A stretch of 26,458 nucleotides of DNA, taken from Candidatus Omnitrophota bacterium (lineage in GTDB: Bacteria > Omnitrophota > Omnitrophia > Omnitrophales > Danuiimicrobiaceae). The stretch lies in contig JACQQO010000011.1 of assembly GCA_016206955.1 (NCBI GenBank), positions 1 through 26,458 on the forward strand, written 5' to 3'. Both the position numbers and the translations under genes were made by a program. This document shows, in pieces, positions 1 to 26,458 of the stretch (position 1 is its first letter; each line of letters begins with the position of its first letter). The notes below the pieces were generated by a model. It worked only from the letters and a program-made list of their open reading frames with translations. It did no database searches and was not told the origin of the DNA.

Positions 1-22
1 TACCAAATGTATTACATTTAAA

Positions 23-1036
23 ATGAAATTCTTCCTGCGTATTTTCATTTTTGTATTTCTTTTTGCTGTGACCTCCGCCGAATCTCCTTCATTTTCTGCG
101 GATACCAGAATTCGCGTCGGCTACTTTCCCAATGTGACGCATGCTCCCGCTTTGATTGCTCGCGCAACTCAACATTTTGAAAAACTTTTTGAGACGAAGG
201 CAAAGATCGACTGGAAAATATTCAATGCCGGACCCGAAGCGATTGAAGCTTTATTTGCCGGAGAGCTTGATCTTCTTTACGTCGGACCTAATCCTGCGAT
301 CAACGGTTTTATCCGCTCCAAAGGCGAAGCGCTCCGAATTGTTGCCGGAGTTGCGAGCGGAGGCGCGGCATTTGTCGTGAGGCCTGAAGCAAACATAGAA
401 CGTTTCGAAGATATCAGTGGAAAACGAGTGGCGAGCCCTCAAAAAGGAAATACTCAAGATGTGGCGCTGCTCCATTTGATGAAAGAAAAAGGACTCGTTC
501 CACGTACTCAAGGCGGAACCGTTGAGGTTTTTCATATCAGCGGAGGCGATCAAATCACGGCTTTCGCAAAAAAACAAGTCGATGCCATTTGGACGGTCGA
601 GCCTTGGGTTTCAAGGCTTGTTGCAGAAGCGAACGGAAAAATCTTTTTTGAAGAGAGTGAGCTTTGGCCAGAAGGAAAATATGCGACCACTGTCCTCGTT
701 GTCCGGAAAAAATTTATGGATGATCATCCGGAGCTCGTCCAAACATGGATCGAAGGACACGTCAACATCCTCAATTTCATCACCGATCACTTCACGAAGG
801 CCAAGCATATCTTCAACGAAGAGTTAAAACAAGAAACGGGCAAGGCTCTCCCCCCGGCTTATGTGGATAAATCCTTTGGAAGAATTACGTTCACCGCAGA
901 ACCGATGGAATCTTCCGTGCTGGAGTCAGCGCGTCGCGCAAAAGAGATCGGCTATCTCGGGCGAAATGAGGTCGATTTAAAAAATCTTTACGAGCCCTCA
1001 TTTCTAAATCAATCTTCTGAAAAGGTGAAGGAATGA
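23..1036 (+). CDS. ABC transporter substrate-binding protein, SsuA/NitT-TauT (aliphatic sulfonate-type) family
   Basis: N-terminal signal peptide (MKFFLRIFIFVFLFAVTSAE); motifs RVGYFPNVTHAPA, FNAGPEAIEALFAGELD, YVGPNPAING, EPW; adjacent to ATPase and permease genes. Actual substrate not determinable from sequence. Confidence 0.88.
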   Translation: MKFFLRIFIFVFLFAVTSAESPSFSADTRIRVGYFPNVTHAPALIARATQHFEKLFETKAKIDWKIFNAGPEAIEALFAGELDLLYVGPNPAINGFIRSKGEALRIVAGVASGGAAFVVRPEANIERFEDISGKRVASPQKGNTQDVALLHLMKEKGLVPRTQGGTVEVFHISGGDQITAFAKKQVDAIWTVEPWVSRLVAEANGKIFFEESELWPEGKYATTVLVVRKKFMDDHPELVQTWIEGHVNILNFITDHFTKAKHIFNEELKQETGKALPPAYVDKSFGRITFTAEPMESSVLESARRAKEIGYLGRNEVDLKNLYEPSFLNQSSEKVKE

Positions 1037-1869
1037 TTCTTTCGATCGAGTCTGTTTCAAAAGAATTTGATGCCCAAGCAGGCAAAATCAAAGTCTTGGA
1101 TGAAATCTCAATTCAAATTAAAGCCGGTGAATTTGTGTGTTTGGTCGGGCCTTCCGGCTGCGGAAAGACAACGCTTTTGAATATCATCGCGGGCCTTGAG
1201 CGCTCGACGGGCGGGCAGCTTCATCAAAACGGAAAAGAAATTACGGAACCCGGAAGCGACCGCGTGGTGATTTTTCAAGAAGCCGCGCTTTTTCCATGGC
1301 TCAATGTCATTCAAAATGTTGAATTTGGCCTGATAAACCGAATGGAAGCCAAAAAGCGGCGGAAAATTGCGCGTGCCCTTCTCCACTTGGTCCACCTTGG
1401 CCGGTTTGAAAAAGCCTATATTCATCAACTTTCGGGAGGGATGAAAAGCCGCGTTGCGATTGCAAGAGCGCTTGCCTTGAATCCTTCAATTCTTCTGATG
1501 GATGAGCCTTTTGCCGCTTTGGATGCCCAAACGCGTGATATCTTACACGAAGAAATCCAAGCAATTTGGGCTCAATCCAAACAAACGATCATCTTTGTTA
1601 CCCACAACGTCCGGGAAGCCGTACGGCTGGGAAACCGAGTATTTGTTTTTACGGCGCGTCCGGGTAAAATCAAAAAAGAGTTTCGGATTGACCTTCCGAG
1701 ACCGCGCGACATTAACAGTGAAGGCGTTGTGATGTACGCTAAACTCATCCAACAAGAACTTCGAGAAGAAATAGAAAAATTCTTGAAAGAAGAGGTAGAC
1801 CGTGAGTGGAGTCTTAAAAAAACTGATCTTCTACGCCCTGCTGGTACTGATCTGGGAAGCGGTATCTAG
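1033..1869 (+). CDS. ABC transporter ATP-binding protein, SsuB/TauB/NrtD-like
   Basis: Walker A GPSGCGKT, Q-loop VIFQE, signature LSGGM, Walker B ILLMDEPF, H-loop FVTH; ATGA overlap with the upstream stop. Confidence 0.93.
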   Translation: MILSIESVSKEFDAQAGKIKVLDEISIQIKAGEFVCLVGPSGCGKTTLLNIIAGLERSTGGQLHQNGKEITEPGSDRVVIFQEAALFPWLNVIQNVEFGLINRMEAKKRRKIARALLHLVHLGRFEKAYIHQLSGGMKSRVAIARALALNPSILLMDEPFAALDAQTRDILHEEIQAIWAQSKQTIIFVTHNVREAVRLGNRVFVFTARPGKIKKEFRIDLPRPRDINSEGVVMYAKLIQQELREEIEKFLKEEVDREWSLKKTDLLRPAGTDLGSGI

Positions 1870-2557
1870 ATCGGGCATCTGGCCGCCCTATCTTTTCCCT
1901 TCTCCGAAAGAAGTGGTAAAAGCATTGGCCTGGGGCTTTGGCGACCGTTCCTTCTTAATCGGAATGGGAATGAGCATTCAGCGGATATTCATCGGCTATT
2001 CGATTTCCCTCATCTTTGGAATTACGCTGGGACTTTTGATTGGGCGTTTTAAAATCTTGGATGAAACCGTTGGATCGCTCATCACGGGCCTTCAAGTGCT
2101 TCCCAGTATTTGCTGGCTTCCCTTGGCGATTCTTTGGTTTGGGCTCAATGAACAAGCCATTCAATTTGTGATTATTATGGGCGCTTTTCTTTCCATCGCC
2201 ATCGCCACCGACAGCGGCATCCGGAATATTTCCCCGATTTATCTTCGCGCCGCCAAAACGATGGGAGTAAGAGGAATGGATCTTTATGTGCGCGTAATTT
2301 TTCCGGCCGCGCTTCCTTCGATCGCGACCGGCATGAAATTGGGATGGTCTTTCGCGTGGCGTTCTTTGATGGCGGGAGAATTGCTTTTCGTCAGCGTAGG
2401 GCTCGGCCAACTCCTTCAAACGGGCCGGGAACTGAATGACATGGCTCAAGTGGTGGCGGTCATGTTTCTCATTGCCGCCGTCGGCCTTGTATTTGATCGA
2501 TTGATTTTCGCCCAATTTGAAAAGCGGCTCCGCCGTCAATGGGGCACTGCAAACTGA
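1802..2557 (+). CDS. ABC transporter permease, SsuC/TauC-like
   Basis: Multiple TM segments; EAA-type loop YLRAAKTMG; motifs FPAALPSIATGMKLGWSFAWRSLMAGE and GLGQLL; GTG start preceded by AGAGG. Confidence 0.92.
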   Translation: MSGVLKKLIFYALLVLIWEAVSRSGIWPPYLFPSPKEVVKALAWGFGDRSFLIGMGMSIQRIFIGYSISLIFGITLGLLIGRFKILDETVGSLITGLQVLPSICWLPLAILWFGLNEQAIQFVIIMGAFLSIAIATDSGIRNISPIYLRAAKTMGVRGMDLYVRVIFPAALPSIATGMKLGWSFAWRSLMAGELLFVSVGLGQLLQTGRELNDMAQVVAVMFLIAAVGLVFDRLIFAQFEKRLRRQWGTAN

Positions 2558-2567
2558 GAATCCTTCC

Positions 2568-2604
2568 AAAAAAAAGAAACCCCCGCGTAAAAGCGGGGGT
2601 TCTT
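2568..2604 (-). terminator. Intrinsic terminator downstream of the cold-shock gene, possibly bidirectional with the ABC operon
   Basis: Stem AAGAAACCCCCGC / GCGGGGGTTCTT (one bulged A) around a GTAAAA loop; A-run at 2568-2575 gives a U-tract on the minus strand; lies between convergent genes. Confidence 0.85.
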
Positions 2605-2622
2605 GATTGACTCAAACTGGAT

Positions 2623-2826
2623 TTAACGCTTTACAACGTTTGCAGCTTGGTCGCCCTTGGGTCCACGGACAACTTCAAATTCAACGTTGTCACCCTCATT
2701 CAGACTCTTGTATCCATCTCCTTGAATAGCGGAATGATGTACGAATACATCTCCGTTGCCATTGGAAGGGGTGATGAATCCGTAGCCTTTTTGATTGCTG
2801 AACCATTTCACAGTACCTTGTGCCAT
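2623..2826 (-). CDS. cspA: Cold-shock protein (CspA family), 67 aa
   Basis: [18 protein letters not shown] (RNP1) and DVFVHHSAI (RNP2); AAGGA SD 9 nt before ATG 2826, so the start is set there rather than at 2859. Confidence 0.97.
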
Positions 2827-2891
2827 GACTGATGTTCCTTTCTTGCCGAAATTCGACACGTTTTGGTTGCTGTGTGAAGCACCAAGTCTAC

Positions 2892-2931
2892 AAAAACAAA
2901 AAAACCGCGAAGCGTGTGTTACGCTTGCGGT
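2892..2931 (-). terminator. Intrinsic terminator-like hairpin plus U-tract in the csp 5' leader
   Basis: Minus-strand RNA ACCGC-AAGCGU-AACAC-ACGCUU-C-GCGGU (11 bp, one bulge) followed by UUUUUUGUUUUUG. Confidence 0.75.
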
Positions 2932-2984
2932 CTCTGGTATTTTTTCGCATTTGACCTAAAAGCTTCACATCAACTACAAAAGAA

Positions 2985-3012
2985 ATTATAACCCAATTTT
3001 TCCCAATGTCAA
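2985..3012 (-). promoter_or_regulatory. Sigma70-type promoter for the cold-shock gene
   Basis: Minus strand TTGACA (3012-3007), 16-nt spacer, TATAAT (2990-2985): both hexamers match consensus exactly. Confidence 0.8.
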
Positions 3013-3831
3013 CCGCAATCTTTTAAGCCACCACTGGGCTGATTCAATCACTTGAATCCCGATATTTTTCCGACCGCCGGTAGCAGGTTCCTCCATTTTT
3101 GTTCTTTCAAGGGTTAAACGGCGGAAATAAGCTTCGGAGCTAGTTCCTGTGTTATCTGAATCCGACATAAAACCGATCGCAATCAAACTCGACGGCGGCC
3201 GCTTCCCATAAAGCATTTCGTAATCCGCGACGATATCGCGCTTCTCAAACACCCATCCATTCGAACCCGGATCGGTAGGACCGTGTTGAATCACCAGGAT
3301 TTTGATTCGGCTGGAATAAGGACTTGCCGCGTGAGCGCCCTCCGGGAAATGATCATCCCACGCGTATTGAATCGTATCGGAAGTAAAGGGAGTAAGCCCT
3401 TTAAATGCAACGTAGACTCGCGCCGCATAGTCATTGTCGGACTTTGCAGCAAGGACTTGATTCCTTTTGTTTGTGGGAAACTGGATTGCCTTCCACTCCC
3501 ACGAAAGAAATGGCTGCTCAGAGGATTTTATATCAACAGGCCTAAAAGTGATCGATGAAGCATCTCGGCTTGAGGCGTGCAAAAAAGGTTCTCCGTGCTC
3601 GTCTCTTTCAATCCGGTAGGAAGTCTTTCCACTCATCCTGTGTTCTCTCCATTCTTTGAAGAAAACGGTTTCACTGAAATCAAAAGGAACGACGGCGCTA
3701 AAAGGACCTTCGGTGGGCAAAGTACCCAAATCGGAAAGAAACATCTTTGGCTCGATTTTGAATTTATAATACAGAAAGGCAGCAATCGAAATTGCGAAAA
3801 GCAATAAACAGGCCAACCAAAGACGTTTCAT
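2986..3831 (-). CDS. DUF3047-like membrane-anchored/exported protein, 281 aa
   Basis: N-terminal hydrophobic anchor MKRLWLACLLLFAISIAAFLYY; family-like motifs PFLSWEWK, SDNDYAARVYVAF, IQYAWD, WVFEKRDIVADYEMLYG, FMSDSDNTG. Start at 3831 gives an ATGA overlap with the upstream stop. Family assignment from recall. Confidence 0.72.
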   Translation of the reverse strand: MKRLWLACLLLFAISIAAFLYYKFKIEPKMFLSDLGTLPTEGPFSAVVPFDFSETVFFKEWREHRMSGKTSYRIERDEHGEPFLHASSRDASSITFRPVDIKSSEQPFLSWEWKAIQFPTNKRNQVLAAKSDNDYAARVYVAFKGLTPFTSDTIQYAWDDHFPEGAHAASPYSSRIKILVIQHGPTDPGSNGWVFEKRDIVADYEMLYGKRPPSSLIAIGFMSDSDNTGTSSEAYFRRLTLERTKMEEPATGGRKNIGIQVIESAQWWLKRLRLTLGKIGL

Positions 3832-4799
3832 AGTTTCACAGAAAGCTCGCATCCTCCTTCAAGCCGATCACCCGGCTCTAAAATTTGGACGCCCGTTCCG
3901 TTCCATCCGCGAGTATAAAAATTAAAGCCGTTATTCACGTGAGTGACAGGCTCAACCGCAACGAAATCCTTCGCTTCGCCGCTATCCTCACTCGGAGCAT
4001 AAACAACCACATGGGTAAAAATGGGATCTAACCGATATTGAACTTCAACTTTTGAACCCGGATAAATTAGGCAGATGAGATTTGAAGTTAAATCCGTAAA
4101 ACAATGATCTAAATTGGGACTCCCGAGAAGGCGCTCGGATCTTAAGTCCGTTTTGCCTGACACCGAAACCGCCGAGCTGGTCGGAATACATTTTTCATCC
4201 GGATAAACTTTCTGAGCGGGCAGCAAAAGAATAACGTCCTGATCTTGATCCGTAAGCCGCCTTTTGAAAAAAGGGTGAAAACCAAAACCGACCGGGGCAC
4301 GTTCTCGATCAACATTTTCAATCGAAAGAGACATGCGAAGGCAATTTTCTGAAATCCGAAGGCTGTGATGAAATTGAAGCTTGAAGGGATAATTGAAATC
4401 GGAGAATGTTCTTGACTCGAGGACCGCTTCAAATTTCTCATCCGTTGCAGTTTGCACTTTCCACGGACGATTTCGGACATCACCATGAATGGCAGTTTGA
4501 TCGGGAAAATTTTTCTGAAGTTGATAACGTTTGCCCTCAAATTCAAAAACTCCTTGGACAATCCGATTTGACCAAGGTGCCATGAGGTAGGAGCCATAAC
4601 GAAACGGGGGCTGATCTCCATGCAAGGCTTTAAGAAAATCCACCCATTTTCCTCTGAGATTGATCCGCAGTGTATTCCAATAGCACCCGTAATCGGGGAA
4701 AAAAGTGAGTTCCAATTGCCCGTTTTTAAGGGTATGTGGTTTTAGAGAAGATTTTAGATTCGTCTTAATTTTTTGATTTTGATATTGACTTTGTGTCAT
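3828..4799 (-). CDS. Aldose 1-epimerase (galactose mutarotase) family protein
   Basis: Motifs PWSNRI, AIHGD, GFGFHPFF, LDHCF, VAVEP, covering the His/His/Asp/Glu catalytic pattern of mutarotases. Confidence 0.85.
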   Translation of the reverse strand: MTQSQYQNQKIKTNLKSSLKPHTLKNGQLELTFFPDYGCYWNTLRINLRGKWVDFLKALHGDQPPFRYGSYLMAPWSNRIVQGVFEFEGKRYQLQKNFPDQTAIHGDVRNRPWKVQTATDEKFEAVLESRTFSDFNYPFKLQFHHSLRISENCLRMSLSIENVDRERAPVGFGFHPFFKRRLTDQDQDVILLLPAQKVYPDEKCIPTSSAVSVSGKTDLRSERLLGSPNLDHCFTDLTSNLICLIYPGSKVEVQYRLDPIFTHVVVYAPSEDSGEAKDFVAVEPVTHVNNGFNFYTRGWNGTGVQILEPGDRLEGGCELSVKL

Positions 4800-4802
4800 A
4801 AT
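4773..4802 (+). promoter_or_regulatory. Possible extended -10 promoter for the PLP enzyme gene
   Basis: TTGATT (4773-4778), 18 nt, then CATAAT (4797-4802) preceded by TG at 4794-4795. Imperfect matches in AT-rich DNA. Confidence 0.35.
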
Positions 4803-4823
4803 GACTCGCTTGAGAGACTCGGA

Positions 4824-4852
4824 ATTTTAGACTTTAACCTATAGACTGTCAA
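4824..4852 (-). promoter_or_regulatory. Sigma70-type promoter for the epimerase-DUF3047 operon
   Basis: Minus strand TTGACA (4852-4847), 17-nt spacer, TAAAAT (4829-4824), about 25 nt upstream of ATG 4799. Confidence 0.75.
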
Positions 4853-4874
4853 TCATAGAAACCGATACAAACTG

Positions 4875-6032
4875 ATGCCGGCCTTCAGAACTAATTGGAA
4901 GTTTTCTCCCAATCGACTTACTTCACACCTTCAAGCTTTAAAGCAATCTGGAATTAATATTATCGACCTTTCAGAATCAAACTCAACTCGCTTGGAATTT
5001 AATTATTTGAAGGCAGATCTCCTTACGCCCCTTGTCAATCCGCGGAACCTTTTTTATGAACCAGACCCCAAAGGAATGCTCGAAGCGCGATCAGCAGTCC
5101 AAAGTTATTATTTAGAAAAGAAAGTCAATGTCCCGCTGGATCATATTTTTCTAACAGCGAGCACGAGTGAAGCTTACTCGTTTCTTCTGCGGCTTTTGAC
5201 CAATGCCGGCGAGCGAGCACTGGTTCCACGGCCGAGTTATCCTTTATTTGATTTTCTCGCCGATTTAAATGACATTTCATTAGATTCTTACTCTCTGCGT
5301 TACGAAGAAGGCGCGTGGCAGATCGATTTAGAAAGTTTGGCACGAGAACTTCGCGTGGATACAAAAGCCATTATTCTCGTGAATCCCAATAATCCAACAG
5401 GTTCGTTCGTCAAACAAATTGAATTGGAAAAAATCGCAGCACTTGCTCGCAAACATTCCTTGGCGCTGATCGCAGATGAGGTGTTTTCAGACTATTTTTT
5501 CGGAGAAGATTCTATGCGCGTCACAACACTCGCCCAAATTTCAGACGTCGTTATTTTTACGCTGGGCGGGATTTCAAAAATGCTGGGGCTTCCCCAAATG
5601 AAACTGGGTTGGATTGTCGCCAATGGGCCTTCTCAAATCTTAAACCCACTTCTGGAGCGGCTCGAAATCATTCTAGACACATACCTTTCCGTCAATACGC
5701 CGGTCCAACGGGCGCTTGCTCCTTGGTTTTCACTCAAGCCTTCAATCCAAAAAGAAATTAAAGACCGGATTCAAACCAATTTCGATTTTCTCCAAGGATT
5801 TCCCACAAGCTGCCTCCAAACGGAAGGAGGTTGGTACGCCATCTTGAATCTTCCTCAAACTCAAAGTGATGAAGACTGGGCGCTTGAATTTTTGGATCGA
5901 GACCACGTTTATCTTCATCCGGGATACTTTTTTGGTTTAGAGGAAGCTCACGCCGTCGTCAGCCTTTTAGTGCCCCACGATCAATTCAAAGAAGGTATCT
6001 CTCGTATTCTTACGAGAATCAAACGGCGGTAA
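4875..6032 (+). CDS. PLP-dependent enzyme, aminotransferase class I/II fold (divergent active site)
   Basis: VNPNNPTG, ADEVF, GGISK (Schiff-base Lys) and LHPG motifs; 385 aa. Confidence 0.88.
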   Translation: MPAFRTNWKFSPNRLTSHLQALKQSGINIIDLSESNSTRLEFNYLKADLLTPLVNPRNLFYEPDPKGMLEARSAVQSYYLEKKVNVPLDHIFLTASTSEAYSFLLRLLTNAGERALVPRPSYPLFDFLADLNDISLDSYSLRYEEGAWQIDLESLARELRVDTKAIILVNPNNPTGSFVKQIELEKIAALARKHSLALIADEVFSDYFFGEDSMRVTTLAQISDVVIFTLGGISKMLGLPQMKLGWIVANGPSQILNPLLERLEIILDTYLSVNTPVQRALAPWFSLKPSIQKEIKDRIQTNFDFLQGFPTSCLQTEGGWYAILNLPQTQSDEDWALEFLDRDHVYLHPGYFFGLEEAHAVVSLLVPHDQFKEGISRILTRIKRR

Positions 6033-7041
6033 GCCCCTTCTCAACTAAGCGAAGAGATTCGATAAATGAGGCAGGAGAAGCTTTATTTTGATAGGCAATA
6101 TTAAACGCGGTTCCGTGATCCGGTGACGTTCTGAGATAAGGAAGGCCGAGCGTCACATTGACGCCCGTTCTAAACGCGATCATTTTAAAAGGCGCGAGGC
6201 CTTGATCGTGGTACATCGCCACAACCGCATCGAGACGCCCTTCATAAGCTTCGTGAAAAATTTGATCTCCGGGAAGAGGGCCTTCAACTTGAATCCCCTT
6301 TTTTTGAGCTTCCTTCACCGCAGGGAGAATCATTTCATCTTCTTCGGTTCCAAATTCACTTCCGTGAGGATTAAGCGCCGCAACTCCGATTCTAGGAGAT
6401 TTGATTTTAAGCCGGTTTTTTAAAAATTCATGGGTCAGTAAAATTTTGGATGCAATTTCTTCAGTCTTTAAAGCGCTCGAAACCTTCTTAAGCGGAAGAT
6501 GAATCGTGGCAAGCGTGACTCGCAGTTTGTCGCTGACAAACATCATCGCAAACTCCTTAACGCGGGCAACATGGGCTAAATATTCAGTATGACCGGAAAA
6601 CTTGGGATCCACCAATCGAATGGCGGTTTTATTCAGAGGAGCGGTAACGAGCCCTTGAATCAAATCGCAGGCACCTTGATACGCTGCCACTTTTAATGCC
6701 GTATAAGCCAACGATCCATTCCATTTTGAAATCTCACCGACTGAAAAAAGTTCGCTCTTTGAATGCGCTTTGCCAAATACTTTTTGATAAAGCGCTTCGG
6801 CTTCCTGTGTAATATCGAGGAAATTAATTTGATTTTCCTTGAGAAGAGTGCACTCTAAGGTCGGAATTTTGTGAACGTCAAAAGAAATATTGAGCCTCTC
6901 GCTTGCAAATCGGAAAACTTCCTCGCTTCCGATAATCATGCAGATCGAGTTCTCTGAAGTTATTTCGTGGAGAGACTTTAAAATGATTTCCGGGCCGATG
7001 CCGCCCGGATCACCCATGGTGATTGCAATGATAGGCTTCAA
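6019..7041 (-). CDS. pdxA: 4-hydroxythreonine-4-phosphate dehydrogenase PdxA, 340 aa
   Basis: IAITMGDPGGIGPE, TAPLNK, GHTEY, NPH, MYHDQG, VNVTLGLPYLRTSPDHGTA. Start placed at TTG 7041 (TTGA overlap with the surA stop). Confidence 0.93.
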   Translation of the reverse strand: MKPIIAITMGDPGGIGPEIILKSLHEITSENSICMIIGSEEVFRFASERLNISFDVHKIPTLECTLLKENQINFLDITQEAEALYQKVFGKAHSKSELFSVGEISKWNGSLAYTALKVAAYQGACDLIQGLVTAPLNKTAIRLVDPKFSGHTEYLAHVARVKEFAMMFVSDKLRVTLATIHLPLKKVSSALKTEEIASKILLTHEFLKNRLKIKSPRIGVAALNPHGSEFGTEEDEMILPAVKEAQKKGIQVEGPLPGDQIFHEAYEGRLDAVVAMYHDQGLAPFKMIAFRTGVNVTLGLPYLRTSPDHGTAFNIAYQNKASPASFIESLRLVEKGLTAV

Positions 7042-8009
7042 CGGATTGAAATGTAAGATTTCTTTTTCAGCTCGTCCATCCACTGGACAAAGCGTTCGTG
7101 GGCCTTTTGGCGAAAAAGTTTATCTGAAATTTCACTTTCAGCTTCCTTAAAAGATTTATGTGAGGCTTCGCGCTTCTCGCCCACTTTGAAAATATGATAG
7201 TTGTTTTCGGTTTCAAGCACATCAGAAATGCTGCCCTTGGGAAGAGAAAATAAGAGCTGATCAATGCTGTCAACTAAATCACCTCTTTGAATAAAACCCA
7301 TAAAACCGCCCTGCTCGGCATGGACATCCTTGGAATTCTCTTTCGCCAGTTTCTCAAAATCAGCTCCCTTTTTGAGTTGAGCAATAAACTGCTCAGCTTT
7401 TCGCTTAACTGCCTCATCCATCATCCCTTTTTCGACCGCCTCTTTGCCCTTTGGAAGCGTAATCGACCAAACCTCAACTTGTTCTTTCTGAACAAATTCT
7501 TCGGGGTGATCCTTGTAATATTGTTCGGTTTCGTTGGGTGAAACAACGACACGGCCGCGGATGAGACCTTGATGAAGTTTGGCAATTGAAATCCGTTCTT
7601 TGACTCGTTTCTCAAGATCTGCCAGTTGGATGCCTGCCTTTTCCATTTCTTGTTCAAACCGTGTTTGATCTGGGAATTGAGATTTGAAGGAACTAAGTTC
7701 TTCCTGAATCTCGGAATCACTTACTTCAATGCCCAGCTTTTGAGCTTCTTGATAAACAAGCCTGTCCTCGATTAATTGATTCAGGAGTTGAAGGCGGAGT
7801 TTTTCAAGCTCTGCCTGAAGATTAGGGCCTTGGTAGGTTTTTTGCAATTGTTCGTAAATCGGCCTAAAAATGACGTCGAACTCGCTTTGGGTAATGACTT
7901 CGTTGTTCACCACCGCGGCGACACGATCGACCAGCTGACGATCTTCGGAAAAAGCAGCTTGAACCAAAAGCGTCATAAAAAAACTGATTAGAATCAGGAT
8001 TCTTTTCAT
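7038..8009 (-). CDS. surA: SurA/PrsA-like periplasmic chaperone with one parvulin (PpiC-type) PPIase domain
   Basis: Signal peptide; VDRVAAVVNNEVIT and LLNQLIEDRLVYQEA (SurA N-domain); GADFEKLAKENS..GGFMGF..HIFKV (rotamase); upstream of pdxA as in many bacteria. Confidence 0.85.
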   Translation of the reverse strand: MKRILILISFFMTLLVQAAFSEDRQLVDRVAAVVNNEVITQSEFDVIFRPIYEQLQKTYQGPNLQAELEKLRLQLLNQLIEDRLVYQEAQKLGIEVSDSEIQEELSSFKSQFPDQTRFEQEMEKAGIQLADLEKRVKERISIAKLHQGLIRGRVVVSPNETEQYYKDHPEEFVQKEQVEVWSITLPKGKEAVEKGMMDEAVKRKAEQFIAQLKKGADFEKLAKENSKDVHAEQGGFMGFIQRGDLVDSIDQLLFSLPKGSISDVLETENNYHIFKVGEKREASHKSFKEAESEISDKLFRQKAHERFVQWMDELKKKSYISIR

Positions 8010-8038
8010 TTGACGGTTACCTTATTGCGGAATTAATT

Positions 8039-8067
8039 ATAATATCACAGCTCGCACATCTTTTCAA
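8039..8067 (-). promoter_or_regulatory. Internal sigma70-type promoter for surA-pdxA
   Basis: Minus strand TTGAAA (8067-8062, overlapping the mfd stop), 17 nt, TATTAT (8044-8039) with a TG extended -10; a TATAAT also lies at 8041-8036. Confidence 0.6.
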
Positions 8068-9986
8068 TCATTCAGAAATTTCTTTTCCTGGTCTACCGCC
8101 TCCTTCAGCATGCGGCAATAAAGATCAAAACCCACCTGATAAATAAAGCCACTTTGTTCATGACCCACCACATTTCCTGCGCCTCGGATTTCCAAATCTT
8201 CAAGCGCCACTTTAAGCCCGGCGCCTAATTCACTAAAGCGCTCAATCGCGGCAAGGCGTTTTTCGGCATCTTGGGTGAGAACCCAATTCTTCGGGACCAA
8301 AAAATAAGCATAGGCTTGTCGTGCGGTTTGAAAACGGCCCACACGCCCGCGCAATTGGTAAAGATCCGAAAGGCCAAACCGATCCGCCCGATTGATTAAA
8401 ATCGTATTGACGTTGGGAATGTCAATTCCGGACTCAATGATATTGGTTGAAATCAGACAATGAGTTTTCCCTTCGATAAAATCCGTCATGACCTTCTCGA
8501 GACTCGCCACCAGCATCTGGCCATGCGCCACGCCGAATGAAACGTGCGGCAGAAGTTTTTTCAAATAAGCATGAATTTTCTCGATGGATTCAATCCGGTT
8601 ATGGACAAAATAGATTTGTCCTTTTCGTTCCAATTCGCGCTCAAATGCTTGCTGGATGGGTACCTCTTCAAATTCTAGAATTTCGGTCCGGATCGGAAGC
8701 CTTTGTTTGGGCGGCGTTTCGATCACCGACATATCGCGAACTCCCAAAAGAGAAAGATAGAGCGTGCGAGGAATGGGGGTCGCGGTGAGTGTCAATACGT
8801 CAACGGTCTCGCGCAAAAATTTAAGCCGCTCCTTGTGCTTCACGCCAAATCGCTGTTCCTCATCAATAATGGCAAGCCCCAAATCCTTAAAGGAAACGTC
8901 CTGAGAAAGTAAACGGTGCGTGCCAATCACGATATCGATCTTTCCCTCTTTAAGTTGCACAACCACTTTTTTCTGAGCTTTTGGATTCCGGTACCGAGAA
9001 AGGAGTTCCACTTGGACCGGCATATTTTCCATGCGGCGTTTAATCGTGAGGTAATGCTGTTCGGCTAAAAGGGTGGTTGGCACGAGAAAAGCGACCTGTT
9101 TTCCTGCAAGGACTGCTTTGAACGCCGCGCGAATCGCCACTTCAGTTTTGCCATAACCCACATCGCCGCAAAGCAAACGGTCCATTGGCTTTTCCCTTTC
9201 CATATCGTGCTTGACTTCATCGGTGGCGCGCCTTTGATCGGGCGTCTCCTCATAAGGAAAGGAGCGTTCAAATTCGAGCTGAAGTTCGGTATCTGGGGGG
9301 AATGGAAAGCCGGCGTGAACGTTTCTCTTCGCTTGAAGCTCGACCATTTCTCGGGCGACTCCGTGAACAGCGAGGCGTGTGCGTTCCTTAATCCGAACCC
9401 ACTCTTTTCCTTGAAGTCGTGTGAGTTTGGGCTTTTTGCCCTCCAGCCCGAGGTAGCGTTCCAAAAGTTGATGCTGATCAAAAGGGAGATAAAGAATTTC
9501 CTGATTCGCGAATTCAAGCGCAAGATGCCGTTTGGGAGTTCCTGCGGTTTTCAAAATCTTGGTTCCCAAAAATTTGCCAATCCCATATTCGATATGGACC
9601 ACATAATCTCCTACCCGAATATCTTCAAGCTCAGAAACCGGCTCAAAATCTTCCAAATAAGTTCTGAGACGGGACTGTTTCTTAAGAAAAGCTTCGGTAA
9701 TGGGAAGGAGAAAAAGCTCTTCGAAAGTGGTGAGGCTCTTTCCTTCTTGAAGGGAATAATCGCGGATCGATTCGATTTGATCCAGATGAAAATGGATTCG
9801 AATCGGCGCGCGGTAAGAAAGCGGATAAACATCGATCGTCGAACCGCGGATTGCATACTCTCCGGGTTCTTCAACTATTTTTTCTTCGTGATAATTTAAG
9901 GCGTGCAATTTTTGAAGGAGATTGTCGCGATGAATCTCATCGCCCACGCACAGGCGAAAAACTTTGCTTAAATCTTTTTCAGCCAT
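8064..9986 (-). CDS. mfd: Transcription-repair coupling factor Mfd, compact 640-aa form
   Basis: D2-like GEYAIRGSTIDVYP..PIRI..IESIR; RID GDYVVHIEYGIGKF; helicase motifs GDVGYGKT, DEEQRFG, LTATPIPRT, QLRGRVGR; TRG DLEIRGAGN..EQSG..VGFDLYCRML. Confidence 0.93.
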   Translation of the reverse strand: MAEKDLSKVFRLCVGDEIHRDNLLQKLHALNYHEEKIVEEPGEYAIRGSTIDVYPLSYRAPIRIHFHLDQIESIRDYSLQEGKSLTTFEELFLLPITEAFLKKQSRLRTYLEDFEPVSELEDIRVGDYVVHIEYGIGKFLGTKILKTAGTPKRHLALEFANQEILYLPFDQHQLLERYLGLEGKKPKLTRLQGKEWVRIKERTRLAVHGVAREMVELQAKRNVHAGFPFPPDTELQLEFERSFPYEETPDQRRATDEVKHDMEREKPMDRLLCGDVGYGKTEVAIRAAFKAVLAGKQVAFLVPTTLLAEQHYLTIKRRMENMPVQVELLSRYRNPKAQKKVVVQLKEGKIDIVIGTHRLLSQDVSFKDLGLAIIDEEQRFGVKHKERLKFLRETVDVLTLTATPIPRTLYLSLLGVRDMSVIETPPKQRLPIRTEILEFEEVPIQQAFERELERKGQIYFVHNRIESIEKIHAYLKKLLPHVSFGVAHGQMLVASLEKVMTDFIEGKTHCLISTNIIESGIDIPNVNTILINRADRFGLSDLYQLRGRVGRFQTARQAYAYFLVPKNWVLTQDAEKRLAAIERFSELGAGLKVALEDLEIRGAGNVVGHEQSGFIYQVGFDLYCRMLKEAVDQEKKFLND

Positions 9987-11131
9987 TCACGAATGCGGGC
10001 AAGGCCGCTTTCGATCAATTGTTCGGAAACGGCAAAACTCATCCGAATTGCATGATCATCGCCAAATGCGATGCCGGGCACGACTGCTACCTTGGATTCA
10101 TCGAGCAAGCGGTCTGAAAATTGAAGAGAACTTAAACGAGTTTGGTGAATGTTAACGAATAGATAAAAAGCCCCGCTCGGTTTGAATGGTTTTAATTTAG
10201 GGATATCGCTTACGAGACGATACATGAGATCTCGTCTCTTTTCAAACGCTACGCGCATTTTCTTAACTTCTGGCTCACCGCTCTTCAATGCTTCTAAATA
10301 TCCTGCCTGTGCAAACGAAGTTGGATTAGAGGTCGAATGACTTTGGAGTGAACCGCATGCTTCCGCAATCGGTTTGGGCGATGCTGAAAAACCAAGCCGC
10401 CAGCCGGTCATCGCGTATGCCTTGCTTGCTCCGCCAACCGTAATGGTTAGGTTTAAAAGTTCTGAATCAAGTGAGCCGATTGAACAATGTTCTTTTCCAT
10501 CGAAAATTAATTTCTCGTATATTTCATCACTTAGAATAAAAAAAGAATGTGCTTTCGCGATCTCGCCAATTTGGCGAAGCAAATCGCGCGACATTACAGC
10601 GCCGGTAGGATTCGAAGGTGAATTTAAAATCAACACCTTCGTTTTTTTAGTGACCAGTTTTTCAAGCTGAGCCGGTGATGGCAAGTAACCCGCCTCAAAC
10701 TCCGTTTTTAAGATCACGGATTTTCCGCCCGCCAAAGAAACCATTTCCGGAAAACTCAACCAATAAGGAGACGGGATAATTACCTCATCTCCTTCATTTA
10801 TAAGGACTTGCAATGTGTTGTAAATGGCGTGCTTTGCGCCGCAAGAGACCACAATTTGCTCGGGCGAATACGTGAGATGATTTTCCTGCGAAAGCTTTTC
10901 TGAAATGGCTTTCCTTAATTCGAGAATACCTGAGGCTGGCGTGTATTTGGTAAATCCTTGATTAAGAGAATCAATGGCCGATTGTTTGATCGGCTGAGGG
11001 GTATCAAAATCAGGTTCGCCGGCGGAAAAAGAAATAATATCCACCCCTTCCTGCTTCAGGCGCTTTGCCTTAGCTTCAATCGCAAGCGTAAGAGATGGAG
11101 TTATGTTTTGAATTCGTCTGGCGAGATTCAC
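9968..11131 (-). CDS. aspC: Aspartate aminotransferase (class I, AspC/AspB type)
   Basis: GEPDFDTP, KYTPASG, NSPSNPTG, SDEIY, SKAYAMTGWRLG, IRMSF; GTG start 17 nt after the rplQ stop. Confidence 0.9.
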   Translation of the reverse strand: MNLARRIQNITPSLTLAIEAKAKRLKQEGVDIISFSAGEPDFDTPQPIKQSAIDSLNQGFTKYTPASGILELRKAISEKLSQENHLTYSPEQIVVSCGAKHAIYNTLQVLINEGDEVIIPSPYWLSFPEMVSLAGGKSVILKTEFEAGYLPSPAQLEKLVTKKTKVLILNSPSNPTGAVMSRDLLRQIGEIAKAHSFFILSDEIYEKLIFDGKEHCSIGSLDSELLNLTITVGGASKAYAMTGWRLGFSASPKPIAEACGSLQSHSTSNPTSFAQAGYLEALKSGEPEVKKMRVAFEKRRDLMYRLVSDIPKLKPFKPSGAFYLFVNIHQTRLSSLQFSDRLLDESKVAVVPGIAFGDDHAIRMSFAVSEQLIESGLARIREWLKKI

Positions 11132-11148
11132 GATGACGCTTCCGCTCG

Positions 11149-11715
11149 TTATTTTTTATCGTCATCGCCTTTTAAAAATCGGCGAAGCGAACCCAAGAAA
11201 CCGCCTTTCTTGGGCACTTCCTTCTTTGGCTCTTCTTTCTTAGCTTCTTCTTTAACAGAAGGAGGACGTTTAGCCTTTTCTTTTTCTTTGACTTCTTTGG
11301 CAGGTTTTGGTTCCTTTTTCTTCTTAGGTTTTTTCTCCTCGATCGCGATGACAGGAACTGAAAATTCTAAAAGGGAAAGTGAAGCTCCATCTCCAGGACG
11401 CTCCCGATAACGGAGAACGCGGGTATATCCGCCCTTTCGTTCAGCAAGCTTGGGAGCGATGACTTCAACCATTCGCTTGGCAAAGTCTTCTGATCCAGAA
11501 CCTAATTTTTGAATCAAATTCCGCCGCGCGTGGAGCGTGTTTTGTTTCGCGATGGTCACCAATTGATCCACAAAACGGCTTGCTTCTTTGGCTCGCGCAT
11601 GAGTGGTAATAATTTGCTGGTGAGTGATCAGATTGCGTGCCAAATTTCGAACCAAAGCACGCCGATGCTCCTGAATCAACCCTCCCAATCTTCCGTGTCG
11701 ACGACCGTGTCTCAT
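11149..11715 (-). CDS. rplQ: 50S ribosomal protein L17 with ~68-aa C-terminal extension
   Basis: MRHG..HRRALVRNLA..TT.ARAKE..GGYTRV..R.GDGA; follows rpoA. Confidence 0.97.
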   Translation of the reverse strand: MRHGRRHGRLGGLIQEHRRALVRNLARNLITHQQIITTHARAKEASRFVDQLVTIAKQNTLHARRNLIQKLGSGSEDFAKRMVEVIAPKLAERKGGYTRVLRYRERPGDGASLSLLEFSVPVIAIEEKKPKKKKEPKPAKEVKEKEKAKRPPSVKEEAKKEEPKKEVPKKGGFLGSLRRFLKGDDDKK

Positions 11716-11733
11716 TGAATTTCCTTAAAATAT

Positions 11734-12726
11734 TTAGGCTACGGCGGCCTTCTTCTTTTTCATCCGCTCCTGGATATTCATGCCTAGATGAAGGCTCATA
11801 CCGAGGAGGATATTTTGAATTTCGGAGAGAGATTTCTTTCCAAAGTTTTTATATTTCAACATTTGGGCTTCCGTTTTCTGAACCAAATCGCCAATCGTTT
11901 TAATATTAGCTGCTTCCAAACAATTAGCGCTTCGCACAGATAACTCAAGTTCTGTAATCGGTTTGTTAATCAATTCAAGGAATTCCTTGTCTTCCTCTTC
12001 TTCCTCTTCCTCTTCTTCGGGAAGTTCTCCATAGTTGACAAAAATATCCAAATGCCGCTGAAGAATATTGGAAGCGTAGAGCAAGGCTTCTTCCGGAGTC
12101 ATGGCGCCATTGGTGAAAATCTCAACAATCAAGCGGTCATAATCCGTAATTTGGCCTACGCGGGTATCCTCGACTGCAAAGTTAACTTTTGTGACGGGCG
12201 AAAAAATAGAATCCACCGCAATCGAGCCGATCGGCATCTCTTCCTGCTTATTCCGTTCGGCGGGAACATACCCTCGGCCACGAGCCACTTCCATTTCCAC
12301 ATAAAAGCGCATGTCCTTGGTCAAAGTGGCAATGTGGAGGTTCGGATTGATGATTTCTACCGTCTCATCTGCCTGGATGTCCTTTGCCGTAACCGGCCCT
12401 TTTTTCTTCACATCAATGATCACTTTTTTCGGCTGCTTTCCATGGTATTTGAGCACCAATTTTTTAATATTCAGCACAATCTGGGGTACGTCTTCGATAA
12501 CCCCATCCATGGCCGAAAATTCATGAAGTGCGCCTTCAATTTTAATATGGGTGACAGCCGCACCTTCAATGGAGGAAATCAAAACGCGTCTGAGCGCATT
12601 TCCGATCGTTGTCCCATAGCCGCGTTCGAAAGGCTCCGCAACAAACTTTCCATAAGTGGGTGTTAGCGACGCCTGATCTGCTTCAAGCCGTTTTGGCATC
12701 TCAAATGTTTTCCATCGTATTCCCAT
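11734..12726 (-). CDS. rpoA: RNA polymerase alpha subunit
   Basis: EPFERGYGTTIGNALRRVLISS, VARGRGYVPA, DSIFSPV, ELELSVRSANCL, NFGKKSL. Confidence 0.99.
   Translation of the reverse strand: MGIRWKTFEMPKRLEADQASLTPTYGKFVAEPFERGYGTTIGNALRRVLISSIEGAAVTHIKIEGALHEFSAMDGVIEDVPQIVLNIKKLVLKYHGKQPKKVIIDVKKKGPVTAKDIQADETVEIINPNLHIATLTKDMRFYVEMEVARGRGYVPAERNKQEEMPIGSIAVDSIFSPVTKVNFAVEDTRVGQITDYDRLIVEIFTNGAMTPEEALLYASNILQRHLDIFVNYGELPEEEEEEEEEDKEFLELINKPITELELSVRSANCLEAANIKTIGDLVQKTEAQMLKYKNFGKKSLSEIQNILLGMSLHLGMNIQERMKKKKAAVA
11992..12018 (-). repeat. GAA/GAG codon run encoding nine consecutive Glu in the RpoA linker
   Basis: Reads GAA GAA GAG GAA GAG GAA GAA GAG GAA, between the NTD (..DIFVNYG) and the CTD (..KPITELELSVRS). 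Confidence 0.9.
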
Positions 12727-12750
12727 GTGTGTTCTCTCCTTTTGATATCT

Positions 12751-13377
12751 TTATTTTGAATATAACTCCACAATTTGTGACTCCTCAACCGGAAGTCCTG
12801 CATCTGATTTTCCGGGAAGCCTTAACACTTTCCCTTCCAGAGTCTCACGGTTTAGTTCAAGCCATTCCGGAACTGGCCTGTCTTTGAGCATTTCTAAATT
12901 ATTTTGAATCCGTTTCTTTAACAACTCATCTGGATAAGTTTGGATCATATCTCCTGCGCGTACTTGAAATGAAGGAACATTCACCGTCCGTCCATTGACC
13001 ATGATAAAACCATGAGAAACGAGTTGACGAGCTTCTTTCCGCGAAGAAACGAAAAGCAAGCGATAAACGGTATTATCAAGCCGCCTTTCCAAAGATTGAA
13101 TTAAAGTTTCACCCGTAATGCCCCGAGTTTTTGCCGCCCTAGCAAAAAAAGAGCGGAATTGTCTTTCCAGCATGCCATAGATTTTCTTCGCCTTCTGTTT
13201 CTCGCGAAGCTGAACTCCATAATCGGAAAGCTTTCCCCGGCTCCTCCGATGCATGCCGGGCGGCTGGTTGCGCCGTTCAATCGCACACTTATCTCCCGTG
13301 CAGCGAATTCCTTTCAAAAACAATTTAATTCCTTCGCGGCGGCACAGCCTACAAACAGCACCTCTTCTCCTTGCCAT
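12751..13377 (-). CDS. rpsD: 30S ribosomal protein S4 (Zn-ribbon form), 208 aa
   Basis: CRLCRREG..C..DKC, SDYGVQLREKQK, LERRLDN, ARQLVSHG, IVELYSK; start set at ATG 13377 (MARRRG). Confidence 0.98.
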   Translation of the reverse strand: MARRRGAVCRLCRREGIKLFLKGIRCTGDKCAIERRNQPPGMHRRSRGKLSDYGVQLREKQKAKKIYGMLERQFRSFFARAAKTRGITGETLIQSLERRLDNTVYRLLFVSSRKEARQLVSHGFIMVNGRTVNVPSFQVRAGDMIQTYPDELLKKRIQNNLEMLKDRPVPEWLELNRETLEGKVLRLPGKSDAGLPVEESQIVELYSK

Positions 13378-13381
13378 AAAA

Positions 13382-13750
13382 TTAAACCCTTCTCCTTTTC
13401 GGAGGACGGCACCCATTGTGCGGAAGCGGCGTCACATCCTTGATCATACTAATTTGAAGCCCAACGGATTGAAGTGCCCGAATAGCGGATTCCCTTCCAG
13501 AGCCGGGCCCGTTGACATGAACTTCCACTTCTTTCATGCCGTTTTCCATCGCTTTCTTGGCAGCTTGTTCGGAAGCTACTTGAGCGGCGAAGGGGGTTGA
13601 TTTCTTGGAACCTTTAAATCCCGCGCTTCCTGAACTTGCCCAGCAAATGGTATTTCCAGCAATGTCCGTCACATTAATCACGGTATTATTGAAGGATGCT
13701 AAAATATGAACAATTCCTTTGGAAACCTGTTTCGCCTTTTTCTTGGTCAT
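13382..13750 (-). CDS. rpsK: 30S ribosomal protein S11
   Basis: [49 protein letters not shown]. Confidence 0.99.
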
Positions 13751-13766
13751 GTGCCTTTCCTTTTAA

Positions 13767-14156
13767 TTACTTAGGTGCTGGCGGTTTCTTCAGAAGACCG
13801 CCCACGGTTTTTCTCGGTCCTTTGCGGGTTCTCGCATTCGTGTGAGTACGCTGTCCATGAACGGGAAGGCCTTTGAGATGACGCGAGCCCCGATAACTTC
13901 TCACATCAATTAAGCGCTTGATATTTTGTTGAACTTCGCGCCTCAGATCGCCTTCCACTTTCAAATTGGATTTTTGAATTACTGAGGTGATTTGCGCGAC
14001 CTCTTTATCCGTCAAATCCTTCGCCCTTTTGTTGATGTCCACATTGGCGTCTTTCAAAATTTTATTGGACAGAGATCTCCCCACTCCATAAAGATAGGTT
14101 AGAGCGATCTCGGTTCGCTTCTCACGTGGAAGATCCACGCCAAAAATTCTGGGCAT
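13767..14156 (-). CDS. rpsM: 30S ribosomal protein S13
   Basis: [49 protein letters not shown]. Confidence 0.99.
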
Positions 14157-14161
14157 TGTGA

Positions 14162-14275
14162 TTATCCCTGCCTTTGCTTATGTTTTGGATTCGTGCAGGT
14201 AACATAAACGATTCTTTTCCGCCGCACGACTTTGCAATGTTCACAAATTCTTTTTACCGAACTTCTGACTTTCAT
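14162..14275 (-). CDS. rpmJ: 50S ribosomal protein L36 (not in the ORF track, 37 aa)
   Basis: Manual translation [37 protein letters not shown]; lies between infA and rpsM. Confidence 0.98.
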
Positions 14276-14285
14276 TTTGCCTTTC

Positions 14286-14501
14286 CTATATGCGGTATGT
14301 GATTCTGCCGCGGGTCAAATCATAGGGTGAAAGTTCAACCTTCACCCGATCGCCCGAGAGAATGCGAATGTAATGCATTCTCATTTTTCCGGAAATATGC
14401 GCCAAGACCTTATGTCCGTTATCCAGTTCCACTCGAAACATGGCATTCGGAAGCGGCTCAACAACAACTCCCTCTACTTCGATGGCATCTTCCTTCGGCA
14501 T
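14286..14501 (-). CDS. infA: Translation initiation factor IF-1
   Basis: [59 protein letters not shown]. Confidence 0.99.
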
Positions 14502-15296
14502 TTAAAGCACCCCTAACTGGAATTGGTCTGCCGTGCTTTTCTCATATTGCTGAGGACCGGTTAAATTTTGCGGTCCGTTCTCTGTCAAAGCGATGGTATC
14601 CTCATAATGAGCAGCTAATTGATGGTCGCGCGTTACAACCGTCCAAGCATCTTCCATAATGTCAACTTCCCAGCTCCCGGCAGCAACCATGGGTTCAATC
14701 GCAAGCACCATTCCCACTTCCATTTTGGCTCCCGTTCCCGGCTTTCCAAAATTGGGCACTTGTGGATCTTCGTGCATTGCCCGTCCAATTCCATGCCCTA
14801 CAAAATCACGAATCACCGAAAATCCTTGTCCTTCCACATATTCTTGAATGGCTGCCGAAAGATTGCCCACGCGGTTGCCCACTTTCATTTGAGCCATTCC
14901 GATATAAAGAGCTCGTCTCGCCACTTCCGCCAGTTCAATAGCTTCTTCATTTGCCTTGCCGACCGTCCAAGTGCGAGCCGAATCGCTTACGTATCCATTA
15001 TAAATTAAGCCGATGTCAATGCTCAAAAGATCGCCTTCCTTCAATTTCCTTTTGGAAGGAATCCCATGCACCACTTCCTCATTAATTGAAGTGCACACGC
15101 AAGCCGGATAACCACGATACCCTTTAAAAGCCGGTTTGGCTTGTTGCCCCGCAATCAGTCGTTCCACTTTTTGATCAATCTCCAAAGTCGTCATGCCAAC
15201 TTTAATGGAGCGCTTCAGTTCCCTGAAAACCAATTTGAGCCGCTTCGCCGATTCGCGCATAACCTCGATCTCATGTTTCGATTTCAAAGAAATCAT
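14502..15296 (-). CDS. map: Methionine aminopeptidase type I
   Basis: CTSINEEVVHGIP, SIDIG..SD, GHGIG, AIEPM, AHYE (all metal ligands present). Confidence 0.98.
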   Translation of the reverse strand: MISLKSKHEIEVMRESAKRLKLVFRELKRSIKVGMTTLEIDQKVERLIAGQQAKPAFKGYRGYPACVCTSINEEVVHGIPSKRKLKEGDLLSIDIGLIYNGYVSDSARTWTVGKANEEAIELAEVARRALYIGMAQMKVGNRVGNLSAAIQEYVEGQGFSVIRDFVGHGIGRAMHEDPQVPNFGKPGTGAKMEVGMVLAIEPMVAAGSWEVDIMEDAWTVVTRDHQLAAHYEDTIALTENGPQNLTGPQQYEKSTADQFQLGVL

Positions 15297-15943
15297 CCCA
15301 ACACCTGCTTCAATTCTTGTTGAAGCGGCTCAATTTCTAAATCGCCGTTCACCACTCGAAGCACCTTTCTTTGTTTGTAAAATTCGATTAAAGGCGCTGT
15401 TTGGTCTTGATACACCTTAAGGCGCTTACGAACGGTTTCTGGATCGTCGTCCTTCCGTTGAATTAAAGCCTTGCCGCATACATCACAAATTCCTTCCCTT
15501 TTAGGAGGAATGTTGCGAATATGAAAATTGGCTCCGCAATTGGAACAAACTCTTCTACCAGAAAGTCGATCGACTATAACCTTTTCCGAGGTTTGAAATT
15601 CGAGAACCAAATTGACCGGCATTTGCTTGTCAACCAACATGCACTCAAGTGCTTTTGCCTGTTCCACCGTTCTTGGAAAACCGTCTAAAATGAAGCCTTT
15701 TTTGACGTCCCGATCTTCGAGTCGTTCCCTCATCATCTCAACGACTAATTCATCCGGAACCAGTTTTCCGCTGTCAATGAACGATTTTGCCTTCTTTCCT
15801 AAGGGCGTTCCTTCTTGGATTTGAGATCGTAAGATATCGCCAGTCGAAATATGAGCCAGTTCATAACGCTCGCTCAATATTTTCGCATGCGTTCCTTTCC
15901 CAGCTCCGGGCGGCCCCAAAAGAATAATTCGTAACGGCGTCAT
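15293..15943 (-). CDS. adk: Adenylate kinase (Zn-LID form)
   Basis: LGPPGAGKGT, HISTGD, GFILDGFPRT, RRVCSNCG..CDVCG, RKDD. Confidence 0.99.
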   Translation of the reverse strand: MTPLRIILLGPPGAGKGTHAKILSERYELAHISTGDILRSQIQEGTPLGKKAKSFIDSGKLVPDELVVEMMRERLEDRDVKKGFILDGFPRTVEQAKALECMLVDKQMPVNLVLEFQTSEKVIVDRLSGRRVCSNCGANFHIRNIPPKREGICDVCGKALIQRKDDDPETVRKRLKVYQDQTAPLIEFYKQRKVLRVVNGDLEIEPLQQELKQVLG

Positions 15944-15952
15944 ATGAACGAG

Positions 15953-17299
15953 TTAACGAGTGCGCGCTCTTAATTTTCCCTTCTTAATAAATCCTTCATA
16001 ATGGCGCATTAAAAGCTGCGACTCGATTTTTTTCATCGTATCCAAAATGACGCCGACAATAATCAAAAGACCGGTTCCGCCGAAGAAACTTGCAATCAAA
16101 AACGGAATATTCAAAATCCTCGGCGATTGAATAATGCTTGGAAACACGGCGATCAATGCCAGAAAAAGAGCGCCTGTAAACGCGATCCGCGTCATTAAAT
16201 AATCCAAATGCTCTGCCGTTGTCTTGCCTGGCCGAATGCCCGGAATAAATCCGCCGTATTTCTGAAGGTTATTCGCGACATCGATCGGATTAAACGTAAT
16301 CGCCGTATAAAAGAACGTGAAAAAAATGATCAAAAAAGCTTCCAAACTAATATAAAGCGCCGTTCCCGGTGTCAACCATGCTGAAATTTTTTGAACAAAT
16401 CCTTGTGATCTCACCAAGCCGGCGATCGTCGCCGGAAATAAAATTACGGACTGAGCAAAAATAATCGGAATCACTCCCGCCTGATTAATCTTAAGCGGCA
16501 GATAAGTGCTCTGCCCTCCATAAACCCGGTGCCCGCGAATTTGTTTGGCATACTGCACCGGAATTTTCCGCTGACCCTGAATGATCAAAATAACGCCGAT
16601 CACCGTAAATACAAAAAGCGCGAGCATCAATCCCAGTTTCCAGTAAGCAAGCTGTCCGAATCGGACTAACGAACTCGTTTGAATCAGCGCGGTCGGGATG
16701 CTTTCGATAATACCGGCTGTGATCAAAATCGACATTCCGTTGCCGATGCCATGCTCATCAATTTGTTCGCCGAGCCACATGATAAAGACGGTTCCCGTCG
16801 TCAAGGTCAGAATCGTCATCAAACGAAACGACCAGCCCGGATTCGGCACAATCACAGTGCCTTGAAAGGCGTTTGGATTTTCAAGCCACAGCGCGATAAA
16901 AAAAGTTTGGATCAAGGCAAGAATCAATGTCCCATAACGGGTATATTGGATTAAGGTTCTTCTTCCTTCTTCTCCTCCCTCTTTGGCCAGCTTCTCAAGT
17001 TGTGGAATCACCACCGTCAGCAATTGTAAAATAATCGAAGAAGAAATGTACGGCATAATCCCAAGCGCAAAAACAGTCGCTTTTTGAAGCGCGCCGCCTG
17101 AAAAGAGCGCCATCATTCCAAACAAATTTCCGCCTGCGCTGCCGGCAATCCTTTGGAAGAATTGGCTGAGCGCATTTCCGTCCACGCCGGGCGTCGGAAC
17201 ATGCGCCCCCAACCGGTAGATCGCTATGATAAAGAGCGTATAAAGAACTTTGCGTTTGAGTTCCGGGACTTTAAAAATATTCCCTAGTGCTCGCAGCAT
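15953..17299 (-). CDS. secY: Preprotein translocase subunit SecY
   Basis: ALGIMPYISSSII, WLGEQI..GIGNGMS, INQAGVIPIIFA, GGFIPGIRPG, GGTGLLIIVGV. Confidence 0.99.
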   Translation of the reverse strand: MLRALGNIFKVPELKRKVLYTLFIIAIYRLGAHVPTPGVDGNALSQFFQRIAGSAGGNLFGMMALFSGGALQKATVFALGIMPYISSSIILQLLTVVIPQLEKLAKEGGEEGRRTLIQYTRYGTLILALIQTFFIALWLENPNAFQGTVIVPNPGWSFRLMTILTLTTGTVFIMWLGEQIDEHGIGNGMSILITAGIIESIPTALIQTSSLVRFGQLAYWKLGLMLALFVFTVIGVILIIQGQRKIPVQYAKQIRGHRVYGGQSTYLPLKINQAGVIPIIFAQSVILFPATIAGLVRSQGFVQKISAWLTPGTALYISLEAFLIIFFTFFYTAITFNPIDVANNLQKYGGFIPGIRPGKTTAEHLDYLMTRIAFTGALFLALIAVFPSIIQSPRILNIPFLIASFFGGTGLLIIVGVILDTMKKIESQLLMRHYEGFIKKGKLRARTR

Positions 17300-17312
17300 T
17301 AGAATCGAATCA

Positions 17313-17753
17313 TCACTTATGTTCGATCAAAATGGCCTTGCCGCCTGCCTTTTCGATCGCTGTCTTGGCCGATCCGCTAAACCGGTGCGCCTGAACGGTC
17401 ATCTTTGCACTCAGTTTTCCGCGTCCCAATACCTTCAGTCCATCTCCCAAGCTTTTAAGGACTTTATTTTGAATCAACCAATCAGGAGAAATTTCAGAAA
17501 CTTTAAGTCGGTCCAGCTGATCCAAATTGAGGATCGCGTAAGACTTATGATTCGGCTGATTAAATCCACGCTTAGGAAATTTCTGATGAATCGGCGTTTG
17601 ACCTCCTTCAAAGGTAGGCCTCTGATGAAAACCGGATCTCGCCCGCTGGCCCTTGTGGCCCTTGGTCGAAGTCTTGCCATGACCTGAACCGACGCCGCGC
17701 CCGATACGCTTAGGCTTTTTTTGATAGGGTCTCTTAGCTCTCACTTTTCTCAT
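17313..17753 (-). CDS. rplO: 50S ribosomal protein L15, 146 aa
   Basis: [46 protein letters not shown]; start at ATG 17753 after GAAGGAAGGAA. Confidence 0.96.
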
Positions 17754-18282
17754 TTCCTTCCTTCTGAACAGCTGCTTCACGAACCGTCAACTTTTGAAGT
17801 CCTTCAAGAGTCGCTTTTAAAACATTAATAGCATTGTCACTGCCTAAACTTTTGGTCAAAATATCTTTGATTCCACAACATTCACAAACCGCACGGACAG
17901 CGCCCCCTGCGATCACGCCGGTTCCTTCTACTGCGGGCTTGAGAAGGACCTTGGCGGCACCGTACCGTCCGACAATCTCATGAGGAATGGTTGTGTTCTT
18001 TAATGGAATTGCAATTTGTTGCTTCCGGGCGACAGCAAGCGATTTGCGAATCGCATCCGAAACTTCACTTGCTTTCTCAAGTGCATAACCTACTTTTCCG
18101 GCGCCGTTACCGACGACAACGAGTGCGCTAAAATGAAACCGACGGCCTCCCTTTACCACTTTGGCGATTCGATTAATTTGAATTACCTTCTCCAGTTGGT
18201 TAGTTTCTAAAGTCACAAAAGCCGGCTGACTAAGATGTCTGCTTTCGGTTGTTTCTTTCGCTACCTGCTCTGAATCAATCAA
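17734..18282 (-). CDS. rpsE: 30S ribosomal protein S5
   Basis: [40 protein letters not shown]; TTG start with AAGGAG upstream. Confidence 0.98.
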
Positions 18283-18300
18283 CTTTCGTTACTCCTTTTC

Positions 18301-18666
18301 TTAAAATTGGATTCCGTTCTCCCGGAGGGCTTCGGCAAAAGCCCGAATCCGGCCGTGATAAGGATAACCACCTCGATCAAAAACAATTTGCGTTATTTTT
18401 TTCTTTTTAAGCTCATCTGCTAGATAAACGCCGAACTTCTTAGATCCTTCTACATTTCCGATTTGTTTTTTGCCTTTCCCCAAAGATGAGTGCAAAGTTG
18501 AGGAAGAAAGCAAAGTGCGTTCCTTTAAATCGTCAATCACTTGGGCAAATAAATTAAGATGAGACCGATGGACCGCGAGCCTCGGCCGTTCGGTAGTTCC
18601 CATCAACTTTCTACGAACCCGCAGGTGCCGCTTCTTTAATTTTTGTTCCCTGATCTCCGCCAACAT
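18301..18666 (-). CDS. rplR: 50S ribosomal protein L18
   Basis: RPRLAVHRS, AQVIDD, VFDRGGYPYHGRI. Confidence 0.98.
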   Translation of the reverse strand: MLAEIREQKLKKRHLRVRRKLMGTTERPRLAVHRSHLNLFAQVIDDLKERTLLSSSTLHSSLGKGKKQIGNVEGSKKFGVYLADELKKKKITQIVFDRGGYPYHGRIRAFAEALRENGIQF

Positions 18667-19202
18667 TAAGTTGCTGCCTTTCCGGCTTTCTTTCGAATTT
18701 GCTCGCCCGCGTAACGGATCCCCTTGCCTTTGTAGGGCTCGGGCTCAAAAAATTTTCTGATGTTCGCTGCCGCTTGTCCCACTTGAACCTTATCAACACC
18801 CTTCACTACAACAATCGTGGGTTTTGGCACTTCTACTTTGATCCCTTCCGGAATTTGAAAATCAATCGGATGAGAAAATCCCAAGGAAAGCTGCAATTTT
18901 TTTCCCTGAAGCTGCGCCTTAAATCCGACGCCTTCGATTTCAAGCGTTTTCGAAAACTCCTGTGTCACGCCGGTCACCATGTTTGCGATCAATGTACGCG
19001 TCAACCCATGGAGTGCTCTGTCCTGAGGAATATTTGTAGGACGACTTACAGCAATCTGATTGTCGGATACCGCTACTTTCATCCGAGGATGAACATTCAA
19101 ATCTAATTTTCCTTTCGGCCCCTCCACATGGATTTTAGCCCCTGCGATTTGAACCTTAACTCCCTGTGGAACTAAAATGGGTTTTCTTCCGATTCGAGAC
19201 AT
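18666..19202 (-). CDS. rplF: 50S ribosomal protein L6
   Basis: MSRIGRKPI, GPKG, GLTRTLIANMVTGV, LGFSHP, EPYKGKGIRY. Confidence 0.99.
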   Translation of the reverse strand: MSRIGRKPILVPQGVKVQIAGAKIHVEGPKGKLDLNVHPRMKVAVSDNQIAVSRPTNIPQDRALHGLTRTLIANMVTGVTQEFSKTLEIEGVGFKAQLQGKKLQLSLGFSHPIDFQIPEGIKVEVPKPTIVVVKGVDKVQVGQAAANIRKFFEPEPYKGKGIRYAGEQIRKKAGKAAT

Positions 19203-19208
19203 ATCAAA

Positions 19209-19610
19209 TCACCATACCTTGCAAAGCAACTCACCGCCGAGTTTTTGAGTCCTGGCTTCACGATCAGTTAAAATACCTTTTGACGTAGAAAGAATGGCAA
19301 CGCCAAGGCCTCCCAAAACCCGCGGAACTTCCTGGCAATTCACATATTGTCGAAGTCCCGGTTTTGAAATTCGAACCAGCGACTGAATGGCAGATTGTTT
19401 TCCTTTGCTATATTTCAGATGAATGCGGACAAATCGCTTCACGCCCTCTTCGCCTACTTTGAAATTTTCGATAAATCCTTCCCGCTTTAAAATTTCAGCA
19501 ATCTTAAGCGTCAATTTAGATGCCGGAATCGTAACGCTTTGCTTTCCGGTGCAGGAAGCATTTCGAATCTGTGTTAAAAAATCTGCTATTGGATCTGTGG
19601 GTGCTCCCAT
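19209..19610 (-). CDS. rpsH: 30S ribosomal protein S8
   Basis: TDPIADFLTQIRNA, ISKPGLRQY, GLGVAILSTSKG, GGELLCKVW. Confidence 0.99.
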   Translation of the reverse strand: MGAPTDPIADFLTQIRNASCTGKQSVTIPASKLTLKIAEILKREGFIENFKVGEEGVKRFVRIHLKYSKGKQSAIQSLVRISKPGLRQYVNCQEVPRVLGGLGVAILSTSKGILTDREARTQKLGGELLCKVW

Positions 19611-19611
19611 A

Positions 19612-19797
19612 TCACCAACTCGACTTCGTGACGCCCGGAATCACGCCTTGATTAGCCAGCTCCCGGAAACAAATTCTGCACAGTGCAAATTTACGAATAT
19701 AGCCCCTCGGCCGACCGCAGGCCCGGCATCGGTTGTAGCCTTGTACTTTAAATTTCGGTTTACGCTGCTGTTTTACAATTAATGAAGTCTTTGCCAT
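19612..19797 (-). CDS. rpsN: 30S ribosomal protein S14 (short Zn-binding type Z)
   Basis: [35 protein letters not shown], 61 aa. Confidence 0.98.
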
Positions 19798-19805
19798 TTT
19801 TGTCC

Positions 19806-20381
19806 TTACTTTCGAAACGGAAATCCCAAAAGCTCTAAAAGCCGTTTGGATTCATTCTGTTTTGAGGTTGTGAGAACAAAGGTAATATCCATCCCCTGAA
19901 GTTTTTTCATTTTGTCGTATTCAACCTCTGGAAAAATAATTTGCTCTTGAATTCCAAGGGAATAATTACCGCTTCTGTCAAAACTGGAAGTAGGAAACCC
20001 TCGAAAATCCCGAATCCGTGGCATTGCCACATTAAAAAGCCGGTCGATAAACTCATACATTCGCTGCCGTCTCAGCGTCACCTTTAGGCCAATGGATGCG
20101 CCTTGCCTGAGCTTGAACGCCGAAATTGATTTTTTTGCTTTTGTAACCACAGGTTTTTGGCCCGTAATTTGAGCTAATTCATGGCTGATGTGATCCAAAA
20201 TCTTGATGTCCTCGGCACCCTCTTTTACGCCCATATTCACCACTATTTTTTCAAGTCGCGGAACGGCGAGTGGATTCTCATAATGAAACTCCTTCATCAT
20301 GGCCGGAACGATGGTATTCCGGTAGAGTTCCAAAAGCCGCGGCGTCTTTGTTTTCACATTTTGAACTGCTTCTTTAACCAT
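19806..20381 (-). CDS. rplE: 50S ribosomal protein L5
   Basis: [45 protein letters not shown]. Confidence 0.99.
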
Positions 20382-20395
20382 TTATCTCATTCCTA

Positions 20396-20704
20396 TCAAA
20401 TGATTTCATTACACTTTTTGCATGTGCGTTGCTTGGTTCCATCCGCCAAAAATTGAAATGCCACACGGGTCGGTTTCGAACAGCGCGGACAAATGAGTTG
20501 AACATTCGAACGGTGAAGCTTCCCCTCCATTTGAGCAATTCCGCCTTTAGGGTTTTGCTGGCTCGGACGCGTGTAAACTTTGAGGAAATTGAGTGCTTCC
20601 ACAACCACACGGTTTTCTTGAGGAAGGACGCGAAGAATTTTTCCTTTCTTCCCGCGCTCCTTACCCGTCAACACCGTAACTAAATCTCCCTTCTTGAGTC
20701 CCAT
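20396..20704 (-). CDS. rplX: 50S ribosomal protein L24
   Basis: KKGDLVTVLTGKERGKKG (KOW), SNVQL, PTRV. Confidence 0.98.
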   Translation of the reverse strand: MGLKKGDLVTVLTGKERGKKGKILRVLPQENRVVVEALNFLKVYTRPSQQNPKGGIAQMEGKLHRSNVQLICPRCSKPTRVAFQFLADGTKQRTCKKCNEII

Positions 20705-20706
20705 GG

Positions 20707-21075
20707 TTAAACCACCTCTGGTGCCAAGGATACGATTTTCATAAAATTTAAGTCGCGAAGTTCCCGAGCCACAGGCCCAAAAATTCTGGTTCCACGCGGA
20801 TTCTGCTGATTATCAATAATCACAATGGCATTTGAATTAAAGCGCACAAGCGATCCATCCGGCCGCCGGATGGGTTTTCTCGTGCGAACCACAACCGCTT
20901 TTACCACTTCGCCTTCCTTGACAATCCCGTCCGGAATCGCTTCCTTCACGGAGCCGGTGATGATGTCCCCGATATTGGCGGTTCTTCGGCTTCTACGATT
21001 TAAAACGCCGATCATGGCCACTCGTTTGGCACCCGTGTTGTCTGCGATTTCCAAAATCGAACGCATTTGAATCAT
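20707..21075 (-). CDS. rplN: 50S ribosomal protein L14
   Basis: [39 protein letters not shown]. Confidence 0.99.
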
Positions 21076-21099
21076 GATTCAATTCCACTTTCAATGTTC

Positions 21100-21345
21100 T
21101 TAAGATATAACTTCGATTAAGCGCCAGCGCTTCGTTTTCGAAAGCGGCTGTGTTTCCTGAATTCGTACTTTGTTTCCAACTTTGGCCTCTTTCTTCTCAT
21201 CATGGACTATATATTTCTTGCGAACCCGCATCACCTTGTGATAAATCGGATGCTTGACCAGACGCGTCACTTCAACAACCGCGGTTTTTTCCATTTTGCT
21301 GCTTAAAACCATTCCCACTCGTTCTTTGCGATGACGCTCAGCCAT
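21100..21345 (-). CDS. rpsQ: 30S ribosomal protein S17
   Basis: [33 protein letters not shown]. Confidence 0.98.
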
Positions 21346-21547
21346 TTTTCTGAAGTTCCATCTCTCTTTTAACAGTTAAAATTTTGGCCAAATCGCGTCT
21401 CGTTTGATTGAGCTTCATTAAATTATCGAGTTTGGCAAGTTTCGCCTGAAAACGAAGCTGGAAAAGTTCCTTCCGAAGAGCTTCAGCTTTATCGCTCAAT
21501 TCATCAGTCGAAAGAGACCTTAAATCCTTTGCTTTTAAAGTTGCCAT
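21338..21547 (-). CDS. rpmC: 50S ribosomal protein L29
   Basis: [26 protein letters not shown]; between rplP and rpsQ. Confidence 0.96.
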
Positions 21548-21964
21548 TTAAACCCCCACTCGCTTCACAAACTTGGTTGGAAACGGAAGTTTGTGTGCGC
21601 ACAAGCGAAGAGCCGAACGCGCGAGTGATTCGGGTATGCCGCCCATTTCAAAAAGGATACGCCCCGGTTTGATCACCGCCACATAATATTCAGGTGCCCC
21701 TTTTCCTTTTCCCATCCGCGTTTCAGCCGGTTTTTTGGTGTAGGATTTATCCGGAAAAACCCGAAGCCATACCTTGCCGCCCCTTTTCACATGGCGCGTG
21801 AGTGCCACGCGGGCAGCTTCGAGCTGAATCGCCGTAAGCCATCCGTGCCCGATCGCTTTCAGGCCGAAATTGCCAAAATGAACTTGATTTCCGCCCGATG
21901 CGACTCCGCGCATTTTGCCTCGGTGCTGCTTCCTAAATTTAACCCGCTTGGGCATGAGTGGCAT
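21548..21964 (-). CDS. rplP: 50S ribosomal protein L16
   Basis: [36 protein letters not shown]. Confidence 0.99.
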
Positions 21965-21976
21965 AACTTAATTCTT

Positions 21977-22738
21977 CTACTCTGCAAGATCTTCCCGCGC
22001 ATCAGAATCAACGGCTTGGGTAACCCCAACTTCTTTAACTGCGACTTCTTTCTCCTGTTTGACGACTGGAAATCTAGCCTTTACCTGTTCTTTCCGCCGG
22101 GCTTCTTCTTTTTTGACTAAAACTTCACCATGATAAATCCAAACCTTCACTCCAATTGTCCCATAAGTGGTGAACGCTTCCGCGAATCCATAAGTTACGT
22201 CGGCGCGGAAGGTATTTAAAGGAACCTTGCCTTCTTTATAACCCTCCGCACGGGCAATTTCGGAACCGCCAAGGCGCCCTTTGCATTGAATCTTGATTCC
22301 CAACGCGCCTTTTGTCATCGAACTCGCGACTGCTTTTTTCATCGCTTTCCGGAAGGCAACACGTTTTTCCATTTGAAGGGCCACATTCTCGGCTACCAGC
22401 TGAGCGTTGGTCTGTGGAACTTCGACTTCCTTAATATCCACGAACACTTCGCTCTTCGTTAAATCAGCCACTTCATCCCGAATTCGGTTAATTTCTTGAC
22501 CGCCTCGGCCAATAATGAGGCCTGGACGTGCCGTATAAATCCAAATGCGCAATTTTCCGGTAGAACGCTCGATCGTTATATCGGCGACCCCCGCCATCCT
22601 CAACTTTTCCTTGAGGTATTTGCGAACTTTTAAATCTTCGTGCAGCAAACGGCTGTAGTCTTTTCGAGCAAACCATTTTGCCTTCCAATCCTTGATGTAA
22701 CCTAGTCTTAATCCGTAGGGATGTGCTTTTTGTCCCAC
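21977..22738 (-). CDS. rpsC: 30S ribosomal protein S3 with C-terminal extension
   Basis: MGQKAHPYGLRLG, TARPGLIIGRGG, GRLGGSEIAR, GKVPLNTFRADV, YGTIGVKVWI; GTG start. Confidence 0.99.
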   Translation of the reverse strand: MGQKAHPYGLRLGYIKDWKAKWFARKDYSRLLHEDLKVRKYLKEKLRMAGVADITIERSTGKLRIWIYTARPGLIIGRGGQEINRIRDEVADLTKSEVFVDIKEVEVPQTNAQLVAENVALQMEKRVAFRKAMKKAVASSMTKGALGIKIQCKGRLGGSEIARAEGYKEGKVPLNTFRADVTYGFAEAFTTYGTIGVKVWIYHGEVLVKKEEARRKEQVKARFPVVKQEKEVAVKEVGVTQAVDSDAREDLAE

Positions 22739-22746
22739 AATTGCTC

Positions 22747-23181
22747 CTATTTAGCTGCTCCGGCCATTGCTTTTTTCTTTTCTTTTTTGAATAATTTGAA
22801 GCCTTTTGCTTTTTCTTCCTTAGGCTCTGCAATCGATTTAGATACAGCTATTTCACGCTCACCCAAAACCACGGTCAAATGAGCCATCCGCTTTAAAATA
22901 ACGTCCGCACGCCCCATGGAACGCGACATGTAACGTTTTAAACTGGGCCCTGCATCCGCTTTGATTTCGCGGACATACAGCCGGCTTTCATCCATTTTTT
23001 TCACTTTCGCATTCGCGTGTGCACTTTTCAAAGTTTTTGCCACTAGTCGCGCGCCTTTCTTTTTCAAATTTTCTAAAATTGACAAAGCATCGGAAACCGG
23101 CTTCCTGCGAATCGTATCGATCACGAGCCGCAATTTTCTAGGCGAAATTCTTAGATATCTGGTAATTGCTTTGGCTTCCAT
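22747..23181 (-). CDS. rplV: 50S ribosomal protein L22 with C-terminal extension
   Basis: RISPRKLRLVID, LKSAHANA, GPSLKR..R.MGRA..ILKR..H. Confidence 0.98.
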   Translation of the reverse strand: MEAKAITRYLRISPRKLRLVIDTIRRKPVSDALSILENLKKKGARLVAKTLKSAHANAKVKKMDESRLYVREIKADAGPSLKRYMSRSMGRADVILKRMAHLTVVLGEREIAVSKSIAEPKEEKAKGFKLFKKEKKKAMAGAAK

Positions 23182-23186
23182 GAGGA

Positions 23187-23486
23187 TTAAGTTTTGGCTC
23201 CCGCAGCCATTGCCTTTGCTTTATCCTGTGCTGTACTGTGTTTTTTGAAAATGCGAGTCGGTGAAAATTCTCCCAATTTATGGCCGACCATATTTTCCGT
23301 TACAAAAACGTTATGGAAGGTTTTCCCATTATGTACCGCAAGCGTGATCCCCACAAAATCGGGCGTGATCGTGGAACGCCGTGACCAAGTTTTGATCGGT
23401 TTTCTATCTCTGGCTTTTTGAGCAAGCTGCACTTTGATTAAAAGATTTTCATCAACAAAAGCACCTTTTTGAGAGGAACGGGCCAC
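23187..23486 (-). CDS. rpsS: 30S ribosomal protein S19
   Basis: [31 protein letters not shown]. Confidence 0.99.
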
Positions 23487-23487
23487 T

Positions 23488-24315
23488 TTAGAGTCTCCTG
23501 TCCTTCACAATATAACGGTTCGTACTTTTATTGCGCTTTCGCGTTTTCAAGCCCTTCGCCAACTGGCCCCAAGCGCTTACCGGATGACGGCCGCCGGACG
23601 ATTTTCCCTCACCACCGCCTAGCGGATGGTCCACTGGGTTCATAGCGACTCCCCGAGTCGTAGGTCTAATCCCAAGCCATCTTTTACGGCCAGCCTTGCC
23701 ATAGGAAATATTTTCATGATCGATATTGGAACATTGGCCTACCGTTGCGTAAGCATTAAGCTTTACCATGCGAACTTCCCCAGAAGGAAGTTTTAAATGG
23801 GCGAATTCATTTTCCTTGGACATGATTCTGGCCAAACCACCCGCAGAGCGTACCAACTTCCCGCCCCGGCCCGGTTCTAATTCAATATTGTGAATCGGAG
23901 TCCCTTCAGGAATATTTCTTAAAGGCAAATGATTTCCAACTTTTACCTCGGCATTGACGCCGCTGGATACTTTCTGACCCACTGTCAAACCATCAGGGGC
24001 AAGGATATACGCTTTTTCTCCATCTGAATATTCTACCAACGCGATACGACTTGTCCGATTCGGATCGTACTCAATCGTTCTGACTGTGGCGTCTACGCCG
24101 TGCTTCAAGCGCTTAAAATCCACAAGCCTCAGGCGCCGCTTATGGCCTCCTCCTTTATGATAAGTTGTGATATGACCATAAAGATTTCGCCCACCTGTGC
24201 GTTTCTTAATTTCCGTCAGTGGCCGATAAGGCTTTGCAGCGGTAATCTCCGAAAAATCGTAACCGCTTCCGAAGCGGCGCGTTGGAGTAGTTGGTTTAAA
24301 CTTAATCAGTGGCAT
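23488..24315 (-). CDS. rplB: 50S ribosomal protein L2
   Basis: [34 protein letters not shown]. Confidence 0.99.
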
Positions 24316-24326
24316 CGTTTGTCACC

Positions 24327-24605
24327 TTATGCAAATTCAATTTTCTGGCCTTCTTTTAACGTCACGACGGCTTTTTTCCAATCGGGCGTTTGGCCGGGCT
24401 GGAAACGAACTCGTTTCCACTTACCGCCGATCACCATGGTATTGACTTTTTTTACTTTGACATTAAACAGCCTTTCTACCGCTTCGCGAATTTCATGTTT
24501 TTTCGCATCTCGGCGCACCCGAAAAAAATACTTATGTTTTTTTTCTTGATTCGTACCTTTTTCGGTAATGATCGGTTCGCGAATGATGTCGTATACGGTT
24601 GTCAT
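24327..24605 (-). CDS. rplW: 50S ribosomal protein L23
   Basis: PIITEKG, KHEIREAVERLFNVKVKKVNT, WKKAVVTL. Confidence 0.98.
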   Translation of the reverse strand: MTTVYDIIREPIITEKGTNQEKKHKYFFRVRRDAKKHEIREAVERLFNVKVKKVNTMVIGGKWKRVRFQPGQTPDWKKAVVTLKEGQKIEFA

Positions 24606-25273
24606 TTCGTTGCCTTTGCTTCAGCTTTGCCCAAAGCCCGTTCCTCGATAGCAGGAAGCGCCTTGTTTTCAATCAGAACTTTCTTTCGGCGGTGAATATG
24701 GTAAGCATTCACATCCCGCGCAAGCCGGACAGAAAAAAGCTCTTTTAAGTTGCTGGAAGCGCGTTTCAAATTTTCATTGATCTCGTTCACAATAAAAAGT
24801 GTCCTGGAATCTTGAAGGCCGAGCGCATCGATCACGGCTATCAATTCTTTTGTTTTCGGCTGATTTAAATTCGAGTCTTCCAAAAGCAAAAGATTATCCT
24901 CTCTCCGTTTAAGGCTCAGCGCCGAAATCAAGGCGGTCCGCTTCATTCCATCCGGCAAATGGGTATCATAATCCCGAGGATGCGGACCAAACGTAGTGCC
25001 GCCGCCTCGCCAAAGAGGTGAACGCCGCGAGGAATGACGGGCTCGGCCGGTTCCTTTTTGCTTCCATGGTTTTTTGCCGCCGCCGCGAACTTCCGCGCGT
25101 TCTTTCGTATCATGAGTTCCGCGCCGCTGATTTCCGCCGTAGGCCTTCAAAACCAGTTCCAACAAACGGTGATTAATCGGAGCGCCAAAAACAGCTTCAT
25201 TGAGCTCAAGCTCTCCCGCTTTTTTTCCGTCGCTTTTGTAAACAATTGCTTTCGCCATTTTCTTGACCATCAT
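24602..25273 (-). CDS. rplD: 50S ribosomal protein L4
   Basis: RRGTHDTK.RAEVRGGGKKPWKQKGTGRAR, SPLWRGGG..FGP.PR; ATGA overlap with the rplC stop. Confidence 0.98.
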   Translation of the reverse strand: MMVKKMAKAIVYKSDGKKAGELELNEAVFGAPINHRLLELVLKAYGGNQRRGTHDTKERAEVRGGGKKPWKQKGTGRARHSSRRSPLWRGGGTTFGPHPRDYDTHLPDGMKRTALISALSLKRREDNLLLLEDSNLNQPKTKELIAVIDALGLQDSRTLFIVNEINENLKRASSNLKELFSVRLARDVNAYHIHRRKKVLIENKALPAIEERALGKAEAKATK

Positions 25274-26040
25274 TTTTTCTTTGCCGGCGGAGCCGCTGGC
25301 TTTTTCTTTGCCGCTGCTTCGGCTGCTTTCTTGGCTTTCGCGACCGGAACTTTCTTCTCGGGAAGTTTCAATTCTTCAAGAGGTTCTCCCGGAAATTTCC
25401 ATTTTCGGGGACGAGGCTTCTTAATGGCTTCGCAAATAATCACATAACCATTTTCAGAACCTGGTACAGCGCCTTGGACAGCCATCAAATGATTTTCAAC
25501 GTCAATTTTCTCAACCCGCAAATTTTGGACGGTAAACCGCTCGTTGCCCATTTGGCCCGGCATCCTCATTCCTTTCACCACCCGAGATGGAAAAGAAGAA
25601 GCACCGATGGAACCTGCCACACGTCCAAACATGGAACCATGTCCGCGCTCCCCACCTGTGAAATTGTGCTTTTTCACCACTCCTTGGAATCCTTTTCCAA
25701 TGGAAGTTCCAATCACATCCACGTAATCCCCTACTGAAAAATTGTTCACATCAAGTTCTTTACCGGGTTCAAGCCCTTCCAAATTTTCAGTTCGAATTTC
25801 GCGCACAAATCGTTTTGGTGCGGCTTGAACCTTCTTAAAATGGCCCAGCTCAGCCCGATTCGATCGGGATTCTTTTTTGCTATCAAATCCCAATTGAATT
25901 GCTTGATAACCGTCTGTTTCTTTTTTCTTCAGTTGCAAAATCGAACACGGGCCGGCTTCCAAAACCGTGACCGGCAAACGTTTGCCGTCTCGATCAAAAA
26001 TTTGTGTCATTCCAACTTTTTTGCCTAAAAGTCCGATCAT
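25270..26040 (-). CDS. rplC: 50S ribosomal protein L3 with C-terminal extension
   Basis: [42 protein letters not shown]. Confidence 0.99.
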
Positions 26041-26049
26041 ATTTAATCC

Positions 26050-26358
26050 TTACAACTTAATCTCAACATCGACGCCGGCTGGAAGCGCAAGTTTCATGAG
26101 CGCATCGACCGTCCGTGCCGTTGGTTCCATAATGTCTAAAAGCCGTTTGTGCGTACGCATCTCAAATTGCTCGCGTGCTTTTTTATCAATCGTTGGACCC
26201 TTTAAAACGGTGGTTTTCCAAATATCCGTTGGAAGCGGAATGGGCCCGATCACGCGAGCGCCTGTCATTTTGACGGTATTCACAATTTCCTGAACCGATT
26301 GATCCAGAATTCTGTGATCATATGCTCTTAATTTGATGCGTACTTTTTCTTTGAGCAT
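26050..26358 (-). CDS. rpsJ: 30S ribosomal protein S10 (NusE)
   Basis: [42 protein letters not shown]. Confidence 0.99.
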
Positions 26359-26458
26359 CAGCGCGTAGCCCCTTCAATAATGCCTTTAGCAATATTAGTC
26401 GGAACTTCCTTGTAATTATGAAACTCCATCGGAGACGGTACCGCGCGGCCTTGCGAAA
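26358..26458 (-). CDS. fusA: Elongation factor G, 3' end only (runs off the window)
   Basis: Manual translation from 26456: [32 protein letters not shown], matching the EF-G domain V C-terminus (xQGRA..MEF.hY.eVP.n.a..ii); TGA overlaps the rpsJ ATG. Confidence 0.88.

Follow-up and report, generated by a model that had tools for sequence, protein, structure and literature searches.

The window, a 26,458-nt stretch of a contig from a groundwater Omnitrophota bacterium, carries the gene for that organism's transcription-repair coupling factor Mfd, in a form of 640 aa from which D1, D3, and D7 are missing. This short architecture is the norm of the phylum Omnitrophota and not a lesion. By analogy with derepressed Mfds studied elsewhere, we lean towards reading the protein as a functional, clamp-free, reduced Mfd whose UvrA site would always be exposed and whose activity would be derepressed.

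Gene identity and domain architecture

The mfd gene lies on the minus strand at positions 8064..9986 of the window, where an ATG opens an intact frame of 640 aa plus stop. Its product scored 863.4 bits against the TIGR00580 (mfd) profile, above the cut-off of 800, and the main match was 811 bits when the search was made from the DNA; with E-values of about 1e-259, a chance match is of no concern. Coverage of the profile by the 640-aa protein is limited to positions 2-82 and 303-820 of 907, and the model for E. coli-type Mfd (NF007966), which has a cut-off of 1329, gave 625 bits. Mfd structures also lead the PDB and fold matches, and the gene is annotated here as a minimal transcription-repair coupling factor on the basis of these, TIGR00580, and Pfam.

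Pfam placed UvrB_inter at aa 11-97, CarD_TRCF_RID at 124-178, DEAD at 248-408, and Helicase_C at 450-552, and returned no TRCF (PF03461, D7) match in the 640-aa protein. When aligned to E. coli Mfd, aa 14-99 pair with E. coli 132-217 (D2) and aa 104-635 with E. coli 459-987 (D4-D6), and the protein ends about 5 residues past the aligned end, at the usual starting point of D7. The D1a/D1b scaffold is likewise missing, with an N-terminal extension of ~0 aa, a D2-RID insert of ~0 aa, and TIGR00580 positions 83-302 unmatched. A preliminary description had proposed an Mfd without D1, D3, and D7 in this frame, and Pfam, TIGR00580, and the E. coli alignment agree on this; Pfam and the alignment also bear out the proposed order of D2, linker, RID, translocase, and TRG, and the three losses are separate and clean, as proposed. 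The motifs named in that description were located in the protein as GDYVVH (126-131), KRL (576-578), IRG (600-602), and EQSG (610-613).

All parts of the protein map to the minus strand of the window. D2, the UvrA-binding UvrB-homology domain 2 (aa 11-97; 9696..9956), matched UvrB_inter (PF17757) with an E-value of 2e-21 and pairs with E. coli Mfd 132-217 as above. It is followed by a linker (aa 98-123; 9618..9695) in place of D1b and D3, which has low conservation and low AF2 pLDDT (below 50 at aa 106-119). D4, the RNA-polymerase interaction domain or RID (aa 124-178; 9453..9617), matched CarD_TRCF_RID (PF02559) with an E-value of 1e-13, and the connector between RID and D5, which includes the relay helix (aa 179-223; 9318..9452), pairs with E. 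coli 533-577 and shows a long helix at aa 195-223 in the AF2 model. The translocase consists of lobe 1, D5 (aa 224-425; 8712..9317), with the Pfam DEAD match, a Walker A GKT, and a motif II DEEQ, and lobe 2, D6 (aa 426-619; 8130..8711), with the Helicase_C match and the TRG motif. The frame closes with a C-terminal helix (aa 620-640) and the stop (8064..8129), where the alignment stops at E. coli 987 and the canonical D7 would follow. We would like to note that the AF2 model was read without an inter-domain error map and that its linker is of low confidence, which puts any docking of D2 on the motor beyond the model's reach.

The packing of the neighboring genes is as previously described: the ATG falls inside a gene for a class I/II aminotransferase (aspC-like; 9968..11131, minus strand), the last 19 nt of which overlap the start of mfd, and a gene for a SurA-like PPIase (7038..8009, minus strand) begins 54 nt beyond the mfd stop. 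These neighbors are not conserved phylum-wide. The upstream gene is aspC-like in Omnitrophales, whereas other classes have an unrelated gene of 557-574 aa there, and the gene downstream differs as well. The same genome encodes UvrA (951 aa, contig 63) with its UvrB/Mfd-binding domain (UvrA_inter), UvrB, and UvrC, and the RL-DSLE-AL motif of UvrA's UvrB-binding domain is retained. No RNA sequencing run with the mfd sequence was found; the matching runs were groundwater DNA metagenomes only.

Distribution within and outside Omnitrophota

An Mfd match was found in 142 of 151 sampled Omnitrophota genomes, and nearly all full-length matches have the same size and boundaries. Each of 40 relatives, spread over 33 genera in 10 families, had an Mfd match with equal profile coverage, in frames mostly of ~630-660 aa. 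Omnitrophota Mfds begin at most ~15 aa ahead of D2 and carry tails of 12-35 aa past the GFDLY motif, and equal boundaries were seen in thousands of metagenomic proteins as well. Frames of 930-1390 aa in some Omnitrophota genomes were considered as candidate full-length Mfds and rejected as read-through artefacts, the translated true frames being 632-645 aa. Of five Mfd-less Omnitrophota genomes checked for a joint loss of Mfd and UvrA, three still have UvrA.

The source genome is metagenome-assembled, in 130 contigs, and is 56% complete; the absence of the missing domains rests on 124 high-quality relatives. PF03461 (TRCF/D7) exceeded its cut-off in none of the 151 Omnitrophota genomes, which include these 124, nor in the source genome, and PF21132 (MFD_D3) exceeded it in none of the 151; among 14 control genomes, TRCF was detected in 10 and MFD_D3 in only 3. 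No second mfd was found in the source genome or the 40 relatives. The search for a second mfd or a separate D7 thus came back empty, and none of the relatives examined for a full-length mfd has one. This, together with boundaries that stay constant across the phylum and lost domains that are not encoded elsewhere, sustains the earlier suggestion of streamlining rather than decay.

Outside Omnitrophota, a long Mfd with a C-terminal extension of 140-195 aa is present in every one of 78 genomes, which carry 16 other phylum labels, and the TRCF domain was confirmed in the extensions of the three long forms scanned (from Verrucomicrobiota, Planctomycetota, and Bacillota). Long Mfds in which D2 could be located have an N-terminal extension of at least 85 aa and a D2-RID insert of 144-301 aa. 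The best 150 cluster representatives from 1.84 billion proteins included only 2 short ones, and the Swiss-Prot Mfds among the matches listed are 999-1234 aa long, with the exception of Buchnera (697 aa). ESM Atlas holds clusters of ~640-710 aa labelled Thermotogota, Minisyncoccota, WOR-3, Bacteroidota, and Pseudomonadota, with names that are masked or come from few members, and the AlphaFold-DB representatives A0A0G1R791, A0A1F6QDI5, and A0A0G0MQP1 (655-797 aa) stop at the motor. These short clusters are candidate D7-less forms, perhaps from CPR bacteria. T. maritima, one of the control genomes, carries TRCF.

Residue conservation

Conservation was computed on 33 Omnitrophota Mfd sequences. 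The UvrA surface of E. coli Mfd is made up of R165, R181, and F185 (PMC3025350); the equivalents of the two arginines, R47 and R63, are invariant in the 33 sequences, whereas the F185 equivalent varies among H, E, Q, D, and R. F185 completes the trio mutated in D2AAA, and with its equivalent variable the UvrA interface may differ. Other invariant D2 residues are Y32, G48, D52, and P61. Mean pairwise identity is 0.46 in D2, 0.32 in the linker, which is the least conserved internal segment, 0.18 in the N-terminus, and 0.57 in the terminal helix, while short Mfds of different Omnitrophota classes are only ~50% identical overall. D2 is kept under constraint, as its identity exceeds that of the linker and N-terminus and R47 and R63 do not vary. 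A re-acquisition of D2 from UvrB was considered and rejected, the domain being nearer to D2s of long Mfds (60-74 bits) than to the UvrB of its own genome (only 42 bits).

In the rest of the protein, the ATPase motifs K280 and D375-Q378 (DEEQ) are invariant, as are R577, R601, and Q611, which correspond to the TRG residues R929, R953, and Q963 of E. coli. L145 occupies the RNAP-contact position of E. coli L499, where an aliphatic residue (L, I, or V) occurs in 31 of the 33 sequences.

Comparison with known Mfd forms and RecG

Canonical Mfd (E. coli, 1148 aa, PDB 2EYQ and 6X26; M. smegmatis, 6AC8) has D2, RID, relay helix, D5/D6, and TRG in common with the Omnitrophota form. The Foldseek identity to E. 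coli Mfd is 33%, the core aligns with 570 bits, and the best-fold TMq is 0.60-0.73. The Omnitrophota form differs in being without D1a, D1b, D3, and D7, ~500 residues in total, so that a D2-D7 clamp is ruled out and D2 has no D1 scaffold to sit in.

Engineered E. coli Mfd-ΔD7 and clamp mutants share the lack of D7; in these, ATPase activity is raised, translocation is derepressed and independent of RNAP, and RNA polymerase is still displaced (PMC1874598, PMC3025350). Transcription-coupled repair (TCR) by E. coli Mfd in vitro requires the UvrB-homology module and can dispense with D7, although that test removed the whole module, and D2 alone without the D1a/D1b scaffold falls outside it (PMC3025350). 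The engineered constructs retain D1a, D1b, and D3, whereas the Omnitrophota form is natural, fixed in its phylum, and has lost these too. T. thermophilus Mfd (978 aa) is a natural enzyme reported to be constitutively derepressed, with a mobile UvrB-homology module, so clamp autoinhibition is not universal (PMC13453472), but it keeps all domains including D7 and its clamp is merely open, while the Omnitrophota form is without the clamp parts.

The Mfd of Buchnera aphidicola Bp (Q89AK2, 697 aa) is also natural, comes from a small genome, and is similarly shortened, as is that of Wigglesworthia (PMC13453472). The truncation is, however, the opposite one. Q89AK2 starts at the RID (4-541 aligned to 104-636 of the Omnitrophota protein) and has ~156 extra C-terminal residues where D7 sits; it is thus without D1/D2 and keeps D7, in genomes without UvrABC (PMC13453472), whereas in Omnitrophota D2 is kept, D7 is lost, and UvrABC is present. 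The closest paralogue, RecG, has the SF2 motor and TRG motif in common with the short Mfd, and RecG of PDB 1GM5 was matched with an E-value of 7e-80. The best RecG model nevertheless fell far short of its cut-off of 718, with 393.6 bits on the motor only, and the RecG wedge domain is absent from the short Mfd, which has the RID and D2 that RecG is without.

Proposed working and alternative explanations

In the reading that we favor, the protein would act on a stalled RNA polymerase as canonical Mfd does, with the RID bound to the beta subunit and the motor driving the polymerase from the DNA. D2, held on a disordered tether and with no D7 to cover it, could bind UvrA at any time; by analogy with the E. 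coli ΔD7 work, a permanently open UvrA site without a clamp is most likely. The ATPase and translocase would probably be derepressed even without RNA polymerase, since E. coli Mfd-ΔD7 and T. thermophilus Mfd behave in this way. The preliminary description had gone further and suggested a different mode of transcription-coupled repair, which is an overstatement given that D7 is dispensable in vitro (PMC3025350) and that T. thermophilus Mfd is derepressed (PMC13453472). Judged by these analogies, the difference lies in regulation and not necessarily in the repair mechanism.

It is rather unlikely that the protein is still autoinhibited, with D2 or the terminal helix/hook docked on the D5/D6 motor or relay helix in place of the D2-D7 clamp, and with activity and UvrA access still gated by RNA polymerase. 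Such docking would fit a D2 invariance that extends beyond the UvrA-contact arginines to Y32, G48, D52, and P61, a terminal helix that is fairly conserved, and a proposal that the TRG motif and hook may provide regulation separate from the clamp (PMC13453472). UvrB and long-form D2s, however, share most of the residues that are invariant in this D2, which thus need no new explanation, and the linker is variable and predicted to be disordered. Nor do we think it likely, and slightly less so, that the short Mfd is an RNA-polymerase release or recycling factor independent of excision repair, in which D2 is vestigial or has a non-UvrA partner. A vestige would not hold R47 and R63 invariant in classes as divergent as these, and UvrA with its UvrB/Mfd-binding domain, UvrB, and UvrC coexist with the short Mfd. 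The unconserved F185 position and the families of Omnitrophota that kept UvrA and have no Mfd match speak for this reading, as do the natural Mfds uncoupled from nucleotide excision repair (NER) in Buchnera and Wigglesworthia (PMC13453472), but the known uncoupled case, Buchnera, lost D2 and did not keep it.

Three deletions in the phylum ancestor most likely produced the short form, and we give very little credence to an early, ancestral-like Mfd that never gained D1, D3, and D7. In a RecG-rooted D4-D6 tree the 78 long forms group together (SH-aLRT 99) and the short forms fall outside this clade, next to the root, but root placement is prone to artefacts of long branches and altered constraint, the basal nodes of this tree are unresolved, and the long form is present under 16 phylum labels. 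UvrB and every long Mfd have D2 inserted within D1; a D1a-D2-D1b arrangement must therefore have preceded the short form, and loss of D1a and D1b is by far the simpler way to arrive at D2 alone. Because the short forms are not nested within the long ones, the direction of change is read from this insertion topology rather than from the tree. Slighter still is the chance that D7, D1, or D3 is supplied in trans by a gene too divergent for the profiles, for which the limited reach of Pfam TRCF and MFD_D3 (the latter finding 3 of 14 controls) and the incompleteness of the source genome leave some room. TRCF was nevertheless above its cut-off in 10 of the 14 controls and in no Omnitrophota genome, no neighbor of mfd is conserved throughout the phylum, and we know of no split Mfd. 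An assembly artefact or recent pseudogene fragment might be suspected in so fragmented a metagenome-assembled genome, but its probability is practically nil: this reading is refuted by boundaries that recur in over 140 independent genomes and in thousands of metagenomic proteins, and the neighboring genes abut tightly and all catalytic motifs are invariant.

Novelty and implications

The short Mfd defines no new kind of system; public databases already call such proteins "transcription-repair coupling factor". Literature searches on Mfd in Omnitrophota, on Mfd in the candidate phyla radiation, and on natural D7-less forms returned nothing relevant, and no paper was found on a short Mfd that keeps D2 without D1, D3, and D7; a paper on vesicomyid symbionts deals with a full-length Mfd (PMC5310779).

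The D2-D7 clamp is the focus of research on Mfd regulation. A 2026 paper disputes its universality but still takes D7 and the hook to be the more conserved parts of Mfd (PMC13453472). A phylum without D7, D3, and the D1 scaffold but with a selected D2 and full UvrABC is a natural experiment that bears on whether autoinhibition is needed in vivo, whether D2 alone recruits UvrA, and what a minimal coupling factor is. Its small size of 640 residues and its single flexible tether further commend the protein for structural studies of the hand-off from Mfd to UvrA. A bolder and still doubtful possibility is that Omnitrophota carry out TCR without intramolecular gating, such that the motor would always be active, D2 would always be free for UvrA, and an Mfd-UvrA(B) complex would patrol DNA or ride on RNA polymerase rather than form only once a polymerase has stalled. 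If true, the D1, D3, and D7 layer of canonical Mfd would be a dispensable regulatory add-on, and the short Mfd of Omnitrophota would be the smallest natural enzyme that couples transcription to excision repair.

Domain composition and genomic setting of the short Mfd

The mfd gene (8064-9986, minus strand) encodes a protein of 640 residues, in which Pfam models place UvrB_inter (the UvrA-binding domain D2) at aa 11-97, CarD_TRCF_RID (the RNA polymerase interaction domain, RID) at aa 124-178, DEAD at aa 248-408 and Helicase_C at aa 450-552, while no TRCF domain (the C-terminal D7) was detected in a Pfam scan of this protein. The protein scores 863 bits against the NCBIfam mfd model TIGR00580 (cut-off 800), yet covers only profile positions 2-82 and 303-820 out of 907, and it matches positions 471-987 of 1148 in an E. 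coli-type Mfd model. An alignment to E. coli Mfd pairs aa 14-99 with its D2 (residues 132-217) and aa 104-635 with the stretch from D4 through D6 (residues 459-987), and the protein terminates 5 residues past the end of this alignment. The start codon lies 19 nt within the upstream aminotransferase gene, and a SurA-like gene begins 54 nt past the stop. The preliminary description had read this gene as a minimised Mfd without D1, D3 or D7, closely flanked on both sides; the Pfam and NCBIfam scans, the E. coli alignment and the flanking genes bear out each of its elements, and the minus-strand position is our sole addition.

The gene order in this part of the window (6019-17299, minus strand) is secY-adk-map ... 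rpsD-rpoA-rplQ-aspC-mfd-surA-pdxA, such that mfd is directly behind the ribosomal alpha operon, the one with the gene for the RNA polymerase alpha subunit. The adjacent surA and pdxA resemble the surA-pdxA operon of E. coli. The neighbor upstream of mfd is not the same in other Omnitrophota classes. In ribosomal protein L17 (11149-11715; 188 aa), the Pfam L17 match stops at aa 118, leaving about 70 residues as a C-terminal extension.

Distribution across Omnitrophota

The window originates from a metagenome-assembled groundwater genome of 0.84 Mb that is 56% complete, and its assignment to Candidatus Omnitrophota is borne out by named relatives in the databases. All 40 of its nearest genomes (10 families, 33 genera) contain an Mfd match that covers the same part of the profile, with open frames that are mostly about 630-660 aa long, and 142 of 151 genomes sampled across Omnitrophota have a match of the same kind. 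The few very long open frames within the phylum were dismissed as read-through artefacts, as direct translation yields 632-645 aa. At most about 15 residues precede D2 in the Omnitrophota proteins, and 12-35 residues follow the GFDLY motif. The boundaries of the short mfd recur across Omnitrophota, and it is not a lesion.

The preliminary description had asked whether the missing domains or a full-length mfd might be found elsewhere, which is not what we observed. TRCF was over the cut-off in none of the 151 Omnitrophota genomes (124 of high quality), and the same search recovered it in 10 of 14 control genomes; MFD_D3, itself a weak model, was likewise over the cut-off in 0/151. No second mfd was found in the source genome and its 40 nearest genomes, the other matches being RecG and UvrB only, and the relatives do not carry a full-length mfd at this locus. 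The uvrA and uvrB genes that the preliminary description had suggested searching for are both encoded in the source genome: UvrA is 951 aa long and includes the UvrB/Mfd-binding domain, and UvrB is 668 aa long. UvrC is encoded as well. The UvrA interaction domain retains its conserved RL-DSLE-AL motif. Besides the complete UvrA on contig C63 of this genome, an extra UvrA-like gene is split over the ends of two other contigs (C77:2230-4140 and C123:20430-21332).

Nine genomes in three families (f13, f16 and f32) have no Mfd match at E <= 1e-150 (G041, G044, G045, G047, G050, G052, G054, G100 and G102). Each is about 1 Mb and six are at least 90% complete; UvrA is retained in three of the five checked. 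Mfd may be lost or very divergent in these families.

Comparison with other Mfd proteins and origin

A pattern scan of species genomes retrieved 80 loci, of which two are from Omnitrophota and the remaining 78 carry 16 other phylum labels. These 78 all extend 140-195 residues past the end point of the short Mfd; in examples from Verrucomicrobiota, Planctomycetota and Bacillota, this extension is the TRCF domain. Those with a locatable D2 have at least 85 additional N-terminal residues and a D2-RID interval that is longer by 144-301 residues. At these three sites, the two Omnitrophota loci have approximately none. Of the 150 best-matching representatives of 1.84 billion proteins, two are short and 148 are 1006-1332 aa long, with D2 and the core matched separately in the latter. 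Swiss-Prot Mfds among the matches listed are 999-1234 aa, with the exception of that of Buchnera (697 aa).

The D2-RID spacing is 144-166 residues in Verrucomicrobiota and Planctomycetota Mfds (loci L040, L050, L062, L082, L097 and L100), as opposed to 230-300 in Bacillota. These Mfds probably lack D3 but retain D1a, D1b and TRCF, a milder degree of the same trimming. Three short Mfd-like AlphaFold DB clusters have alignments that begin at or close to D2: A0A0G1R791 (655 aa) and A0A0G0MQP1 (797 aa), which stop at the motor and leave no space for D7, and A0A1F6QDI5 (693 aa), which has about 78 more C-terminal residues beyond the motor. Their accession series presumably points to CPR genomes. 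The ESM Atlas contains a Minisyncoccota-labelled cluster of 709 aa. These matches hint that similar D7-less Mfds may occur in CPR bacteria and WOR-3.

We built a D4-D6 core tree from 117 sequences (window 8064-9638 and loci L030-L109 and L112-L115 among them), using RecG as the outgroup. All 78 long forms fall in one clade (SH-aLRT 99), and the 35 short forms from Omnitrophota are placed outside this clade, nested in no long-form group, as a comb adjoining the root with a poorly separated branching order. Such a topology fits one event at the base of the phylum, the direction of change not being given by the tree alone; the root-adjacent placement may reflect long-branch attraction, another artefact, or constraints that changed (strongly) once the domains had been lost. 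D2 is an insertion within D1 in UvrB and in all long Mfds, which makes stepwise gain far less likely than three deletions from a D1a-D2-D1b ancestor. Re-acquisition of D2 from UvrB was rejected: the short-Mfd D2 scores 60-74 bits against D2 of long Mfds and 42 bits against domain 2 of UvrB from its own genome, and thus was inherited.

Conservation and predicted structure

Across 33 aligned Omnitrophota sequences (identity down to 49%), there is no variation at the Walker A lysine, at DEEQ or at the TRG residues R577, R601 and Q611, nor at Y32, R47, G48, D52, P61 and R63 in D2. R47 and R63 are the counterparts of R165 and R181 in E. coli, which together with F185 form a trio of residues that abolish binding to UvrA when substituted (PMC3025350); the position of F185 varies among the 33 sequences. 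The RNA polymerase contact position has conservative substitutions only. Mean pairwise identity is 0.68-0.69 in the motor, 0.46 in D2, 0.32 in the linker and 0.18 in the N-terminal stub. The AlphaFold2 model (mean pLDDT 81, pTM 0.69) is confident for D2 and the core, with linker residues 106-119 below a pLDDT of 50, and its best matches among solved structures are Mfd structures.

Possible mode of action

The short Mfd is an intact enzyme that keeps all catalytic residues and a constrained D2 in a genome with a full UvrABC set, and D7, D1 and D3 are missing both in cis and, in the genomes searched, in trans. Deletion of D7 in E. coli Mfd raises ATPase activity and makes translocation independent of RNA polymerase possible (PMC1874598), transcription-coupled repair in vitro requires the UvrB-homology module and not D7, the presumed role of D7 being to keep UvrA from sequestration (PMC3025350), and the Mfd of T. 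thermophilus is derepressed in nature (PMC13453472). Weighing these observations with the published work, we consider it most likely, with moderate confidence, that the short Mfd would bind stalled RNA polymerase through its RID, push it off, and offer UvrA a tethered and permanently exposed D2, with no autoinhibition by a clamp. The same domain set could instead be held in check by D2 or a terminal helix docking on the motor, an arrangement we judge unlikely. A role mainly independent of repair, which would have to be set beside the constrained D2 and the complete UvrABC set, seems to us slightly less probable still.

Databases already name these proteins transcription-repair coupling factor, and our literature search found no paper on a natural D7-less Mfd or on Mfd in Omnitrophota. 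The closest described natural truncation is that of endosymbionts, where genomes devoid of UvrABC encode an Mfd missing D1 and D2 (PMC13453472). Buchnera Q89AK2, which starts at the RID and retains the C-terminal region, is the mirror image of the Omnitrophota protein. The short Mfd is a real, conserved and new version of a known enzyme, and of interest as a natural minimal Mfd.
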